A program made the position numbers and the translations under genes. From positions 24,283 to 88,282 of the forward strand of contig LADP01000036.1 in the NCBI GenBank assembly GCA_000961575.1: a stretch of 64,000 nt of DNA. The letters run 5' to 3'. Of the stretch, positions 1-64,000 are shown piece by piece. The notes under the pieces are model-generated. The model saw only the letters and a list, made by a program, of their open reading frames with translations. It was not told the origin of the DNA and made no database searches. This stretch comes from Peptococcaceae bacterium BRH_c8a. GTDB lineage: Bacteria; Bacillota; Desulfotomaculia; Desulfotomaculales; Desulfallaceae. How positions within the stretch are numbered: the first letter of the stretch is position 1; each line of letters starts with the position of its first letter.

Positions 1-1
1 C

Positions 2-778
2 ATCGATGTGGGCACCAACGGGGAAATGGTGTTGGGAAATAGTGAGTGGCTTGTGGCTTGTGCCTGTTCGGCCGGCCCTGCCTTTGAAGGCGGTGGAATA
101 ATGCATGGCATGCGGGCCATGAACGGAGCTATTGAACGCATCACCATCGAGCCAAGTTCCCTTGACGTACACTGGGAAACGATAGGGAATAGGAGTCCCG
201 TTGGTATCTGTGGATCGGGTTTAATTGATTGCATAGCAGCGCTGCTGGAATGTGGTCTAATAGACCGTACCGGCAGCTTTAAGCCACCTGCACCCCACCC
301 CAGGGTGCGCCTGGAAGATGGGGAAAAGAAGTTTATCCTGGTGTTTGCGGAGCAATCAGGGACAGGGTGCGAGATTACCATTTCTGAAGCTGACATAAAA
401 AACCTGCTCCGTTCCAAGGCTGCTGTTTTTGCCGGCATCCGGGCGATGGTGAAACTAATCGGTATGCCGATAGAAGCTATTGAGCAGGTGTATATAGCCG
501 GCGGTTTTGGTAGATATATCAACTTGCCGGATGCTATTAAAATAGGTATGTTTCCGGACCTCCCCTTAGAAAGATACAGGTATATCGGTAACAGTTCCAT
601 AATGGGCGCCAAGATGATATTACTTTCCAGGGAAGCCCGAGATGATGCCGAAATGCTGGCTGAAAAAATAACTTACCTTGAATTAAGTGTTGGAAATGAT
701 TTTATGGAGGAGTTTGTAGCGGCGTTATTCATTCCCCATACCAACCTGGAACTGTTCCCAGGATATCTAGCTGGCTAA
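2..778 (+). CDS. ASKHA-fold corrinoid reductive-activase-like protein (RACo/DUF4445-like), C-terminal part; 5' end outside window
   Basis: Frame is open from the window edge to the TAA at 776-778. Motifs GTNGEMVLG, ACSAGPAFEGGGI and GICGSGLID look like the actin-like ATPase domain of corrinoid activation proteins. Confidence 0.55.
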   Translation: MDVGTNGEMVLGNSEWLVACACSAGPAFEGGGIMHGMRAMNGAIERITIEPSSLDVHWETIGNRSPVGICGSGLIDCIAALLECGLIDRTGSFKPPAPHPRVRLEDGEKKFILVFAEQSGTGCEITISEADIKNLLRSKAAVFAGIRAMVKLIGMPIEAIEQVYIAGGFGRYINLPDAIKIGMFPDLPLERYRYIGNSSIMGAKMILLSREARDDAEMLAEKITYLELSVGNDFMEEFVAALFIPHTNLELFPGYLAG

Positions 779-907
779 ATAAATTGACATATGTTCTTTT
801 GTGTATCCTTAATTAAACTAGGTTTAACAAGAACGAGGCACCACCCTGTAGGGTAGGCCCCGCCCCTATTTTTAAAGCGACTTGCTTCCAGTAATAAGTA
901 ATCAATT

Positions 908-936
908 ATAAGGCTGTGGTCTTTGTACAGCCTTAT
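908..936. terminator. Hairpin between convergent genes (possible bidirectional terminator)
   Basis: Perfect 10-bp inverted repeat ATAAGGCTGT/ACAGCCTTAT with a 9-nt loop and A/T-rich flanks. It sits directly after the stop of the minus-strand ORF 941-1210. Confidence 0.4.
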
Positions 937-940
937 AATA

Positions 941-1210
941 TTACTCTTTAACCAACTCCACTGTTCCACCTGCTTCTTTAATGGAATCAATAATGCTAGA
1001 CAAGCTGGCATTGCCTGCCAGTAACGGGATCCTTACAATCAGACATATTCCGGAAGGTGATGTTATTTCAATAAGATTAAGAAGATTAATTACAGCACCG
1101 GCAGGGATAAAAATTCTAATTAATGTTCCCGGTAATTGGGGGCATTCTTGAGTGGGTACCTTATTGTTGTAACCTGGTGTAGTCCATTTTCCGCCATCCT
1201 TCGTGTGCAT
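941..1210 (-). CDS. Small hypothetical protein, possibly NIL/ACT-like ligand-binding fold
   Basis: 89-aa ORF followed by a hairpin. The C-terminal half (IRIFIPAGAVINLLNLIEITSP...SIIDSIKEAGGTVELV) only loosely resembles NIL-type domains, so this is a weak call. Confidence 0.3.
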   Translation of the reverse strand: MHTKDGGKWTTPGYNNKVPTQECPQLPGTLIRIFIPAGAVINLLNLIEITSPSGICLIVRIPLLAGNASLSSIIDSIKEAGGTVELVKE

Positions 1211-1403
1211 GAGCAGTCCCTCCTAATTATTTTACTATACCATTATATGGTTAAAATAATAAAAAGTTCATTATATTAACAGCAATTTTAATAGACCTAA
1301 GTGATAAAAATTTATGTTTGTCTTTCACTGCATTAATTTGTTGTATACAGTTTGGGGGATAAAAAATTAAATAAGGGAGAAATTATTATGGGAGGTGATA
1401 AGG

Positions 1404-1757
1404 ATGAACAAGACAGCAACAGCACTCATTATTAAGTTTGCCATGACCTTTATTTTTGCCGCCATTGCATTCATCACCATGAATAATAATGCCTGGATGT
1501 GGGTGCTTTTAGTGGCCCTGGGAGGGACAGCCCTTAATTACTGGGTGGGTGATTTGATGGTTTTGCCTAAATACGGTAATATAGTGGCTTCATTAGGCGA
1601 TGGGGTAATGGCTCTTGTGGTTGCTTATATTGTAGATTTACTGGTTGTACCTTTTCGTACCGGCCTGACTTCTTTAATTGTGTTTGCCGTACTGATAGCG
1701 GTTGGAGAGTATTTCTTCCACCAATACCTGCGCCGGTCTGCCAAGGCTGAGTCTTAA
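1404..1757 (+). CDS. DUF2512/YndM-family small membrane protein
   Basis: GGGAGGTGA SD lies 5 nt before the ATG at 1404 (the track ORF starts at 1395). Three or four hydrophobic helices and an ALIIKFAMTF...YWVGDLMVLPKYGN pattern are typical of the YndM family. A strong terminator follows. Confidence 0.6.
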   Translation: MNKTATALIIKFAMTFIFAAIAFITMNNNAWMWVLLVALGGTALNYWVGDLMVLPKYGNIVASLGDGVMALVVAYIVDLLVVPFRTGLTSLIVFAVLIAVGEYFFHQYLRRSAKAES

Positions 1758-1790
1758 AAACTGTGAACTTTAATCTTTTATGGTTGGCTA

Positions 1791-1831
1791 AAAAAGAGCC
1801 CGGGTCGCTAAACGCGATCCGGGCTCTTTTT
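1791..1831 (+). terminator. Rho-independent terminator
   Basis: AGAGCCCGG ... CCGGGCTCT stem followed by TTTTT. An A-tract upstream makes it potentially bidirectional. Confidence 0.85.
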
Positions 1832-1934
1832 GTGATACTCCTTAAATGTTATCACGTGACATCAAGGTCATTTATCCTAAAGATTTAAACGCTTAACATA
1901 CTGCTGCTTGCGATAAATTCGCGCTGTAAGCTAA

Positions 1935-2042
1935 TTATTTCTTTGCATCATATGCGCCAAAGAATGGAAACATTCCGAATACCAGCAGGATAAGCACCAG
2001 GAACAGGATGAAACCACCGCCACCACCAGAACCGTAAGCCAT
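1935..2042 (-). CDS. YjcZ-family small sporulation protein (35 aa), not in the ORF track
   Basis: The reverse complement reads AAGGAGG-N9-ATG, then MAYGSGGGGGFILFLVLILLVFGMFPFFGAYDAKK, then stop. A Gly-rich N-terminus plus a single hydrophobic helix is the YjcZ-like architecture. Confidence 0.6.
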   Translation of the reverse strand: MAYGSGGGGGFILFLVLILLVFGMFPFFGAYDAKK

Positions 2043-2276
2043 TGAAATTAAACCTCCTTGCTTTAGTTATTTTGGTTTTTTTGTTTTTCGGTTTATACTA
2101 TGCGACCATGCCAGTATGTGTTAACGCCTGAGGTAAATGATAAAAACCTAATTAACCGGGCTTATTGACCGTTGTTATAACTGTTGGTTAAGAAATAATA
2201 CACAGGAATTTTAATGTGGGAAGGAATTATTTGATTTAATGATGAAATAATCTGATAATAGAAACGATTAGGAGGG

Positions 2277-3122
2277 TTGCGTTTGCATTATAGACTGCTC
2301 ATTGCCTTATTTTTGGTTTTGGCTTTCTTGTCGGGTTGCTCTAAAGGTGATGTAACTGCACTGATGTTCGCTGCCAGCGACGGTAAAGATGAAACCGTGC
2401 GGGAACTTCTGGACAAGGGCCTGGATGTTAATACTAGATTTGACGGTAAGGAAACGGCCCTGATGCGGGCGTCCCTACACGGTCAACAGGATGTGTTAGA
2501 AGTACTATTGGAACGGGATGCCGATGTTAACGCCGTTGATGACGATGGTATGAACGCTCTGATGCGGGCTGCACTAAACGGTCATCGTGCGGCGGTAGAA
2601 AAGCTGCTTTCGGCCGGAGCGGAAGTCAATGCAACCGATGCCATGGGTGGTACGGCACTGACATTGGCTGCATTTAAAAACCATGTTGACGTTATGCGGG
2701 TATTGCTGGAGCATGGAGCGGTCGTAGATGCACAGAACAAGAATGGCATGACGGCGCTTATGTTCGCCAGTGGTGAGGGAAACATTGATTGCATAGAGAT
2801 GTTACTGGAGCACGGTGCAAGTCCGTATAAAAAGAATGTGGACGGAGCCAATGCTTTAATATTGGCTACGATAAGTGGAAAAACCCTGGCAGTGCGTGAG
2901 TTATTGGAAAACGGCGCTCAGGTGAACGCCAGGGATAACGAAGGTGCAACAGCGTTAATTATGGCTGCCAATTATAAACACACAGAAATTCTTAACATAC
3001 TGCTGGAGTACGGTGCGAATGTAAATCCTAAGCAAATCGATGGGTGGACAGCCTTAATGTTTGCCGAAGAGAAAGGTCAGGATGAAATGATCAAGTCGTT
3101 GAAAGAAGCCGGGGCCAGGTAA
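2277..3122 (+). CDS. Ankyrin-repeat lipoprotein
   Basis: Signal peptide with lipobox LSGC, followed by about 8 tandem 33-aa ankyrin repeats (G.TALM.A...GH..VV..LL..GA.VNA). The real start is probably the TTG at 2283, 6 nt after GGAGGG. Confidence 0.8.
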   Translation: MRLHYRLLIALFLVLAFLSGCSKGDVTALMFAASDGKDETVRELLDKGLDVNTRFDGKETALMRASLHGQQDVLEVLLERDADVNAVDDDGMNALMRAALNGHRAAVEKLLSAGAEVNATDAMGGTALTLAAFKNHVDVMRVLLEHGAVVDAQNKNGMTALMFASGEGNIDCIEMLLEHGASPYKKNVDGANALILATISGKTLAVRELLENGAQVNARDNEGATALIMAANYKHTEILNILLEYGANVNPKQIDGWTALMFAEEKGQDEMIKSLKEAGAR

Positions 3123-3295
3123 CCTCTCAAGAGATTTGCCTTCGCTTAAAAACCCATAGAGCGTACATCTTTAGGCATAATTTGGCTAAAGATGTACGTC
3201 AGGTACAATTTACCCTTATGCAGCGGGGTTATTTTTTTGCACATTTAACAATAATAACAAACGAAAGAATACTATTATTTTGGAGTGATCAGGGC

Positions 3296-4138
3296 ATGCG
3301 CTCCATGTGGAAAGGTGCCGTTACTTTCGGTTTGATATATGTCCCTGTCAAACTATATGCGGCCACAGAAAAAAAGGACGTTAAGTTCAACTACCTGCAT
3401 AAAAAATGCAGCACTCCGGTGCGCTACGTACGCTTTTGCCCTTATTGTGACGACGAGGTGGAAATGGGTGAAATAGTAAGGGGATTTGAATACGAAAAGG
3501 GCCGGTATATTACCATGACTGACGAAGAACTGGCCGAAGTGGCCGGGGAAAAAGAGCGTAGTATTGAAATAGTCGATTTTGTTGATGCAGGGTTAATTGA
3601 CCCCGTGTATTATGATCGTTCCTACTATCTGGCGCCTGGTGAGGGCGGAACCAAAGTATACGCTCTGCTTAAACAGGCTATGGAAGAGAGCGGGAGGGCC
3701 GCTGTGGCACACGTGGCTATCAGGAGCAGGAAATCATTGTGTGTAATTCGGCCGGCTGGCCAGGCGCTGGTTATGGAAACCATGTTTTATGCCGATGAAG
3801 TACGCCAGGTGGAAAAAATTGAGGAGATTGGCGCCCCGGCCAAGGTACATGAAAATGAAATTAAAATGGCGGTTAGCCTCATTGACAGTCTGACCGTAGC
3901 TTTCGACCCGGCCAAATATAAAAGCGAATACCGGGAAAAACTTCACGAGGCTATTCGGGCTAAAATAGCCGGCGAAGCAGTAGTTGAAAAACCGGCCATA
4001 CCTGACACCGAGAAGGTAGTAGACCTGATGTCAGCATTAAAGGCCAGTATTGATTTGGCGCGGGATCAACGAGACAAAAAACCGCGTACCCGAAAAACCA
4101 CGCCACAAAAACGCAAAGCGGCGGCCGACAAAAAGTAA
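3296..4138 (+). CDS. ku: Ku DNA end-binding protein (NHEJ)
   Basis: MRSMWKGAVTFGLIYVPVKLYAA is the canonical bacterial Ku N-terminus, and the C-terminal tail is Lys-rich. The track ORF start at 3182 is an upstream extension. Confidence 0.9.
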   Translation: MRSMWKGAVTFGLIYVPVKLYAATEKKDVKFNYLHKKCSTPVRYVRFCPYCDDEVEMGEIVRGFEYEKGRYITMTDEELAEVAGEKERSIEIVDFVDAGLIDPVYYDRSYYLAPGEGGTKVYALLKQAMEESGRAAVAHVAIRSRKSLCVIRPAGQALVMETMFYADEVRQVEKIEEIGAPAKVHENEIKMAVSLIDSLTVAFDPAKYKSEYREKLHEAIRAKIAGEAVVEKPAIPDTEKVVDLMSALKASIDLARDQRDKKPRTRKTTPQKRKAAADKK

Positions 4139-4207
4139 TAGTCGTTATGCTTTTAGCATCAATTAAAATGCTGTCGGGGGTGCATTAACCTGCATGCCAC
4201 AGGAGCT

Positions 4208-5155
4208 TTGCCACTAGTTAAACCTATGTTGGCCGTGTCTGCGGATCCATTCGATGACCCTGACTATGTATTTGAGGTTAAGTGGGATGGTTACCGCTGC
4301 CTTGCTTACTTGGAAGCAGGGACGGCCACCCTGTTTTCCAGGAATCTTAAAAATATAACCCCTCATTTTCCTGACCTGGGGGATATGTATCGGCAGGCTC
4401 AAAAAACTTCAGTAATTTTAGACGGTGAGATAATCGTTCTACGAGACGGGCAGCCGTCTTTTGCCGCTTTACAATCCCGGGCTAGACTTACCGATAGTCA
4501 GAAGATAAGCTGGGCGGCGCAGAGTATGCCGGCTCTTTACATGGCATTTGATATACTTTATTGCCAGGGCAATTCGCTGTTGGATTTTCCGTTGTCTGAC
4601 CGGTTTGAGGAATTAAAGGCAGTTGTTGGGCCAAACCGGTTGATTGTTGTTTCGGATGGGGTACGCGGCGCTGGGATATCCTTTTTCCGAGCCTGTGTTG
4701 GCAGGGGCCTTGAAGGGATGATGGCCAAGCGCATGGACAGCAGGTACCTGCCCGGAACCAGGTCACCCCTGTGGAAGAAAATACGTGCCACTCGTGAAGC
4801 TGACTTAGTAATTTGCGGGTATCGGAGCGGTAAGGGCAGTCGGCGGTTGGGGGCGCTGGTACTGGGTGCCTGGAATGGCAAAGAATTTGCTTACCAGGGG
4901 CTTGTGGGCACTGGTATCGACAGGGTTGCAGAAGAGGCCTTGTTAATTAAACTGGCGGCCATTGGCACTAAGCATAAAAGCCTGGAGGTGGCAGAACTCT
5001 TGGGGCGGTCTGTACACTGGGTAATACCTGAAATAGTGTGCAGGGTAGAATACCTGACCCTTACCGGGCAGGGGCTTCTTAGGCACCCGGTCTACCGGGG
5101 ACTGCGCAGTGATAAAAATCCCCGGGAGTGTAGACCGGCGGATGAACAGTGTTAA
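4208..5155 (+). CDS. ligD: ATP-dependent DNA ligase (LigD ligase domain as a stand-alone protein)
   Basis: Adenylation motif EVKWDGYR and downstream DGEIV, EGMMAKR and LWKKIR motifs. The start is ambiguous: TTG 4208 is only 2 nt after GGAG, and ATG 4226 is the alternative. Confidence 0.85.
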   Translation: MPLVKPMLAVSADPFDDPDYVFEVKWDGYRCLAYLEAGTATLFSRNLKNITPHFPDLGDMYRQAQKTSVILDGEIIVLRDGQPSFAALQSRARLTDSQKISWAAQSMPALYMAFDILYCQGNSLLDFPLSDRFEELKAVVGPNRLIVVSDGVRGAGISFFRACVGRGLEGMMAKRMDSRYLPGTRSPLWKKIRATREADLVICGYRSGKGSRRLGALVLGAWNGKEFAYQGLVGTGIDRVAEEALLIKLAAIGTKHKSLEVAELLGRSVHWVIPEIVCRVEYLTLTGQGLLRHPVYRGLRSDKNPRECRPADEQC

Positions 5156-5227
5156 AGAATTTGTGGTAGTTTCCCCACCAAGACCATACTAAGAAACACA
5201 TTAAGATTTTGAATTGAGGTAGAAATT

Positions 5228-6181
5228 ATGGGCGAAAAGGCTAGGGAAATAGTTGAGATTGATGGTCGGGTGCTAACCCTGTCCAATTTGGACAAGATGA
5301 TGTGGCCGGAAGAAAATATCACTAAGGCGCACCTGATTAAATATTACCTTGATTTGGCACCGGTTTTGCTTCCTTACATCCGCAATAGGCCGCTGGTGAT
5401 GAAAAGGTATCCAGACGGAATCCAAGGGGATTTTTTTTATCAGAAAGAATGCCCGGATTACGCTCCTGACTGGGTGGAAACGTATTCCGTTAAACATACC
5501 CATAAGGTAATCAACTATATCGTTTGTAACGACACCCCTACCCTGGCCTGGATGGCCGGTCAGGGATGCCTGGAGATACATGCCTGGCTTAGTCGGGTAG
5601 ATGAAATTGATTGCCCTGACTTGGCGGTATTTGACCTAGACCCGGCCGAAGGCGTCTCTTTCAGCTCGGTAAAGCAAGTGGCTCTGATTGTCCGCGGTGT
5701 CTTGGAACAGTTTGAAATAACCGGTTTTCCTAAAACCTCTGGTTCAAGCGGCATGCACGTTTTCATACCTTTAGAAGCTGATTACTCGTTCACCCGGGTT
5801 ACTGAAGCCATGAAATACCTGGCCGAATTAATTTTGCGGGCTTACCCTGACCTTGTTACGGTGGAAAGGAGCAAGGCCAAACGCAAAGGTAAGGTTTATC
5901 TTGATTATCTACAAAACGGATGGGGTAAAACCATGGCTTTCCCATATAGTTTAAGACCGCTGTCCGGTGCGCCGGTATCCACACCTTTAACCTGGCATGA
6001 AGTAGAATATAAAGAATTTAGTCATCGATTTTATAACATACAGAACATTGCCCGGCGAATTAGCCAGAATGGCGACCCTTACTCCAATATTTTTCAGGCC
6101 CCGCAGAGCCTTGACCGACTGTTTAATGTTCTGTCTCCGGAGCAGTTTGATATTTCGGCTGTTGATTCCGCACGCCTGTGA
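5228..6181 (+). CDS. LigD polymerase/primase (AEP) domain protein
   Basis: The PDW...VFDLDP...SGSSGMHVFIPL...YLDYLQN pattern is characteristic of the LigD primase-polymerase domain. It lies directly downstream of the ligase gene. Confidence 0.85.
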   Translation: MGEKAREIVEIDGRVLTLSNLDKMMWPEENITKAHLIKYYLDLAPVLLPYIRNRPLVMKRYPDGIQGDFFYQKECPDYAPDWVETYSVKHTHKVINYIVCNDTPTLAWMAGQGCLEIHAWLSRVDEIDCPDLAVFDLDPAEGVSFSSVKQVALIVRGVLEQFEITGFPKTSGSSGMHVFIPLEADYSFTRVTEAMKYLAELILRAYPDLVTVERSKAKRKGKVYLDYLQNGWGKTMAFPYSLRPLSGAPVSTPLTWHEVEYKEFSHRFYNIQNIARRISQNGDPYSNIFQAPQSLDRLFNVLSPEQFDISAVDSARL

Positions 6182-6359
6182 AGTATATAATATGGCGATA
6201 GATATTATGGCACAAGCAGGAAAATTATATTTTACCTTGAAAGTGTGCATTAAGCGCAGGGAAAATTGTGCAAATCAAGTGCTTAACCATAATTTATATT
6301 TAGTTTGCCAAAGCGCTAATTTAAAAAGTAATTAACTAAGGCTTAAATGGTGGACTGAG

Positions 6360-7457
6360 ATGGATAATAAAAAAGTTTGCTGGCTGGCCTGGCATATTAT
6401 ACTGGCCGGGCAAGCGCGTCGGTTTTGGGAAATTATGAACCGTTTTGGTGATCCGGTAAAGGCCTGGTACGCACCGGACAATGAGTTCGGAACCGCTTCC
6501 GGGCTGCTGGCGGGATACCGCAACGAGACCCTGGAACGAAGACGAAACACTAATCTGAATCAAGTGGCCGCCTTTTTGGATAGCAGTAATAAAGAAACAT
6601 CTCTGCTTTTTTATACCGACGCAGATTACCCTGAACAACTAAAGAATATATTCGATCCCCCGCCGGTTTTATATCTGCGGGGTAACCGGAGTAGTCTGCG
6701 GGATGTGCCGGTGGCCCTGGTTGGATCTAGACGGGCTACACCATACGGACTTAGTGTGGCTGAAAACTTAGCCCGGGATCTGGCTGCCGCAAGTGTCGGG
6801 GTAGTCAGCGGTATGGCCAGGGGCATTGATACTGCCGCTCATCGAGGGGCTATCAAGGGCGGTGGTAGGACGGTGGCGGTGTTGGGGTGTGGAGTAGATG
6901 TAGTTTACCCGCGGGAAAACGCCAGGTTGGTAGATGAAATTGCAATCACCGGAGCTGTAATTAGCGAATTCCCGCCGGGTTCCCAGCCCGAACCATGGCA
7001 TTTCCCCGTACGTAACCGGGTTATCAGCGGGCTTTCCAGGATAGTGGTGGTAGTTGAAGCTACAGAGAAAAGCGGTGCCCTGATCACAGCCAATGTGGCT
7101 TTGGAACAAGGGCGTGATGTTATGGCGGTGCCGGGACAGATTACCGCCCCGTACAGCCGGGGGCCTAACAATTTGATTAAACAGGGTGCGGCGGTAGTGC
7201 TAGGCGCTGGGGATATAATGGCCGAGCTGGGTATGGGCGTGCTGTTTGCACCGCATGCAAATGATAATTCAGGTCACTTGAAAATGAATGAAGATGAGGT
7301 ACTGTTGAGCAGACTTATTGAATACGAACCCGTTTCAGTGGAAATGCTGGTCCAAAAAACCGGTTTGCCTGCCGGACAGGTGCTGACAGCATTAATGTTT
7401 TTGGAAATGAAGGGCTTGATTAAGCAAATGCCGGGCAGGCTTTACACCAAAACCTAG
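6360..7457 (+). CDS. dprA: DNA processing protein DprA (Smf)
   Basis: VALVGSRRATPYG...VSGMARGIDTAAHRGA...VLGCGVDVVYPREN core and a C-terminal winged-helix-like tail. Lies upstream of topA, as in Bacillus. Confidence 0.9.
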   Translation: MDNKKVCWLAWHIILAGQARRFWEIMNRFGDPVKAWYAPDNEFGTASGLLAGYRNETLERRRNTNLNQVAAFLDSSNKETSLLFYTDADYPEQLKNIFDPPPVLYLRGNRSSLRDVPVALVGSRRATPYGLSVAENLARDLAAASVGVVSGMARGIDTAAHRGAIKGGGRTVAVLGCGVDVVYPRENARLVDEIAITGAVISEFPPGSQPEPWHFPVRNRVISGLSRIVVVVEATEKSGALITANVALEQGRDVMAVPGQITAPYSRGPNNLIKQGAAVVLGAGDIMAELGMGVLFAPHANDNSGHLKMNEDEVLLSRLIEYEPVSVEMLVQKTGLPAGQVLTALMFLEMKGLIKQMPGRLYTKT

Positions 7458-7621
7458 TAAAGTACCTTTCCTTGTAACGATTGTTTTTACGTCAAGAGAT
7501 GAACTAAATACTTTGCCTAAAAATGGGCAAGGGTTTCTCAGTCAAGGCACTAGTGTTCTAAAACATCGTTATGCGGGATACATTTACCAAAAGAAGCGCG
7601 ATTATTATTGAGGTGAATAGT

Positions 7622-9778
7622 GTGGCTAAGACTCTGGTTATAGTGGAATCACCGGCCAAAGCAAAGAGCTTGGGGAAATTCCTGGGCCGAAATTATACCG
7701 TTAAGGCATCGATGGGGCATGTTAGGGATCTACCTAAAAGCCAGTTCGGTGTTGATGAAACGAAGGGTTTCAAACCCAAATATATAACCATCCGCGGCAA
7801 GGGAGATATTATCAAGGAACTAAAGTCAGCCACCAAGAAGGCTGATCGAGTATTGCTTGCTTCTGACCCCGACCGTGAAGGTGAGGCTATCGCTTGGCAC
7901 CTGGCCAACATGTTGGACGTGGATGAAAATACCCCTTGTAGAATTGAGTTTAATGAAGTCACCAAGCAAGCGGTACAAAACGCTGTCAAGCAACCACGCC
8001 CCATAGACCACCACAGGGTGGACGCACAGCAGGCCAGGCGTATCCTTGACCGGTTGGTGGGTTACAACCTAAGCCCGCTGTTGTGGCGCAAGGTAAAAAA
8101 AGGTCTCAGCGCAGGACGGGTTCAATCGGTGGCCATGCGTCTTATCTGTGACCGTGAGGATGAAATACAAGCCTTTGTACCCGAAGAATACTGGTCGCTG
8201 ACTGCCAAATTGTTGAAAGGTAGGAATGGTGCTTTCGAGGCCAAACTGCACAAAATCGATAATAATAAGGCACATATTCCGGATGAAAGCTCAGCGCAGC
8301 AAATTATGGACGATCTGCGGGAAGAAAAATTTGCAGTGGCTTCAGTGACCAAACGCGAAAAAAAGAGGCAACCGGCTCAATCTTTTACCACCAGCAGTCT
8401 GCAGCAAGATGCATACCGTAAATTAAACTTTACGGCTCGCAAGACCATGATGGTAGCCCAGCAGCTGTACGAAGGTCTGGACATGGGCAAGGAAGGGCCG
8501 GTAGGCCTTGTTACTTATATTCGTACCGATTCCACCAGGATTTCAGAAACCGCGGCCTTGGAGGCCAAGGAGTTCATTACGCAGCGATATGGGCCGGATT
8601 ACGCACCGGCAGAAGTACAGCGCCCGGCTCCCAAGGGGCGGACACAGGATGCTCACGAAGCTATCAGACCTACTACGGTGGCCAGAGAGCCTAACAGCAT
8701 TAAAGGGTTTCTCACTAGGGATCAGTTTAAATTATATAAATTAGTTTGGGAACGTTTTATCGCCAGCCAAATGAGCCCGGCCGTTTTTGATACCACCAGC
8801 GTGGATATTAGTGCGGGTAAATATATTTTCCGGGTTGCCGGTTCGATAATGAAGTTTGCCGGTTTCATGCAGGTGTACATTGAGGGGCGGGACGATGAGG
8901 AAGAAGGCGCTGAAGATGGTACTTTTCCCGCGCTTAAGAAGGGCGAAACATTAAAACTTCGTGCATTGGTGCCCAAACAACATTTTACCCAGCCGCCGCC
9001 GCGTTATACTGACGCCACTCTGATTAAGGTACTCGAGGAAAAAGGCATTGGTCGGCCTAGTACATATGCACCCATTGTAGATACCATCCTCAAACGTGGT
9101 TATGTGATTAGGGAGAAAAAAAATTTTTACCCCACTGAGTTGGGGTTCGTGGTAGTTGAACTACTGAAAAAATATTTTACGGATATTATAGATGTTGAAT
9201 TTACCGCTGAGATGGAGGAAAAGTTGGATGGCATTGAGGATGGGGATATTAACTGGGTTAAAATACTCGATGACTTTTATACCCCTTTCCGAAAAATGCT
9301 CACTGTAGCTGAAAAAGAAATTGAACAGATCCAGGTGGAAGATGAAGTCACAGAAGAGGTATGTGAGCAGTGCGGTCGGAATATGGTGGTTAAGATGGGT
9401 AGGTTTGGCAAGTTCCTGGCTTGTCCCGGGTTTCCGGAGTGTCGGAATACCCGGCCGCTGTTGGAACCTACAGGTGTGTCCTGCCCCAAATGTAGTGGTG
9501 AACTGGTGCTCAGACGCAGTAAAAAAGGACGCAAGTTCTACGGCTGCAGTAATTACCCGGAATGCGAGTTTGTTGTTTGGGATCAGCCTACTAATCGCAA
9601 GTGTCCCGAATGCGGTGGCCTAACGGTTGTTAAAGATACCAAGGGGAAAAAAGTATACCGTTGCATCGATAAAGAATGTAGCGGTAAAGTAATTGTTCAA
9701 GATGACGAGGATGAAAATGATGCTACCGCTCAGTCTGATGCTATCGCTCAATCTAGTGCTGTGATACAAAAGTTTTAG
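7622..9778 (+). CDS. topA: DNA topoisomerase I
   Basis: TOPRIM start [15 protein letters not shown], and a C-terminal array of Cys4 zinc ribbons. GAGGTGA SD lies before the GTG at 7622 (track ORF starts at 7571). Confidence 0.95.
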
Positions 9779-9879
9779 ATTGCGAAAACTGTATTTTCAT
9801 GAACAAGACCTGGACTAAATACTTTGCTTACAAACTGTGCCAGAATGTATTGACCAAAGGCACAATTGGAGGGAACGAT

Positions 9880-11190
9880 TTGCCACAAGCTCTTACCATT
9901 GTCGGCGCAGGGCTGGCCGGTTCTGAAGCCGCCTGGCAGGCCGCCTGCAGGGGGGTACCTGTGCGCCTGTACGAAATGCGGCCTTTCAAGAGCTCTCCGG
10001 CCCATCATACCGAGCATTTCGCCGAACTGGTCTGTAGCAATTCCCTGCGGGCAACGGCACTGGAAAATGCCGTAGGTCTGTTAAAAGAAGAAATGCGCAA
10101 GATGGATTCCATCATCATACGGTGTGCCGATGAAAACTCGGTTCCGGCCGGCGGTGCTCTGGCCGTAGACAGGGAAGGCTTCGCCCGGTCAGTGACCCGG
10201 ATCCTGGAGAATCACCCGCTGGTTGAGGTTGTTCGGGAAGAGTTCACCGGTAATAACAGTGGTATAACGGTAATAGCAACGGGGCCGCTTACATCCGAAG
10301 CACTAGCAGAGAAACTTAAAACAATTACAGGCCGAGAATACCTGTATTTTCATGACGCAGTGGCTCCAATCGTCGCTTTGGATTCAATTGATTTGAACAA
10401 GGCCTTCTGGTCTTCCCGGTATGACCGGGGCACAGATGACTATCTTAACTGTCCAATGAATCGGGAAGAATATGAATTGTTTCGGAATGCGCTAGCGGCT
10501 GCTGAACGTGCACCCCGTAAAGATTTTGAGCAGGAAAAAAATTTTGAAGGCTGTATGCCCATTGAAATTTTGGCCCGGCGGGGAATGGACACCATGCGTT
10601 TTGGCCCGCTTAAACCGGTTGGTCTTATGGATCCGCGTACAGACAGGAGGCCTTACGCGGTTGTACAATTACGCATTGATAACGCCGCCGGCACGCTTTT
10701 AAATCTCGTAGGATTTCAGACCCACCTCAAGTGGAGCGAACAAAAAAGGGTGTTCAGTATGATCCCCGGGCTTGAAAGAGCTGAATTCGTCCGTTACGGG
10801 GTGATGCACCGCAATACATATATTAATTCACCCGTTCTTTTGCACCCAACCTATCAGTGCAAAAGTGAAAGCCGGTTTTTCTTTGCCGGCCAAATAACCG
10901 GTGTTGAAGGCTACGTAGAATCAGCGGCCTCAGGTCTGGTGGCGGGCGTTAACGCCGCCCGGTTAGTTCTTGGACATCAACCACTGGCACCGCCCAGTGA
11001 ATCTGCACTAGGAGCGCTGGCTTACTATATAACCTCCGCAGACCCGGATAAATTTCAGCCCATGAATATCACTTTCGGGCTGTTCCCACCGCTGAATGAA
11101 AAAATTAAGGACCGTAAAAAGCGTAATGCCACCTACGCGCAAAGGGCGCTGGACGGCCTGGAAAGCTGGAGGAAATCAGCGGGGCTGTGA
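9880..11190 (+). CDS. trmFO: Folate-dependent tRNA (m5U54) methyltransferase TrmFO
   Basis: FAD fold [15 protein letters not shown] and conserved HF.ELVCSNS..., [14 protein letters not shown]. Probable TTG start at 9880, 6 nt after GGAGGG. Confidence 0.9.
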
Positions 11191-11193
11191 GGA

Positions 11194-12111
11194 GTGGTAC
11201 AAGTGTACGGTTATTTTGATGGCTTTTTAATATACCTGCAAGTCGAGAAGAACGCCTCACCGCATACAGTGCAAAACTACCAACGGGATCTGTTTGACGG
11301 GCTGACCTTTTTTGCGCGTGAATTAAGCCGGGATGATTATACTTTACATCCATCGGAAATCACCGTTGTATTATTCAGGAACTATTTAGCAGACATGCGG
11401 GCAAGAAATAAAGCGGGTGCTACAATATCAAGACGGCTTTCTTCCTGGCGTTCCTTTTACCGCCATATTTGCAGGGAAGGGGTACTTAATGAAAACCCGT
11501 TGCGCAGGATCAGTAACCCCAGGCGGGAAAAAAAACTGCCCGGGTTTCTGGCCGAAGAGGATATGGCCAAACTGGTGGAGGTTCCTGAGCGTAGCAGTAT
11601 ACTCGGCATCCGTGACCGGGCGGTTTTGGAAACACTTTACGGTACGGGCATCAGGGTATCAGAAATGGTGGGGATCGACATCGGTGATGTAGATTTTAAA
11701 CGGGCCGCCGTCAAGGTTACCGGTAAAGGTAATCGGGAGAGGATCGCGCCGCTGGGGGAATTTGCTGTTAGTGCTTTAAACATATACATAAAAAAAGCCC
11801 GGACTATGCTGATAAGTAAACGCACCGGTCGGGTTGACGCCCTTTTTTTAAACAACCGGGGCGGGCGACTGACGGATCGCGGCGTGCGCTGGTTGATTAA
11901 ACGGTATGCAAATCTGGTAAGAATAGATCCTGAAACCAGTCCGCACACTTTTCGCCATTCATACGCCACCCATATGCTTGATCACGGGGCGGATCTCCGG
12001 GCGGTGCAGGAACTTTTAGGGCACGCCCGTCTTTCCACCACCCAAATATATACTCACCTTAGTCGGGAACGTGTCAAGCGTATATATGACAAGACACACC
12101 CAAGAGCGTGA
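11194..12111 (+). CDS. xerC: Tyrosine recombinase XerC (CodV-like)
   Basis: N-terminal SAM-like domain and C-terminal catalytic R...HxxRHSYATH...Y signature. Position upstream of hslVU-codY matches Bacillus codV. An alternative GTG start lies at 11203. Confidence 0.85.
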   Translation: MVQVYGYFDGFLIYLQVEKNASPHTVQNYQRDLFDGLTFFARELSRDDYTLHPSEITVVLFRNYLADMRARNKAGATISRRLSSWRSFYRHICREGVLNENPLRRISNPRREKKLPGFLAEEDMAKLVEVPERSSILGIRDRAVLETLYGTGIRVSEMVGIDIGDVDFKRAAVKVTGKGNRERIAPLGEFAVSALNIYIKKARTMLISKRTGRVDALFLNNRGGRLTDRGVRWLIKRYANLVRIDPETSPHTFRHSYATHMLDHGADLRAVQELLGHARLSTTQIYTHLSRERVKRIYDKTHPRA

Positions 12112-12168
12112 GGCGTTATGTAGTACTCACAAAAATTGGCGTTACCTTATTCATGGAGGGAACTATTA

Positions 12169-12705
12169 ATGAGCGACTTTCATGCCACTACCATTGTGGC
12201 AGTTAAAAAAGGCCAGGACGTAGCCATAGCCGGTGACGGTCAGGTTACTTTTGGTCAAAATACCGTCCTAAAGCATAACGCCCGTAAGCTGCGCCGTTTG
12301 CACGGCAACGCGGTGTTAGCAGGTTTTGCCGGTTCGGTCTCAGATGCGCTCACTTTATTTGAAAAATTTGAGGGTAAGCTGGAGAGCTACCAGGGGAACA
12401 TGAAAAAAGCAGCAGTGGAATTAGCCAAAGACTGGCGTACCGATAAGTATCTGCGTCGCCTGGAAGCTCTGCTGGTGGTGGTGGATAAAGAGTGCATTCT
12501 TGTGATCAGCGGCAGCGGCGAAGTAATTGAACCAGATGACGGTATTGTTGCCGTTGGATCGGGTGGCCCGTACGCACTTGCGGCCGCAAGAGCGTTGGCC
12601 AGGTATACCGACATGCCAGCAACCGAGGTAGTGGGAAAGGCGCTGGCCATTGCTGCCGAAATATGCGTATACACTAATGACAGAATTACCGTGGAAACAC
12701 TGTAA
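12169..12705 (+). CDS. hslV: ATP-dependent protease subunit HslV (ClpQ)
   Basis: [15 protein letters not shown]-terminus with GGAGGG SD before the ATG at 12169. GDGQVT and GSGG motifs are present. Confidence 0.9.
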
Positions 12706-12710
12706 CTGCC

Positions 12711-12791
12711 CAGTAGTCAGTAGTCAGTAGTCAGAATGGGGAAACGCATTAATGATATTTACGTATTCTGAATTCTGACTCCTGACTACTG
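12711..12791 (+). repeat. Heptamer-array palindromic element, copy A (hslV-hslU spacer)
   Basis: Left arm CAGTAGTCAGTAGTCAGTAGTCAGAAT pairs with right arm ATTCTGAATTCTGACTCCTGACTACTG at 24 of 27 positions. The loop is 27 nt. Confidence 0.9.
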
Positions 12792-12825
12792 AGTGCTTCA
12801 TTTTAAAAACCGGGGGGATTCGTTG

Positions 12826-14226
12826 ATGGAATCACTTACACCCAAGGAAATAGTAGCCGAACTGGATAAGTACGTGGTGGGCCAGGGCCAGGCTAAAAAA
12901 GCCGTGGCTATTGCCCTGCGCAATAGGTACCGTCGAAATAAGCTGCCCGAGGATCTAATGGACGAGGTAATGCCCAAGAACATCCTCATGATTGGGCCTA
13001 CCGGTGTAGGGAAAACTGAAATCGCCAGGCGGTTGGCCAAGCTGGTCAGTGCGCCGTTCATAAAGGTAGAAGCTACTAAATTTACCGAGGTGGGGTACGT
13101 CGGCCGGGACGTTGAGTCCATGGTTCGTGACTTGGTGGAAACATCTATTAGGATGGTTCGTCAGGAAAAAATGACTCAGGTAGAGGATAAAGCCAAGAAA
13201 TTAGCCGATGAGCGGATTATTGAATTATTGGCGCCAATGCCGCGGCAGGATAAACAGGTTAAGAATCCGCTGGAAATGATATTTGGTACAACTAAGACAG
13301 CGGATCAGGGAGATGAAAACCGTTACGAACAGATGGCCAGTCGCATACGTTTTGAACGGGAGACGCTACGGGAAAAAATGGAACGCGGTGAACTGGAACA
13401 AGAGTTTGTAGAAATTGAAGTGGAAGATACCAAGCCGCCAATGATGGAAGTGTTTAGTGGGTCCGGGGTAGAGGAGATGGGCATTAATATTGGCGACATG
13501 TTGGGCAATCTGCTGCCAAAAAAGAAGCACCAACGCAGGGTAACTGTTACTGAAGCACGTAAAATTATTACCCAGCAAGAAGCACACAAGCTAATTGATA
13601 TGGATGAAGTCTCAACTGCTGCAGTAAACAGGGCTGAAAACAGCGGCATTATTTTCCTTGATGAAATCGATAAAATAGCAGTAAGAGATGGCGGTGCCGG
13701 CCCTGATGTTTCTCGTGGCGGGGTGCAGCGGGATATCTTACCCGTGGTGGAGGGTTCCACAGTGATGACTAAATACGGCCCGGTTAAGACCGACCATGTC
13801 TTATTTATTGCTGCCGGGGCGTTTCACATGTCTAAACCGTCGGATCTAATTCCTGAACTGCAGGGGCGCTTTCCAATCAGGGTAGAATTATCCAGCCTTA
13901 CCAGGGATGAATTTTTGCAGATATTAACTGAGCCAAAAAATTCCTTAATCAGGCAATATATCGAATTATTGCGCACTGAGGGGCTTGAGCTCAACTTCTC
14001 GCAAAAATCCCTTGTGAAAATTGCCGAAATCGCTTATACTGTTAATGAGCAAACGGAAAACATCGGTGCCAGAAGGCTTCACACCATTGTTGAGAAGCTG
14101 CTTGAAGACATTTCTTTTGAGGCCGCGGATCTAACCGTCGGTTCTTTTGACGTTAATGAAGACTACGTGTCGAAAAAGCTTTCAGATATTGCCGGGGACA
14201 GGGATTTAAGCAGGTATATCCTTTAA
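12826..14226 (+). CDS. hslU: ATP-dependent protease ATPase subunit HslU (ClpY)
   Basis: [17 protein letters not shown], Walker [26 protein letters not shown]. Confidence 0.95.
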
Positions 14227-14417
14227 GTGAGTTAGTGTTTGATAAGGAGTACAAGAGCATTAGAAGTTAATGATTTTTATTTATCATGGTATGTGTTTTA
14301 TATCCCCCGTTGTGGCAAAATACAAATTAAATATAAATATGTATGTTGAATATTCACTGATTATCAAAAATAAAAAAATAAACAAGAATAATTGGTTCAG
14401 AAAAGAGGCGATGAGAT

Positions 14418-15200
14418 TTGAGAGGCTTGCTGGAAAAGACCCGTTCCATAAACAAAGTACTGCAAAAATCAGCGGGCTATCCGGTTGACTTCAAGGAAAT
14501 TGCCGCAATCCTGAGTGAGAACATAGAGTGCAGCGTTTATATCCTTGACCGTCGGGGGAAAGTTTTGGGGTATACTTACCTTAGAGGTTTTGTTTGCGAA
14601 ATAATGGAAGGCATAGTGGAATCTTTGGCCGGTTTTCCCGAAGATTACAACGAAAATCTATTAAGAATTATTGAAACCCATGCCAACATCTGTCAGACCT
14701 TAAACGTCTGCGCTTTTCAAAATGACAAGAAATGCCAGTATAGCAAGGTAACCACTGTGGTACCTATCGTGGGTGGCGGTACCAGGTTGGGAACGCTAGT
14801 ATTGGCCAAATATGACCGCAACTTTTACGATGAAGACCTTATTTTGGCTGAACTGGGTGCCACTGTGGTGGGTATGGAAATATTACGAGCCCGGCAGGAT
14901 CGGATGGAAGAAGAGGCCAGAAAGCGGGCCGCTGTGCAAATTGCGTTGGGCACGCTCTCTTATTCCGAAATGGATGCTGTGCACCATATTTTTGAACAAC
15001 TTGAGGGTGATGAAGGTCTTTTGGTAGCCAGTAAAATTGCAGACCGGGTGGGTATCACCAGATCCGTTATTGTGAACGCCCTGCGTAAGTTTGAAAGTGC
15101 CGGGGTTATTGAATCCAAGTCACTGGGCATGAAGGGAACTTACATTAAGGTTCTTAACGACCGTTTGCTTGAGGAACTAGATCGTCTTAAACATCAATAG
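14418..15200 (+). CDS. codY: GTP-sensing pleiotropic repressor CodY
   Basis: [14 protein letters not shown]-terminus (TTG start), GAF-like domain, and a C-terminal w[29 protein letters not shown]. Confidence 0.9.
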
Positions 15201-15216
15201 TATAACGGAATCAAAT

Positions 15217-15245
15217 GACCGCGGCATCTCGGCGGTCTTTTTTTA
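15217..15245 (+). terminator. Rho-independent terminator after codY
   Basis: GACCGC ... GCGGTC stem followed by a run of 8 T. Confidence 0.85.
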
Positions 15246-15257
15246 TTGCGGGTAATC

Positions 15258-15286
15258 TTGCCACCGCCTTAAGTTTGTGTTAGAAT
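15258..15286 (+). promoter_or_regulatory. Sigma-A-type promoter for rpsB-tsf
   Basis: TTGCCA, 17-nt spacer, TAGAAT. A leader of roughly 110 nt with GGTCCCC/GGGGCC hairpins precedes the rpsB SD. Confidence 0.5.
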
Positions 15287-15401
15287 ACATGCTGGTGCGA
15301 AATACACACGCGGCCCGATTTTGGTAAGCGGTCCCCTATATGGGGCCTTACTGGAAAATGAAGACCGCGGAGGGAAAAACCGGTGGGAGGAGGTGTAACT
15401 A

Positions 15402-16106
15402 ATGGCCATAATTTCAATGAAGCAGTTGCTAGAAGCAGGCGTTCACTTCGGGCACCAAACCCGGAGATGGAATCCCAAGATGGCACCTTTTATTTTTACT
15501 GACAGGAATGGTATTTATATTATCGACCTGCAGAAAACCGTTAAAAAAGTTGAGGAAGCCTACAATTTTGTTAGATCCGTTGTTCAGGATGGTGGCTCAA
15601 TTCTTTTCGTGGGTACCAAAAAGCAGGCTCAGGAATCGGTCCGGGAAGAGTCCGAACGATGCGGTATGTTTTATGTGAACCAGCGCTGGTTGGGTGGTAT
15701 GATGACTAACTTCCAAACCATTCGCAAGCGTATTGACAGACTGCATGAGCTGGAGCGTATGGAACAAAACGGGATTGCCGAAAAGCTGCCCAAGAAGGAA
15801 GTAGCCGAGTTAATGCACGAGAAAGAAAGACTGAGCAAATTCCTGAGCGGCATCAAGGATATGCGGCGTTTGCCAAGCGCTATGTTTGTTATCGACCCGC
15901 GCAAAGAGCGCATTGCTGTTGCTGAAGGGCGCAAACTGGGAATCCCCATTGTAGCCATCGTAGATACCAACTGCGATCCCGATGAAATTGATTACATTAT
16001 ACCAGGCAACGATGACGCCATCAGGGCGGTCAGACTGTTGACCAGCAAAATGGCTGATGCAGTGCTTGAAGGTAAGCAGGGAGAACAGGTTGCGGTAGCA
16101 GAGTAA
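15402..16106 (+). CDS. rpsB: 30S ribosomal protein S2
   Basis: [22 protein letters not shown] signature; GGAGGAGG SD. Confidence 0.95.
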
Positions 16107-16116
16107 AGAAAACGGT

Positions 16117-16153
16117 GGGGGTTTAACCGTAAAGGGTAACCCCTGCCTTTTTT
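16117..16153 (+). terminator. Probable terminator/attenuator after rpsB
   Basis: GGGGTT ... AACCCC stem followed by TGCCTTTTTTCTG. Confidence 0.55.
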
Positions 16154-16211
16154 CTGTCTTAAAAACGGTTTGTTTGAATTTTGCAAAAGAGGAAATAATA
16201 TTAATTACTTG

Positions 16212-16360
16212 GAATTCAGTAGTCAGAATTCAGGAGTCAGAATAAAAGAACCGGCATTCGCCGTCTCTATAACAATGAATATTACGGATAAAAGCATTAT
16301 ACTAAGGGTATTTTGACTATCGACTTCTGACTACTGAAATCTGAATTTCGAATATCTGAC
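16212..16360 (+). repeat. Heptamer-array palindromic element, copy B (rpsB-tsf spacer)
   Basis: Left arm GAATTCAGTAGTCAGAATTCAGGAGTCAGAAT, then a 66-nt spacer starting AAAAGAACCGGCATTCGCCGTCTC. Right arm ATTTTGACTATCGACTTCTGACTACTGAAATCTGAATTTCGAATATCTGAC. Confidence 0.9.
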
Positions 16361-16405
16361 AAATAGTAACAAATACTTTATGCATTAGTAGGGAGGATGA
16401 TTATT

Positions 16406-17059
16406 ATGGCTGATATATCTGCAGCAAGTGTTAAGGAATTGCGCGAAAGAACCGGGGCTGGGATGATGGATTGTAAAAAGGCTCTGGTGGAGACTAACGG
16501 TGATGTGGCAAAGGCCGGCGATTACTTGCGTGAGAAGGGCCTTGCTGCTGCGGCTAAAAAGGCAGGTCGGGTAACCGCTGAAGGCCTCGTTGAATCATAT
16601 ATACACGGTGGGGGCAAAATCGGGGTGCTGGTAGAAATAAACTGCGAAACCGATTTTGTAGCTAAGACAGATGAGTTTAAAGCCCTGGTACGAGACATAG
16701 CCATGCAAATCGCCGCAGCCAAACCCGAGTATGTAAGTAGGGAAGAAGTGCCTGAAGAGTTAATAACCAAGGAGAAAGAGATTTTGGCTGTCCAGGCGGC
16801 TAACGAAGGTAAACCAGAAAAAATTATTCAAAAAATGGTAGAAGGAAGGATAGAAAAGTTTTATAAAGAATTATGCCTTCTAGAACAACCATTTGTGAAG
16901 GATCCCGATAAGACCGTAAAGCAGCTGATTGCCGAAAAAATTTCTAAAATCGGTGAGAATATCTCGATGCGCAGGTTTGTCCGTTTCGAGCTGGGCGAAG
17001 GTCTTGAAAAAAGACAAGATGACTTTGCCGCCGAGGTTGCAGCTCAGGCAAAGAAATAA
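16406..17059 (+). CDS. tsf: Elongation factor Ts
   Basis: [24 protein letters not shown] signature. GGGAGG SD lies 9 nt before the ATG at 16406. Confidence 0.95.
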
Positions 17060-17189
17060 GTTAGAGTGCGATTTTTTTGCTAATGCGGAGGAACTTTAAC
17101 CCTAATATATTTGATTTTACCGGCCGGGAAAAAGGATCTAAATTATTGGTGTAGAACTATAAGTATGACCGGAGGTTAAAATTCTCTTT

Positions 17190-17939
17190 ATGGACAAAGC
17201 CAAATATAAAAGGTTAATCTTAAAACTTAGTGGTGAAGCACTTGCCGGCTCCAAAGGATACGGTATTGACCCGGAAGTTGTATACTCCATCGCGGTTCAA
17301 ATAAAGGAAGTGGTGGAGATTGGTGCACAGATATCAATTGTTGTGGGCGGTGGGAACATATGGCGCGGGGTGGCCGGTAGTACCAAGGGCATGGATCGGG
17401 CCACTGCTGACTATATGGGCATGCTGGCCACAGTAATCAATTCCCTGGCTTTACAAGATGCTTTGTCCAAACACGATGTCGACACCAGGGTGCAGACTGC
17501 TATAGAAATGCGCGAGGTGGCCGAACCGTACATTCGCAGACGGGCTATCAGACATCTAGAAAAAGGCCGGGTGGTTATTTTCGCTGCCGGGACAGGTAAC
17601 CCTTATTTTTCGACCGATACAACCGCGGCACTAAGGGCGGCGGAAATTGAAGCAGAAATTATTTTGATGGCCAAACAAGTGGACGGAGTTTACGACTCTG
17701 ATCCGATGAAAAATAGTAACGCCAAGAAATTTAGTACTCTAAGTTATATAGACGTTTTGAATATGGGACTTGGAGTAATGGATTCCACTGCTACATCCCT
17801 TTGTATGGATAACCGCATCCCACTGCTGGTATTTAACTTGAACGACCGGGGTAACATCAGGCGGGCTGTGATGGGAGAAAATGTTGGAACGTATGTTGGG
17901 GGTGACAATAATGGCAAATCCTCTACTTTCCGAAGCTGA
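17190..17939 (+). CDS. pyrH: UMP kinase
   Basis: [23 protein letters not shown] and [17 protein letters not shown] motifs. The 3' end overlaps frr by 29 nt. Confidence 0.9.
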
Positions 17940-18468
17940 GAGTAACATGAAAAAAACGGTAGAAGTGGTAAATAAGGAATTCGGTTCGCTTCGTGCCGGA
18001 CGGGCCACTCCTTCTTTGCTGGATAAGATTGCAGTGAATTATTACGGTACACCCACACCGATAAACCAGATGGCCAATATTTCGACCCCGGAAGCACGTT
18101 TATTGGTCATCCAGCCATGGGATAAATCCGCGATGCCCGAAATGGAAAAGGCCATTATGAAATCCGACCTGGGCATAACCCCGATGAGCGACGGCAATGT
18201 GATCAGATTAGCTATCCCACAACTGACCAAAGAGAGAAGGGCCGAACTGGTTAAGGTTATTAAAAAGAAGGCCGAGGAAGGTCGGGTGGCAGTCCGTAAT
18301 TTACGGCGGGATGCCAACGATAATTTAAAAACCCAGCAAAAAAACGGGGAAATATCAGAAGATGAACAGCGTCGTCTGCAAGATGAGGTGCAAAAGCTTA
18401 CTGACAAGTACATAAAGGAAATAGATGAGCTTTTGTCAGTCAAGGAAAAGGAGATCATGACGGTCTGA
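17911..18468 (+). CDS. frr: Ribosome recycling factor
   Basis: [15 protein letters not shown] and [11 protein letters not shown] signatures. GGGGGTGA SD lies before the ATG at 17911. Confidence 0.9.
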
Positions 18469-18469
18469 T

Positions 18470-18667
18470 ATGGAGTGTTTGGAACTTTTAGCCGGAGAAC
18501 TGGAGCAGGCGCTAAAGACATGCCGTGCATCCGGGTGGGGTGTTGAGGTCGAGTATACATCTCCACCAAAGAATGAACTAACCGGACAGTTCAGGGTGGT
18601 ACGGTGTATTTGCCTTGCCGAAAAAAAATTGTTGTTAACGGTGGCCAGAGAAGTTCCCGGAAAATAA
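18470..18667 (+). CDS. Hypothetical 65-aa protein, tightly coupled to frr
   Basis: The ATG is 1 nt after the frr TGA and there is no recognisable SD of its own. I do not recognise the family, and it may not be translated. Confidence 0.3.
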   Translation: MECLELLAGELEQALKTCRASGWGVEVEYTSPPKNELTGQFRVVRCICLAEKKLLLTVAREVPGK

Positions 18668-18839
18668 AAAGAGTTTCATAAAATGATTGTTCGAAAAGGA
18701 ACACGAGAAAGCCGAACCGCGCAGATGGAAAGGTAGTTTTCATCATTTTATTGCTTAATTACGATGATGGCATAGAAAATGCAATAGATAAATCTCGCGC
18801 AGACTTTTCGAACTTCGTCAAGAGAAAGGAGGTGTGAAA

Positions 18840-19007
18840 GTGGCTTATAAGATAACTGATGAATGTTTGGCTTGCGGGACCTGCCTCGAATCCTGCCCCA
18901 ACGAAGCAATCGTTGAGGGCGATATCTACAAAATAGACACGGATAAATGTGAAGATTGTGGAACGTGTGTCGAGGAGTGCCCTACCGGTGCTATTATTGA
19001 AGAATAA
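18840..19007 (+). CDS. 2x[4Fe-4S] ferredoxin (55 aa), not in the ORF track
   Basis: AAGGAGGTG SD, GTG start, and translation MAYKITDECLACGTCLESCPNEAIVEGDIYKIDTDKCEDCGTCVEECPTGAIIEE with two CxxCxxCxxxCP motifs. A strong terminator follows. Confidence 0.8.
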   Translation: MAYKITDECLACGTCLESCPNEAIVEGDIYKIDTDKCEDCGTCVEECPTGAIIEE

Positions 19008-19015
19008 CCATACTA

Positions 19016-19045
19016 CCCCCTCGCTGCCAGAGGGGGTTATTTTAT
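19016..19045 (+). terminator. Rho-independent terminator after ferredoxin
   Basis: CCCCCT ... AGGGGG stem followed by TTATTTTA. Confidence 0.8.
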
Positions 19046-19166
19046 AGTTTAGAATAAACGAGTCAAATTTATGCAGGCCTAAAAAAAACTTTGTATGTAC
19101 AGTGCATTTTCATAAGTGATGCTCCTTGATTTAAAGTTTAGAGGGTGCGGGAAAGGAGACTGCCGT

Positions 19167-19967
19167 GTGTTTAAACGGCTGTTGGGCAACCGCAGTAAAA
19201 ACGCTGAAAAGTCAGTTGGCGTGAATAGTGAACAGAATTTAATGGAACAGCTGGACTTATCCAAATTACCTGTGCATGTAGCTATTATAATGGACGGCAA
19301 CGGACGTTGGGCTGTCAGGATGGGTAAACCCCGGTCGTTTGGGCACAGAACCGGTGTCAAGGCGTTACGACAAGTTGTTGAACTGTGCGTGGAACTAAAA
19401 ATCAGGCACCTTACTGTTTACGCATTTTCCACCGAAAACTGGAAACGTCCGCGGGAAGAAATCAATGTTTTAATGGATTTATTAGTAGAATATCTTTATA
19501 AGGAAATAGATGAGCTTTGCGCCAATAATGTAAAAATAAACCCTATAGGTATTCTCTCTGAACTGCCGGAAAAAGCCCGGGAAGCCGTATATGCCGCCAG
19601 GGAAAGAAGCCGCGATAACACCGGCCTGGTATTTAATGTAGCTTTAAATTACGGGGGCCGAGCTGAATTGGTACAGGCGATCCGGGAAATAGCTGAAAAG
19701 ATTAACGGTAATCAGTTAAGGGTGGAGGATATCGATGGTGGAGTGCTGGCCGCTCACCTCTATACAGCAGGACAGCCGGATCCCGACTTGCTTATCCGAC
19801 CATCCGGGGATTACCGGTTAAGCAATTTCTTACTGTGGCAATTAGCTTATACGGAATTTTGGATGACGGATACCATGTGGCCGGATTTTGGCAAACGTGA
19901 TCTTCTAAAAGCTTTTCTGGATTTTCAAAGCCGGGAGAGACGTTTTGGAGGATTAATACGCAATTGA
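19167..19967 (+). CDS. uppS: Undecaprenyl diphosphate synthase
   Basis: VAIIMDGNGRWA, FSTENWKRP and LIRPSGDYRLSNFLLWQ signatures. GGAG lies 8 nt before the GTG at 19167 (track ORF starts at 19116). Confidence 0.9.
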   Translation: MFKRLLGNRSKNAEKSVGVNSEQNLMEQLDLSKLPVHVAIIMDGNGRWAVRMGKPRSFGHRTGVKALRQVVELCVELKIRHLTVYAFSTENWKRPREEINVLMDLLVEYLYKEIDELCANNVKINPIGILSELPEKAREAVYAARERSRDNTGLVFNVALNYGGRAELVQAIREIAEKINGNQLRVEDIDGGVLAAHLYTAGQPDPDLLIRPSGDYRLSNFLLWQLAYTEFWMTDTMWPDFGKRDLLKAFLDFQSRERRFGGLIRN

Positions 19968-19988
19968 GATATTCGGGTTGGTGATTAA

Positions 19989-20777
19989 GTGTTTGGGCTT
20001 AGGTTATTAAGTGCCCTGGTAGGTATTCCGCTGCTGGTGGCGGCTGTCTGGTACGGAGGTTTATACCTCCTGGCGGTGTCTGCTGCACTGATGATTCTTG
20101 GAGCACGGGAATTGAGCCGCATATGCAACCGGGCTAATTTACAGGCACCCCTGCCGCTGATGCTGGCGGGCTGTCTGGTATTGCTGGTATTTACTTATAT
20201 ATTTCGGGATGGATTTCCGGGGCCGGCTATTATAACTATATTGTTAATGTATCTTATTGCAGTAGTAAAGCTTTACCCTCGTTTAACTCCGCTGGATGCG
20301 GCCATTACTTTTGCCGGAACCCTTTATGTAGGCTTAATTCTATATTTTTATCTAATTAGCACCTTGAGTGACGGTTGGATATGGCTTGTTTTCATGCTTG
20401 CTTGCACCTGGGCCAGCGATACCATGGCTTACCTGGTGGGCCGTAAATGGGGCAAACACAGGATTGCACCTGCTCTTAGCCCGGGCAAGACTGTAGAAGG
20501 TGCCGTGGGCGGGGTGTTGGGCAGTATTCTGGCGGCGGCAATGGTTATTTTTTTTAACCCTCATTTATCGGTGGCTTTTGTACTGGTACTTGGTACGCTG
20601 GTTGGAATTGCAGCCCAGGTAGGAGACCTGGTGGAGTCGGCTATCAAAAGACAAGCGGGAATTAAGGACGCCGGAGGTTTAATACCGGGACACGGTGGTA
20701 TTCTTGACCGTTTTGACAGTATGTTGTTTACAGCCCCACTGGTATACTACTATGTGGGCCAGATTATAATAACTTGA
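19989..20777 (+). CDS. cdsA: Phosphatidate cytidylyltransferase
   Basis: Polytopic membrane protein with the C-terminal SAIKRQAGIKDAG.LIPGHGGILDRFDS signature. Confidence 0.9.
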   Translation: MFGLRLLSALVGIPLLVAAVWYGGLYLLAVSAALMILGARELSRICNRANLQAPLPLMLAGCLVLLVFTYIFRDGFPGPAIITILLMYLIAVVKLYPRLTPLDAAITFAGTLYVGLILYFYLISTLSDGWIWLVFMLACTWASDTMAYLVGRKWGKHRIAPALSPGKTVEGAVGGVLGSILAAAMVIFFNPHLSVAFVLVLGTLVGIAAQVGDLVESAIKRQAGIKDAGGLIPGHGGILDRFDSMLFTAPLVYYYVGQIIIT

Positions 20778-20787
20778 GGTGAGCTAG

Positions 20788-21870
20788 GTGCCGCGAGCAG
20801 TGCAGAATATTTTGTACGTACTAGCGGGGACTGTGACACTGCTGGCCATTTACTTGGCCCTGAAATACGTGCTGCCCGAAGCGTATTCTTGGCTTAAGTA
20901 TCTGCTGGTTGTTTTATTTCCTTTTCTTATTGCCGCCATATTCAGTGCCTTCATGGAACCTTTGGTTGTTCTTTTAAGTAATCAGGGCCGGTTTTCCAGG
21001 GCTGTATCCGTACCGCTAGCCATGTTGCTTTTCTTTGGCAGTATCGGTATTGTACTCACTCTGCTGGTGTTCAGGCTGATTAAAGAATTGAATGACCTTT
21101 CGATGACCTTGCCTGATAGATTTACGGCACTGCAAAATTATATCGACGAGTGGGTTCATAAGGGTGTTGTTATATACGGAACACTGCCCAAAACAGTCAC
21201 CGATAACCTGCACGCTACTCTGTTAAGTATTACTGTAACGCTTCAGAACTGGTCGCGGGAACTAATCAATATATCGCTTCACGTGGTCACCGGAATTCCT
21301 GGCGTAATTTTAGTGGTTATAATCAGTCTGATTGCCACTTATTTCTTCAGTAAGGATCGGGATAAAATAATTGAATTGTGGATTAGATTTATTCCCGCCC
21401 CCTGGGGTGAAAAGACTATAGAAGTGAGTCGTCAGGTATCCAGTGCATTTCAAGCTTATGTACGGGCTCAGTTTGTACTAATTTCTATTAGTACGGTAAT
21501 CAGTATCATCGGACTGCGTCTTATTGGAGCCGAGTACGCTATCACCATTGGTTTAATTATTGGTTTTTTTGACCTAATCCCGGTGCTGGGGCCGGGCACT
21601 ATTTATATTCCATGGGCCATATGGGCATTCATAAACTCGGATGTCGTGCTGGGATTGCAATTACTGGTTTTGTACTTACTGGTGATAGTTACCCGGGCGG
21701 TGATGGAGGCTAAGGTGGTGGCTGTTAATTTAGGACTGCACCCACTGGCTGTGTTGATGGCCATGTATATAGGTCTAAAAACCGTCGGTGTATTGGGGCT
21801 TTTTCTGGGGCCAATCCTGGTTATTGCCATTCAGGCAGCTATTAAGGCCGGTATTTCGGTACATAAATGA
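20788..21870 (+). CDS. AI-2E/PerM-family permease, YtvI-like sporulation membrane protein
   Basis: 360-aa protein with about 8 TM helices and the IPVLGPG...IPWA pattern of the AI-2E transporter family. Confidence 0.7.
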   Translation: MPRAVQNILYVLAGTVTLLAIYLALKYVLPEAYSWLKYLLVVLFPFLIAAIFSAFMEPLVVLLSNQGRFSRAVSVPLAMLLFFGSIGIVLTLLVFRLIKELNDLSMTLPDRFTALQNYIDEWVHKGVVIYGTLPKTVTDNLHATLLSITVTLQNWSRELINISLHVVTGIPGVILVVIISLIATYFFSKDRDKIIELWIRFIPAPWGEKTIEVSRQVSSAFQAYVRAQFVLISISTVISIIGLRLIGAEYAITIGLIIGFFDLIPVLGPGTIYIPWAIWAFINSDVVLGLQLLVLYLLVIVTRAVMEAKVVAVNLGLHPLAVLMAMYIGLKTVGVLGLFLGPILVIAIQAAIKAGISVHK

Positions 21871-21878
21871 TAACTAAA

Positions 21879-21960
21879 CAGGAGTCAGGAGTCAGAAGCT
21901 AGAATGAAAGAACGGTTATCGTCTCGAATTATTCTGAATTCTGACTCCTTAATTATGAAT
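21879..21960 (+). repeat. Heptamer-array palindromic element, copy C (reference copy)
   Basis: CAGGAGTCAGGAGTCAGAAGCTAGAAT, core GAAAGAACGGTTATCGTCTCGAATT, then ATTCTGAATTCTGACTCCTTAATTATGAAT. Confidence 0.9.
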
Positions 21961-22014
21961 AGCTTAATAGTAACAAATAATATTATGACCATCTGTTAAT
22001 CAAAAAGGAGAACC

Positions 22015-23175
22015 ATGATTCAATTAGCTATATTGGGCAGTACGGGTTCAGTGGGGCGGCAGGCCCTGCAGGTGGTGGACAGTTTTAACGGTCAGTTAAA
22101 GCCGGTGGCCCTGGCGGCGGGCGGAAACAGAGAACTGCTGCTGGAACAAGTGCGCAAATTTTCACCCGAGTTGGTAACGCTGGGCAGAGAGGAAGACGCG
22201 AGCTGGCTAAAAAAGGAACTGGGCTCACGAACGGGAACCGAGGTTTATTATGGCCGGGAAGGTTTATTAGCGGTGGCAACTGCATCCGGGGTAGACACGG
22301 TGCTTACTGCCATATCCGGTGCAGCGGGTCTGGAACCCACTCTGGCTGCTATCGGAGCCGGGAAAAAAATTGCCTTAGCCAATAAGGAAACCCTGGTGGC
22401 CGCAGGCGAACTAGTAATGGGTGAAGCTCGCCGTCATGGTACTGAAATCGCTCCGGTGGATAGTGAACATTCGGCAATTTGGCAGTGTTTAAACGGTGAA
22501 AGTCGTGATGATATAGCGCGCATCATCCTTACCGCTTCCGGTGGCCCGTTTCGCAACTGCACCCGTGAAGAAATAGAAAAAGTTACCCCAACCATGGCAC
22601 TTAATCATCCTAACTGGGATATGGGCCCCAAGATAACTGTGGACTCGGCTACCCTGATGAATAAGGGGCTGGAGGTTATTGAAGCCAGATGGCTGTTTGA
22701 TGTTGACTATGATAGAATAAATGTGGTAATCCACCCACAAAGCATCATTCACTCAATGGTGGAATATAATGACGGTTCGGTTATTGCTCAATTGGGCGTC
22801 CCTGATATGCGTCTGCCAATCCAGTACGCCCTGCTGCACCCATACCGACCAGCAGGTGGTGCGCCCAGGTTAGCATGGCCGGTTCGCGACCTAACCTTTG
22901 AAGAACCAGACCTTAAGCGGTTCCCCGCCCTCGCTTTGGCTTACGAAGCGGGTCGGGTGGGAAATACTATGCCAGCTGTGTTTAACGCTGCCAACGAAGT
23001 TTCGGTAGGGGCATTCCTGGCCGGAAAGATTAGCTTTACTGCCATTACCGATATCGTTTCCGAGGCTATGTACGCTCATAATCCGGTTCATTATGAATCA
23101 CTGGATGAGCTGCTGGATACTGACCGCCGGGCGCGGAATCAAACAGAACAACTGATCCGCCGCTGGGAAAATTAG
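22015..23175 (+). CDS. dxr: 1-deoxy-D-xylulose-5-phosphate reductoisomerase
   Basis: ILGSTGSVG, LANKETLV, DSEHSAIWQC and NKGLEVIEA signatures. Confidence 0.95.
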   Translation: MIQLAILGSTGSVGRQALQVVDSFNGQLKPVALAAGGNRELLLEQVRKFSPELVTLGREEDASWLKKELGSRTGTEVYYGREGLLAVATASGVDTVLTAISGAAGLEPTLAAIGAGKKIALANKETLVAAGELVMGEARRHGTEIAPVDSEHSAIWQCLNGESRDDIARIILTASGGPFRNCTREEIEKVTPTMALNHPNWDMGPKITVDSATLMNKGLEVIEARWLFDVDYDRINVVIHPQSIIHSMVEYNDGSVIAQLGVPDMRLPIQYALLHPYRPAGGAPRLAWPVRDLTFEEPDLKRFPALALAYEAGRVGNTMPAVFNAANEVSVGAFLAGKISFTAITDIVSEAMYAHNPVHYESLDELLDTDRRARNQTEQLIRRWEN

Positions 23176-23205
23176 TTCATATAAAATTCTGAGGGCATTT
23201 CTTTA

Positions 23206-23240
23206 TTTTGACTACTGACTACTGACTACTGAATTCTAAA
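23206..23240 (+). repeat. Heptamer array, copy D (solo CTGAC-type arm)
   Basis: TTTTGAC TACTGAC TACTGAC TACTGAA TTCTAAA: five phased 7-mers equivalent to the right arm of copies A-C. No matching left arm lies upstream. Confidence 0.85.
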
Positions 23241-23267
23241 TACCGTAATAAGTTTTTTAGGTAAAGG

Positions 23268-24314
23268 ATGAATCTAATGACTACTTTCTGGGCGGCCATT
23301 TTTGTTTTCGGTATATTAATTTTTTTCCATGAACTTGGCCATTTTGCCGTGGCCAAAGCAGTGGGCATTAAAGTTTATGAATTTAGCCTTGGTTTTGGGC
23401 CCAAGTTGGTTGGTGTGCTCCGCAGTGGCACCGTTTACAACCTGCGATTGCTGCCGTTAGGCGGTTATGTGCGCATGGCCGGCATGGATCCTGAAGACAA
23501 GGAAGCCGTCCAAGGTGAAAGATTTGGCGATAAATCGGTAATGCAAAGAATGGCTGTTATAGCTGCCGGCCCCGTAATGAATTTTGTACTGGCCTGGCTG
23601 CTATTTGCTATTATCCTAGTTTCCCTTGGTGGCGACCCGATAGCAGATAGTACCTCAATAAAGGACGTTGTACCTGGTTCCCCCGCCCAACAGGTTGGGT
23701 TGCAGGAAGGCGACGAAATTTATAGCATTGAAGGCCAAAAAGTGGCCGGGTGGCAAGATATAACATCCGCAATTCACCAGCGTCCCGGTCAGGAAACAGA
23801 TCTTGTAGTGCTCCGGGGCGGTCAGCAGGTAGAGTACCAAGTAACGCCCGAAACCGCCGAGGAAGGTAGGGGGGTAATAGGTATATACCCCTACCGGGAA
23901 TCGGTTAACCCGCTGCTTGCTATGACGATGGGCATCAAGTTAACAGGCCAAACGGTGTATAATATTATTTATTTCATCGGCCAGATGTTTACCGGACGAG
24001 TTCCTGCGGATTTAGGCGGCCCAGTGCGGATAGTGTATGAAATCGACCGGGCGGTGGAGTCGGGGGTTTTGTTCCTATTGCAGTTGGCGGCTTTTTTGAG
24101 TATTAACCTTGGTCTGTTCAACCTGTTCCCAATCCCGGCTCTTGACGGCAGTCGGTTGATTTTCCTTGGTTTTGAAGGATTAAGAGGACGCCCGGTGGAT
24201 CCGGCCAGGGAGAATTATATCCACTTGGTGGGATTTGCGTTTTTGTTACTCCTGGTGGTTTTTATAACCTATAATGACATTTTACAGTTGTTAATGAAAA
24301 ATGCATCTCCTTAA
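23268..24314 (+). CDS. rseP: RIP zinc metalloprotease RseP/RasP (site-2 protease)
   Basis: HELGHF motif in TM1, a PDZ domain, and the NLFPIPALDG motif. The ATG at 23277 has better SD spacing than 23268. Confidence 0.9.
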   Translation: MNLMTTFWAAIFVFGILIFFHELGHFAVAKAVGIKVYEFSLGFGPKLVGVLRSGTVYNLRLLPLGGYVRMAGMDPEDKEAVQGERFGDKSVMQRMAVIAAGPVMNFVLAWLLFAIILVSLGGDPIADSTSIKDVVPGSPAQQVGLQEGDEIYSIEGQKVAGWQDITSAIHQRPGQETDLVVLRGGQQVEYQVTPETAEEGRGVIGIYPYRESVNPLLAMTMGIKLTGQTVYNIIYFIGQMFTGRVPADLGGPVRIVYEIDRAVESGVLFLLQLAAFLSINLGLFNLFPIPALDGSRLIFLGFEGLRGRPVDPARENYIHLVGFAFLLLLVVFITYNDILQLLMKNASP

Positions 24315-24397
24315 AATTAAGGAACCAAATAGCGAGCGGTTAGGTTACGTTATTTAGGTACTGGAGTCACACCGTTTTCGCCGGAGGAATTGCTAAT

Positions 24398-25516
24398 ATG
24401 AAGCGTAGAAAAAGCAGGCCGGTTAACTTGGGCGGGTTTATAGTGGGCGGGGACGCGCCTGTTTCCGTGCAATCTATGACCAATACCGACACCCGGGATG
24501 CTGCAGCCACCAGAAAACAAATAGACAGCCTGGTTCAAGCCGGATGTGAAATTGTACGGGTGGCTGTTCCTGACCTGGAAGCGGTTCGGGCATTGCCCGT
24601 TATACGCAAGGACTTGTCGGTACCCCTAGTGGCGGATATCCACTTTGACCATCGCCTGGCCTTAGCGGCCATCGAAGCCGGGGTGGACGGACTGCGCATC
24701 AATCCGGGCAATATCGGTGGCCACGAAAGGGTGGCGGCGGTGGTAAAAGCTGCCGCGGGTAGGAACATTCCCATTCGCATTGGTGTTAACGCCGGTTCTC
24801 TGGAAAAAGAACTGCTCCAGGACGGTCAGGTAACTCCCCAGGCGATGACGGAAAGCGCGTTACGCCATGTAAGATTGCTTGAAAATATGGGGTTTTACGA
24901 AATCAAAATATCTCTCAAGGCTTCCGATGTGCCGCTGATGGTGAATGCTTACCGTATGCTGGCCCAGAAAGTTGACTACCCGCTGCACATCGGGGTAACC
25001 GAAGCAGGAACACCTTTTGTCGGCAGCATTAAATCATCAGTAGGTATCGGTATACTTTTATGGGAAGGCCTTGGAGACACGGTTCGGGTCTCTTTAACCG
25101 GTGACCCGGTATTGGAAGTTAGGGCGGCATACGAAATTCTTAAGTCTTTGGGACTCAGGCGTCGGGGAGTGGAATTGGTATCCTGCCCCACCTGCGGTCG
25201 CACGCAGATAGATCTAGTACGCATAGCCGAGCAGGTGGAAGAGCGCCTGGCGGGATTGGACATGCCCCTTAAAGTGGCGGTTATGGGCTGTGTGGTCAAC
25301 GGACCTGGCGAAGCCAGGCATGCCGATGTGGGCATAGCCGGCGGTAAGGGCGAAGGGCTCCTCTTTCGCAAGGGCCAAGTGATTAGAAGAGTACCGGAAA
25401 ACGAGCTGGTGGAAGAACTAATGAAAGAGATCGACAACATTGTTATTGGAGGGTACAGGAATGAAGGTTTCGGAAATGCTGGTGCCGACCCTGCGGGAAA
25501 TTCCGGCGGAAGCTGA
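24398..25516 (+). CDS. ispG: 4-hydroxy-3-methylbut-2-enyl diphosphate synthase
   Basis: [15 protein letters not shown] and SCPTCGR signatures. The 3' end overlaps the proS start by 56 nt. Confidence 0.95.
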
Positions 25517-27188
25517 GGTAGTCAGCCATCAGCTGTTGCTTAAAGCGGGTTTTATCCGTAAGGCGGCGGCGGGGGTATATAATTTGCTTCCCCTGGCCTG
25601 GCGGGTGGTTAAAAAGATTGAACAAATTATCAGAGAGGAAATGGACAGGCAGGGCGGTCAAGAGTTGATGATGCCCATTGTTCAGCCTGCGGAACTGTGG
25701 CGGGAATCAGGTCGCTGGGATGTGTACGGCCCGGAACTGTTCCGCCTCAAAGACAGGCATGGCCGGGATTTCTGTCTTGGCCCCACCCATGAAGAAATAA
25801 TCACCACCCTAGTCAAGGGAGATATTAATTCATATAAGCAATTACCACTGCTGCTATACCAGATCCAGAACAAATACCGGGACGAACGCAGGCCAAGGTT
25901 TGGACTGCTGCGGGGTCGGGAATTCATCATGAAGGACCTGTACTCTTTTGATTATGACCAGGACGGGCTTGATGTCAGTTATAATAAAATGTATGAAGCG
26001 TACAACAATATATTCAGCCGCTGTGGACTGGATTTCCGCCCTGTTGTCGCCGATTCGGGCGCCATCGGGGGTAAGGATACCCATGAATTCATGGTGTTGG
26101 CCGAATCCGGCGAGGCGACCATAGTTTATTGCGAAGGTAAAGAATGCGGTTATGCAGCCAATGAAGAGCGGGCTGAGGCCGTTGTAACGGGGGTAAAGGA
26201 CGATACACCCGTGTTGGAACTGAAGAAGATTCATACCCCGGACTGCCGAACCATTGCCGATTTAGCATCGTTTTTAAAAGTTGCCCCTGAGCGCATGATT
26301 AAAACTATGTTATACACTACCGAAAAGGAAACGGTAGCCGCACTGGTGCGGGGTGACCGGGAGATTAACGAAATAAAGCTGTATAATATTTTGGGCTGCG
26401 TCAAGTTGGATATGGCCGGCCCGGCTACGGTGCTTGCGGTTACCGGTGCCCAGACGGGTTTTGCCGGACCGGTGCAGCTTAAAGGTGTGCGCATAGTGGC
26501 GGATCCCGAGGTTATGACTATGACCAACGCCGTTTGCGGTGCTAACGAAGACGACCATCACTTGGTAAACATAAACCTGGGCCGGGATTTTGAGCCCGAT
26601 ATTGTCACCGATATCCGGTTGGTAAAATCAGGCGAACCTTGCCCCAATTGCGGCAATAAATTACTGGAAGCCCGCGGTATCGAGGTTGGCCAGGTATTCA
26701 AATTAGGTGACAAATACAGCAAGGCCATGAACGCCACTTTTTTAGACGAAAACGGCCAGGCCAGATTGTTTATTATGGGCTGTTATGGAATCGGGGTAAC
26801 CAGAACCATGGCTGCTGCCGTGGAACAATATCACGATGAACGGGGGATTATTTGGCCGGCTCAGATTGCGCCTTACCACGTAGCGGTGTTGCCGGTGAAC
26901 CATAAGGATGAACACCAGTTTGGCACGGCGGAAAGCATTTATCGGCAACTTGTGGCGACCGGGGTGGAAGCGGTGCTTGATGATCGCCCGGAACGAGCCG
27001 GAGTTAAATTCAAGGATGCCGACCTGGTAGGGTACCCGTTGCGCATTACTGTGGGTGATAAGGGTCTGGCTGCCGGTCAGGTCGAGCTTACTACCCGGCA
27101 AACCGGGGATATGAAAATGGTACCCCTGGATAAAATAGTGGATGAGGTAAAAAGCAGCCTGCTTGGATTGGGTTACACTGGGTTGTAA
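25461..27188 (+). CDS. proS: Prolyl-tRNA synthetase (bacterial type with editing insertion)
   Basis: [13 protein letters not shown] start after GGAGGG. Class II motifs [16 protein letters not shown] and GCYGIGVTR are present. Confidence 0.95.
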
Positions 27189-27227
27189 GTGTCACCGTTA
27201 AGGAATCTCTTTAGATATGCGACTTCC

Positions 27228-27256
27228 TTGTCAAATCCTAACTTTTATTGTATAAT
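27228..27256 (+). promoter_or_regulatory. Sigma-A-type promoter of the rimP-nusA-infB operon
   Basis: TTGTCA, 17-nt spacer, TATAAT. Confidence 0.55.
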
Positions 27257-27326
27257 AACCATTGGTTTGACGTTTGACTTGAGGTGCGTTTTGCAGTTTA
27301 ACTTTCCAGGGTTATTTCGTTTAAGG

Positions 27327-27355
27327 AGAGTGGGTAAAGCCCACTCTTTCGTCTT
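27327..27355 (+). terminator. Leader hairpin/attenuator upstream of rimP-nusA
   Basis: AGAGTGGG taaag CCCACTCT followed by TTCGTCTT. It lies between the promoter and the rimP SD. Confidence 0.5.
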
Positions 27356-27413
27356 ATACTAATAAAAACCTGTAAACTTGTAAAACGGATGTTGTCCGCG
27401 AGGGGGACTGATT

Positions 27414-27875
27414 ATGGCCACTAACAAGGTAGCGACGGCTGTGGAGGAACTTATTGCGCCGGGACTGGATGATATGGGTATTGAGCTGGTCGACATACAG
27501 TATATCAAGGAAGCCGGTCACTGGTTTGTAAGGATATTCATCGATCAACCCAGTGGCATCGGCCTGGAAGACTGCCAACGGGTTTCGCAGTATGTTGATC
27601 CGCTGCTGGACGAACACGATCTCGTACCCCATGCTTACACACTGGAAGTATCATCCCCGGGGATTGAAAGGCCGTTGAAAAAACTGGCTGATTATGAACG
27701 GTTTGCTGGCCGGCAAATCAGCCTGAACACATTTGTTCCGGTGGAAGGCAGGCGTAAGTTTAAAGGCGTGTTGATGGAGGCCAGCAATCAATCGGTTACC
27801 CTGGAAGCCGAAGGTAACAATATTGTTATTCCCATGGAACAGGTTGCGTCAGCCCGGCTGATTGCTGAATTTTAG
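27414..27875 (+). CDS. rimP: Ribosome maturation factor RimP
   Basis: The pattern LE.VDI.Y....G..FVRIFID...GI.LEDC and its position before nusA. Confidence 0.9.
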   Translation: MATNKVATAVEELIAPGLDDMGIELVDIQYIKEAGHWFVRIFIDQPSGIGLEDCQRVSQYVDPLLDEHDLVPHAYTLEVSSPGIERPLKKLADYERFAGRQISLNTFVPVEGRRKFKGVLMEASNQSVTLEAEGNNIVIPMEQVASARLIAEF

Positions 27876-27894
27876 TGTGGAGGGAAACGGGTAA

Positions 27895-28977
27895 ATGAAT
27901 ACCGAATTCTTGGAAGCCCTGAGGGATCTGGAAAAGGAAAAAAGGATCTCGGTCGATATATTGCTTGAGGCCATCGAGGCTGCGCTGCTTTCCGCCTATA
28001 AAAGGAACTTCGGCTCACTGCAAAACGCTAAAGTACATATTGACCGGGAAACGGGAGATTGCAAGGTATACGCCCGGCGTAATGTTGTTGAGACGGCGGA
28101 AGATCAGCGATTGGAGATTTCATTGGAAGAGGCTCAGGCGATAGATCCATTATATGTGCTTAACGATGTTGTGGAAACCGAGGTTACGCCCCGGAACTTC
28201 GGTCGCATTGCCGCTCAAACGGCTAAACAGGTGGTGGTACAGAGAATCCGTGAGGCCGAACGTAATATAATTTACGAGGAGTTTGCCAACCGTGAGGGTG
28301 ATATTATCAACGGTGTGGTGCAACGCTTAGAACAAAGAAATATATATATTGAGTTGGGTAAAACCGAAGCGATTTTGACCCAGGCCGAACAGATGCCGGG
28401 AGAAAATTATCGGCAGAGCGACCGAATTAAGGCCTATATTGTTGAGGTGCGCAAGACCACCAAGGGCCCGCAGGTTTTTGTTTCTCGCACCCATCCCGGC
28501 TTGCTTAAAAGATTGTTTGAGCTGGAGGTGCCCGAATTACAGGAAGGTGTAGTGGAGTTGAAATCGGTTGCCCGGGAGGCCGGACACCGGTCCAAAATAG
28601 CTGTATACTCCAGAGATGAAAACGTTGATCCCGTGGGTGCCTGCGTGGGGCCCAAGGGTATGCGTGTGCAAACCATAGTAAATGAACTGAATGGTGAAAA
28701 AATAGATATCATCAAGTGGGATCCCGATCCTTCCAAGTTTGTGGCCAGTTCATTGAGCCCGGCCAAAGTAGTAGCCGTTGAAGTCTGGGAAGACGAAAAA
28801 GTGGCCAGAGTAATCGTACCTGATTACCAGCTTTCTTTGGCCATTGGCAAAGAAGGCCAAAACGCGCGACTGGCAGCCAAACTGACTGGGTGGAAAATAG
28901 ATATCAAGAGTGAAAGCCAGATGGCGGAATTATACCCTGATTATGAGGACCTGTTTGCAGAGGAGTTCATAGAATAG
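27895..28977 (+). CDS. nusA: Transcription termination/antitermination factor NusA
   Basis: S1 domain plus two KH domains ([33 protein letters not shown]). Confidence 0.95.
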
Positions 28978-28980
28978 GGG

Positions 28981-29259
28981 GTGGCTGACTTGCCCAGGGT
29001 AAAAAAAATCCCGCAGCGGATGTGTGTTGGCTGCCAGGAAATGAAATCCAAGCGGGAACTAATTCGGGTAGTTAGAACACCGGAAGAGTCTATTGAAATA
29101 GACCATACAGGCAAACGCTCGGGACGCGGTGCCTATATTTGCCCCAGTGTTGAATGTCTGGAAAAGGCTATTAAAGGAAAACGTTTGGAAAAGGCCCTAA
29201 GACACCAAATAGATTCGGGGTTAAAGGAAGGATTGCTGGAAAGGTTGGGTCAACCGTGA
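28981..29259 (+). CDS. ylxR: YlxR/RnpM (DUF448) family RNA-binding protein
   Basis: RMCVGCQEMKSKRELIRVV...GRGAYIC signature and the conserved position after nusA. Confidence 0.85.
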   Translation: MADLPRVKKIPQRMCVGCQEMKSKRELIRVVRTPEESIEIDHTGKRSGRGAYICPSVECLEKAIKGKRLEKALRHQIDSGLKEGLLERLGQP

Positions 29260-29573
29260 CCGGCCCTATACCGCGGATGCTCGGGCTGTGCAGGCGGGCC
29301 GGCAAGGTGTTGAGCGGAGGTACAGCTGTAGAAAAGAGTATCCTGCGTAACGAGGTAAAAGCGTTGGTGATGGCAAGAGACGCCGCACCGCGCAGTAAGG
29401 AAAAATATATCCTACTGGCTAAAGAAAAGAGTATTCCCATTTTCTTTTACGCTTCCAGAGATGAACTGGGTAAACTGTTGGGAAAACCGCCTCGTGCTGT
29501 GGTGGCTATAACCGACGAGCAATTGGCCCGGGGTGTTGCCGGGGCGATGGAAAGGGGCGATGCTGGCTTATGA
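29256..29573 (+). CDS. ylxQ: L7Ae-family RNA-binding protein YlxQ
   Basis: [13 protein letters not shown] pattern. GTGA overlap with ylxR, and the conserved position before infB. Confidence 0.8.
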
Positions 29574-29604
29574 ACGTTTGCTAATTTTTTCGGAGGTGAT
29601 TTTT

Positions 29605-32583
29605 TTGGTAAAAAAACGAGTCCACGAAGTTGCCAGGGAACTAGACCTGGAAAGCAAGGAATTAATGCGGCAGCTTACTCGCATGGGCGTGGAAACAAAG
29701 TCCCATATGAGTACCCTGGACGATGCTGATATAGTAAAGTTAACAAATCATTACAAGGCTCAAAACGTCAAGCCGGCTACTACTAGTAGGCCGGCTAATA
29801 ATGATCGGCCGGCACCGCAAAAGCCTCGTGATGGTGCTGATGTCGGTCGGCAGGGAGCGCCACGTACCGGTCGTGAAAATCAACGTGGTGGCCAAAACCG
29901 TTATGATCGCGGTCCAGGACTGGTGGATCGGGTTCCATCACGGCCGCCCGACAGAAGATTTACGGAAAAACCTCGTTATAATGCGGGGAAAGGGGTTCCA
30001 CCCAGGAAAAACCCTGCTGATATTCAAGCGAGACCTGATACTCAGCCTCAACCTCAACCGCAATCCCATGAGCAGCCTAAACCGGCATCCCGGGAAAATC
30101 AATCGGTACCGCAAGAAAGGCAACCGGCGATGGTTAGACCTGAAACAAACGCTGGCGAACGGCGTGATAACAGGGATAACCGGCCTAGACCGGCAGAGCA
30201 CACCCAAAATACTAGAACCGGTGCTGCCGATAGCAGGCAACAACGGCCACAATTTGAACAGGGTCATAAAGATGGGCGACCCATGGGCGCACCCGGTTCC
30301 CGTGGTACAGGAACATCGAACCAACAAGGTGGAGCATCCGCTCCTCGTGGCGGGGCACCTGCTCCTCGTGGTGGGGCACCTGCTCCTCGTGGTGGGGCAC
30401 CTGCTCCTCGCGGTGGGGCACCAGGTCCTCGCGGTGGGGCACCAGGTCCTCGTAGTGGGGCACCAGGTCCTCGTAGTGGGGCACCAGGTCCTCGTAGTGG
30501 GGCACCCGGTCCGCGTAGTGGAGCACCCGGTCCTCGCGGTGGAGCACCCGGTCCGCGTAGTGGAGCACCCGGCCCTCGCGGTGGAGATGCAGCCAAGATA
30601 AAACTGGCCGAGAAGGCGAAACCGGACAAAGTTAAGGCTTTAGAAAAAACCAAGGCTCAGGAACGGGTTAAACAGGTTGAAAAGCAAGCATATAAGGGTA
30701 AAGCAGATAAAAAAGGACGTTTTGATAAACGCGACCTGGCGAATGAAAAGTCGCAGGCATTCAAGCGGGGGGGGCATAAGAGAAGACCCCAGCAGGAAAC
30801 GCGACAAGTGCCGGTTAGAGAGAAAAAGCCCATTACTATCGGTGAAACTATCACCGTTAAAAATCTGGCCGAAAGGATGTCCATTAGCGCATCTGAGATA
30901 ATTAAAAAGCTTATGGCATTGGGTGTAATGGCCAGTATCAACCAGGAAATTGATTCTGACACGGCTACCATCCTGGCCAATGAACTGGGTTTTAAAGTGC
31001 ACGTAAAAATGGATATGGAAAAAGAAGCTCAGGTGGTTCAGGAAACTGAGGACGCTCCGGCGGATCTGCGTGCGCGCCCCTGCGTAGTAACCATCATGGG
31101 CCATGTTGACCATGGTAAAACATCACTGCTTGACTCCATCAGAGAGTCAAATGTAACTGCCTCCGAGGCAGGTGGTATTACCCAGCATATTGGCGCCTAT
31201 CAAGTAGAGCATAAAGGTAAAAAAATTACCTTTGTTGATACACCGGGCCACGAGGCATTCACGGCCATGCGGGCTAGGGGGGCCAAGGTAACCGATATTG
31301 CCATCCTGGTGGTGGCAGCGGACGACGGGGTAATGCCACAAACAGTGGAAGCTATAAACCACGTCCGGGCGGCGGGAGTGCCTATCATAATTGCTGTCAA
31401 CAAGATAGATAAACCTGATGCCGAACCTCAGAAAGTAAAACGCGAGCTGACCGAATATAATCTGGTAGCCGAAGAATGGGGCGGAGAAACAATCTTCGTT
31501 GAAGTTTCGGCCAAGGAAAAGACAAATATTAATGAATTACTAGAAATGATTCTCTTGGTATCGGAAATCAACGAATTTAAAGCCAATCCCGACCGGGCGG
31601 CACGGGGTACTGTAATTGAGGCCGAACTGGATAAGGGACGCGGCCCGGTAGCCACTATACTGGTACAAAACGGGACGCTAAAAGTAGGCGACTTTATCAT
31701 CGCCGGAGTCGCGTATGGTAAAGTGCGAGCCATGGTGGATCATGCAGGTCGTCGGGTTAAAAAAGCAGGACCTTCAACACCTGTTGAGGTATTGGGGTTC
31801 TCTGAAGTCCCACCTGCCGGTGAACTGTTCTTTGCTGTAGAAGGCGAAAAACTAGGCAAACAGGTAGTAGACGAACGGCTGGCGAAAAAGCGGGAAGTGG
31901 AAATGAAAACCGCCGCGCCCAAGGTATCCCTGGATGATTTATTCAACCAAATCAAGGAAGGCCAGGTCAAAGAGTTAAACATTATCATCAAGGCCGACGT
32001 GCAGGGTTCGGTTGAGGCTGTCCGGCAGGCTCTAGAAAAAATAAATACTGAAGAGGTACGGGTGAACGTAATTCACGGCGGTGTTGGTGCTGTCACCGAA
32101 TCAGATATTATGCTTGCCTCGGCATCAAATGCCATTGTGATTGGTTTTAACGTGCGGCCCGACGTAAATGCCAGAAAAGCAGTAGAAGCTGAAAAAATCG
32201 ATATCAGACTCTACCGGGTTATTTATGACGCCATTGAGGATATCAAGGCGGCTATGAGCGGCCTGTTGGAACCGGAATACAAAGAAGTAATTCTAGGTCG
32301 CGTAGAAGTGCGTAAGACATTCAAGGTATCCAAAGTGGGTACCATTGCCGGCTGCTATGTCACCGAGGGTAAAATAACCCGAGATGCCGGGGTTCGGGTA
32401 ATCCGAGACGGTATCGTGGTTCATGAGGGAACCCTGGAATCGCTTAAGCGATTTAAGGATGACGTGCGCGAAGTTGTTCATGGCTACGAGTGTGGCATTA
32501 CCGTTGATCGATTTAATGATATCAGGGAAAATGACCAGTTGGAGGCATTTACCACGGAAGCAGTAAAAAGGGAACTGGCTTAA
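29605..32583 (+). CDS. infB: Translation initiation factor IF-2
   Basis: GGAGGTGA-N5-TTG start, N-terminus [18 protein letters not shown], and G domain [26 protein letters not shown]. Confidence 0.95.
30331..30583 (+). repeat. In-frame 21-nt tandem repeat (12 units) inside infB
   Basis: Units GG(A/G)GCACC(T/A/C)G(C/G)TCC(T/G)CG(T/C)(G/A)GT encode 12 consecutive [G/S]GAP[A/G]PR heptapeptides. Confidence 0.95.
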
Positions 32584-32710
32584 CAAAGAAAGTCAAAGGC
32601 CTAGACTTTAGATTGGCTGGTTCAACTGTCTATCCGGGTGACATAATAACCGCAGCCTGGCATTTAAAGCTACGCCAGCTAATGTAAAATTCTTAATGGG
32701 GGGGATTTCC

Positions 32711-33058
32711 ATGTCCCACCGGCCGGAAAAGTTGGCCGAATCAATAAAAAAGGAAGTTTCCGAAATGCTGCGGGCCGAGCTTAAAGATCCGCGTGTCGGG
32801 TTTGCTACCGTGACCGGCGTGGAAGTTTCCGGTGATTTGAAATACGCTAAGATATACGTCAGCGTATTAGGTGCGGAGAAAGAACGTGATTTAACCATGG
32901 CGGCGCTGAAAAAAGCACAGGGGTTTATTCGCACTGAGTTAGGCCGTCGGATTAGAATGCGACAAGTACCGGAGGTATCCTTTAAGTTAGACGAATCATT
33001 GGACCACGGTGCCAGGATAATTGAATTATTAAACGAGGTAAGGGTAAAAGATGACTAG
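32711..33058 (+). CDS. rbfA: Ribosome-binding factor A
   Basis: [15 protein letters not shown]...DPRVGF.TVT.VEVS.DL..AKIYVS signature. GGGGGGA SD lies before the ATG at 32711. Confidence 0.9.
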
Positions 33059-34040
33059 CCGGTCGGATCTTCTGTCAGCTGTGGCAGATATGCTAAGCAC
33101 CGCCGATAGCATCGCCCTTTGCGGACACGTTATGCCGGACGGCGATTCCCTGGGGTCTATGCTGGCTCTGGGTCTGGCCCTGCGCAGCATGGGCAAACAG
33201 GTTCACCTGCTCAGCCCGGATCCGGTACCGGACCAATACCTAGGTCTACTCCCCGGAGCGGATGATATTAAGTCCGAACTACAGGTGCCGGATATACCGG
33301 AAATTTTTGTTTCCGTGGACTGTTCGGTGCCTGACCGGTTGGGACACTTTAAAACACTGTTAAACAGGTTTGGTGGCATTATTATCATTGATCACCATGC
33401 GGGTGGGGTTAATTTCGGGCATCTATACTTGAATGATGCGCAGGCGCCGGCAGCGGGGGAAATAGTATTCGAACTGCTGCAATTACTCCCTGTTGACATT
33501 AATGTTGATATAGCTTTATGTCTTTACGTAGCTATTAATACTGATACCGGGTCTTTCCGTTATGATGGGGTAAGACCTGCTACCCACCGAATTATAGCCC
33601 GGTTGATGGAAACAGGGATACCCGTTTCGCAGATTAATAAGCAGTTATACGAGGAAAAACCAGTGGTCTGCCTAAAGGTGCTGGGCGAAGTATTAAAGAC
33701 GTTAGATGTCAGCCCCTGTGGCAAATTGGCCTCGATGTACATAGAGAGGAACACTTTAAATAGATTAAATGCACGGGATGAACACGTGGACGGCGTAACC
33801 AACTACCCTCGAACCATTAAAGGGGTGGAACTGGCTCTGTTTTTTCGCGAAATGGACGATAAGCGGTTTAAAATCAGTTTTCGTTCCAAGCATTTTGTAG
33901 ATGTCAATAAACTGGCCTCCCAATTTGGTGGGGGCGGTCATCAACGGGCTTCCGGCTGTATTGTGGAAGGCAAACTGGTGGACATTCGGCGGCAAATTGT
34001 TGACGCTGCGCTGATTGCCTTGGAGGAAGAGGGAAAATGA
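33051..34040 (+). CDS. nrnA: DHH/DHHA1 phosphoesterase (NrnA-like oligoribonuclease/pAp phosphatase)
   Basis: H..PDGDS.GS, DHH, and C-terminal GGGGH..A.G motifs. Overlaps the rbfA stop by 8 nt. Confidence 0.8.
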
Positions 34041-34957
34041 ACGGGATTATCAGTGTTTTAAAACCGCCGGGTATGACCAGTCACGATGTCGTTTATTATG
34101 TTAGGAAAACTATCGGTCAAAAAAAGGTTGGTCATACCGGAACACTGGATCCCGGAGCTGCCGGTGTACTGCCAGTGTGCTTGGGAAAGGCTACTAGGAT
34201 TATTGAATATTTGCCGGATCAAAAAAAGTACCGGGCTGAAATTATTTTCGGGCGCTCAACAACCACCCAGGATAGTTTTGGTGATATTATTAAAGAATGC
34301 TATGCAGGTGAATTGGAGGCCGGACTGGTTGAACAATGCCTAGCCGGTTTTCGTGGTTCTATCCAGCAGATCCCGCCCATGGTTTCGGCGCTAAAACACC
34401 AGGGTAAGAAACTTTACGAACTGGCTCGGGCCGGAATAGAAGTGGAAAGAAAGCCTCGTACAATTCACATATACGACCTGACACTAGTCAATTTCATTAA
34501 TGATAAGCTTAAGGCTCCCAGGGCAATTATTGACGTTCACTGTTCGGCGGGAACATATATCCGCACGTTGTGCCACGACTTGGGTGAAAGAATTGGTTGT
34601 GGTGCGCACATGTCTTTTTTATTGCGTACCAGGGCCGGGGTCTTTCCGCTGGAGAATACCATCACCCTGGAGGAGTTAAAAGATAAAAGCATAAGCGGGG
34701 AAATCAGCGATGTAATGGTTTCTATGAGTAAAGCGCTGGAGCACTTGCCTAGTGTAAATATTTCGGGTTCGGCTGTTAAGGCCGTATGTTGCGGAAACAA
34801 GGTGCTCTTACCGTATACGCCCATGGAAAACCCTACTTCTGCGCATCAGGTGGTACGTATTGAAGAATCGGCCGGTCTACTGGCCTTGGCTATGGCTAAC
34901 CCGGTGGCGGGAAAACCTGAATACCGGATGTTCCAACCTGTAAAGGTGCTAATTTAG
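34037..34957 (+). CDS. truB: tRNA pseudouridine-55 synthase
   Basis: G...V.KP.GMTSHDVV and the GHTGTLDP catalytic Asp motif. ATGA overlap with nrnA. Confidence 0.95.
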   Translation: MNGIISVLKPPGMTSHDVVYYVRKTIGQKKVGHTGTLDPGAAGVLPVCLGKATRIIEYLPDQKKYRAEIIFGRSTTTQDSFGDIIKECYAGELEAGLVEQCLAGFRGSIQQIPPMVSALKHQGKKLYELARAGIEVERKPRTIHIYDLTLVNFINDKLKAPRAIIDVHCSAGTYIRTLCHDLGERIGCGAHMSFLLRTRAGVFPLENTITLEELKDKSISGEISDVMVSMSKALEHLPSVNISGSAVKAVCCGNKVLLPYTPMENPTSAHQVVRIEESAGLLALAMANPVAGKPEYRMFQPVKVLI

Positions 34958-35089
34958 GACTAGTACCATCCATCTGAGGACACACTTCTTCGAAGGTATG
35001 TTTCCTATCTTATGATATGTATTTTACGGCTATCAGTTTTTTTGGATCAGGATTTTGTGTCGCTGCACTAGAGCGGAGGTTGTTTTAGC

Positions 35090-36028
35090 GTGCATGTTTA
35101 CAATAATTGGCTTGACTTAAAAGAAAAATATAGCAATATGGTTATTGGACTGGGTAACTTTGACGGTGTGCATCTTGGTCACCGGAAACTAATCGGCGAC
35201 CTGGTGAACAGGGCTAAGGAAGTAGGTGGCACCGCCGCAGTATTTACTTTTATGCCCCATCCCATGGCGGTTTTAAACCCGGAAGCGGCACCACCCATGA
35301 TCCTTTCACCCGCTATCAAACAAAAAATGTTCAAGAGTCTTGGAGTGGAAGTATTAATCCTGGTTCCGTTTACCCTTGAATTTGCCCGTATAAGTCCGGA
35401 AGCTTTTGTAAACACCGTGTTGTTTCAGCACCTTGGTGTAAACACGGTCTTTGTGGGCTATAATTATACCTTTGGATATATGGGCCAGGGAACCCCTGAT
35501 TTGTTACAAAGTATGGGACAAAATCTGGGTTTTGGGGTGGAAGTTATTAGTCCCGTTACTATTGAAGAGCGGCCGATTAGCAGCACGTTAATTAGAAACC
35601 TTCTTGCGGACGGTGATATACAAGAAGCCAGAAAATATTTGGGTTATTGCCCCGTGGTGGTGGGAGAGGTAGTCTACGGTGAAAGGCGCGGTAACCAGTT
35701 GGGTTTTCCCACCGCCAATCTGGAAACCAGTCCTGGGATATTGGTTCCTGCCAATGGTGTTTATTCGGTTAAGGTGCAGTTGGACGGGGATATATTCCTC
35801 GGGGTAGCCAATATAGGCGTGAAACCGACCTTCCACGGAAACGCATACGCTCGTACAATTGAGGTGCACCTGCTTGATTTTTCTGGTAATCTATATGGTA
35901 GGCACATGCATGTTTATTTTATCCGCCGGTTGCGGGAAGAGAAAAGATTTCCTTCGGTGGATAAACTGTTAGAACAAATTCGCAGGGACATCCACCAGGC
36001 ACGCAATGATGCATATGCGTCAGTATAG
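35090..36028 (+). CDS. ribF: Bifunctional riboflavin kinase/FAD synthetase
   Basis: GNFDGVHLGH, GYNYTFG, GFPTANL and the C-terminal kinase domain. Confidence 0.9.
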   Translation: MHVYNNWLDLKEKYSNMVIGLGNFDGVHLGHRKLIGDLVNRAKEVGGTAAVFTFMPHPMAVLNPEAAPPMILSPAIKQKMFKSLGVEVLILVPFTLEFARISPEAFVNTVLFQHLGVNTVFVGYNYTFGYMGQGTPDLLQSMGQNLGFGVEVISPVTIEERPISSTLIRNLLADGDIQEARKYLGYCPVVVGEVVYGERRGNQLGFPTANLETSPGILVPANGVYSVKVQLDGDIFLGVANIGVKPTFHGNAYARTIEVHLLDFSGNLYGRHMHVYFIRRLREEKRFPSVDKLLEQIRRDIHQARNDAYASV

Positions 36029-36154
36029 TAACTACAAGATCATGCAATAGTATAAAAAGTTTGCTGAGCTAATATATTTTAAATAAGTGTTTTAAGATAA
36101 ACTCGTGGTGATTCAGAGCATTCATAATGCACATTTAGGGCATTTCCGAGTAAG

Positions 36155-36183
36155 TTTACTTGCCAGGTAGAATATGCTACAAT
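36155..36183 (+). promoter_or_regulatory. Possible promoter for the two small ORFs
   Basis: TTTACT, 17-nt spacer, TACAAT, upstream of ORF 36245. Confidence 0.3.
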
Positions 36184-36244
36184 AAAGAAGCCCTACGCCG
36201 CTGTTCACTTGATCCAGGGCGGGGGGAAGGGAGTCGTTTCATTC

Positions 36245-36472
36245 ATGGGGATCCCCAGGTTTGATTCACCCGACGAGGAAATTAAAAAATGGTTAAATCA
36301 TATCGCCCTCATCTGCCTGAGCGAAGATTTTCAGGAACTAAAGAAGGAACTGGAAAAGATATATATGCAATCACAGATGGAAGATGCGCAGTTAGTGGCC
36401 TTTAAAGATGCCTTATACGCATTTTTAGCTCAGGAAGAGGATGAGATGGCCCGGTTGGCCGGGACGAATTGA
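36245..36472 (+). CDS. Hypothetical small acidic helical protein (candidate antitoxin)
   Basis: 75 aa counted from the ATG at 36245 (the track ORF starts at TTG 36209). It ends 7 nt before the next ORF. I do not recognise the family. Confidence 0.4.
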   Translation: MGIPRFDSPDEEIKKWLNHIALICLSEDFQELKKELEKIYMQSQMEDAQLVAFKDALYAFLAQEEDEMARLAGTN

Positions 36473-36479
36473 ATCGATA

Positions 36480-36707
36480 ATGGAAATGAAAATAATTGTC
36501 ACCGAACACGCGCGCAAAAGGCTGCGCGACTACCGACAAGATAAAATCACCACCGCCGATATTATCACCGCTGCTAGCAGTGTTCCCGGTCGTATACCTA
36601 CCGCCACGCGGTTCAGAGGTTTTTTTGCCAGATCCGGGCGAATGTTTGACATTGTGGCTAAGGATATTTCTTCGGGACGACTGGTAATTACCATCATCGG
36701 CAAATAA
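36480..36707 (+). CDS. Small basic protein, DUF4258-like (candidate toxin)
   Basis: MEMKIIVTEHARKRLRDY...GRLVITIIGK. The T.HA..R...R opening and the hydrophobic V.T C-terminal strand resemble DUF4258-type small toxins. Recognised by eye only. Confidence 0.4.
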   Translation: MEMKIIVTEHARKRLRDYRQDKITTADIITAASSVPGRIPTATRFRGFFARSGRMFDIVAKDISSGRLVITIIGK

Positions 36708-36756
36708 CAACAGCTTTAAATGGATGTTTTAAAAAATGGACATCCTATTTAAATAA

Positions 36757-36786
36757 GTGTTCAAAGATAAGCAGGCTTTTGAACAC
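36757..36786 (+). repeat. GTGTTCAAAG / CTTTTGAACAC hairpin (family 3 copy)
   Basis: 9-10 bp stem with a loop of about 10 nt, upstream of rpsO. The same stem sequence recurs at 49599-49636. Confidence 0.75.
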
Positions 36787-36873
36787 TAAAATAGTGAACT
36801 GTCAGCTAGGGAATGCGCTTATCTCCGGCGGTTAACTTGGCAGGCAGCGATTATAAAATCAGGAGGTGAAAAC

Positions 36874-37143
36874 ATGGCTTTATCCTTGGAAGAAAAACAG
36901 ACCGTAATCGGGACCTATAAGCTGCACGACAGCGATACGGGTTCGCCCGAGGTGCAGGTGGCCATTTTGACCAAAAGAATTAACGATCTTACCGGCCACT
37001 TGAAAATTCATAAGAAAGACCATCACTCGCGCCGCGGATTACTGAAAATGGTTGGACAACGCCGGTCGTTGTTGAATTATCTTAAAGACCGCGATTATAA
37101 CCGCTACCGTACACTGATCGAAAAATTAGGTTTGCGCAAGTAA
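36874..37143 (+). CDS. rpsO: 30S ribosomal protein S15
   Basis: [32 protein letters not shown] signature; AGGAGGTGA SD. Confidence 0.95.
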
Positions 37144-37146
37144 AGC

Positions 37147-37172
37147 AAAAAGCGGGCATGTCCCGCTTTTTA
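37147..37172 (+). terminator. Rho-independent terminator after rpsO
   Basis: AGCGGG catgt CCCGCT followed by TTTTT. Confidence 0.9.
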
Positions 37173-37400
37173 CATTTTGTGTAAGGTAGTATATTTTGCA
37201 TGTATTTTTTATAAATTAGGCAGGATATACTACTAAATGTGTAGAATAAGCTTTTTTTGTTGTTATTATAAGATTATGGCTAATCACAAAACTTGACTGA
37301 GGTCGAAAGGAGGATACCGGTTCGGTTTCGGACAGTTTTTGAGCGGATTTTTCGAACATCCTCTTAAAATACCGGATTCAGTAACCGGGTACACCCCGTT

Positions 37401-39632
37401 ATGCAGATTTTACAGAAGGAAATTGAAATCGGCGGCAGGCCGATGATACTGGAAACAGGCCGGGTGGCCAAGCAAGCCGGAGGCGCAGTCCTGGTTCGTT
37501 ATGGGGAAACCGTGGTTTTAGTCACAGCCACAATGTCCAAAAATAAGAAGGAACACCTTGATTTCTTCCCACTTACCTGTGACTACGAGGAAAGGCGTTA
37601 TGCAGTGGGCAAAATCCCCGGCGGTTTTATTAAAAGAGAGGGGCGGCCCAGCGAAAAGGCTACTTTAACCGCTCGCATGATGGACAGGCCGATTCGGCCA
37701 CTGTTTCCAAAAGGCATGCGCAATGAAGTTCAAGTCATTGCCATAGTCATGTCTGTTGAACAGGACAACCCGCCGGAAATGGCAGCAATGGTCGGCGCTT
37801 CGGCTGCGCTGCACCTGTCTAATGTGCCGTTTAAAGGACCAATTGGCGGAGTTATTGTCGGCCGGGTGGGGGACAAGTTTGTATTAAACCCCAATGTTGC
37901 AGACACCGAAAAAAGCAGTATGCACCTGGTGGTGGCCGGCACCAAAGACGCCGTTATGATGGTGGAGGCCGGTGCCAAAGAGGTACCTGAAGAAGTGATG
38001 CTGGAAGCGATTATGGCCGGACACGATAAAATCCGGGAGATCGTCGAGGCAATTGAAGACTTCCGTCGGGAAGCTTTGGAAATGGGTCTGGCCAAAGAAA
38101 AATTCACACCCGAACTGGCAGTTGTTAGTGAAGACATTGAAAGTGCTGTCAACGCCCGCGCTATGGAAGATATTAAAGCCGCTGTGCAGCAGTGCATCGG
38201 CCAGCAATTAACCAAGCAAGCACGTGAAGACCTATTGGATCAGGTCAAGGACAAACTTATTGTCGAACTGGCCGAAAGCTATCCGGAGCAGGAAAAAGCC
38301 ATCAGCAGTGTTTTGGAAAGCATCGAAAAGAAACTGATGCGTCGTTTTATTTTGGCTGACCGGGTACGCATTGACGGCAGGGCGCTTAACGAAGTACGGC
38401 CCATTTCGGTTGAAGTGGGGCTGTTGCCACGCACCCACGGCTCCGGACTATTTACCAGGGGGCAAACCCAGGTGCTGTCAGTTGTAACGCTGGGGGCCAT
38501 ATCCGAGGAACAGATCCTGGATGGTTTGGGAACCGAGGACAGCAAGCGGTTCATGCACCATTACAACTTCCCGCCCTTTAGCACCGGTGAGGCCAAACCG
38601 ATGCGTTCAGCCGGAAGAAGGGAAATAGGTCATGGAGCTCTGGCTGAGCGTGCCCTGGAACCCACACTTCCTCCGGAGGAAAGCTTCCCCTACACGATTA
38701 GGATTGTATCAGAGGCCGTTGAAAGTAACGGTTCTACTTCTATGGGCAGTGTGTGTGCCGGCTGTCTCGCTCTAATGCAAGCCGGGGTGCCCATTAAAGC
38801 ACCGGTATCCGGCGTGGCAATGGGGCTAATCAAGGAAGGGGAAGAGTTTGCCGTACTTACCGATATTCAGGGTATGGAAGATTACTTAGGCGACATGGAC
38901 TTCAAAGTGGCCGGTACCAGCCGGGGTGTAACCGCCCTGCAAATGGATATCAAAATAGCCGGTATCAGCAGGGAAGTACTGCAAATTGCTCTGGAACAGG
39001 CCCACGAGGGGCGCATGCACATCATGGGCAAAATGACCGAAGTGATACCCAAGCCTAATGATGATCTATCGCCTTATGCACCCAGGATTATCCAAACTAG
39101 TGTTCACCCGGATAAGATCAGGGATGTGATTGGACCCGGCGGTAAAATCATTAAAAAGATTATCGAAGAAACTGGTGTCGACATCGACATTGAGGACGAC
39201 GGTAAGGTTTATATCGGTGCAGTTAACCCGGATGCCGGCAAGCAGGCTCTGGCCATAATAGAAAGCTTGACAGCGGATGTGAAAGCCGGCGAGGTATATA
39301 ATGGCCGGGTGACCAGGGTTACTGATTTCGGATGCTTTGTTGAGGTTATACCGGGAGTGCTCGGTTTGCCAGGTAAAGAAGGTCTGGTGCATATATCACA
39401 GTTGGCATACGAACGGGTTGAAAAGGTTGAAGATGTAGTTAAAGAGGGAGACATTATCGAAGTCAAGGTAATCGGCTATGATAATCAGGGCAGATTAAAA
39501 CTGTCCAAGAAAGATACCTTGCCGGTTCCGGAAGGTTATGTTCCCAGGCCGGACAGGCCGCCAGCACCCAGAGATAGAGATACTCGTCGCCCCTTCAACA
39601 ACAATCGTCGCCCGCCAAACAATAGAAGTTAA
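37401..39632 (+). CDS. pnp: Polyribonucleotide nucleotidyltransferase (PNPase)
   Basis: Two RNase PH domains, then KH and S1 domains ([37 protein letters not shown]). Confidence 0.95.
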
Positions 39633-39638
39633 GTAAGT

Positions 39639-39665
39639 ACCCCTATAAACGGGGTCTTATTTTTT
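39639..39665 (+). terminator. Rho-independent terminator after pnp
   Basis: ACCCC tataaac GGGGT followed by CTTATTTTTT. Confidence 0.8.
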
Positions 39666-39667
39666 AC

Positions 39668-39762
39668 AGTCACAAGTCACAAGTCACAAGTCGAAGGTCA
39701 AAGGCCGAAAGTCGAAAGGTCATCGTTTAATGTATGACTTTTGATCTTTGACTTTCGACCTT
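39668..39762 (+). repeat. Heptamer-array palindromic element, variant copy E
   Basis: Eight phased 7-mers (AGTCACA x3, AGTCGAA, GGTCAAA, GGCCGAA, AGTCGAA, AGGTCAT), a 10-nt loop, then the inverse array ATGACTT TTGATCT TTGACTT TCGACCT. Confidence 0.9.
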
Positions 39763-39794
39763 AAACTGATTTATTGAAGCGGGGAGGGGTTTGT

Positions 39795-40475
39795 GTGTCT
39801 CTTGAACTATTCGGTTATAAAAACATTCACGAAAAAGTGGCACAAGAAAAAAAGTGGATGCATAATAAGTTTGCCGATTGTCCGATCAAGTATGACCCGG
39901 AGTCTGCCTGGCGCGATAATGCCGTAATCTGCCGGTTATCGCTGCTGCTGCCTTATTGTAAAACATTTGGAATTTACCAGATTTTGAATCGCGAATTTAA
40001 CGATGCTTTGGCAGGGGAAATAAAAAAACTCGACCTATGGCCGATGCTGGAAGTTGGTGCGGGTAATGGTGAACTAGCTGCCACCCTGCGTGCCAGAGGC
40101 ATTGAATTAAAAGCGGTGGATAATTATTCAGAACGTTTACCTGAAAGAACACTAAACGCCGTGCCCCAACCGGAAAAAATGGATTATCTCGAGGCACTGA
40201 GCCAATATAAGCCGAAACTGGTACTCTGCAGTTGGATGCCGGATGACGAAAACTGGAACGAAGAATTTATGGCCTGCAATTCAGTGCAAGCTTACATATT
40301 GATTGGTAATGCCGATTGGTTGCCTCGTAAAGAACCGGTGGGTTGGCGAAGCAAGGTTTTGATGGGGCCGAATAAATGGTCGCTCTGCCGACTGGACAAT
40401 GGGGTGGACTTTGAAAGACCGGATCTGTGGTGGAGACACTCTAAAGTATATATCTTTGAGAGAGATTCGATTTAA
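39795..40475 (+). CDS. Hypothetical protein with class-I SAM-methyltransferase-like motif
   Basis: The LEVGAGNGELA glycine-rich motif followed by an acidic residue (AVDN) suggests a Rossmann MTase fold. GGAGGGG SD lies before the GTG at 39795. I do not recognise the family. Confidence 0.45.
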   Translation: MSLELFGYKNIHEKVAQEKKWMHNKFADCPIKYDPESAWRDNAVICRLSLLLPYCKTFGIYQILNREFNDALAGEIKKLDLWPMLEVGAGNGELAATLRARGIELKAVDNYSERLPERTLNAVPQPEKMDYLEALSQYKPKLVLCSWMPDDENWNEEFMACNSVQAYILIGNADWLPRKEPVGWRSKVLMGPNKWSLCRLDNGVDFERPDLWWRHSKVYIFERDSI

Positions 40476-40488
40476 TCAATATTTGGAA

Positions 40489-41241
40489 TTACCAGTGAAA
40501 AAACACGCGGTGGTTGCTATTTCCGGTGTTATCCCCGTGACAAAGAAAATCGTATAGGTCTTTGACTGTTACAATGTTCTTTTCGCGCATTAACTCAAGA
40601 AATATTCCAAACAGTCTGGCTGTAAGAAGAGCGTCCCCAATGGCGGTATGGCGACCTTGCGGTTCGATGCCGTGCATATGAAGCAGCGAATCCAAATCGG
40701 TTGCACTTTCAGGCGGGTACATGGCTGTGGCAATGTTTTTGGTATCGATGATAATATTATGCACCCTGGTTTTACAAAAATATTTTAATTTGCGGTTGAT
40801 AAAGGAAAGATCCAGACCCAGGGCGTGACCAACCATTACGGTGATACCAAGAAAGTCAAGCATTTCCTTTAGCGCACTAAATATATCTTCCTCGTCGTCG
40901 GCCATGTTATTGTCGATGCCGGTTAGCAGGGTAATTTTTTCAGGTATCGGGCGGAACGGATTGACCATCCGGTGAAATTTTTCAGCGGCTATAATTTGGG
41001 CCCCAACCATCTTCACCGCGCCAAGGGAAATAATTTCATCTCCCTCGTGGGCACAAAACCCTGTGGTTTCAGTATCCACGACAGTAAAAGTAAGCTCATC
41101 CATCGGGGTATTGAGTATATTGCATTTTTTTGCTTTTTCAGCCGATTCCTTAATCGCTTTAATTATAGCCTCACCCGGCGGCGGACCGGGGTAACGGTGT
41201 TTTCCGGTTATATTTAACCTGTTAATTAGCGGGGTAAACAA
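40489..41241 (-). CDS. DEDDh 3'-5' exonuclease (DnaQ/epsilon-like)
   Basis: ExoI VVDTETTG, ExoII GHALGLDLSF, ExoIII HTAIGDAL. The TTG start is 8 nt after an AAGGAGG that overlaps the stop codon of the upstream gene. Confidence 0.8.
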   Translation of the reverse strand: MFTPLINRLNITGKHRYPGPPPGEAIIKAIKESAEKAKKCNILNTPMDELTFTVVDTETTGFCAHEGDEIISLGAVKMVGAQIIAAEKFHRMVNPFRPIPEKITLLTGIDNNMADDEEDIFSALKEMLDFLGITVMVGHALGLDLSFINRKLKYFCKTRVHNIIIDTKNIATAMYPPESATDLDSLLHMHGIEPQGRHTAIGDALLTARLFGIFLELMREKNIVTVKDLYDFLCHGDNTGNSNHRVFFHW

Positions 41242-41254
41242 TTATACTACCTCC

Positions 41255-43225
41255 TTACTGACCGAGGTAACTTAGCCAATAAATGCTAAACCTGTTGCTG
41301 GTTAACTTTTGCAGTCTGGTTACGGCCGTAAAAGCATCCTTCAATAGAGCCTGTTCTCGTTTGCTGAGCCGATGTGGGTTAACGTAATTATCTGGTTGAT
41401 GTCCTTGCTTAAATTTTTTAACATTTTCCCTGATGCGAAACATCATTAATGTTTCATAAGCTGCGCTGACCAGTTCGGCATCGTCGGGTGGGATAATTTT
41501 TTGTTCATTTAAAATTCTAATTCGATCAAAGGTGGATGTAAACGAAATCCCGTATTTAACAGCATAAACCCTAATACAATTAACTATATGGATGGCGGCG
41601 GCGTTCTTTAAATTTATTTCTCCCCTGTGCGGCCCGTGTTTATCGGTCACAAATCCTCCCAGTAGGTTTAACGGGACTTTAAACTTTATATCGTCCTGGG
41701 TTAGCAGATGGGAAACAATAACTGTTGTATCGCTGGCGGGATCAATTGTTTTTACAATGTTTTGCAGTTTGCTGACCAGGGCGCTCGAGCCATAGATATA
41801 GCGAAAATCAAGGAATATGGTTAATGCTCTGACATTTTCAGGCACACCTTTTTTCATCCATTCGTGCACGGTCTCCTGCCATCCATTAAGCGATTGACAC
41901 CAAAGTTGGTTTGAGGCCATAACACCGCCCTTGCATTTAGCAAAACCGCATTTCGCCAGGCCATTTACTATACCTGCTGCCAGTTCATGAAAATAAGCAG
42001 CCACGTTTTGAGCCTGTTGTTCATCAGGGTTGGCGTAAACAATGGCATTGTCCTGGTCGGTACGTAAAGTCATTTCGCGTCGCCCGGCACTGCCCATGTG
42101 TATCCATGCGTATTCTACGGGTGGTTTACCCCGCCCCCTGGTTATCATTTCTTTTTCACAGATTTCAATTACCTTACGGGTTAGACGATCATGCAGTTCG
42201 GTCATTATTTCCATAATTGCAGTAACTGCAGCCTTTTCAGCTACTAGGGCATAAAGCATGCTGTTTATTTGCTGCCCGATAACAACTAGTTCATCAAGGC
42301 TGTCCTTGTTGTCAATTTCACTTGTAATTAATAGGGTGCCGGTATTTCGTGCTTTAACTAAATCCATGAGGGTAACAATACCAACCAGTTTTTCACGATC
42401 TACCACGATAAGATATTTAACCTGATGCTTAATCACTGCCAGCAGGGCTTGGTTGAAAAAAGATTTAGGACTGATGGTTACCAAAGTCTGTTCCATAATA
42501 TCACCGGTAGTGTAATCCTCTATAGAAGTGATATTACCTGTCATAATGCTTTTTAGTAACCCCTTTTCTGTGATCATGCCTAAGGGTTTTAAGTTATCAT
42601 CAGCAATCACCAGCGAACTAATATTTTTCTTAAACATCATGTCAACAGCAGCCTTTACTGACTGACTGGGGTGACAGGTGAGCACCGGTGTCGACATTAT
42701 TTCGCTAACCCGCTTACTGAACAACGGGGTATCAATGCTGCTGTATGCTTCAAAAGACTGTTCGGTGACAATTTCCTCATAAAGGACACGCATGCGCTCG
42801 CTAAGGATTTGGCTAAAAAAACCAGCAAAATCAGAATGGTTATTAATCAGATGTTCAAGGTCTTTTCTGGCCAGCAAAAAGCAGGCCATTTGCTCCTTGG
42901 CCCTTACAGATGCGGGGTAGGTAAGGTTTGTGAGAACCACGGTCTCACCAAAAAAATCAAGTTGTTGGCGGAAACCGACCACAGCTTCGATTCCTTTTTC
43001 GTTCGTTACCGTTATTTCCGCTGAACCATGGCTGATAATGAATAGGCAGCGCTGGCTGGGCTCTCCTTGCTTAAAAACATAGTCGCCCGGGAAATAAACC
43101 TTTATTTTTAGTTTGGGTATTAGTTCGTTAAGTACTTCAAGGGTCAGGGAATTAAAAGGCGTAACCGATTTTAAGGTTTTGATTACGTCTGTAGTCATTT
43201 TATAATTCCTCATCCATTCCTGCAT
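41255..43225 (-). CDS. cNMP-binding / tandem CBS / DUF294 nucleotidyltransferase signal protein
   Basis: N-terminal cyclic-nucleotide-binding beta-barrel (FPGDYVFKQGEPS...FFGE) and two CBS domains, followed by a GlnD-like NTase region (GSAGRREMTLRTDQDNA) and a helical C-terminal domain. The likely start is the ATG at 43198, which is preceded by GAGGAA. Confidence 0.8.
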   Translation of the reverse strand: MQEWMRNYKMTTDVIKTLKSVTPFNSLTLEVLNELIPKLKIKVYFPGDYVFKQGEPSQRCLFIISHGSAEITVTNEKGIEAVVGFRQQLDFFGETVVLTNLTYPASVRAKEQMACFLLARKDLEHLINNHSDFAGFFSQILSERMRVLYEEIVTEQSFEAYSSIDTPLFSKRVSEIMSTPVLTCHPSQSVKAAVDMMFKKNISSLVIADDNLKPLGMITEKGLLKSIMTGNITSIEDYTTGDIMEQTLVTISPKSFFNQALLAVIKHQVKYLIVVDREKLVGIVTLMDLVKARNTGTLLITSEIDNKDSLDELVVIGQQINSMLYALVAEKAAVTAIMEIMTELHDRLTRKVIEICEKEMITRGRGKPPVEYAWIHMGSAGRREMTLRTDQDNAIVYANPDEQQAQNVAAYFHELAAGIVNGLAKCGFAKCKGGVMASNQLWCQSLNGWQETVHEWMKKGVPENVRALTIFLDFRYIYGSSALVSKLQNIVKTIDPASDTTVIVSHLLTQDDIKFKVPLNLLGGFVTDKHGPHRGEINLKNAAAIHIVNCIRVYAVKYGISFTSTFDRIRILNEQKIIPPDDAELVSAAYETLMMFRIRENVKKFKQGHQPDNYVNPHRLSKREQALLKDAFTAVTRLQKLTSNRFSIYWLSYLGQ

Positions 43226-43506
43226 ATTTTAATAAACAGTTTATTCTGAAAAATAAGTATGCTCGACCTAAGTAGATTTTCGATTTATTACCAGCAATTA
43301 TGATTTTATGATATTAAAACACCATTTTTAATAATAAGTCAAGCGGGAACCGGATGTATTAGCGTGTTTAAAGAAAATTTGGTTATACGATGCCGAGGCT
43401 GACTGCTGTCACAGAGTGTGTATTTACTGTTGCGCCACGGAATAGAAATAAATAAAGTCCAGGTGCGTTCCTTTTAAAGTAAAACCGACGACAAAAAACA
43501 AGGTAG

Positions 43507-44289
<783 letters not shown>

Positions 44290-44445
44290 TATTGTCGGGG
44301 CATTCTGTATTATGATTACTTATTCTAGATATCTTAAAATAACATAAAATATTGGTCGAAAAACAAGGATTTTATTAAATAATAAAGAAGGTTTATGCAA
44401 TATAACATAAAAAATTATAATTTCCAGTAGCGGGGAGGCAAATAT

Positions 44446-45702
44446 GTGATTGAAATAGCCGAACTGGCCAATGGGGTTACGGTACTTACGGAAAAAATCC
44501 CCCATGTGCATTCAGCGTCCATCGGTGTTTGGGTGGACGTAGGTTCTAGAGACGAGAACGATAACCAGGCCGGCGTCACGCATTTTATAGAACACCTGAT
44601 GTTTAAAGGAACACAAAGACGAAGCGCCAAGGATATAGCGGAAGAACTTGACGCTGTTGGAGGCCAGTTAAACGCATTCACCACTAAGGAATATACCTGT
44701 TATTATGCCAGAGTACTGGACGAACATTTGCCTTTGGCGGTGGATTTGCTTGGTGACATGCTCTTCCACTCCCGTTTTGATGAAGTAGATATTGACAGAG
44801 AGCGGAATGTTATCCTCGAAGAGATAAAAATGTACGAGGATGCCCCGGACGAACTGGTGCATGATATTTTTGCCGGGACTATTTGGCGTTCCCATCCGCT
44901 TGGTCGCCCTGTAATTGGTGGTGAGCAATCAGTGCGCAATCTGTCCCGGGCAGATCTACGGTCATTTTACAAACAATTTTACATTCCCGGTAACATAGTG
45001 GTGGCCGCTGCCGGCAACTTTGATCATGAGCGACTACTGGAAATGTTAAACGAGAACTTTGGCCAGTTGACAGGAGGAAAAAAAGAACGACATTTCGTTG
45101 TTCCCCAACCCAACAAGCAGGTCTTTTGTCGAACCAAAGAAACCGAGCAGGTGCACCTGTGTCTTGGTACACCCGGTCTGCCCATAGATCACGAAAAAAT
45201 ATACGTTTTTCAGCTTATTAACACCATTTTGGGTGGTGGGCTGAGCTCAAGGCTGTTTCAGGAAATCAGGGAACAGCGGGGGTTAGTTTATTCGGTATTT
45301 TCCTATCATAGCTCATATCATGATTCCGGGTTGTTTTGCGTTTACGCGGGCTTGAGTAAGGAAAACGTGCGCGAAGCGCTGGAGTTAATAGTTAAGGAGA
45401 TTAAAGACCTGCAAAAACAAGGGGTTGGCCCGGCTGAGTTGCAGCGGGTTAAAAACCAGTTAAAGGGTAACCTTTTGCTTAGCCTGGAAAGTGTTAGTAC
45501 CAGAATGAGCAGATTGGGTAAATCACAGTTATATTTAGGCAAGATAACACCCCCGGAAGAAATTGTACGTCGAATTATGGCTGTTACAAATGATGATATC
45601 ATGGAATTAACTAGAAATTTGTTGAAACCCGAAGATTTTAGCCTGGCCAGTGTTGGTCCGTGGAATGATAAAGACATATTTAGGGAAGTATCAGGTAAAT
45701 AG
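44446..45702 (+). CDS. M16-family zinc peptidase (YmxG/MlpA-like)
   Basis: HFIEHLMFKGT inverted zinc motif (HxxEH). GGGGAGG SD lies before the GTG start. Confidence 0.85.
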   Translation: MIEIAELANGVTVLTEKIPHVHSASIGVWVDVGSRDENDNQAGVTHFIEHLMFKGTQRRSAKDIAEELDAVGGQLNAFTTKEYTCYYARVLDEHLPLAVDLLGDMLFHSRFDEVDIDRERNVILEEIKMYEDAPDELVHDIFAGTIWRSHPLGRPVIGGEQSVRNLSRADLRSFYKQFYIPGNIVVAAAGNFDHERLLEMLNENFGQLTGGKKERHFVVPQPNKQVFCRTKETEQVHLCLGTPGLPIDHEKIYVFQLINTILGGGLSSRLFQEIREQRGLVYSVFSYHSSYHDSGLFCVYAGLSKENVREALELIVKEIKDLQKQGVGPAELQRVKNQLKGNLLLSLESVSTRMSRLGKSQLYLGKITPPEEIVRRIMAVTNDDIMELTRNLLKPEDFSLASVGPWNDKDIFREVSGK

Positions 45703-45726
45703 CAAGGTCATGAATGGAGAAAAATA

Positions 45727-46176
45727 ATGCGGGTCAAGTTTAAAAAGCTAAACCCGGGTATCGGAATTAATATACCGGCACCGGCTTACGCCACCGTCGG
45801 AGCTGCAGGAATTGACCTGGCGGCAGCAATCAGGGAACCGGTTGTAGTACATCCCCAGGGAAGGGCAATGATTCCCAGCGGTCTGGCGGTGGACATCCCC
45901 GACAGTGATCTAGTGGGGCTTGTTTTCCCACGCAGCGGCCTGGCAGCAAAATATGGTATCACTATGGCCAATGCCGTTGGTGTAATTGACAGCGATTACA
46001 AGGGAGAAATAATTTGCCCGGTACAAAATAACGGACAAATACCGTATGAAATAAAGCCGGGCGATAGGATAGCCCAGCTTGTATTTGTACCGGTTTTGCA
46101 AGTAGAAATTGAGTATACTGATCAACTTACAAAAAGCGACCGGGGTGATGGTGGTTTCGGTTCAACCGGTAGATAA
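45727..46176 (+). CDS. dut: dUTP diphosphatase
   Basis: GAAGIDL, PRSGLA, GVIDSDY.GE and SDRGDGGFGSTG motifs. Confidence 0.9.
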   Translation: MRVKFKKLNPGIGINIPAPAYATVGAAGIDLAAAIREPVVVHPQGRAMIPSGLAVDIPDSDLVGLVFPRSGLAAKYGITMANAVGVIDSDYKGEIICPVQNNGQIPYEIKPGDRIAQLVFVPVLQVEIEYTDQLTKSDRGDGGFGSTGR

Positions 46177-46418
46177 GGGGTTAAGCTAACAAATTTTATT
46201 ATAACTAAAACTGCATATCTACACTCATATAATATTCATATAAGCACGGATTTAATAAAACTTAAATCAACGTGCTATTTTTATTCTTTAAAAAAGTTAA
46301 CTGGCCCTATATATAGCTAGGGGTAAAAGATTAAAGTATGTTTTTGTTTACATAATTCAGCCCGTCCTAGGAATATTTTGCAAGATCATAAATATACTTT
46401 GGTACGGGAGGTGGTCAC

Positions 46419-46760
46419 ATGGAATTTGGGTTGCTGCTGTTCGTACTAATTGTTATTCTGCTGATTGTTTTATCGACCCGTGAGCGGTTACGGCTTATGT
46501 ACAGGAGGGACAAGGAGTGGGACGTTATAGGAGAGGCCAAATCGTCACCCATGTCCCGCGCACTGACAGGACTTGTGGGGACTGCCGGAGGTATTTATTT
46601 GTCTTTGGTACTGATGCAAACTTTTTTAGAATTAGAATTGCCACCGAATGTTCAAATGGGAAGTATAGCTCTGGAACCTCTGGCGGCGGCATCAATTGCC
46701 ATTGCACTATTACAACCTTTTGCCATGCGTTTTGTCAGTCTGGCAAGAAGAAGGCGTTAG
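46419..46760 (+). CDS. Hypothetical membrane protein
   Basis: 113-aa ORF with GGGAGGTGG SD and three hydrophobic segments. I do not recognise the family. Confidence 0.5.
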   Translation: MEFGLLLFVLIVILLIVLSTRERLRLMYRRDKEWDVIGEAKSSPMSRALTGLVGTAGGIYLSLVLMQTFLELELPPNVQMGSIALEPLAAASIAIALLQPFAMRFVSLARRRR

Positions 46761-46772
46761 GAGGAAAAACAT

Positions 46773-47042
46773 TTGCGAATGGCTGAACTGGCGGGAAAAG
46801 AAATAATTAACATTAACGACGGCGCTAGGTTAGGGGTGGTGGGTGAAACTGACCTGGCTATTGATGTGGAAACCGGAACAATACAATCGATTATCCTGCC
46901 GCGAAAGGGCGGTATGCTAAACTTTCTGTCCGAAAAACAGGAGTTGGTGATCCCTTGGGAAGCGGTTAAAAAGGTTGGCATGGAAGTGATTATTGTTACC
47001 CTGGACCAGGCTACTCCTAGGATGGGTAGGTATATGGTTTAA
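46773..47042 (+). CDS. ymxH: YlmC/YmxH-family (PRC-barrel) sporulation protein
   Basis: The L.GKEIININDGARLG...D..ID.ETG.I.SIILP pattern is typical of YmxH. Confidence 0.8.
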   Translation: MRMAELAGKEIININDGARLGVVGETDLAIDVETGTIQSIILPRKGGMLNFLSEKQELVIPWEAVKKVGMEVIIVTLDQATPRMGRYMV

Positions 47043-47051
47043 ATCCAAGTA

Positions 47052-47143
47052 CTCAGGAGTCAGGAGCTAGGAGAAAGAACGCAAGAACGCTTACCGTCTT
47101 GAATTATGCTGAATTTTTGACACTGAATTCTGAACACCTGAAT
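47052..47143 (+). repeat. Heptamer-array element, degenerate copy G
   Basis: TCAGGAG TCAGGAG CTAGGAG, core AAAGAACGCAAGAACGCTTACCGTCTTGAATTAT, then GCTGAAT TTTTGAC ACTGAAT TCTGAAC ACCTGAAT. The core matches copy C. Confidence 0.8.
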
Positions 47144-47231
47144 AGTTACAGTTTAATTTTAGCGGTCGGTTTAATGCTTAGATAAAGTACTCCTTTTCGG
47201 GTCATAATATGGAAAAACGGGGAGGCTGTTT

Positions 47232-48218
47232 ATGGCCCGGCCGCAAAGACTGGAGTTAATGAAAAGCATAGGCCAGAAACGTGGTTCGGTGGTTATTTCT
47301 TATGTGACTGGAGACCGTGAAAACGTTAGCACAAGGATTGCCCCGGACGTGGTGCGCATAATTTTCAGGCACCTTAAAATAATTGGTAGCAGGCCGCAAA
47401 TAGACTTGTTTTTGTATACCAGGGGTGGTGACGTCCTAACCCCGTGGCGGCTCGTGAACCTGTTTCGTGAATTTACAGATCGATTTTGTGTACTGGTGCC
47501 GTTTCGTGCTTACAGCGCCGGTACTTTGTTGTGTCTGGGTGCTGATGAAATAGTTATGGGTAAAATGGGTGAATTGGGCCCTATTGACCCCAGTGTAGTT
47601 AATGCCTTTAACCCCCAGGATCCCGCCAATGCCTGCGCCCGGCTGCCGGTTAACATTGAGGATGTATATTCTTATATGGCATTAATTGCTGAAAAAATGG
47701 GTATTCACAATGAGGAGGCTATGGCCCGGGCTTTTATGGTACTGTCCGAAAAGATTCACCCCCTGGCTTTGGGCAATGTGCACAGAAATTGGATGCTAAT
47801 CAGGTCGCTGGCTAACAAAATGCTGGGTTTGCGCAGTGGAAGACTGGCCGACGAGCAGGAACAAAACATAGTGGATTACCTGACGGAAAAACTCTATGCC
47901 CATAACCACATGATTGCCAGGCGGGAAGCCGTCGAAGAAATCGGGTTGCCAGTAGTTTATGCTGCTGACGAGCTTGATGATCTAATGTGGGATTTGCATG
48001 AAGACTTGGCCAACGAGTTAAAACTCAGGGATCCGTTTAACCCCAGTGATATATACAGAGGTGAGCGAACTGAATTTGAAGTGGCCAGTGGCATTGTTGA
48101 ATCCGAGTTTGGGACAGATTATTATATTTTTTCTGGTGCCGTAGAAAGGAAGGATTACTCGGACGGTGGGCAGATTAATGTTAATATTAACAAGCAGGGG
48201 TGGTGTACTGCCATATGA
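47232..48218 (+). CDS. SDH-family Clp-fold serine protease (SppA/ClpP-like)
   Basis: LFLYTRGGDV...VLVPFRAYSAGTLLCLGADEIVMG..GELGPIDP resembles the Clp/crotonase-fold serine proteinase family, with the nucleophile Ser in YSAGT. Recognised by eye only. Confidence 0.65.
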   Translation: MARPQRLELMKSIGQKRGSVVISYVTGDRENVSTRIAPDVVRIIFRHLKIIGSRPQIDLFLYTRGGDVLTPWRLVNLFREFTDRFCVLVPFRAYSAGTLLCLGADEIVMGKMGELGPIDPSVVNAFNPQDPANACARLPVNIEDVYSYMALIAEKMGIHNEEAMARAFMVLSEKIHPLALGNVHRNWMLIRSLANKMLGLRSGRLADEQEQNIVDYLTEKLYAHNHMIARREAVEEIGLPVVYAADELDDLMWDLHEDLANELKLRDPFNPSDIYRGERTEFEVASGIVESEFGTDYYIFSGAVERKDYSDGGQINVNINKQGWCTAI

Positions 48219-48448
48219 GTGATTATAATACCCGTAACCTATCGCAAAAGAGTGATGAACCTGTGGTGGAAAAAGACGAGCGAATTGTTACCGGTAGAAT
48301 TAATTTCAATATTGTAGGTAGAAAGTATTATGTTGTTAGCGAAAGCTCCGGTTTACCCGCAGCAGATTTTCTTTATTCGGGCGGCAATGCGCGTGGTGGC
48401 GTGATCGTGCAGCGTGATTGGGATAATTCGGGAGATATCAAAGTTTAA
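48215..48448 (+). CDS. Hypothetical 77-aa protein, ATGA-coupled to the protease gene
   Basis: The ATG at 48215 overlaps the TGA at 48216-48218. I do not recognise the family. Confidence 0.45.
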   Translation: MSDYNTRNLSQKSDEPVVEKDERIVTGRINFNIVGRKYYVVSESSGLPAADFLYSGGNARGGVIVQRDWDNSGDIKV

Positions 48449-48733
48449 ATGCTACAGTTAAAACATCTAATTTGCCCGGTAAAGGTTTTTATCTTGACAG
48501 GAATAACGAGATATAAGAAAATAAAATTTATTATAGTAATGTTCCCAATTGGTGTACATGGTGTAGCTTTGCCAAATCCCACCGGTTTAGCATCCGATTG
48601 GTGTTAAATTGGGCCGGGTTTTTGTTTCCCCGCTGCACTATTTTGGAAAAGAATTAATGAAAGGGGGTATAGCCGGTAACCGGAGGAATAAGAACAATAA
48701 TAGTTCCTCTACATTGTTAACCGGTAATCCATT

Positions 48734-49537
48734 TTGATTAAAGTAGCCATTTGTGGTGTTGCAGGAAAGATGGGCCAAGAGGTTCTCAAAACCATCGTTA
48801 ACGCTGAGGACACGGAATTATGCGCAGCCTTCGACCTTCAGTACGAGGGGCAGGACGCTGGTGTTCTGCTAGGCAAGGATGAACCCCTTGGTGTTTTTAT
48901 TACTCACAATTTAAATGAGGCTCTGGCTACGTCCGGGGCTGACGTGCTGGTAGATTTCACCCGGCCGCAGGCAGTGGCGGAAAATGTTAAAAAGGCGCTA
49001 CAGGCGGGAGTACGCCCAGTGGTTGGGACCACGGGCATGTCGAAGGAACAATTGCTGGAAGTAACTGAACTGGCGAGTCAAAAAAAATTGGGGTGCATTA
49101 TTGCCCCTAATTTTGCCATCGGGGCACTGTTAATGATTAAGTTCTCCGCTGAGGCCGTCAAGTATTTCCCCAACGTTGAAATAATAGAGAAGCACCACGA
49201 TCAGAAGCTTGACGCACCGTCCGGAACCGCTATCAAAACTGCCGAAGCGATCCTGGAGCAGCGTGGTGATTTCCGGCAGGGCCCGTTCCTGGAAGAAGAG
49301 AAAATTGAAGGGGTCAGGGGCGGCCAAACCGGCGGAAACATGCGGTTGCACAGTGTACGGCTGCCGGGATTAGTCGCTCATCAGGAAGTAATATTCGGAG
49401 GCGTGGGACAAACGCTGACTATTAAACATGATTCGATATCTAGAGAATCTTTTATGCCTGGCGTGCTAATCGCAGTTCGTGCGGTAATGCGCCTGGAAGG
49501 AGTGGTATACGGCCTGGAAAATCTTATATTTGAATAG
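48734..49537 (+). CDS. dapB: 4-hydroxy-tetrahydrodipicolinate reductase
   Basis: IKVAICGVAGKMG, DFT.P, E.HH..K.DAPSGTA signature; TTG start. Confidence 0.9.
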   Translation: MIKVAICGVAGKMGQEVLKTIVNAEDTELCAAFDLQYEGQDAGVLLGKDEPLGVFITHNLNEALATSGADVLVDFTRPQAVAENVKKALQAGVRPVVGTTGMSKEQLLEVTELASQKKLGCIIAPNFAIGALLMIKFSAEAVKYFPNVEIIEKHHDQKLDAPSGTAIKTAEAILEQRGDFRQGPFLEEEKIEGVRGGQTGGNMRLHSVRLPGLVAHQEVIFGGVGQTLTIKHDSISRESFMPGVLIAVRAVMRLEGVVYGLENLIFE

Positions 49538-49560
49538 TACTCCACTAATTTCATACAAGC

Positions 49561-49588
49561 ACCTATAAAACCGGCTCTTCATATATTA
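49561..49588 (+). promoter_or_regulatory. Possible sigma-K-type promoter for dpaAB
   Basis: AC, 17-nt spacer, CATATATTA (matches CATA---TA). The B. subtilis spoVF operon is sigma-K dependent. This is a pattern match only. Confidence 0.3.
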
Positions 49589-49598
49589 ATTTAAGTGT

Positions 49599-49636
49599 GT
49601 GTTCAAAGTGGATCTCGAGTACACTTTTTTGAACAC
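49599..49636 (+). repeat. GTGTTCAAAGTG / CACTTTTTTGAACAC hairpin (family 3 copy)
   Basis: Shares the GTGTTCAAAG...TTTGAACAC stem with 36757-36786. Lies in the dpaA leader. Confidence 0.75.
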
Positions 49637-49679
49637 CCGCTTAAGTACAGGAAGGTGAGTAGAGAGGGGTTGACCGACC

Positions 49680-50561
49680 GTGTATAACCTCAAAGGCTTT
49701 ACGGTGGCCATGCTGGGTGGGGATGCCAGAGAGGTAAGTCTGGCCCAGGAGTTAGCCGCATCCGGCGCAACCGTTAAGACCCTGGGTATACCGGCGGAAG
49801 GCGAAAACATTATCGCCTGCAGCATGCCGGAGGAATGTCTGGACGGAGCACAAACCTTAATTCTACCAGTGCCGGGAGTAAAAGAAAACATGCAGTTGTC
49901 TGCAGTTTACCTTGAGCATCCACCGGAGATTACAGGCGAACTGCTGGCTCTGTTACCTGCAGGTTCGCCAGTGCTGGTGGGTATGGCCAGGGAGTCATTG
50001 CGCCGTCTGGTGAAGCAAGCGGGGTTAAGGCTGGTAGAGTTAATGCAAATGGATGATGTAGCTATCCTAAACTCTATTCCGTCCGCCGAGGGCGCTGTGC
50101 AAATGGCCATGGAGAAGTTGCCGATTACCATTCACGGCAGCCGGTGCCTGGTACTGGGTTTCGGTCGTACCGCCCAGACCTTGGCGCAGCTTCTTGATGC
50201 CATGCACGCTAAAACTACGGTGGTCGCACGAAACCACGCCCAGCTTGCCAGGGCTGAAGCTATCGGTCTGCATACAATCCACATCAGTGAATTAATAAAC
50301 TGCTTGCAGCAACCGAATGTTATATTCAACACCATTCCTGCGCCGGTAATTACAGAAGATATTTTGACCAAGCTAACGCCGACAACCCTAATCATCGATC
50401 TAGCTTCTGCGCCCGGTGGTACAGATTTTACCACTGCCCAAAAACTAGGCATCGAGGCTCTGCTTGCTCCAGGCCTGCCCGGTAAAGTGGCGCCCAGGAC
50501 AGCCGGATTGCTGCTGGCCCGGGTGGTACCCCGTGTGCTTTTGCAAATGGTAACACGTTGA
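49680..50561 (+). CDS. dpaA: Dipicolinate synthase subunit A
   Basis: The opening LKGFTVAMLGGDAREV resembles SpoVFA, and an NAD-binding GFGRT motif is present. GTG start. Confidence 0.85.
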   Translation: MYNLKGFTVAMLGGDAREVSLAQELAASGATVKTLGIPAEGENIIACSMPEECLDGAQTLILPVPGVKENMQLSAVYLEHPPEITGELLALLPAGSPVLVGMARESLRRLVKQAGLRLVELMQMDDVAILNSIPSAEGAVQMAMEKLPITIHGSRCLVLGFGRTAQTLAQLLDAMHAKTTVVARNHAQLARAEAIGLHTIHISELINCLQQPNVIFNTIPAPVITEDILTKLTPTTLIIDLASAPGGTDFTTAQKLGIEALLAPGLPGKVAPRTAGLLLARVVPRVLLQMVTR

Positions 50562-50588
50562 CGGACCGGTTTTAGGGGAGGTGCTTGT

Positions 50589-51179
50589 ATGAAAAAGCTC
50601 GAAGGTGTTAAGGTGGGGTTTGCCCTAACGGGTTCTCATTGCACCATTGATGAAGTGCTGGTGGAGTTAAAAAAAGTTGCCCAAGAGGGCGCCGTTCTGT
50701 ATCCTATAATTAGTAATTCCGTTGATGAAACCGACACCCGCTTTGGCGCATCGGCTGCCTGGAAAACTCGGATTGAAGAAATAACAAATCAGGAGATTAT
50801 CAGCAGTATCGTCGGAGCAGAACCTGTTGGGCCGGAAAAACTGTTTGATGTACTGGTGGTGGTGCCGTGTACCGGTAATACACTGGCCAAACTGGCCAAC
50901 GCCATTACCGACGGGCCGGTTTTAATGGCCACCAAGGCTCATTTACGGAACCAGAGACCCGTTGTAATAGGTTTATCCACCAACGATGGTTTAAGCATGA
51001 ATGCTAAGAATATAGGCCTATTATTGAACGCCAAGAATATATATATGGTTCCATTCGGTCAAGATAATCCCGCCGGTAAACCAAACTCGCTAAAAGCCAG
51101 GATGAACCTGTTGGTAGAAACCATTGTGTGTGCACTGCAAAGTAAACAAATTCAACCTGTTTTAGTGGCCCACGAGTAA
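50589..51179 (+). CDS. dpaB: Dipicolinate synthase subunit B
   Basis: The flavoprotein-like opening LEGVKVGFALTGSHCT resembles SpoVFB. Confidence 0.85.
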   Translation: MKKLEGVKVGFALTGSHCTIDEVLVELKKVAQEGAVLYPIISNSVDETDTRFGASAAWKTRIEEITNQEIISSIVGAEPVGPEKLFDVLVVVPCTGNTLAKLANAITDGPVLMATKAHLRNQRPVVIGLSTNDGLSMNAKNIGLLLNAKNIYMVPFGQDNPAGKPNSLKARMNLLVETIVCALQSKQIQPVLVAHE

Positions 51180-51227
51180 AGCTAGATACCGGCGGCGGTC
51201 GATATAAAAAGATTGGAGGGGTAGATT

Positions 51228-52247
51228 TTGACTCAGTATAAAGTAGTGATTGTAGGTGCTTCCGGAGCAGTGGGACAGGAAATATTAAATGTAATGGAAG
51301 AAAAGAATTTCCCGGTAGGTGAGTTAAAATTATGTGCCACCTCCCGTTCCGCCGGTAAAGAGATGTTTTTCAAAGGCCAATCTTATACCGTAGAAGAAAC
51401 TACGCCCGCTTCCTTTGACGGTATGGACATTGCACTGTTTGCCGGGGGTGCGGCCAGCCAGGAGTTTGGACCGCTGGCTGCTGAAAAGGGCGTTGTAGTG
51501 ATTGACAACAGCAGCCACTTCCGTCTTGACCCGGCAGTACCACTGGTAGTCCCGGAGGTTAATCCCGAGGATGTTAAGATGCACCAGGGTATTATCGCTA
51601 ACCCCAACTGTTCAACTATTATTATGGTGGTGCCGCTAAAGGCTATTTACGATGCCGCTGGAGTGAAAAGGGTGGTTGTATCAACCTACCAGGCGGTCAG
51701 CGGCGCCGGGGCTGAAGGTATAGATGAATTAACCGAGCACGCCCGGGCGGCACTGGATGGACGCGAGGTAGTTCCGGTTAAGTTCCAATACCAGATCGCC
51801 TTTAATCTGATTCCACACATTGATGTATTCCAAGAAATGGATTACACTAAAGAAGAGTGGAAGATGGTGAAAGAAACCCGGAAAATTATGCACGACGATA
51901 ATCTGGCCATAACTGCCACTACGGTTCGAGTACCGGTTTATCGCAGTCACGCCGAATCAATAAACGTGGAAACAGAAAGAAAAATAACCGCCGGTCAGGC
52001 CAGGGAAGTACTGGGCCAATTCCCTGGTGTTATAGTGGAGGACGACCCGGTTAATAAAAAATACCCCATGCCTTTGTTTACTTCCGGGCGGGATGAGGTT
52101 TTTGTCGGCCGGGTTAGGGAAGATAATACTCTGGCAAACGGGCTGAATATGTGGGTAGTGTCGGATCAACTCCGCAAAGGGGCCGCCACCAACGCCGTGC
52201 AGATTGCAGAACTGGTGATTAAGTACGGTTGCCTGGGAAAGAGGTAA
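51228..52247 (+). CDS. asd: Aspartate-semialdehyde dehydrogenase
   Basis: VVIVGASGAVGQE, the active site ANPNCSTI, and SDQLRKGAA. Confidence 0.95.
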   Translation: MTQYKVVIVGASGAVGQEILNVMEEKNFPVGELKLCATSRSAGKEMFFKGQSYTVEETTPASFDGMDIALFAGGAASQEFGPLAAEKGVVVIDNSSHFRLDPAVPLVVPEVNPEDVKMHQGIIANPNCSTIIMVVPLKAIYDAAGVKRVVVSTYQAVSGAGAEGIDELTEHARAALDGREVVPVKFQYQIAFNLIPHIDVFQEMDYTKEEWKMVKETRKIMHDDNLAITATTVRVPVYRSHAESINVETERKITAGQAREVLGQFPGVIVEDDPVNKKYPMPLFTSGRDEVFVGRVREDNTLANGLNMWVVSDQLRKGAATNAVQIAELVIKYGCLGKR

Positions 52248-52254
52248 GGCCGGC

Positions 52255-53499
52255 ATGAAATTTTTAGTACTTAAGTTTGGGGGTACCTCTCTCAACACAC
52301 CTGAACTTAGGGAAAGAGCGGCTGGAAAAGTAATTGCCGCTATGGATGAGGGGTATCTGCCCGTGGTGGTAGTTTCCGCTATGGGTCGGCAGGGGGACCC
52401 TTATGCAACCGATACATTGCTAAGCCTAATTAAGAAGACTTATCATGATTTGCCGGAACGGGAAAAGGATATATTAATGACCTGCGGTGAGGTTATTTCT
52501 GGTGTCATGTTCACAGCTACTTTGCAGTCCTTGGGGCGACCGGCCGTTTTTTTGACCGGGTCCCAGGCCGGCATTATTACTGATAAAAATTTTGCCGAGG
52601 CTAGGATAATGCAGGTTAACCCCCATAAGGTTACCGCTTACGCACAGGAAGGATACATTGTTGTAGTGGCTGGTTTCCAGGGGGCTACCGAAGACGGTGA
52701 AATTACAACTTTGGGACGTGGCGGCAGTGATACCACTGCAGCTGCTCTGGGTGTGGCCTTAAATGCGGTATATGTGGATATATACACCGATGTTGAGGGC
52801 ATTATGACTGCCGACCCGCGTATTGTGACTGAGGCCAGAGCCTTGGACGCAATTACCTATGATGAAATTTGCCACCTGGCCCATGAAGGCGCAAAAGTAA
52901 TCCACCCCAGGGCAGTTGAAATTGCTATGCAAAAAGGGGTGCCGCTGCGGGTGCGTTCAACATTCAGCGACACGCTTGGTACTCTGGTGACAACCTCTGG
53001 TGAAGTATATAAGGGGACCATTGACATTACTAGAGATCGAATAATTACCGGTATCGCTTATATTTCAGGTATCACCCAGTTTAAGGTGCTTACTGAACCC
53101 GGCACCGGTGGGCTGAAACAGAAAAAAAGAATGTTCAGGGCGCTGGCGCTGGCAGGTGTTAGCATAGATTTTATTAACATTGTGCAGGAAACGGTTTTAT
53201 TTACCGTTAATGATGAACTAACCGCTAAGGCGACCCGGGTACTGGAAAACGCCGGGTATCACGCCGAGGTAATCTCGGGTTGCGCCAAGGTATCTGCAGT
53301 GGGGGCAGGAATGTCCGGCGTACCCGGAGTTATTGCAGATATTGTTGAGGCGTTGGCCGGGGAGGATGTACAGATTTTACAATGTAACGACTCCCATACC
53401 ACGGTGTGGGTGCTGGTCAGCCGTGAACAGATGGAGATGGCTGTCCGGGCTTTGCACACTAAGTTCATGTTAAAAGGAGAGGGGACACACCTCAGCTAA
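52255..53499 (+). CDS. dapG: Aspartokinase (DapG/LysC type)
   Basis: VLKFGGTSL, LGRGGSDTTA, and C-terminal ACT domains. The last roughly 6 codons and the stop lie inside repeat family 2. Confidence 0.9.
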   Translation: MKFLVLKFGGTSLNTPELRERAAGKVIAAMDEGYLPVVVVSAMGRQGDPYATDTLLSLIKKTYHDLPEREKDILMTCGEVISGVMFTATLQSLGRPAVFLTGSQAGIITDKNFAEARIMQVNPHKVTAYAQEGYIVVVAGFQGATEDGEITTLGRGGSDTTAAALGVALNAVYVDIYTDVEGIMTADPRIVTEARALDAITYDEICHLAHEGAKVIHPRAVEIAMQKGVPLRVRSTFSDTLGTLVTTSGEVYKGTIDITRDRIITGIAYISGITQFKVLTEPGTGGLKQKKRMFRALALAGVSIDFINIVQETVLFTVNDELTAKATRVLENAGYHAEVISGCAKVSAVGAGMSGVPGVIADIVEALAGEDVQILQCNDSHTTVWVLVSREQMEMAVRALHTKFMLKGEGTHLS

Positions 53500-53607
53500 T
53501 GGGTAATAAGGAATGGGGACATACCTCAGCTTAATGGTTAAAGTCTTGGGGTCGAGGAATGTCCCCGATTGGATTGGTCGAGGAATGTCCCTGACTGGAA
53601 TGTCCCC
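53481..53607 (+). repeat. GGGGACA...TGTCCCC hairpin repeat, nested copies (family 2)
   Basis: Two left halves GGGGACA(C/T)ACCTCAGCT at 53481 and 53515. Two and a half right halves (G)GTCGAGGAATGTCCC(C) and GGAATGTCCCC follow at 53548, 53577 and 53597. Confidence 0.9.
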
Positions 53608-53643
53608 AACGTAAGGATTTAAGCCGAAAGGAAGGTGATAGTT

Positions 53644-54528
53644 TTGGTTACGGATTTTGGGCGAGTGCTAACGGCTATGGTTACTCCTTTCAACAAGGAT
53701 CAAACTATAGACTTTGAGCAGGTTAAAAAACTGGCCCGGCACCTAGTGCAATCAGGTTCGGACGGGTTAGTGCTGGCTGGCACTACCGGTGAATCGCCAA
53801 CACTAAGTAAGGATGAAAAAGTTGAATTATTCAGGGTGGTTGTGGAAGAAGTAGGCGGGGACGCCATTGTTATTGCCGGTACCGGGGGCAACAACACTGC
53901 CGCCAGTGTGGAACTAACCCGGGCGGCAGAGAAGGTAGGCGTCGACGGTGTTCTGCAGGTTAGCCCTTACTACAATAAACCTACTCAGGAAGGCTTGTAC
54001 CAGCATTTTAAGGCCATTGCCGCCAGCACCAACCTGCCTGTTATGCTATATAACATACCAGGGCGGACGGCGGTGAATATTCTACCCCAAACGGTAATCC
54101 GCTTGGCCGAAATAGAAAACATTACTTCGATTAAGGAAGCATCGGGAAGCCTCGATCAGGTCAGCGAACTCAGGCGGTCTCTACCTGACCATTTCGCCAT
54201 CTACAGTGGGGATGACTCCATGACTTTACCGATTATGTCGCTGGGCGGCAAGGGCGTAGTCAGTGTAGCGGCCCATATTGTAGGCCCTAAAATTCAGGAG
54301 ATGGTTAACGCTTTTACGTCCGGTAACGTTACCATGGCAACCAAGATACACAGTAGTCTTTATCCCGTATTTAAGATTCTTTTTATAACCACTAACCCGG
54401 TGCCGGTAAAGGCTGCCATGAACATGCTGGGCTGGAAGGTGGGTGCACCCAGGTTGCCGCTGGTGGATGTCAATGAAGCTGAGAGAGAAGCCCTAAGAAG
54501 AGTCCTTGCCGATTTCCAGCTTCTTTAA
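53644..54528 (+). CDS. dapA: 4-hydroxy-tetrahydrodipicolinate synthase
   Basis: TAMVTPF, GTTGES.TLS, and the YNIPGRT motif. The TTG at 53644 is 8 nt after AAGGAAGG (track ORF starts at 53635). Confidence 0.9.
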
Positions 54529-54564
54529 CACTGGGGGTTGGTTAATTTGGCCATGATTAACGAA

Positions 54565-54593
54565 GGGAGCCAGACGGCTCCTTTTCGTTTTTT
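54565..54593 (+). terminator. Rho-independent terminator after dapA
   Basis: GGAGCC agac GGCTCC followed by TTTTCGTTTTTT. Confidence 0.9.
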
Positions 54594-54726
54594 AAATTCA
54601 GTTTACAGTGTTAGTAACTTGCCTTTTTTGGACAAGATTAAATTAGAACCTGACTATGTTTATAGTTATATTTAGACTGATTGCTAAAATTTTGCATACC
54701 ATGTGGTTGATTTAGGTGAGCCTTTC

Positions 54727-54755
54727 TTGTCCAACTCCTTTGGATACAGTATAAT
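54727..54755 (+). promoter_or_regulatory. Sigma-A-type promoter for rnj
   Basis: TTGTCC, 17-nt spacer, TATAAT, with a leader of roughly 120 nt before the GGGAGGTG SD. Confidence 0.5.
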
Positions 54756-54875
54756 GGATTAGCGAGTACTGAGCGGCCTGATAAAACAGAATATTTTCCC
54801 GCCTTCTCCTGATTTCTCACCAAACTATACGCACTATTTTTAAACTGCAATTATCTACAATTCGGGAGGTGTAAT

Positions 54876-56540
54876 ATGGCGCGAGAACCTAAGATTTCCT
54901 TGATCCCCCTTGGGGGACTGGGAGAGATCGGCAAAAACATGATGGTGGTGAGATACGGGGAAAATATTCTGGTTATCGATTCGGGGTTGATGTTCCCCGA
55001 AGAGGATCTACTGGGCATTGACATTGTAATTCCGGACATAACGTACCTGCTGGAGAATAAAAACATTGTACGGGGCATTGTGCTAACACATGGCCATGAA
55101 GATCATATCGGTGCCTTGCCTTATGTGTTAAAGCAGTTGGACGTCCCGGTATACGGAACCGGCTTAACCCTGGGTATATTACGGGAAAAACTCAGGGAGC
55201 GTCACCTGGCGGACAGTACCAAGCTGCATTGCGTAAAGCCCCGGGATGTAATCCAGGTCGGGCCGTTTAAAGTTGAGTTTATCCGAGTTTCACACAGTAT
55301 CCCTGACGCAGTAGCCCTGGCGATAGAAACGCCGGTAGGTATAATTGTACATACCGGTGATTTTAAGATTGACCAGACACCTGTGGACGGAGAAGTTACC
55401 GATTTTTACAGGCTGGCACAGTTGGGTGATCGGGGCGTGCTGGCCATGTTAAGCGATAGCACAAATGTGGAGAGACCCGGCTATACCATGTCCGAGCGCG
55501 TCGTGGGGCAAACTTTTGACGACACTTTCCGAAAGGCCGACGAACGGATCATCGTGGCCACTTTTGCTTCCAACGTGCACCGCCTGCAGCAGGCTATTAC
55601 CACCGCCCATAGATACAACAGGAAAGTGGCTGTGGTTGGACGCAGCATGGTTAACGTAGTCAATATTGCCCGTGAACTCGGTTACCTGAAGGTGCCCGAC
55701 GGGGTGCTTGTAGAATTGGAAGAAGCGGGCAGACTCCCTCGGAGTCAGGTGGTATACTTGACAACGGGCAGCCAAGGCGAGCCGATGAGCGCTCTGACCA
55801 GGATGGCCAGCAGGGATCATCGGCAAGTGGAAATTATGCCTGGAGATACGATTATAATTTCGGCTACTCCTATTCCCGGCAACGAAAAGCTGGTGGCTCG
55901 GATCATAGACCAGCTTTTTAAGCTGGGCGCCAACGTTATTTATGAGGCAGTGTCTGGTATACATGTAAGCGGTCACCCCAGCCAGGAAGAATTGAAGCTG
56001 ATGTTCAACCTGGTAAAACCCAAGTTTTTTCTGCCGGTACACGGCGAGTACCGCATGCTAATCAGGCACGCCGAGCTGGCCAAAGATATGGGTATCCCGG
56101 AATCCAACATTTTTGTATCAGAAAATGGTCAGGTGTTGGAATTAACCAAACGTAGCGGGCACTATGCCGGTCGGGTGACCGCCGGTCGGGTGCTGGTTGA
56201 CGGATTGGGAGTAGGTGACGTGGGCAATATTGTGCTGCGTGACCGCCGCCAACTGTCCCAGGACGGGATCTTAATCGTGGTGGTGACCATGAGCCGAGAA
56301 AACGGTCAGATTGTTTCCGGGCCGGACATTGTATCCCGGGGTTTTGTTTATGTTCGTGAATCCGAGGAACTAATGGAACAAGCCAGGGAAAAGGTGAACG
56401 CTGCCCTGACAAAGTGTTCAACTAAAAAAATGTCAGAATGGGCGTCCATTAAATCCCAGGTCAAAGATGATTTAAGCAGATTTCTATACGAGAAAACCAG
56501 GAGAAGGCCCATGATTCTACCCATTATAATGGAAGTATAG
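54876..56540 (+). CDS. rnj: Ribonuclease J
   Basis: Metallo-beta-lactamase motif THGHEDHIG, a beta-CASP domain, and a C-terminal domain. Confidence 0.95.
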
Positions 56541-56542
56541 CT

Positions 56543-56670
56543 GAAAGGGGACACACCTCAGCTTTGGGGTCAAAAAAAGACTTTGGGGTCGAGGAATGTC
56601 CCCCAACTTATGAAAGGGGACACACCTCAGCTTTGGGGTTAAAAAGACTTTGGGGTCGAGGAATGTTTCC
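56543..56670 (+). repeat. GGGGACA...TGTCCCC hairpin repeat, two tandem units (family 2)
   Basis: GAAAGGGGACACACCTCAGCTTTGGGGT(C/T)AAAAA(AA)GACTTTGGGGTCGAGGAATGT(CCCC/TTCC) occurs twice with a 69-nt period, starting 3 nt after the rnj stop. Confidence 0.95.
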
Positions 56671-56681
56671 GATTGAACGAA

Positions 56682-56717
56682 ATACACAGGTGCACCAGCG
56701 CCTGTGTATTTTTTTTG
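56682..56717 (+). terminator. Rho-independent terminator after rnj and repeats
   Basis: ATACACAGG ... CCTGTGTAT stem followed by a run of 8 T. Confidence 0.9.
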
Positions 56718-56779
56718 CCCTAGTAATACATACTAAACTGACAATTGCTAAATTATGTTCATGGAACGGGGAGGTTAAT

Positions 56780-57601
56780 ATGTCTTACTACCAATCTTTT
56801 GACGAAGTACCCGGTGTTTTTCCCTACCAACCACCTTCACGCCCAGATCCGGAAACCAGCCCTGAGCGTACCGACAATCCCAACCAGGACCCCCGGACGG
56901 ATCGGGCCAGAGTTACGGGCAAGTCCAAAAATATCATTGAAGCCGTTAAAGAAATGGGCACCACTCAGGTACCTGAGATTAAAAGCAATATTCATTGCCT
57001 GACCATTGTGGGTCAAATTGAAGGACACCTGGTGTTACCGCCACAAAACAAAACCACCAAGTACGAACACCTGATTCCCCAGTTGGTGGCGTTGGAGCAA
57101 AGCCATGAAATTGAGGGCGTGCTCATCGTATTAAACACGGTGGGTGGCGATGTGGAAGCGGGTCTTGCCATCGCTGAAATTATCTCCAGTCTCTCCAAAC
57201 CCACCGTATCTTTAGTGCTGGGCGGAGGACATAGTATTGGTGTTCCCATTGCTGTATCAACAGACTATTCGTATATCGCTGAAACAGCTAGCATGACCAT
57301 CCATCCTATCCGCTTGACCGGACTGGTTATCGGTGTGCCCCAAACCTATGAGTATTTAGATAAAATGCAAGACCGGGTAGTCCGGTTTATCACATCTCAT
57401 TCCAAAATTGGCGAAGAAAGATTCCGTGATTTAATGTTTCGTACCGGTGAACTGGCCCGGGATATCGGTACCGTACTCATCGGCCAGGATGCTGTGGATT
57501 GTGATTTGGTCGATGAGGTGGGAGGTATGAGTCAGGCTATCAATAAGCTAAAGCAGCTTATTGATGAACAGAAAGCCGGAGCCGGGGGGCTAAAGCATTG
57601 A
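56780..57601 (+). CDS. tepA: ClpP-fold protein TepA-like (translocation-enhancing protein)
   Basis: IVGQIEGH...[16 protein letters not shown]...GGGHSIG resembles Bacillus TepA/YmfB, and GGGGAGG SD lies before the ATG at 56780. The track ORF start at 56564 reads through the repeats and the terminator. Confidence 0.8.
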
Positions 57602-57816
57602 TTTTATACACACCGATGCAGTTAGAACTGGTGCTGGCCGGGTTTGAACAATTGGATCGTTCTTCGGAGAGGGAAGTTACCGTTAACGGAGTACCTGCCA
57701 TTGTAAAGGATGTCGGTGGTGGCAAACTGGAACTGGTGCAAATTTTAAGCACTAATCCAATGGATTTCCTGCGTAGCGAATTATATCCAGGAGCAATGGT
57801 CAAGGCTGACGATTAA
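57598..57816 (+). CDS. YlzJ-like small protein
   Basis: 72 aa with a TTGA overlap with the tepA stop. The position after tepA matches Bacillus ylzJ. Confidence 0.55.
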
Positions 57817-57859
57817 GCCTATAAGTTATCATTGATGAACATCTCGAACAATAAGGTAG

Positions 57860-57897
57860 GCAGCGTGCTTATATTTTAGGCACGCTGCTTACTTTTA
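57860..57897 (+). terminator. Rho-independent terminator
   Basis: GCAGCGTGC ... GCACGCTGC (9 bp) followed by TTACTTTT. Confidence 0.85.
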
Positions 57898-57984
57898 AAA
57901 GGCGAATTTTTTTCATAAGTATTTTCGGGTAGACCACCATGCCGCTAAACGCGGCACCAGCAGAAGGATGAAAAACCAGCTTAC

Positions 57985-58177
57985 GCGGCGATCCGGTGAT
58001 ATCCGGAGCGAACGGTGCACCTGGATGCGTTGATTAGCCCGTCATAGCCCCGAATTCAGGCTGCTTAGGGCGTAGCCAAACGGTTAAGCAGTTTATGCCA
58101 TGCGGTAACAATAACCCGATCCGATCACAACAATAAGAATTGCAAGAGAGAGCGGAGCGATATCACCGGAGCGCCGC
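57985..58177. other. Non-coding G+C-rich segment bounded by 19-nt inverted repeats (candidate structured RNA or MITE-like insert)
   Basis: GCGGCGATCCGGTGATATC (57985-58003) pairs with GATATCACCGGAGCGCCGC (58159-58177) at 18 of 19 positions. An internal hairpin CTGCTTA...TAAGCAG is present, and no plausible ORF exists in any frame. Confidence 0.5.
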
Positions 58178-58247
58178 GCCCACTACAACCAACTTTAAAA
58201 GTATTTTCAGGGTAGTATTTTCTAGGTAGTAGAACGGCTTGTCTCTG

Positions 58248-58256
58248 TGATATAAT
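58248..58256 (+). promoter_or_regulatory. Extended -10 promoter element for uppP
   Basis: TGATATAAT (TGnTATAAT) lies about 30 nt upstream of the uppP start. Confidence 0.4.
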
Positions 58257-58286
58257 GATGCTGTTTGATTTTGAGAGATAAGGGCT

Positions 58287-59078
58287 GTGATGAAATTGGA
58301 TCTTATGCAAGCAATAATATTAGGTATTGTTCAGGGTTTGGGCGAGTTTTTACCAATTTCAAGTTCGGCACACTTGGTACTGGTACCATGGTTGATGGGC
58401 TGGGTTTATGCAGGACTTACTTTCGACGTGGCCCTGCACGTAGGTTCACTCGTTGCTATTGTTGGATTTTTCTGGCGCGACTGGCTAGTGTTAGTGTCTG
58501 ACGGGCTGCAGCGCAAGAAGACCACCGAAGGCCGCATGTTCTGGTATCTGGTGCTGGCCACCATACCTGGTGCCTTTACCGGGTATATGCTTGAAGACAT
58601 AGCAGAAACCGCTTTGCGCCATCCGCTATTAATTGGCATTATGCTTATGGTGATGGGCGTAATTCTGCATTTTGTTGATACGCGGTCACCAGCCACAAAA
58701 AAACTGACTGATATGGGATTGAAGGAAACCCTGTTAATTGGGGTGTCCCAAGCCCTGGCCATAATACCCGGCGTCTCCCGTTCCGGTATTACCATGACCG
58801 CCGGGCGACTTTTCGGCTTGACTCGGGAAACTTCAGCTCGTTTTTCCTTTTTGCTGGCTACCCCAATCATCGCTGGTGCAGGGTTGAAAAAAATAACCGA
58901 AATAACCACAGCGGACTTGACTATTCCTTTTATTACCGGTGTTGCAGTATCCGCCGTGGTGGGCTTCTTTGCAATCAAGTTTCTCTTGCAATACCTGGCC
59001 CGGTTCAGTTATGCTCTGTTTGTGTGGTATCGCCTAGTACTGGGCGCTCTGGTAATAGGGATTTATCTGGTCAGATAA
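58287..59078 (+). CDS. uppP: Undecaprenyl-diphosphate phosphatase
   Basis: ILGIVQGLGEFLPISSSAHL and PGVSRSG.T motifs; 8 TM helices. Confidence 0.9.
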   Translation: MMKLDLMQAIILGIVQGLGEFLPISSSAHLVLVPWLMGWVYAGLTFDVALHVGSLVAIVGFFWRDWLVLVSDGLQRKKTTEGRMFWYLVLATIPGAFTGYMLEDIAETALRHPLLIGIMLMVMGVILHFVDTRSPATKKLTDMGLKETLLIGVSQALAIIPGVSRSGITMTAGRLFGLTRETSARFSFLLATPIIAGAGLKKITEITTADLTIPFITGVAVSAVVGFFAIKFLLQYLARFSYALFVWYRLVLGALVIGIYLVR

Positions 59079-59106
59079 AAAGTTAATAACTGTGATAACT
59101 AATGCT

Positions 59107-59131
59107 AAAACCGGTCTTGGGCCGGTTTTTT
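59107..59131 (+). terminator. Rho-independent terminator after uppP
   Basis: AAAACCGG tcttggg CCGGTTTT followed by TTATTT. Confidence 0.85.
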
Positions 59132-59223
59132 ATTTGTTTATACAGGCAGATTTTTTTAAATGCATAGAAGGAATTATATGTAAAATAAGGAATAAGTATA
59201 CTTAAAAAGGAGGTGTCAGCGGG

Positions 59224-61506
59224 ATGCCGCCGGTAAAAAATATGCAGGAAGAAATTCGTTGTGAAATAATCGGTATTACGCTGCTGGCCCTGGCGGCACT
59301 CACATTGATTAGCGTGGTGAACCCGTCAGTGGGACTGGTGGGCGGTTTAATTAACAGGGCTGTTTTGACCCTCGCGGGTGAAGGCAGGTATTTTTTCCCC
59401 ATGTTATTGGCCGTGTTAGGTTTTAAAATGTTATATCTAAAAAGCAAAATCAAAAAGAACGTGAATATATACGGGGCTGTAATTGCCCTGATAGTGGCGC
59501 TAACCCTGCTGCACATGCCGATACCGAAGGATTATATTTTAAAAGCCGGTATGCAGGGTGATGGGGGCGGGTTAATCGGTGGGATTATCTACTATGTACT
59601 GCTGAACTCTTTTGGCTCTTTGGGCATGTATATAGTGCTGTCAGCCCTGATGCTGGTGTCAGTGCTTTTGTTGACCAACCAGTCGGTGGCGGTGCTGTTT
59701 CGAAATATGACTCGTAAAGCCACAGATGCGCTAAAAAAAACGACACACACGGTGGATGAATTTCTTTTCATCACTGCTGTTGAGGAATCGGAAGACCGCC
59801 CGGAAATAGTCGATCGGTCGCAACCGACCGGGGATGACCGCATAAGAGTAGAAAATAGTTTAAACAGCCCTGCCAAAACGACTAATAAAACTAGTAAAGA
59901 AAAAAAATCGAACGTAATTTATTATCGCCCGGTCATACACCCCGAAGAAGAACGCAATACAGGGGAACTTGTTGAAAATGAACAAAGCAAAGAATTAACC
60001 TTACCGTTTGACGCAGGGGACATCCCGGAATTGATTGCGCCGATAGATGAAACCGGGCGCGGTGGCAAACTACCTCCGTTATCCATATTAACTAGGCCAG
60101 TAAGGGGTAAAATAAGTAAAAATAATCAGGATATTGCCGATAATATTAAGAGGCTTGAAGAAATCTTGGCCTCGTTCGGGATTAGGGTCAGGGTGACCAA
60201 GGTCTCCAGAGGGCCCGTAATAACTAGGTACGAGGTTCAACCTCCGCCTGGCGTCAAGGTCAGCCGCATTGTAAGTCTAGCTGACGATATTGCTTTGGGC
60301 ATGGCGGCATCGGATGTGCGTATTGAAGCACCGGTACCGGGTAAGGCAGTAGTGGGCATCGAGGTGCCCAACAGAGAAGTCGCCACGGTATACTTACGTG
60401 AACTGGTGGAAACAGTTGAGTTTCAGCAATCTCCTTCATTTTTAACTATCGCTTTGGGTAAGGATGTAGCGGGAAACCCCATCTTGGATGACCTGTCTCG
60501 TATGCCGCACTTGCTAATTGCCGGCGCCACGGGAGCGGGGAAAAGCGTTTGCCTGAACACGCTAATTGCTGGTATTTTGTTTAAATCAACTCCTGACCAG
60601 GTTAAATTTCTAATCATTGACCCCAAAATGGTGGAACTGGCAACTTTTAACGGAATTCCCCATCTGGTGTCACCAGTGGTTACCGATCCCAGAAAATCTG
60701 CTACTTCGCTGCGCTGGGCTGTTAAAGAGATGGAATACCGTTATGAATTGTTCGCCGGTGCCGAAGTGCGAGACCTAACCCGTTACAATAACTTGATGAG
60801 GCGGGAAGGCAAGGTACTGTTGCCACAACTGGTAATCATTATTGACGAACTGGCCGACTTGATGATGGTTTCCCCTGCAGATGTGGAAGACGCCATCTGC
60901 AGACTGGCCCAGATGGCCAGAGCAGCGGGCATACACCTGGTGGTGGCGACTCAGCGACCGTCTGTGGATATCATTACCGGGTTAATTAAAGCCAATATAC
61001 CATCGCGCATTAGTTTTGCAGTATCGTCACAAATTGATTCCCGTACTATATTAGATATGGGCGGGGCAGAAAAACTTTTGGGTCGCGGTGATATGCTTTT
61101 TTACCCGGTAGGCGCGACCAAGCCAGTAAGGGTGCAGGGAGCCTATTTATCTGACCGTGAAGTGGAGTTGCTGGTTAATTTTTGGAAAAAGAAAGCCCAT
61201 CCGGGCTATGACGAGAATCTGGAGCAGGAGGTAGCGGCAGCAGAAGATGAGCCGGAATATGACGATAAGCTGCTGGCCCGGGCATTACAAATTTTTGTGC
61301 AAACCGGACACGGCTCCATATCTTTGTTGCAGCGGCGGTTGCACATTGGTTACGCCCGGGCGGCCAGATTGATGGATATAATGGAAAGGAGAGGTTATGT
61401 CAGTGGGCATGAGGGTAGTAAGCCCCGTACAGTTTTAATTAATAGCGAAGAATATCAGCAAAAATTTCATGGCCGGAACAGTGCTAAGGCAGGTAACGAT
61501 AAGTAA
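59224..61506 (+). CDS. ftsK: DNA translocase FtsK/SpoIIIE
   Basis: N-terminal TM helices, a linker, the motor domain with Walker A GATGAGKS, and the C-terminal gamma wHTH (SISLLQRRLHIGYARAARLMD). Confidence 0.9.
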   Translation: MPPVKNMQEEIRCEIIGITLLALAALTLISVVNPSVGLVGGLINRAVLTLAGEGRYFFPMLLAVLGFKMLYLKSKIKKNVNIYGAVIALIVALTLLHMPIPKDYILKAGMQGDGGGLIGGIIYYVLLNSFGSLGMYIVLSALMLVSVLLLTNQSVAVLFRNMTRKATDALKKTTHTVDEFLFITAVEESEDRPEIVDRSQPTGDDRIRVENSLNSPAKTTNKTSKEKKSNVIYYRPVIHPEEERNTGELVENEQSKELTLPFDAGDIPELIAPIDETGRGGKLPPLSILTRPVRGKISKNNQDIADNIKRLEEILASFGIRVRVTKVSRGPVITRYEVQPPPGVKVSRIVSLADDIALGMAASDVRIEAPVPGKAVVGIEVPNREVATVYLRELVETVEFQQSPSFLTIALGKDVAGNPILDDLSRMPHLLIAGATGAGKSVCLNTLIAGILFKSTPDQVKFLIIDPKMVELATFNGIPHLVSPVVTDPRKSATSLRWAVKEMEYRYELFAGAEVRDLTRYNNLMRREGKVLLPQLVIIIDELADLMMVSPADVEDAICRLAQMARAAGIHLVVATQRPSVDIITGLIKANIPSRISFAVSSQIDSRTILDMGGAEKLLGRGDMLFYPVGATKPVRVQGAYLSDREVELLVNFWKKKAHPGYDENLEQEVAAAEDEPEYDDKLLARALQIFVQTGHGSISLLQRRLHIGYARAARLMDIMERRGYVSGHEGSKPRTVLINSEEYQQKFHGRNSAKAGNDK

Positions 61507-61645
61507 AAAACTACAAAGCTATCATTTCTTCTTAATTAGGGCAGAATAGCTTAACTTCACCGCAAAAAGAGGATAAATAATCCACAGTGTCGAAGGGAAC
61601 GTTAATTTTGCAGGAAATGTCCTTAGTCTGGAGTTAAAATCTTAA

Positions 61646-62713
61646 ATGTACAAAGACAGAGATATAAAGGAAGTATTAAGCGCATCCAAGAGTCAAATCC
61701 CAGTGGTGGATCTTCGTTCACCCGGGGAGTTTTTAGAGGCAACCATACCAGGTTCTTATAACGTTCCACTTTTGGACAACGTTGAGAGATCGCTGGTAGG
61801 CAAGGCGCATAAACTGGAAGGCCCCGACAAAGCCAGGGAATTAGCCATGGAAATTGTGGCTCCCCGGTTGCCGCGATTTGTCTATGCCATTAAAAAAATT
61901 GCTTCCCAGGGTGAAGTAAACGTTTTTTGCTGGCGCGGCGGCGACCGAAGCCATTTTGCAGGTTGCATTCTTGATGCCATGGGCATAAAAGTTAATCGTA
62001 TCAAAGGCGGTTTCAAAGCTTACCGGCACTATGTCATTGAATACCTAGGCAGAGAATTACCCCACCGGGCAATCGTAATACATGGTTTAACCGGGGTGGG
62101 GAAAACTGATCTGCTACTGGAACTGGAACGAAATGGCCGTCCGGTTTTGGATCTAGAGGGACTGGCTTTGCACCGGGGGTCTGTTTTCGGAAAAATTGAC
62201 CAACCCCCATCTCCAGGCCAGAAAATGTTTGAAGCTTTAATTCATGATAATCTGAGGCGGGCAGAAAATAGCGGTGTTTTTCTGGTGGAATGTGAGAGTA
62301 AACGACTGGGTAATTTATTTGTCCCGGATACAGTGCTTGATTCAATGCGTCGTGGATACCGTGTGCTTGCATATGCCCCGCTTGAGATACGAGTGCAGCG
62401 TATTAAGAGAGACTACTTTACAGGAACGGAAGGAAATCCACAAGCACTGCGCGAGGCTATCAAACGGCTTGCCAAATATATTGGTAATAGCAAGGTTGAG
62501 GAGTTGAACAAATGGCTCGACCGTGGTGAAGTAGAATTGGTCATTAAATTTTTGTTGGAGTACTACTACGACCCGCTGTATAAATATCCTTGCGTTCCCG
62601 ATAATAATTACGATCTGTCTTTGCAAATCAAGGACACGGCGCAAGCAACAGAAGTTATAAGCAAATGGATGGATCAACTACCGGAATACAAGTGCGTGTT
62701 CGAAAAGGAATAA
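61646..62713 (+). CDS. mnmH: tRNA 2-selenouridine synthase (MnmH/SelU)
   Basis: N-terminal rhodanese domain with CWRGGDRS and the P-loop GLTGVGKT. Confidence 0.75.
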   Translation: MYKDRDIKEVLSASKSQIPVVDLRSPGEFLEATIPGSYNVPLLDNVERSLVGKAHKLEGPDKARELAMEIVAPRLPRFVYAIKKIASQGEVNVFCWRGGDRSHFAGCILDAMGIKVNRIKGGFKAYRHYVIEYLGRELPHRAIVIHGLTGVGKTDLLLELERNGRPVLDLEGLALHRGSVFGKIDQPPSPGQKMFEALIHDNLRRAENSGVFLVECESKRLGNLFVPDTVLDSMRRGYRVLAYAPLEIRVQRIKRDYFTGTEGNPQALREAIKRLAKYIGNSKVEELNKWLDRGEVELVIKFLLEYYYDPLYKYPCVPDNNYDLSLQIKDTAQATEVISKWMDQLPEYKCVFEKE

Positions 62714-62742
62714 ATTTAATGGGATGTCGCGGACTTTTCGAA
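62697..62742 (+). repeat. TTCGAAAAG / CTTTTCGAA hairpin (family 3 copy) across the mnmH stop
   Basis: The 9-bp perfect stem 62699-62707 / 62734-62742 has a 26-nt loop. The left half TGTTCGAAAAGGAA is identical to 18688-18701. Confidence 0.75.
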
Positions 62743-62780
62743 TATCCTTTACAAGCAGCAGGGGGGTAACGGACTAGGTA

Positions 62781-63554
62781 ATGACTATAGGCGAAAAGTT
62801 ACGTAATGCCAGGGAAGAAAATGGAATCACCCTAACCGAAGTAGAAAACGAGACCAAAATTCGCCGTAAGTACATCGTAGCCCTAGAAAACGAAGATTTT
62901 GATGTGCTGCCGGGTAAGGTTTATGTTAAGGGCTTCTTAAGAAATTATGCTCGCTTTCTGGGAGTGGACGGTGATGCTCTGATTGTAGAGTACGAAGAAC
63001 TTTTTCCCCGACCAGCGGTTGAGCCGGTAATGGAAAAATTAACGCCCACTAATTTTGAAAAGCCGGCCAAATCACGCCGGGGCCTGCTTGCTGTTGTGGC
63101 TGTTTTATTTGTCGGCTTTATGATTTACTGGTGGGGGTCTGCCGCCATGCTGCGGGACGATATAGCCGGGGAAGACCAGGAACAAAACATGCCCGCAGGT
63201 GAAGACAACAGGGGAGTTGGCAGTGAACAAGACCCTGCAACGGGAGAACAGAACCCTGTCGTGCCAGGGATAGATCCGGCCCAACGCGGTGTAAACGTGG
63301 TACTCCAGGTTACCGACAAAGATTGCTGGATGCAAGTGGTGGTGGACGACAGCAGTGCCTTTGAGGGGTTGGTAGGGCCGGGTATAACAAAAGAATTTCG
63401 AGGTGATAACAGCATCTGGCTGAAATTAGGTGACGCAGGTGCTGTTCGGGTGTCGGTTAACGGCAATGACTATGGATTTTTGGGTGAGCTGGGCAGCGTT
63501 GTGACCAGAACTTTTGAAATAGGGGAAGATGGCGGTAATGCCATTGGAGGGTAA
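62781..63554 (+). CDS. rodZ: RodZ-like cytoskeleton protein (HTH-XRE, TM, DUF4115)
   Basis: N-terminal HTH IGEKLRNAREENGITL.EV...KIR..Y..ALE, a single TM helix, and a C-terminal beta domain. Confidence 0.75.
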   Translation: MTIGEKLRNAREENGITLTEVENETKIRRKYIVALENEDFDVLPGKVYVKGFLRNYARFLGVDGDALIVEYEELFPRPAVEPVMEKLTPTNFEKPAKSRRGLLAVVAVLFVGFMIYWWGSAAMLRDDIAGEDQEQNMPAGEDNRGVGSEQDPATGEQNPVVPGIDPAQRGVNVVLQVTDKDCWMQVVVDDSSAFEGLVGPGITKEFRGDNSIWLKLGDAGAVRVSVNGNDYGFLGELGSVVTRTFEIGEDGGNAIGG

Positions 63555-63583
63555 TCCCTCGCCATTTCAGTTGAATAAAACGT

Positions 63584-63617
63584 GCGTCAATAAAGAACTA
63601 AATTGACGCCTTTTTTA
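63584..63617 (+). terminator. Rho-independent terminator
   Basis: GCGTCAAT ... ATTGACGC followed by CTTTTTTATTT. Confidence 0.9.
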
Positions 63618-63689
63618 TTTAATGTAGCAGGTTATACAGTTTGTTTTGTAGTATGTAATATATCTTAAAAAGTGAAAAGGTGTGCGTGG

Positions 63690-64000
63690 ATGTTATTAAA
63701 CATTGGTTTTATAAGCCTGGGGTGCGCCAAAAATAGGGTAGACTCGGAGATTATGCTGGGCTGCCTGCACCGGGCGGGGTACAATGTAACAGGTGAAGTG
63801 GAAAAAGCGGAAATCATTGTTGTTAACACCTGCGGGTTTATAACCGCTGCCAAGGAAGAGTCCATTGCTGCCATTTTGGATGCGGCTCACTTTAAGGATA
63901 CCGGACGGTGCAAAAAGATACTGGTCGCCGGTTGCTTGGCTCAGAGATATGGCCAGGAATTACTTGATGAGATTCCGGAAATTGACGGAGTGATGGGTAC
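63690..64000 (+). CDS. rimO: Ribosomal protein S12 methylthiotransferase RimO, N-terminal part; 3' end outside window
   Basis: Hand translation from the ATG at 63690 gives MLLNIGFISLGCAKNRVDSEIMLG...VVNTCGFI...LVAGCLAQRY, the MTTase N-terminal domain. The frame is open to the window edge and is not in the ORF track. Confidence 0.8.
   Translation, partial: MLLNIGFISLGCAKNRVDSEIMLGCLHRAGYNVTGEVEKAEIIVVNTCGFITAAKEESIAAILDAAHFKDTGRCKKILVAGCLAQRYGQELLDEIPEIDGVMG

Follow-up and report, generated by a model that had tools for sequence, protein, structure and literature searches.

Seven intergenic spacers of the window (the whole 64-kb stretch of DNA analyzed here) contain tandem arrays of 7-nt units, which raises the question of what these elements are and where they come from. 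As for their existence, the structure reported in the initial annotation was confirmed at all its coordinates. Tandem Repeats Finder detected a period of 7 at positions 12711, 16212, 21879, 21931, 23209, 39668, 44234, and 44264, which covers all seven spacers. The sequence AGTCAGNAGTCAG, with no more than two mismatches, matches 30 times in the window against 1.93 expected, a count that was reached in none of 100 shuffles, and 26 of these 30 matches lie within the seven spacers. Seven of 35 spacers that are 40 nt or longer contain an element, and the elements are noncoding, as had been claimed, since no ORF of at least 50 aa overlaps any of them. Across the whole window there was no Rfam match at the gathering score, the tRNA scan found nothing and rRNA is missing, every copy sitting between protein-coding genes. 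The same sequence is found in independent ENA, JGI, and NCBI assemblies, and the copies are no assembly artifact. The host, as judged from its Firmicute gene order and its sporulation genes, is no heterocystous cyanobacterium, and the genomes closest to the window are those of Desulfotomaculum sp. BL5_bin.2 and Desulfoscipio geothermicus.

The copies, which we refer to as A to G (Table 1), occupy a characteristic place. A, C, F, and G start 0 to 9 nt past a stop codon (6 nt past that of hslV for A and 9 nt past that of ytvI for C), while B and E lie directly behind a terminator. That all copies are found 3' of genes on the + strand, as was pointed out before, is uninformative because 54 of the 56 mapped genes are on that strand. 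Since GC skew is also positive throughout the window, the orientation of the copies relative to transcription and relative to replication is inseparable. Similarly, the density given earlier, ~1 copy for every 9 kb of core genome, was over-extrapolated from a clustered sample: there are zero copies in 1 to 12.7 kb, in 47.2 to 64 kb, and in the 9.5 kb of contig that follow the window.

Table 1. Positions of the seven heptamer elements and of their parts in the window
Feature	Positions	Strand	Sequence or remark
Copy A, hslV-hslU spacer	12712..12793	+	Sequence and period 7
Copy A, left arm	12712-12737	+	(AGTCAGT)3 then AGTCAGAAT
Copy A, center	12738-12764	+	
Copy A, right arm	12765-12793	+	ATTCTGAATTCTGACTCCTGACTACTGAG
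Copy B, rpsB-tsf spacer	16213..16360	+	Downstream of rpsB terminator
Copy B, left arm	16213-16243	+	
Copy B, degenerate core	16244-16268	+	AAAAGAACCGGCATTCGCCGTCTCT, extended tip stem
Copy B, right arm	16310-16360	+	
Copy C, ytvI-dxr spacer	21880..21960	+	
Copy C, left arm	21880-21905	+	Ends in AGAATG
Copy C, 25-nt core	21906-21930	+	GAAAGAACGGTTATCGTCTCGAATT
Copy C, right arm	21931-21949	+	ATTCTGAATTCTGACTCCT; degenerate units up to 21960
Copy D, dxr-rseP spacer	23208..23237	+	(TGACTAC)3 then TGAATTC
Copy E	39668..39763	+	Directly behind pnp intrinsic terminator (39639-39665)
Copy E, left arm	39668-39722	+	AGTCACA x3, then AGTCGAA/GGTCAAA-type units
Copy E, loop	39723-39734	+	
Copy E, right arm	39735-39763	+	
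Copy F	44234..44320	+	Array begins within TAG stop (44233-44235) of pdaB-like gene
Copy F, units	to 44289	+	(AGTCAGG)4, AGTCAAA, AATCAAC, AATCAAA, AATCACA
Copy F, decayed right arm	~44300-44320	+	GCATTCTGTATTATGATTACT
Copy G, spacer between PRC-barrel gene and SDH-protease gene	47052..47143	+	
Copy G, left arm	47052-47073	+	
Copy G, core	47074-47107	+	8-nt duplication (AAGAACGC x2), then TTACCGTCTTGAATTAT
Copy G, decayed right arm	47108-47143	+	

In copies A, B, C, E, and G, a reverse-complement array follows the first one, with stems of at least 20 bp in A, B, and E. The long hairpins proposed for the family are strong in A (-39.2 kcal/mol, z -6.2), B (z -4.5), C, and E (both z -3.9). They do not extend to G, which has decayed (z -0.2), or to D and F, which do not fold. 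D is a lone right arm of the YCTGACT type without a partner, and F reads as single-armed because its right arm has decayed. The nonrepetitive core found next to the left arm is equally clear in some copies only. The sequence AAGAACGNTTAYCGTCTYGAATTAT is an exact match in both C and G (0 expected), the two copies are 78.6% identical across 98 nt, and the core model scores them with nhmmer E values of 9e-18 and 5e-15, respectively. In contrast, copy B, to which the core had also been ascribed, matches weakly in the window (E 0.011) and clearly in its orthologue from a sister species (L005), which is shorter than the window's and carries the canonical GAATGAAAGAATGATTTATCGTCTTGAATTATTC. The 25-nt core is present in four different spacers of three species. 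With a model built from five core copies, neither the window nor ~300 loci yielded any additional copy, only weak arm-driven matches, and the pattern AAGAAYN{2,3}TTAYCGTCTYGAATTAT had 0 matches in the viral_contigs collection and 0 in metagenome_contigs, from which this organism is evidently missing. Within the collections and loci searched, the core is seen only in this Firmicute lineage.

The junction between the left arm and the center is more widespread. It reads AGTCAGAATG in A, AGCTAGAATG in C, and AGTCAGAATA in B, G having no ATG there, and it matches the junctions of loci L202, L361, and L180. The form AGTCAGAATG is common to unrelated organisms, an ATG directly following 12 of 91 arrays when ~1.6% would be expected. 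The order of the arms, for which the purine-rich arm had been said to come first, is strictly maintained: in 200 unrelated metagenome, viral, and plasmid loci, 29 pairs at gaps of up to 300 nt have the + array before the - array and 0 have the reverse. Moreover, 14 of 20 two-armed elements elsewhere lie no more than 26 nt from the stop of a long ORF. Sharing units, arm order, junction, and 25-nt core, the copies form a homologous, dispersed family and are not chance microsatellites, just as the initial annotation had held.

To which family do they belong? They do differ, as noted previously, from REP, BOX, ERIC, RUP, and Correia elements. Nevertheless, judged by their sequence, they are of no unknown kind, but heptanucleotide tandem-repeat hairpins of the STRR type, and the statement that they match no described family fails on the annotation's own terms. 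STRR are heptanucleotide repeats of heterocystous cyanobacteria, which form hairpins between hupS and hupL (PMC2670836). Like the window elements, they consist of tandem 7-nt units and are intergenic, dispersed, and often arranged as inverted arrays that give hairpins inside operons. The AGTCAGR/YCTGACT arrays of the window have exactly the same unit, arm order, and inner junction (AGTCAGAATG) as arrays carried by Nostocales plasmids, and the plasmids matching copy C (2 records) or the AGTCAGR array (24 records) among 72,556 were exclusively from Nostocales. The two-armed layout is also found in a Calothrix plasmid, Nostoc punctiforme, and N. flagelliforme, and such arrays occur in many metagenome and viral contigs, while a phage collection searched with copy C gave no match. 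The differences lie in the window's host, a spore-forming Firmicute from the Desulfotomaculum group, and in the 25-nt core that its hairpins carry at their tip. The names STRR1-3 were originally given to units of other sequence (CCCCAGT, TTGGTCA, and CAACAGT). An SDR of N. punctiforme, reportedly described by Elhai and coworkers in 2008 as a dispersed unit of 21 to 27 nt with a small conserved hairpin, often within tandem heptamers, resembles the window's core (an AGAACG/CGTCT stem) between its arms, by description only. To our knowledge, SDRs have been described in cyanobacteria only.

Over-represented heptamer repeats make up a wider class (PMC4679880, PMC4692102), whose members share other traits with the window elements. 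The GGGAATC repeats of Xanthomonas are intergenic heptamer arrays, some in inverted pairs, that keep their gene neighbors while varying in length and sequence among close relatives (Rehm 2015, PMC4692102). Unlike the window units, which cannot form G4, the G-rich units of Xanthomonas and Nostoc have been studied as G-quadruplex formers. For the long simple-sequence repeats and over-represented heptamers of Mrazek 2007 and Rehm 2015, no hairpin core or gene link is known to have been described. The TAACTGA repeats of Beggiatoaceae, Cyanobacteria, and Bacteroidetes also have a 7-nt unit containing CTGA, indels in 7-nt steps, and a patchy cross-phylum spread suggesting horizontal transfer (MacGregor 2015, PMC4679880). 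However, these are sets of direct repeats, with a single inverted case reported, that end a few nucleotides before a downstream start codon (PMC4679880), whereas the window elements are inverted pairs close behind an upstream stop codon. REP/BIME and REPIN elements are likewise extragenic palindromes 3' of genes within operons, nested and clustered, with proposed roles in mRNA stability. They lack tandem heptamers, and REP has a fixed unit of 20 to 40 nt and a cognate RAYT transposase; no such unit is seen in the window, nor a RAYT in those of its genes that were screened. A literature search for the window's sequence strings and for Desulfotomaculum heptamers found nothing relevant.

Comparison of orthologous spacers in sister strains and species, which had been suggested earlier, was informative. 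Orthologous copies were found in the sister species, at ~89% nucleotide identity, and in a relative at 66 to 70%. In the sister species (L005), copy A keeps its arms around a center that is ~130 nt longer and within which a second small palindrome is nested. Copy C is conserved, and copy D is missing from the orthologous spacer, which amounts to a presence/absence difference between species. An element is also present in the hslV-hslU spacer of L162. In a sister strain 98.4% identical to the window (L209), copy E is 49 nt longer, through seven extra AAGTCGA units, and copy F is 14 nt, or two units, shorter. As both changes are multiples of 7, the arrays change by whole units. In L207, copy E has kept its arms around a center that is ~110 nt larger, and the orthologue of copy F is a two-armed hairpin (AGTCAGGATTCAGAAAT...GCATTCTGACTACT). 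The corresponding spacers of Desulfoscipio geothermicus contain no element. Strains differ by complete 7-nt units gained or lost within the arrays, centers are replaced or enlarged, and copies are gained and lost between species. Hairpin potential is retained in orthologues at 89 to 91% identity, and in five diverged orthologues the sense strand folds far better than the antisense strand, with 50 G-U pairs versus 9. This excess, which is relative to gene direction, was not reproduced in 12 metagenome elements and is absent from the window copies.

Outside the window, the genes repeatedly enclosed by two such arms belong to a single small family, PF05635. On pNPUN01, arrays, an ATG, a 121-aa gene, and inverted arrays follow each other in that order. 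The cargo genes of L116, L142, L202, and L124 match PF05635 (E 1e-38 to 4e-6) and TIGR02436, and all seven IVP (PF05635) genes in loci retrieved by their arrays adjoin an array. In the converse test, where genes were picked by protein and not by array, flanking inverted repeats were found in five of six viral groups, with a lag-7 identity of 0.48 to 0.88. Arrays in these viral loci number 3.7 per kb at the gene ends and 0 elsewhere, against a background of 0.063 per kb over 1.2 Mb of unrelated loci. Flanking arrays were also found at six of six plasmid PF05635 genes, one of them in Azospirillum, and in six of six genome or metagenome contexts, among them one MAG from Planctomycetota and one from CPR, with NNTCAGA as the most usual unit. 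Seven plasmid array matches directly adjoin plasmid PF05635 genes, and the IVP genes are co-directional with both neighbors. In two contexts (Pseudanabaena and a CPR MAG) the arrays are direct, not inverted, and one of these has 8-nt units. In samples that are small and partly hand-chosen, nearly all PF05635 genes are bracketed by heptamer arrays. As for the window itself, no PF05635 gene was found in it, in the 9.5-kb extension, or in the sister-species loci, and no relic in the element centers, including the enlarged ones of L005 copy A and L207 copy E (all E >2), which leaves descent of the window copies from a gene-bearing cassette putative.

The PF05635 family is otherwise known from the intervening sequences (IVS) of 23S rRNA, which carry S23p/PF05635 ORFs in Coxiella, Leptospira, Brucella, and Xanthomonas. 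The Coxiella IVS has a 28-bp terminal stem that is cut by RNase III in vitro, and its S23p/PF05635-type ORF is preceded by AGAAGA, two to three GACAGAT repeats, and GACAGAA before the ATG (PMC4990558). The number of repeats depends on the strain, and the ORF is expendable, a 176-bp internal deletion being found in one strain (PMC4990558). These IVS resemble the window elements in having a stem formed by long inverted repeats at their ends and in their purine-rich Shine-Dalgarno-like run with heptamers, while nonribosomal copies of the 23S-IVS gene are bracketed by heptamer arrays. In contrast, the window copies lie in mRNA spacers, not in helix 25/45 of 23S rRNA, and have no ORF.

We lean, with moderate confidence, towards a reading in which the seven elements belong, as members without a gene, to a widespread type of hairpin cassette with stems of tandem heptamers, whose gene-bearing form encloses a PF05635 protein. 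The latter would be a four-helix-bundle protein of ~120 aa from the 23S-rRNA-intervening-sequence family (PF05635/TIGR02436), related to the Avd of diversity-generating retroelements (DGR). The purine-rich 5' arm, (AGTCAGR)n, would supply a Shine-Dalgarno-like AGGAG and the inner junction AGTCAGAATG the start codon, while the pyrimidine-rich 3' arm, (YCTGACT)n, would hold the final codons and the stop. An arm that supplies the ribosome-binding site and the start would fix the arm order, which gene-less copies would have kept. The cassettes lie in operon spacers, co-directional with the genes around them and close after the upstream stop codon, and no promoter is evident within them. In transcripts of the host operon, the two arms may pair as an RNA duplex of 20 to 35 bp, which RNase III could cut, as demonstrated for ribosomal IVS stems. 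Such a cut would part the two neighboring cistrons, and the upstream transcript would keep one half of the stem as its 3' end. By analogy with the ribosomal stems, the window copies are probably substrates of RNase III, and the previously suggested effect on mRNA 3' ends or operon polarity is plausible, though putative. That B and E lie behind terminators runs counter to this operon-processing view. The elements would essentially be selfish or neutral passengers, any regulatory effect being secondary. The opposite order also agrees with these data, namely that arrays come first and that IVP genes or small cores then land in them.

The gene-less cassette reading has to be weighed against several others. 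Plain long simple-sequence repeats, arisen by slippage in AT-rich spacers, pairing by chance or fold-back and having no common descent, gene link, or function, seem an unlikely explanation. Heptanucleotides are, according to later papers citing Mrazek 2007, the most abundant class of such repeats in many bacteria, and slippage has been proposed for them (PMC4679880, PMC4692102). The 7-nt steps between strains and the single-armed state of D, and now of F, are what slippage would give. Arrays of composition-matched control heptamers likewise turn up in viral contigs (12, 21, and 36 matches versus 79 for AGTCAGN) and are common enough that the cross-phylum pattern could in part be generic. However, AGTCAGN is two to six times commoner than these controls, and slippage does not account for the invariant arm order (29:0), for a junction shared by unrelated organisms, for a 25-nt core kept in different spacers of three species, or for arrays tightly placed at PF05635 gene ends. 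Quite improbable in our estimation is a host-selected, cis-acting RNA element that stabilizes the upstream message, couples or damps translation, or titrates an RNA-binding protein via AGGA/UCAG. Its appeal lies in the copies just past stop codons inside operons (hslV-hslU, ytvI-dxr-rseP), in the hairpin potential and sense-strand folding of orthologues, and in the roles proposed in stability and coupling for STRR hairpins (PMC2670836) and as binding sites for TAACTGA repeats (PMC4679880). Yet copy number, arm length, and centers vary among strains 98 to 99% identical, and D is missing in the sister species, when a regulator tuned to essential genes should be better conserved. The elements are missing from the corresponding D. 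geothermicus spacers, G and F are decaying, strand asymmetry is found neither in the window copies nor in the metagenome elements, and GGA-less unit variants are interchangeable with others. In favor of this reading there is also an analogy with REP elements near stop codons, which Liang, Rudd, and Deutscher reportedly placed, in 2015, within ~15 nt of them.

Dispersal into unrelated spacers, the presence/absence difference at D, one core in different spacers of different species, inverted terminal arrays of fixed polarity, and the small palindrome nested in the center of L005 copy A would all suit a nonautonomous transposable element of the REP/REPIN or MITE type, with terminal arrays that a transposase from elsewhere in the genome, RAYT/IS200-like or otherwise, would recognize. 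We give this very little chance: the search for such a transposase proposed earlier, RAYT included, was negative for the genes screened across the 64 kb, the borders examined have no target-site duplication, arm lengths are variable rather than fixed, and the only recurrent gene inside the arms encodes a four-helix-bundle protein without known transposase chemistry. As for Rho-independent terminators of the upstream genes, stem-loops just 3' of genes are suggestive, but this reading was rejected as having practically no likelihood since it is contradicted by the sequence: the stems are AT-rich, not GC-rich, and no U-tract follows, none was flagged by a terminator scan, separate classical terminators precede B and E, and A sits inside the hslVU operon.

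Whatever their origin, these elements add a lineage of subsurface sulfate reducers to the cyanobacteria as hosts of STRR-type heptamer hairpins, and the identity of their units to those of Nostocales points to horizontal spread or strong shared constraint. Many bacteria have an excess of heptamer arrays, and STRR and their kin have been unexplained for more than 30 years, with no agreed cause or function. The recurrent association with PF05635, a family that is related to Avd and whose copies in rRNA are intervening sequences known to be excised by RNase III, offers a new lead. If the link holds genome-wide, arm order, place behind stop codons, and assembly breaks would become explained or testable. 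More tentatively, and as a possibility we regard as rather doubtful, heptamer repeats (STRR and kin) could be the termini of a cross-phylum, promoter-less selfish cassette rather than generic slippage products. Its autonomous form would encode the Avd-like 23S-IVS four-helix-bundle protein, which, by itself or jointly with another enzyme, for example a reverse transcriptase or RNase III, would bind, create, or spread arrays, and the Firmicute hairpins would be its gene-less, horizontally acquired progeny.

As a separate observation, heptamer arrays fragment metagenome assemblies: the L210 contig stops inside copy E, and many PF05635 genes are found on contigs of ~1 kb.

The seven elements (copies A to G) are real and were correctly described in the initial annotation. 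Heptamer arrays of the AGTCAGN type can be read on the + strand in all seven spacers, with reverse-complement NCTGACT arrays 3' of them in five, and Tandem Repeats Finder calls a period of 7 in each (7/7). The unit AGTCAGNAGTCAG, with two mismatches at most, occurs 30 times in the window against 1.93 expected, a number reached by 0 shuffles, and 26 of these 30 matches are in the seven spacers, which make up 7 of the 35 window spacers that measure 40 nt or more. Predicted folding gives strong hairpins for copies A (hslV-hslU spacer, z -6.2), B (rpsB-tsf, -4.5), C (ytvI-dxr, -3.9) and E (after pnp, -3.9), a decayed one for G (between PRC-barrel and SDH-protease genes, -0.2), and none for D (dxr-rseP) or F (after a pdaB-like gene). 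As for the non-repetitive core (25 nt in C) reported next to the left arm of B, C and G, it is exact between C and G, but vestigial in B. The copies were said to lack ORFs, and indeed none of at least 50 aa overlaps any of the seven. Since the same sequence is present in independent ENA, JGI and NCBI assemblies, an assembly artefact is ruled out.

The window covers conserved core chromosome from a Firmicute that forms spores; its gene order is Ku/LigD, dprA, topA, trmFO, xerC, hslVU, rpsB-tsf, uppS-cdsA-ytvI-dxr-rseP-ispG-proS, nusA-infB-rbfA-truB-ribF-rpsO-pnp, dap/dpa genes, rnj and ftsK. The nearest genomes are those of Desulfotomaculum sp. BL5_bin.2 (90% aa for dxr, about 89% for DNA) and Desulfoscipio geothermicus (about 70% aa). 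The location of every copy 3' of a + strand gene is true as stated, but uninformative because the + strand holds nearly all window genes and the whole window has a positive GC skew. The informative feature is their position behind a stop codon or terminator: copies A, C, F and G begin 0-9 nt past the upstream stop codon, F within it, while B and E begin directly 3' of the classical terminators of rpsB and pnp. No copy itself resembles a terminator in a terminator scan, and the window genes that were screened include no transposase.

In the sister species (loci L005 and L207, about 89-91% nt), all copies but D occupy the same sites, with a different unit composition; there, A and E have centres enlarged by 110-130 nt, B is a shorter element with a clean core, F is still two-armed, and D is missing. 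In strains 98-99% identical to the window, copy E is longer by 49 nt (seven units) and copy F shorter by 14 nt (two units). At 66-70% nt identity, a more distant relative (L162) likewise has an element between hslV and hslU, as copy A does; its core is retained, a single compensatory change altering the small tip stem (AGAACG/CGTCT to AAAACG/CGTTT). Desulfoscipio geothermicus has none in the corresponding spacers. The elements therefore share ancestry, are dispersed, readily gain and lose units, and turn over, the usual behaviour of selfish or neutral repeats, not of tuned regulators. The G copy falls outside this comparison. Diverged orthologues (L005_A, L005_B, L005_C, L207_E and L209_E) fold far better as sense than antisense RNA (50 versus 9 G-U pairs); this asymmetry is absent from the window's own copies and is not general, not being reproduced in 12 metagenome elements. 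In L005, the hairpin loop contains a nested palindrome (see table) that resembles a repeat found in many bacterial genomes and for which the loop may act as a landing pad.

Although no named family had been matched to the element, one exists. STRR, the short tandemly repeated repetitive heptanucleotide sequences of heterocystous cyanobacteria, are hairpin-forming 7-bp intergenic arrays, for which roles in transcript stability or translational coupling have been proposed (PMC2670836). More generally, among the long simple repeats of many bacteria it is the heptamers that are over-represented (PMC4679880, PMC4692102). When 72,556 plasmids were searched with copy C and a metagenome AGTCAGR array, the only matches were Nostocales plasmids (Nostoc, Trichormus, Calothrix, Scytonema and others), and the arrays of the STRR hosts Calothrix and Nostoc have the same units and two-armed layout as the window elements. 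The repeat is thus of a known kind (STRR type), in a host phylum new for that kind. Four-unit AGTCAGN arrays were also found in 120 or more metagenome stretches (GC 0.37 to 0.68 in the first 80 examined) and 79 viral-contig stretches, while three composition-matched heptamers gave 12-36 viral hits. Heptamer arrays are therefore generic, with the AGTCAGN unit favoured 2-6 times. Arrays of at least four units were seen in contigs binned as giant-virus MAGs (L219 and L242, labelled GVMAG), and single viral contigs can hold several, such as IMGVR_UViG_3300014208_001435 with four.

Two-armed elements elsewhere are likewise intergenic, and in 14 of 20 the distance to the stop codon of a long ORF is 26 nt or less. 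Many arrays finish in AGTCAGAATG, with the mirror image CATTCTGACT on the opposite side. Where the two array types are paired no more than 300 nt apart in metagenome, viral and plasmid loci, the purine-rich array comes first in 29 pairs and second in 0, which is non-trivial because X...X' reverse-complements to X...X', X'...X being a different arrangement. In Nostoc punctiforme pNPUN01, the arms flank a gene for a 121-aa "four helix bundle protein," homologues of which are enclosed by metagenome arm pairs 347-528 nt apart. All enclosed homologues belong to PF05635 and TIGR02436, the family of proteins from 23S rRNA-intervening sequences (IVS), with weak similarity to the DGR protein Avd. In this gene-bearing form, AGGAG comes from the upstream array and the ATG from the junction (AGGAGTCAGAATG), while the C-terminal residues (e.g., ILTPDS) and the stop are encoded by the downstream arm; the fixed arm order would follow from this. 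Among array-retrieved loci, 7/7 PF05635 genes abut an array.

In the converse test, genes were picked by protein rather than by array. In five of six distinct viral groups, inverted repeats with a clear lag-7 signal flank the gene, array density being 3.7 per kb at gene ends and 0 elsewhere in these loci, compared with a background of 0.063 per kb in 1.2 Mb of unrelated bacterial loci. All six plasmid PF05635 genes have flanking arrays, with units GGACAGA/GGACGGA in Azospirillum, GGGAAAA in Geminocystis, CTGCCYT in Stanieria and Nostoc 7120, AAAGCTA x15 (direct) in Pseudanabaena and an 8-mer in Picosynechococcus, as do 6/6 genome or metagenome contexts, mostly with NNTCAGA units and including a Planctomycetota MAG and a CPR MAG. 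The genes lie in the same direction as the host genes on either side (cas genes, or those for ugd and an epimerase), separated from them by short gaps. An association of heptamer arrays with the IVS four-helix-bundle gene is moderately supported, and this lead is the value of the finding; no paper tying STRR-type heptamers to PF05635 was found within the limited literature collection searched.

On plasmids of Picosynechococcus PCC 7003 (L379) and Pseudanabaena galeata (L383), PF05635 genes flanked by tandem arrays sit between CRISPR genes (cas10/cmr2 and cmr3; cas6 and cas4), in agreement with an earlier report of the family in cas loci (PMC3936711). The Pseudanabaena gene has about 15 AAAGCTA copies upstream and AAAGCCA arrays downstream, in direct orientation. 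One subfamily, 60-86% identical to the L180 protein, recurs between UDP-glucose dehydrogenase and NAD-dependent epimerase genes in different organisms (L385-L394; P0008, P0011, P0015, P0051), a recurrence that resembles a conserved site of insertion into polysaccharide operons. For many PF05635 proteins, the sole source is a contig of about 0.5-2 kb; short-read assemblies may be broken by the flanking arrays, which would fit the close-strain contig L210 terminating within copy E.

The array-bracketed genes agree with the Coxiella ribosomal IVS in ORF, stem and heptamers before the ATG. That IVS carries a PF05635-type ORF, and RNase III cuts its terminal stem of 28 bp; its ATG is preceded by AGAAGA, GACAGAT repeated two or three times and GACAGAA, and strains vary in repeat number, one having a large ORF deletion (PMC4990558). 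The window's gene-less copies are probably relatives, perhaps internally deleted derivatives, of a PF05635 cassette; upon read-through transcription of the operon their arms would pair into a 20-35 bp duplex that RNase III would cut, as it does ribosomal IVS stems. The arrays could just as well be landing sites as cassette termini. Against the cassette reading, two PF05635 contexts have direct instead of inverted arrays, the G-U excess of diverged orthologues was not general, and searches of the window's lineage (window, 9.5-kb extension, related loci and element centres) turned up neither a PF05635 gene nor a relic.

Coordinates of further features in the window and in the sister-species locus L005
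Position	Location	Feature
2277-3122	adjoining the end-joining set	ankyrin-repeat protein gene
3182-6181		complete non-homologous end-joining set: Ku, LigD ligase and LigD primase-polymerase as separate genes
30328-30584	infB, N-terminal region	21-nt tandem repeat, 12 copies (GGTGGGGCACCCGGTCCTCGT)
36029-36873	ribF-rpsO gap, 845 nt	small called ORFs of 75 and 88 aa, both conserved across the related contigs without exception; no Pfam family
53474-53599	lysC-dapA spacer	tandem duplication of 34 nt (x2) followed directly by one of 26 nt (x1.9); no Rfam match at gathering score
about 57600-58290	in or near 685-nt spacer 3' of ClpP-like gene	19-nt indel between otherwise identical ENA and JGI assemblies (L377 vs L378, locus 4700-5600)
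58200-58231	same 685-nt spacer	14-nt repeat
L005, about 615-750	centre of hslV-hslU element, Desulfotomaculum sp. BL5_bin.2	second small palindrome nested in heptamer hairpin loop, ATGTCATCTTGAGCGCAGCGAAGGATCTTAAGATTCTTCACTTCGTTCAGAATGACAT

The called IF-2 is 992, 965 or 1005 aa long in related contigs compared with a 1016-aa ORF in the window, which suggests that the 21-nt units of infB are gained and lost in frame.

Follow-up and report, generated by a model that had tools for sequence, protein, structure and literature searches.

The two minus-strand genes examined here form almost certainly a conserved pair, a COG2905/DUF294 nucleotidyltransferase (NTase) and an RNase_T exonuclease, which in the window, the whole 64,000-nucleotide stretch of DNA that was analysed, is an accessory insertion specific to its lineage and placed between pnp/ORF233 and ylxY. 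Overall, we read the pair as one operon in which a sensor-gated NTase of the GlnE/DrrA fold is joined by a dedicated DEDDh exonuclease, a layered reading of role and mechanism that we hold tentatively, at somewhat less than an even chance. The family is very probably a regulatory module for the uptake and activation of small monocarboxylates (acetate, pyruvate, propionate, lactate); for the window's own copy this role is an even call, lower because the copy has moved away from transporter genes. The pair is widespread and among the most strongly induced members of the Pseudomonas acetate/propionate/pyruvate regulon, and three results narrow the question of its mechanism: the predicted AMPylator fold of the NTase, an exonuclease never found without the NTase in 251 genomes, and a natural fusion with altered catalytic residues.

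Two coupled genes on the minus strand

An earlier note had placed two open reading frames on the minus strand, at 41255..43225 and 40489..41241, and a check of the window's ORFs returned exactly these coordinates. Pfam profile searches of both proteins likewise bore out all of its domain assignments.

43303..43331, minus strand: weak sigma70-like promoter candidate upstream of the operon, TTAAAA-17-TAAAAT, from a consensus scan alone (9/12 matches)
41255..43225, minus strand: cNMP_binding-CBS-CBS-DUF294-DUF294_C gene (COG2905 type), longest ORF 656 aa, domains from Pfam
42836..43099, minus strand: cNMP_binding domain (PF00027), aa 43-130, Pfam E 1e-17, with a non-canonical phosphate-binding cassette
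42356..42709, minus strand: CBS pair (Bateman module, PF00571), aa 173-290, two stretches, E 7e-23
41840..42274, minus strand: DUF294/PF03445 NTase catalytic domain, aa 318-462, E 8e-47
41288..41707, minus strand: DUF294_C/PF10335 helical "substrate-binding" domain, aa 507-646, E 1e-40
41242..41257, minus strand: coupling junction, read directly: TAA stop 41257-41255, GGAGG 41254-41250, 8-nt spacer, TTG 41241
40489..41241, minus strand: DEDDh 3'-5' exonuclease gene of the DUF294-associated subfamily, stand-alone, 250 aa (PF00929, E 1e-29)

The NTase had been described as a 656-aa protein; an ORF of this length is present, but its start was probably misplaced. The true start of the gene is probably M10, the third ATG, at 43198 rather than 43225, which gives 647 aa, because close homologues have 646-648 aa and a GAGGA at 43211-43207 lies 8 nt ahead of this ATG. 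At the junction of the two genes, CAG TAA GGAGG tagtataa TTG, the Shine-Dalgarno sequence of the exonuclease abuts the NTase stop codon (TAAGGAGG), and this arrangement, together with the 13-nt gap, upholds the view that the genes are a tightly coupled operon. Across 42 related loci the gap ranges from -56 to +123 nt, with many -4/-1 overlaps. The sigma70-like sequence upstream is a weak candidate whose 9/12 consensus score is no evidence of function. Every other minus-strand ORF of at least 150 aa in the window is nested in a longer plus-strand ORF, which is consistent with the description of these two as the only clear minus-strand genes.

A gene pair known from Pseudomonas

Pairs of this type are already known as PP_0354/PP_0353 in P. 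putida KT2440, PA3233/PA3232 in P. aeruginosa and Pflu5625 in P. fluorescens, and belong to the CrbS/R (MxtR/ErdR) regulon. The window's pair and PP_0354/PP_0353 share an NTase with cNMP-binding, two CBS and DUF294 domains and an RNase_T exonuclease immediately downstream in one operon, a likeness judged from domain architecture and gene order. They differ in setting: the window's copy is placed between pnp and ylxY, away from any actP, acs or CrbS/R genes, its host comes from a PolC-bearing (Firmicute) phylum, and the homologues closest to the copy carry Desulfotomaculales and Peptococcaceae annotations. PP_0353 and PP_0354 are the strongest MxtR/ErdR targets (bioRxiv 10.64898/2026.09.07.749794), PA3232-PA3235 are ~16-fold up on propionate (PMC9765439), and fitness co-varies with that of DUF4212+SSS symporters (bioRxiv 10.1101/072470). 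Deletion of pp_0353, the exonuclease gene, leads to poorer growth on pyruvate and phenocopies deletion of actP-I, and deletion of pp_0354, the NTase gene, gives no such pyruvate defect (PMC9927547); the published phenotypes of the pair are mild. The literature searched gives no function for either enzyme, in agreement with the earlier note, and a search for DUF294 and exonuclease as whole words found nothing.

Sensor module and catalytic core of the NTase

Both NTase domains score far above their Pfam gathering scores (159 bits against 21 for PF03445 and 139 against 22.5 for PF10335), and DUF294_C has been assigned to the KNTase_C/HEPN clan (PMC3710099). The N-terminal sensor module that marks the COG2905/DUF294 family, a CNB domain and two CBS domains, is present; other DUF294 family members carry PAS or sCache_2 sensors, or no sensor. 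In a HMMER alignment to PKG CNB domains, the cassette FGETVVLTNLTYPASVRA has Tyr94-Pro95 in place of the Arg-Ser/Thr of cNMP binders, and FGE is kept. The domain thus lacks the phosphate-binding Arg of canonical cAMP/cGMP domains of the CAP/PKA/PKG type, which makes the proposed second-messenger sensor doubtful. Tyr94 is invariant among 12 closer relatives, and in a Nitrospirota-type subgroup it is the Glu that is missing instead. The CBS pair matches CBS proteins structurally, AcuB among them. We propose that the CBS pair, together with the CNB-like domain and its non-canonical cassette, would read an energy or metabolite signal and gate the NTase.

The Pol-beta catalytic motif (G-S ... D-x-D plus a third acidic residue) is intact in the window's NTase, where it reads G369-x11-D381-x-D383 with D464 (numbering of the 647-aa form). 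G369, S370, R373, E375, T380, D381, Q382, D383, N384, D464, R466 and G470 are invariant in 88 DUF294 sequences.

Resemblance of the NTase to protein AMPylators

When the PDB was searched with a profile of the full-length alignment, CNB and CBS matches drowned out the rest, and a sequence profile of the NTase alone found no match even at E <= 10; a fold search was therefore used. The AF2 model of the NTase alone (pLDDT 95.5, pTM 0.92) gave just four PDB matches at E <= 1e-3, to DrrA-Rab8a (6yx5) and GlnE (3k7d and 1v4a), with TM 0.65-0.69. As modelled, the NTase and helical domains belong to the GlnE/DrrA protein-AMPylator fold class, a likeness that is no proof of a protein substrate. Aminoglycoside NTases have the same fold and are more distant. 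The label "GlnD-like" given to the protein earlier accordingly holds at the level of fold and clan and fails at that of sequence, as the profile search shows.

The window's NTase has in common with GlnE and GlnD a Pol-beta NTase core followed by a helical C-terminal domain, the G-x11-D-x-D motif and, on our reading, regulation by metabolite sensing, and its model superposes on GlnE domains with TM 0.67-0.69. It differs from GlnE in having no sequence-level similarity (16.5 bits against the GlnE NCBIfam cut-off of 625), and from both in its sensors, which are CNB and CBS and not PII/ACT, and in carrying, by Pfam, neither a second NTase domain nor an HD domain for mark removal. GlnE removes its mark with a second NTase domain and GlnD with an HD domain; we know of no such removal domain in DUF294 proteins. 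The best structural match is the AMPylation domain of DrrA/SidM, the Legionella Tyr AMPylase of Rab1/Rab8 (6yx5_B; E 6e-8, TM 0.65/0.68, 349 aligned columns, 13% identity), although DrrA, unlike the window's NTase, is secreted as an effector and also has GEF and P4M domains. It is the phosphatase-fold enzyme SidD, and no exonuclease, that takes off the mark set by DrrA. On balance, and by a little, we favour a sensor-gated NTase that would transfer an NMP onto a protein.

Alternatively, the NTase could add untemplated nucleotides to RNA or tRNA, or make a linear oligonucleotide, which the exonuclease would trim or degrade. Such a cycle resembles that of RNase T and the CCA-adding enzyme and comes close to the signalling-nuclease idea of the earlier note. 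Turnover of tRNA 3' ends classically relies on an NTase and a 3'-5' exonuclease together, messenger synthases typically have sensor domains ahead of their NTase, and the tight coupling and strict co-occurrence of the genes fit as well. We nevertheless regard a shared 3' end or messenger as improbable, given that the modelled fold is that of protein AMPylators and that CdnC, TUTase and poly(A) polymerase gave no good match to it (TM <= 0.22, E > 0.3). The DUF294 family, moreover, has no known messenger receptor or effector, and a fusion lineage with a dead exonuclease, described below, argues against an obligatory degrading enzyme.

A dedicated exonuclease partner

The exonuclease matches PF00929 RNase_T with 104 bits (E 1e-29), and all five DEDDh residues (D56, E58, D144, H198, D203) are present and invariant in 48 sequences. 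Among solved structures, those of the PolC exonuclease domain (2p1j, E 3e-23), DinG and DnaQ come nearest to it, and the nearest NCBIfam model, PRK07740, gives 186 bits, under its cut-off of 261. The enzyme thus has the complete RNase_T active site of RNase T and the DnaQ-PolC proofreading exonucleases, but it is a stand-alone protein of 250 aa with an N-terminal extension (~50 aa) that varies in length and sequence, and its subfamily is limited to DUF294-bearing genomes among the 251 genomes of the phylum. The pI of the subfamily (median 6.6, range 5.0-9.8) is uninformative on the substrate.

In these 251 genomes of the window's phylum, 30 hold both genes (from 17 families), 7 hold DUF294 only, none the exonuclease only and 214 neither (Fisher p = 2e-32). 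The subfamily was taken for this table as stand-alone frames of 220-300 aa scoring at least ~175 bits, a cut-off of our own; the profile at E <= 1e-30 also matches PolC and DinG domains, from which the stand-alone members were split off by frame length and score. Of the 87 assessable DUF294 genes, which come from several phyla, 42 are followed directly by the exonuclease on the same strand. The recurrence of the pairing that the earlier note had stated is borne out across phyla by these counts, which show strong co-conservation, and among the 251 genomes the exonuclease subfamily is a dedicated partner, confined to those with a DUF294 NTase. At E <= 1e-30, ~2,700 representative clusters (50% identity) match the NTase module.

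Natural CNB-CBS-NTase-exonuclease fusions of 877 and 886 aa, encoded on contigs of 153 kb and 61 kb, indicate a physical partnership of the two proteins. This fusion lineage has substitutions at four of its five DEDDh positions (D56E, E58K, D144H, H198N) and can therefore do without catalysis by the exonuclease domain. Each gene can also persist without its adjacent partner: in the slot that the window's pair occupies, relative G003 retains the exonuclease with no adjoining DUF294, and relative G006 retains DUF294 beside a decayed exonuclease. The asymmetric co-occurrence, the fusion lineage with a catalytically dead exonuclease and the natural single-gene losses at the pnp-ylxY slot are new.

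In one explanation the exonuclease is the output: the NTase would be a sensor-regulator that inhibits or tunes a true RNA/DNA 3'-5' exonuclease, by nucleotidylylation or binding, and the exonuclease would process or stabilise transcripts (of a symporter or acs, for example), so that transporter expression depends on it. MntA, which AMPylates its partner RNase HepT, offers a precedent. Invariant DEDDh residues, nucleic-acid exonucleases as nearest relatives and the absence of the exonuclease from genomes lacking the NTase all suit this explanation, as does the phenotype on deletion of the exonuclease but not of the NTase (PMC9927547), and Price et al. suggest, as a speculation, that symporter expression needs the protein (bioRxiv 10.1101/072470). 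Yet a conserved Tyr or other acceptor signature, sought in the exonuclease subfamily and its N-terminal extension, was not found, we know of no RNA target, MNT-type NTases resemble the modelled fold weakly (E 0.4-1.7), and the dead-exonuclease fusion is hard to square with the exonuclease as catalytic output. We consider this explanation possible but rather unlikely.

Our preferred version has the exonuclease as the antagonist of the NTase, an eraser that would cleave a tyrosyl- or seryl-NMP phosphodiester with release of 5'-NMP; it, too, is put forward as a possibility on the unlikely side. The NMP mark would inhibit the transporter or pathway, and its removal by the exonuclease would bring back the activity. 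The domains, the tight coupling and the invariant catalytic residues of both enzymes (in 88 and 48 sequences) count for the mechanism. A DEDDh epsilon subunit was reportedly found by Hamdan et al. in 2002 to cleave the p-nitrophenyl ester of 5'-TMP, an aryl-phosphodiester that may be viewed as analogous to Tyr-NMP. Counting against our overall reading, the closest relatives of the exonuclease, as judged by sequence, are the proofreading domains of PolC, DinG and DnaQ, its subfamily shows no conserved Tyr and a variable N-terminal extension, exonuclease catalysis is dispensable in the fusion lineage, each gene persists without its neighbour, the window's copy has no transporter or acs gene close by, and published phenotypes are mild; we know of no DEDDh enzyme that reverses a protein modification. 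In its boldest form, which we think unlikely, the exonuclease would be a protein de-nucleotidylylase and not a nucleic-acid enzyme, erasing an inhibitory NMP mark on a component of monocarboxylate uptake (the SSF/ActP transporter, a small subunit, or Acs). If true, a reversible protein-NMPylation cycle would for the first time be seen to use an exonuclease fold, and the conservation of the pair across many phyla would be explained.

Genome position and neighbourhood

In 11 relatives pnp and ylxY are adjacent (79-256 bp), and the pair is inserted in this neighbourhood as the earlier note had held, with the refinement that a 233-aa ORF also lies between them. This ORF comes after pnp and is a separate, older gene at the level of the family, present in 11 of its 17 other genomes; the pair therefore lies between this ORF and ylxY. 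The pair itself has an accessory, patchy distribution (11 of 31 related genomes), and its slot is a variable hot-spot, which in G003 holds an eCIS_core/Ntox11 protein.

Patchiness and a hot-spot of this kind would suit anti-phage defence or a toxin-antitoxin system (CBASS/Pycsar-like or MNT-HEPN-like), in which a nuclease under the control of a sensor NTase would attack nucleic acids during infection, and the CNB domain weakly resembles Pycsar effectors (PADLOC, E 2.5e-6). PADLOC, however, gave generic CNB and DEDDh domain matches and none that was system-specific, and the model does not have a CD-NTase fold (CdnC, E 2.0, TM 0.22). The P. putida genetics, a healthy NTase deletion and an exonuclease deletion that grows worse (PMC9927547), are the opposite of toxin-antitoxin logic. 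Within 10 kb of 82 loci the recurrent neighbours were an SSF symporter (34), acetyl-CoA synthetase (30), a sigma54 response regulator (24), a CbrA/CrbS-like SSF-fused histidine kinase (15), DUF4212 (14) and DUF485 (10), with no defence genes among them. The pair resembles MntA-HepT (MNT-HEPN) in that an NTase with a helical domain of the KNTase_C/HEPN clan accompanies a nuclease, but the two folds match poorly (E 0.4-1.7, TM ~0.22), the conserved HEPN motif is listed as absent from DUF294_C (PMC3710099), a DEDDh exonuclease takes the place of the HEPN RNase, and the published genetics are unlike those of a toxin-antitoxin. On the PADLOC result, the fold search and the P. putida genetics we rejected the defence and toxin-antitoxin readings, which we rate as exceedingly improbable. 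The suggested likeness to signalling-nuclease modules is not supported, given the AMPylator-type fold, the doubtful cNMP sensing, the generic PADLOC matches and the lack of defence neighbours, and in place of a defence-island context the gene neighbourhoods hold acs, SSF symporters, DUF485/DUF4212 and two-component systems.

Neither a transporter nor an acs gene is found near the window's copy, and the four acs paralogs of the genome lie elsewhere. In the same host genome, a third DUF294 paralog is flanked by two SSF symporters, and a third, unlinked exonuclease adjoins another SSF symporter. The window's copy is an ordinary, relocated family member that adds no new component. Among the small, unassigned ORFs beside the host's SSF symporters, one is weakly DUF485/DUF4212-like, with a score below the cut-off.

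The gene pair and its catalytic residues

The two minus-strand reading frames that an earlier note had predicted between 40489 and 43225 were found at exactly these positions, and Pfam recovered every domain claimed for the nucleotidyltransferase (NTase) and its partner. The pair and the ORF next to it are:

41255..43225, minus strand: 656-aa NTase protein with cNMP_binding (aa 43-130), two CBS domains (aa 173-290), DUF294/PF03445 (aa 318-462, E 8e-47) and DUF294_C/PF10335 (aa 507-646, E 1e-40)
40489..41241, minus strand: 250-aa RNase_T-family exonuclease (E 1e-29)
39774-40475, plus strand: 233-aa ORF with a LEVGAGNGELA SAM-binding-like motif

The junction of the pair reads CAG-TAA-GGAGG-tagtataa-TTG; the Shine-Dalgarno sequence of the exonuclease abuts the NTase stop codon within a 13-nt gap, as expected for the tight coupling that had been proposed. 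Every other minus-strand ORF of 150 aa or more in the window is contained in a longer plus-strand ORF, in keeping with the claim that these two are the only clear minus-strand genes in the central 40 kb. The true NTase start is probably 43198 rather than 43225, because close homologues are 646-648 aa long and a GAGGA stands 8 nt 5' of the third ATG (NTase residues are numbered here on the 647-aa form). The 233-aa ORF, which has no Pfam family, runs towards the exonuclease gene, the two stops being 13 nt apart with no terminator between them, and is outside the pair.

Both catalytic sites are intact. Among 88 DUF294 proteins and 48 partner exonucleases aligned from 80 loci in several phyla, G369, S370, R373, E375, T380, D381, Q382, D383, N384, D464, R466 and G470 are invariant in the former and the DEDDh set D56, E58, D144, H198 and D203 in the latter. 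The window NTase, with G369-x11-D381-x-D383, shares the G-x11-D-x-D spacing common to GlnE, DrrA and kanamycin NTase.

Co-occurrence and fusion

Pairing of the two genes, claimed to recur in many bacteria, does so across several phyla. Of 93 DUF294 genes in the fetched loci, six are at contig ends, and 42 of the remaining 87 with an assessable downstream neighbour have the exonuclease directly 3' on the same strand, at gaps of -56 to +123 nt with -4/-1 overlaps common; two further exonucleases are convergent and two divergent. In 251 genomes drawn evenly from the window's own phylum, we counted as the subfamily exonuclease a stand-alone protein whose open frame is 220-300 aa long and which reaches at least ~175 bits against the subfamily profile; the profile also picks up PolC and DinG domains, but these belong to frames of 900-1,490 aa. 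DUF294 is carried by 37 genomes and the exonuclease by 30, all 30 of them with DUF294 as well; the subfamily exonuclease is absent from all 214 genomes that lack DUF294, and seven genomes have DUF294 without it (Fisher p = 2e-32, overstated because related genomes are not independent). The dependence is thus asymmetric: the exonuclease needs the NTase, and not vice versa. The double positives span 17 families, and in 29 of the 30 genomes an exonuclease gene and a DUF294 gene share a contig and are no more than about 5 kb apart. The window's genome itself has three genes of each kind, arranged as two pairs and one orphan each. Two tandem subfamily exonuclease genes follow one DUF294 gene at L012 4839-6699 and G140:C11:4929-6657, and Nitrospirota loci often have two DUF294 genes with a sigma54 response regulator between them and one exonuclease.

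In a metagenomic lineage comprising P0270 (877 aa, on three contigs up to 153 kb) and P0272 (886 aa), the CNB-CBS-NTase protein is fused to the exonuclease. The alignment of its exonuclease domain is gap-free over 220 residues, four of the five DEDDh residues are replaced (D56E, E58K, D144H, H198N), and the NTase motif is intact. The fusion speaks for a physical partnership able to persist without exonuclease catalysis.

NTase fold and sensor domains

Representative proteins matched by the NTase-module profile number 6,597 at E <= 1e-3, 4,720 at 1e-10 and 2,715 at 1e-30. A 71-sequence profile of the module found no sequence match among solved structures in the PDB even at E <= 10. Confident AlphaFold2 models were obtained for the full-length protein (pLDDT 90.2, pTM 0.81) and for the module alone (pLDDT 95.5, pTM 0.92). 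With the latter, Foldseek returned just four PDB matches at E <= 1e-3, all DrrA or GlnE:

6yx5_B: DrrA bound to Rab8a (E 6e-8, TM 0.65/0.68)
3k7d chains A and B: GlnE adenylylation domain (TM 0.67-0.68)
1v4a: GlnE N-terminal domain (TM 0.69)

The next matches, aminoglycoside NTases (TM ~0.3) and MntA antitoxins, are five orders of magnitude weaker. The modelled fold is that of the protein AMPylator class. A polymerase or cGAS-type synthase fold was rejected, TUTase, poly(A) polymerase and the CD-NTase CdnC appearing at E > 0.3 and TM <= 0.22.

That the CNB domain senses a cyclic nucleotide, as had been claimed, is doubtful. HMMER places its segment FGETVVLTNLTYPASVRAKE opposite the phosphate-binding segment of PKG, with Tyr94-Pro95 in place of the phosphate-binding Arg-Ser/Thr. 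Tyr94 is invariant in 12 closer relatives, the more distant Nitrospirota-type subgroup has instead lost the Glu of FGE, and the complete canonical cassette is missing from every DUF294 subgroup compared. Sensors at the N-terminus are interchangeable: NTase modules occur with CNB+CBS, CBS only or none, with three PAS+CBS, with sCache_2+PAS with or without CBS, and with PHP+Cache+PAS+CBS. The metagenomic proteins P0194, P0201, P0205 and P0262 are among those with the module behind sCache_2 and PAS, one with an extra N-terminal PHP. The sCache_2 domains of chemoreceptors often bind C2/C3 carboxylates, and such sensors on DUF294 NTases would fit an acetate/pyruvate theme.

Genomic context and physiology

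When ORFs within 10 kb were clustered in 82 loci and representatives scanned with Pfam, the recurrent neighbours were the exonuclease (47 loci), SSF symporters (34), acetyl-CoA synthetase (30), sigma54 response regulators (24), SSF-fused histidine kinases of the CbrA/CrbS type (15), DUF4212 (14), DUF485 (10), isochorismatase (9) and AcuC-like deacetylase (5). The context of the family is carboxylate uptake, not defence. The likeness to signalling-nuclease modules drawn in the earlier note found no support, given these symporter and synthetase neighbours, the poor match to CdnC and a PADLOC search of the pair that gave nothing beyond generic domain matches. In the window's genome, the unpaired DUF294 paralog (in L005, G000:C15, region 5665-11479) has an SSF symporter on both sides, and the unpaired exonuclease (in L088, G000:C5, region 7230-10594), with no DUF294 linked, is divergent from an operon of a small membrane protein (104-aa ORF) and an SSF symporter. 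Each of the two L005 symporters is accompanied by a small hydrophobic ORF, one weakly DUF485/DUF4212-like.

Published physiology concerns the Pseudomonas members. On propionate, expression of PA3232-PA3235 (exonuclease, DUF294 protein, actP, yjcH) rises about 16-fold (PMC9765439), the CrbS/R regulon includes Pflu5625, PP_0353/PP_0354 show the greatest MxtR/ErdR dependence (bioRxiv 10.64898/2026.09.07.749794), and Price et al. found co-fitness with DUF4212+SSS symporters (bioRxiv 10.1101/072470). Deletion of the P. putida exonuclease causes poor growth on pyruvate, a phenocopy of the actP-I deletion, whereas the NTase deletion has no pyruvate growth defect and is no such phenocopy (PMC9927547). 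The literature searched assigns no substrate to either enzyme.

We infer a mechanism in which a signal read by the CBS/CNB domains would lead the NTase to nucleotidylylate a protein, and the exonuclease would oppose this. In the version that we tentatively prefer, but regard as possible rather than probable, the exonuclease would be the eraser of the mark. An eraser would be useless without its writer, in line with the absence of the exonuclease from DUF294-negative genomes; the exonuclease mutant is defective and the NTase mutant is not; and DUF294 proteins, unlike GlnE and GlnD, have no mark-removal domains of their own. DEDDh active sites are also said to hydrolyse aryl esters of 5'-NMP; for the DEDDh epsilon subunit, hydrolysis of pNP-TMP was reportedly seen by Hamdan et al. 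in 2002. About as likely is an exonuclease that truly acts on RNA or DNA and is controlled by the NTase. Action of both enzymes on a nucleic-acid 3' end or a nucleotide messenger is less likely than either.

History of the pnp-ylxY slot

The pair was described as inserted between pnp and the ylxY-like deacetylase. These genes are indeed adjacent, 79-256 bp apart, in 11 relatives of the order; what the description omitted is that the gap also holds the 233-aa ORF. A homologue of this ORF immediately follows pnp in 11 of the family's 17 other genomes, the majority of them without DUF294 at the slot, and in seven it is alone in a gap of ~0.9-1.3 kb. The pair occupies the slot in just four genomes: the window's own, G001, G002 and G006. 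In G006 (L089, G006:C160) DUF294 is intact (70% identity), and the exonuclease 3' of it (4592-4913) is a frameshifted C-terminal remnant of residues ~137-241 only, a natural loss of the partner. In G003, a genome of the same genus, the exonuclease is still full-length (65% identity), and DUF294's place between it and ylxY (L090, G003:C60:42000-50800, 1156-4408) is taken by an AraC regulator and a 700-aa eCIS_core (DUF4157)/Ntox11 toxin-like protein. A metagenomic relative with a 79% identical DUF294 protein keeps the entire arrangement. Overall, 11 of 31 relatives were found to have the family; it belongs to the accessory genes, and the slot is a variable hot-spot. G+C falls to its minimum for the window, 0.42, in the 42-44 kb bin.

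Two heptamer tandem arrays flank the stretch in which gene order is no longer ancestral: AGTCACA x3.6 (39668-39722) just after pnp, and AGTCAGG x4.7 (44234-44287) just after the ylxY-like gene, followed by TCAAAAA units. Between ribF and rpsO (36209-36707) lie two further small ORFs, with no Pfam match; the relative with the 79% identical protein has counterparts of 78 and 74 aa in the corresponding place (L086 14504-14961).

Follow-up and report, generated by a model that had tools for sequence, protein, structure and literature searches.

The DNA behind the gene for RNase J (rnj) in Peptococcaceae bacterium BRH_c8a carries two near-identical hairpin units, which raises the question of what these units are and whether they have anything to do with the ribonuclease encoded beside them. 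The locus was analysed as part of a window of 64,000 nt, to which all coordinates refer unless a contig is named. The assembly of this organism (4.17 Mb) is designated G000 and its closest relative G001. All features of the two loci described first lie on the plus strand.

The rnj ORF (54876-56540; NCBIfam TIGR00649, 684 bits) ends with a TAG codon at 56538-56540. The position of this stop codon is identical in the orthologues from 12 genomes, and it stands at the spot where the conserved 5′ flank of the repeat family has TAA or TAG. A 69-nt repeated unit starts at 56542 and again at 56611 with 97% identity (family D1, spacing 69). A preliminary description of the locus had reported two such units with this period, 3 nt after the stop codon; units and period were confirmed, whereas the distance fits only the start of the repeated unit, the left (L) arm of the hairpin beginning 6 nt after the stop. 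The intervening 5′ flank, CTGAAA (56541-56546), is a variant of the consensus (C)GGAAA. Unit 1 (56547-56603) consists of the L arm GGGGACACACCTC (56547-56559), a 31-nt loop and the right (R) arm GAGGAATGTCCCC (56591-56603), and is matched by nhmmer with an E value of 6e-16. The direct repeat described in the loop is present as two copies of CTTTGGGGTC, and the unit is indeed G+C-rich (0.54, compared with 0.48 for the genome). The spacer CAACTTATGAAA (56604-56615), in which the 3′ flank AAYKTATG is fused to the next 5′ flank, leads to unit 2 (56616-56670). The L arm of unit 2 (56616-56628) is intact, while its R arm (56658-56670) has decayed to GAGGAATGTTTCC (GTTTCC) by two C-to-T changes; the orthologous copy in G001 is intact. 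A 3′ flank of the alternative GATTRR type, GATTGAACG, follows at 56671-56679.

The intrinsic terminator of rnj (56680-56718, inverted repeat I8) lies outside the repeat family and, as had been stated, downstream of both units. A simple terminator scan missed it because its stem contains one mismatch, but it is confirmed by folding and conservation: the hairpin at 56680-56711 with its T run reaches -13.9 kcal/mol (z -6.3) and is kept in 12 genomes. The tepA gene (ClpP family) has a conserved ATG at 56780, so that the start of the ORF 56564..57601, 72 codons upstream, is an artefact, again as proposed. Within the window, the full pattern gave three matches against 0.00 expected and none in shuffles of the window, and the L arm with at most one mismatch gave four matches against 0.06 expected. 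The observation of two units after rnj is correct and far beyond chance.

Folding as RNA gives the predicted hairpins, GGGGACA, a CA/AA internal loop and CCTC pairing with GAGG and TGTCCCC, with -30.7 kcal/mol (z -4.4) for unit 1 and -23.6 kcal/mol (z -3.1) for unit 2. The fold of unit 2 requires G.U pairs, and as single-stranded DNA this unit does not fold (z 0.0). For the family as a whole, the core may be described as an 11-bp interrupted stem, made up of GGGGACA, an internal loop of CA opposite AA, CCTS/SAGG and TGTCCCC. It encloses a loop of 3-5 nt in the short form or about 25 nt in the long form, the latter being lineage-specific. Three forms occur in G000: a short hairpin of 29-31 nt, a long form A with the loop AGCTTATGGGTCAAGCTTTGGGGTC, and a long form B, whose inner stem is CCTG/CAGG and whose loop differs. 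Tandem arrays in G000 have a period of 62-63 nt, and the period at rnj is 69 nt because the loops are longer; the inter-unit junction of 11-12 nt seen at rnj is also found in the arrays with a period of 62-63 nt elsewhere. The sequences next to the hairpin are conserved and asymmetric, with TA(A/GN)GGWAA as the 5′ consensus and AAYKTATGR or GATTRR as the 3′ consensus. Sequence logos (WWRAGGWAA and AAYKNATGR, respectively) confirm that the two flanks are unlike each other. These conserved flanks come with the element.

Two simple identities of the units were rejected. They are not intrinsic terminators, since no U run follows them (the next sequence is AACTTATG or GATTGAAC) and an array lies within the conserved gene pair dapG-dapA. 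Nor is the tandem unit a mini-ORF (ATG...TGA), given the periods of 62, 63 and 69 nt and loop lengths that vary by 1-2 nt. A scan of 53300-57000 against Rfam 15 at E <= 10 returned only a chance microRNA match (17.7 bits, gathering score 70).

The second locus of the same family noted in the preliminary description is the spacer between dapG, encoding aspartate kinase, and dapA, which holds family members at 53481-53609. An outer, unpaired L arm (53481-53493) is translated as the final codons of the aspartate kinase ORF (...LKGEGTHLS*). It is followed by a complete unit at 53515-53566 (L arm GGGGACATACCTC, R arm GAGGAATGTCCCC; nhmmer E 4e-16) and by two extra R arms, GAGGAATGTCCCT at 53580-53592 and GGAATGTCCCCAA at 53597-53609 (family D2, inverted repeat I10). 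At this site, the R-arm half-site has been amplified in tandem. The aspartate kinase ORF of G000 extends 12 codons into the L arm, while the protein ends 5-6 residues earlier in relatives. A deletion of about 10 nt relative to G001 (within 53460-53499) removed the native dapG stop codon, and the gene now stops at a TAA within the repeat, which gives the C-terminus LKGEGTHLS. The spacer is filled in G000 and G001 and empty in three other relatives (G002, G010 and G011); in a further one, G003, only an R-arm remnant is found, within the C-terminus of dapG.

The possibility that the family is restricted to these two loci, for example by a local duplication, did not hold. Allowing one mismatch, G000 contains 100 L and 105 R arms in 89 clusters. 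After strand resolution these correspond to 88 units in 72 clusters, most of them intergenic, and an HMM of the long form gave 105 nhmmer matches. Exact copies of both arms, GGGGACACACCTS...SAGGAATGTCCCC, were present in 18 of the 41 relatives (up to 65 copies) and in 20 of 401 genomes from an even phylum-wide sample (up to 77 copies), and a reversed control pattern had no match in the latter. There are hundreds of copies in other genera. Named records with the family include ones from Desulfotomaculum, Desulfocucumis, Desulfoscipio, Desulfotruncus, Pelotomaculum and Desulfosporosinus, and further ones from Syntrophomonas, Sedimentibacter, Tissierella, Dethiobacter and Candidatus Formimonas. 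Carriage of the family by phages was dismissed, as the pattern was present in only four of 2.9 million viral contigs. Arrays of five to six identical units with a period of 60-62 nt, satellite-like in appearance, were seen in two distant genomes (G291:C1:1106571-1106919 and G252:C4:23754-24155). Such arrays suggest amplification of whole units rather than repeated independent insertion. Literature searches by arm sequence, or by repeat type (MITE, REP) combined with Desulfotomaculum, found no description of the family, which appears to be undescribed in the searchable literature. The units after rnj are ordinary members of a large and widespread REP-like repeat family.

Across genomes, the 26 arm bases including the CA/AA internal mismatch are invariant, and the loops are lineage-specific. 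Exact arms in so many bacterial families, next to variable loops, are what speaks for selection on the arms as sites bound by a conserved protein of the host, for instance a nucleoid or topology factor, or as an operator array or uptake signal; the family would then not be mobile. We consider this hardly credible, as the distribution in the phylum sample is patchy, four other genomes of the same genus contain anything from 0 to 65 exact copies, an orthologous site that is filled in one relative may be empty in another, and copies lie within coding sequences and are decaying.

In sequence, the family is distinct from the heptamer repeats, as had been noted. Heptamer tandem repeats (CAGTAGT, TGACTAC, AGTCACA, AGTCAGG) occur in the window at 12711-12734, 23209-23232, 39668-39692 and 44234-44266, and also at C21:118340-118500. 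At C21:118400, inverted heptamer arrays, GAATTCAGGAGTCAGTAGTCAG ... CTGACTACTGACTAC, lie immediately on both sides of a GGGGACA unit; hence both families can nest. Other repeats were observed as well. At 30328-30584 of the window there are 12.2 copies of a 21-nt tandem repeat, GGTGGGGCACCCGGTCCTCGT (90% match); as its period is divisible by three, it may encode a Gly/Pro-rich repeat protein. Two more repeats bear no relation to the hairpin family: one of about 115 nt (C21:131932-132052, L141 16433-16553), of which G001 has over 40 copies that are about 90% identical, and one of 190-330 nt at L141 11181-11508.

The inner stem allowed pairing to be analysed without selection bias, since the units for this set were picked by the outer stem and the internal loop only. 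Five inner-stem types were found, CCTC/GAGG (33 units), CCTG/CAGG (9), CCTT/AAGG (5), CCCC/GGGG (2) and CCCG/CGGG (1). Position L13 pairs with R1 in 56 of 70 units, compared with 35.1 in shuffles, and L12 with R2 in 63 of 70, compared with 55.5; none of 5000 shuffles reached either value, although these shuffles overstate independence because the copies of a mobile family share kinship. The inner stem covaries: there are structure-preserving substitutions between copies, and four Watson-Crick types at one position show that its pairing matters. Among stem mismatches on the unit strand, G.U (11) and A.C (9) are similarly frequent. This strand symmetry gives no hint that selection acts on one of the RNA strands.

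Comparison of orthologous sites revealed how the units came to lie after rnj. In 10 related genomes, the rnj stop codon is followed within 3-30 nt by the terminator, AAAAATACACAGG...CCTGTGTATTTTTTT, without any unit; among the 12 genomes compared, units between stop codon and terminator exist only in G000 and G001, and were therefore inserted in this lineage. G001 has a remnant, ATGTCCCC, and one unit at this place, and G000 has two units. By this comparison, the terminator predates the insertion. Copies entered between the stop codon and the pre-existing terminator in the common ancestor of G000 and G001; copy number then diverged between the two, and unit 2 began to decay. The placement after rnj is a lineage-specific and incidental insertion.

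Insertions are also evident within genes. Eight ORFs of G000 contain in-frame copies, translated as ...ERGHTS..GGMSP.... In the gene for an RsmB-like methyltransferase, a copy takes the place of a linker of 3-4 codons kept by four relatives. In a PurL-like gene, a 42-nt copy separates two Ile codons that are adjacent in four relatives; at this site G001 has two tandem units and G000 has one. No clear or consistent target duplication was found at the rnj, RsmB-like and PurL-like junctions. The intergenic spacers of G003 are unfit for defining exact insertion boundaries, being too diverged and full of other repeats.

Taken together, we assign a probability of about 0.7 to a reading in which the units are mobile DNA, each a copy of a non-autonomous palindromic repeat of the REP-like kind. 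The terminal inverted repeats (GGGGACA...TGTCCCC), the shortness and abundance of the copies, and their nested or tandem arrangement would also suit a classical MITE, an internally deleted derivative of a DDE-type insertion sequence. This origin is very improbable. A full-length element bounded by the arms was found neither in G000 nor at about 250 other loci, the three resolved junctions just described do not share a target-site duplication, the conserved flanks differ from each other, and the short units of about 30 nt are far below the typical size of MITEs.

A further property of the family is its association with stop codons. Of 34 clusters that lie behind a gene of the same strand, 12 begin 4-7 nt past its stop codon, where 3.05 are expected from uniform placement within the spacer (P < 5e-6). 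A stricter test required that the stop codon belongs to an ORF of at least 100 codons. It placed 12 of 57 arrays in G000 and 17 of 115 in other taxa at 5-7 nt after a stop, compared with none and three, respectively, in mirror controls. Thus, 15-21% of the arrays begin 5-7 nt past a stop codon, which is a new point. The reason is that the conserved 5′ flank contains TAA or TAG: a TAR triplet (TAA/TAG) is found at -8 or -9 in 34 of 57 arrays (about 60%). At rnj, and in G001 also at dapG, the triplet falls on the place of the native stop codon. There are two possible readings. The element may insert beside TAA or TAG triplets, or its left end may supply the stop codon, insertions of this kind being those that are tolerated. 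In either case, a left end carrying or targeting TAA/TAG would place many copies exactly at gene ends.

The orientation of the clusters is biased too. Between co-directional genes, 38 clusters are in sense and 15 (about 28%) in antisense orientation (p 0.002). Targeting by replication strand was rejected as the cause: orientation tracks genes and not GC skew, with six of seven discordant clusters following the gene and, in convergent or divergent spacers, 10 leading against nine lagging. The sense bias could reflect selection on transcripts or a strand-specific target. By spacer type, the 72 clusters of G000 (53 co-directional, 12 divergent, 7 convergent) match the expectation from spacer length (44.5, 16.6 and 10.9; p 0.12). 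They are neither depleted from divergent nor enriched in convergent spacers.

These data bear on a function at the RNA level. Transcription of rnj would include the units in the 3′ UTR, where they would form two stable hairpins ahead of that of the terminator. The preliminary description had suggested that they protect RNA 3′ ends against the adjacent gene product, RNase J. This enzyme is a 5′-to-3′ exonuclease and an endonuclease, so protection by a 3′ hairpin is not expected. Given this polarity and the lack of units after rnj in most relatives, a link to the neighbouring gene is unlikely. Nor is the proposed role supported by the antisense clusters, the distribution over spacer types, the eight in-frame copies or the balance of G.U and A.C mismatches.

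In a more general form, the units would be functional RNA elements, that is, intercistronic or 3′-UTR hairpins which stabilize upstream mRNA or direct its processing, and the copy at rnj would tune RNase J expression. Some REPs of E. coli have been shown to act in one of these ways. The sense bias, which follows the gene and not the replication strand, and the fixed position at 5-7 nt past stop codons agree with such a role. So does the more stable fold of the sense RNA (-30.7 against -26.0 kcal/mol for antisense, aided by G.U pairs of the loop repeats), and the RNA fold of unit 2 survives through G.U pairs while its DNA hairpin is lost. We nevertheless regard this explanation as rather unlikely, because 10 of 12 genomes have no units after rnj, 28% of the clusters between co-directional genes are antisense, the frequencies of spacer types are those expected from spacer length, and copies are located in frame within genes. 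In addition, G.U pairs are not in excess of A.C among stem mismatches, the loop sequence differs between lineages, and there is no Rfam match. For the rnj transcript itself, the effect of the units is probably neutral or a mild change in mRNA stability.

As to its mobilization, the family would spread as DNA by way of a hairpin on single-stranded DNA. Recognition of this hairpin in trans would fall to a tyrosine HUH transposase of the RAYT/TIRYT class (TnpA_REP subclass 2.1) whose gene lies elsewhere in the genome. RAYT-like TIRYT genes are flanked by terminal inverted repeats (TIRs) that share the sequence GGGGWSAS ('TIRtrons'; Di Nocera et al., 2013; PMC3733652). They correspond to TnpA_REP subclass 2.1, whose members have DnaA_C-like HTH domains, with no REP-like sequences detected in their vicinity (Quentin et al., 2018; PMC6006769). 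The published TIR families were not reported from Bacillota; the terms 'Firmicutes' and 'Clostridi' are absent from the main text of the former paper (PMC3733652). The L arm of the GGGGACA family begins with GGGGACAC, which fits the motif GGGG[AT][CG]A[CG] given for these ends (PMC3733652, PMC6006769), and the reverse complement of the R arm, GGGGACAT, matches it at seven of eight positions.

G000 contains two TIRYT-like Y1 genes. The one at C21:81869-82744 (292 aa) encodes a Y1_Tnp and a Bac_DnaA_C domain (DnaA_C-like HTH) and has inverted repeats of 35 nt; that at C25:80943-81953 (337 aa) encodes Y1_Tnp and has inverted repeats of 38 nt. One of the two pairs of repeats starts with GGGGTCAGGCC, the commonest end among the orthologues in relatives. 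The C21 gene has an extra perfect palindrome of 26 bp at one end. The repeat end of the C25 type, AACACCTGGCACCA, was also seen in an intergenic spacer of G003 and may constitute a separate repeat family.

Two sister hairpin families with a GGGGACAGG core are present in G000. The smaller one comprises eight hairpins, AAAAAGGGGACAGGCTACTTTTT...AAAAAGTAGCCTGTCCCCTTTTT (C15:53295, C17:4677, C21:109392, C25:19352/163992/174836, C45:252648), and its arms are the 22-bp repeats flanking a TIRYT (Y1) gene of 225 aa in G001 (G001:C83:7962-8636), a gene that is missing from G000. This identity of arms shows directly that TIRYT ends give rise to dispersed hairpins in the genus. Identity of a dispersed repeat with repeats flanking a TIRYT gene was found only for this sister family (GGGGACAGGCTAC) and not for GGGGACACACCTC. 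The smaller sister hairpins resemble bidirectional terminators. The larger sister family has about 38 copies of a near-perfect palindrome of about 70 nt, CCAGACAAGGGGACAGGGACYTGTCTGG...CCAGACARGTCCCTGTCCCCTTGTCTGG, with a GGGGACA core; 27 of them are located on the 96-kb contig C36 (2784-96307) and the others are scattered. The 225-aa TIRYT (inverted repeat AAAAAGGGGACAGGCTAC) was discarded as the mobilizer of the GGGGACA family, since it is missing from G000 and from most hairpin-rich genomes.

TIRYT-like genes and GGGGACA hairpins co-occur. In the phylum sample, a TIRYT-like gene is present in 17 of the 20 genomes with hairpins and in 99 of the 381 without (odds ratio 16, p 1.4e-7), and among the relatives the figures are 18 of 18 and 16 of 23 (p 0.012); shared ancestry is ignored in both comparisons. 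There are exceptions to this pattern: G283 has nine copies and no TIRYT-like match at E <= 1e-20, and G252 has 77 copies and a single Y1 gene without such repeats nearby. At about 80 Y1 loci from about 45 genomes (G000, 40 relatives and five high-copy genomes), none of the genes is bounded by GGGGACACACCTC / GAGGAATGTCCCC. No transposase bounded by the family arms was detected in the 8-kb neighbourhoods of 118 copies in other taxa, and no element between arm pairs 300-3000 nt apart. That orientation follows transcription runs counter to the lagging-strand targeting predicted for enzymes of the IS200/IS605 type, and leaves room for selection or function at the RNA level.

Mobilization by a TIRYT in trans may be put at somewhat below even odds. 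More tentative still is the complete picture, in which the GGGGACA hairpins would be the missing dispersed partners of the TIRYT enzymes (TnpA_REP subclass 2.1), which would act in trans and not be flanked by the repeats; TAA/TAG-directed insertion would make the element land preferentially on stop codons, where it could replace or supply the stop of the upstream gene throughout a phylum of anaerobes.

The TIR families of TIRYT genes are also similar in that they are moderately abundant and occur as single units, dimers and clusters. The TIRYT-like genes of G000 have an HTH of the DnaA_C type and co-occur with the hairpins phylum-wide, and sister hairpin arms are the repeats flanking a TIRYT gene in G001. 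The GGGGACA family differs from them in that no TIRYT gene is flanked by its own arms, in the fixed internal mismatch of the arms (CA opposite AA), and in the conserved asymmetric flanks with a stop codon.

With the REP, BIME and REPIN-RAYT systems of Proteobacteria the family shares short, imperfect and mostly extragenic palindromes in tens to hundreds of copies, which are single, tandem or clustered, frequently lie in transcripts at the ends of genes and have a conserved unpaired tag beside the hairpin. Mobilization in trans by a single-copy Y1 HUH enzyme has been proposed for these systems as well. On the other hand, the flank logos contain no GTAG or CGTC tag, and no RAYT flanked by GGGGACA repeats was found (two Y1 genes of G000 and about 80 loci). 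While REPINs are inverted doublets of REPs, GGGGACA arrays are head-to-tail with a period of 62-69 nt, and clusters are almost all on one strand. REPs are usually specific for a species or genus, whereas the GGGGACA arms are common to many bacterial families and, unlike REP, BIME and REPIN sequences, the copies are not depleted from divergent spacers.

Rickettsia palindromic elements are comparable with respect to in-frame copies in conserved protein genes that are translated as extra loops (eight ORFs here), but are unrelated in sequence, size and host phylum, and GGGGACA copies are mostly intergenic. The small MITEs BOX, RUP, Correia/NEMIS and ERIC are likewise non-coding, hairpin-forming, dispersed and co-transcribed with their neighbours. 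They are 100-150 nt long or modular and, where known, are derived from or dependent on DDE transposases and have target duplications (TA for Correia), features not found for the GGGGACA family.

What is new and most useful here is the association with stop codons, the statistics of orientation, the comparison of filled with empty sites, and the quantified link to TIRYT genes. For annotation, the stop-codon link is of importance, as the element gives rise to spurious N-terminal extensions (tepA) and changed C-termini (aspartate kinase) and inserts loops in frame into enzymes. To our knowledge, REP-like elements and their tyrosine transposases have been studied almost only in Proteobacteria. The GGGGACA hairpins are a well-delimited family in anaerobic spore-forming Bacillota with arms that match the TIRYT end motif, and thus a concrete substrate for testing this widespread and uncharacterized class of enzymes.
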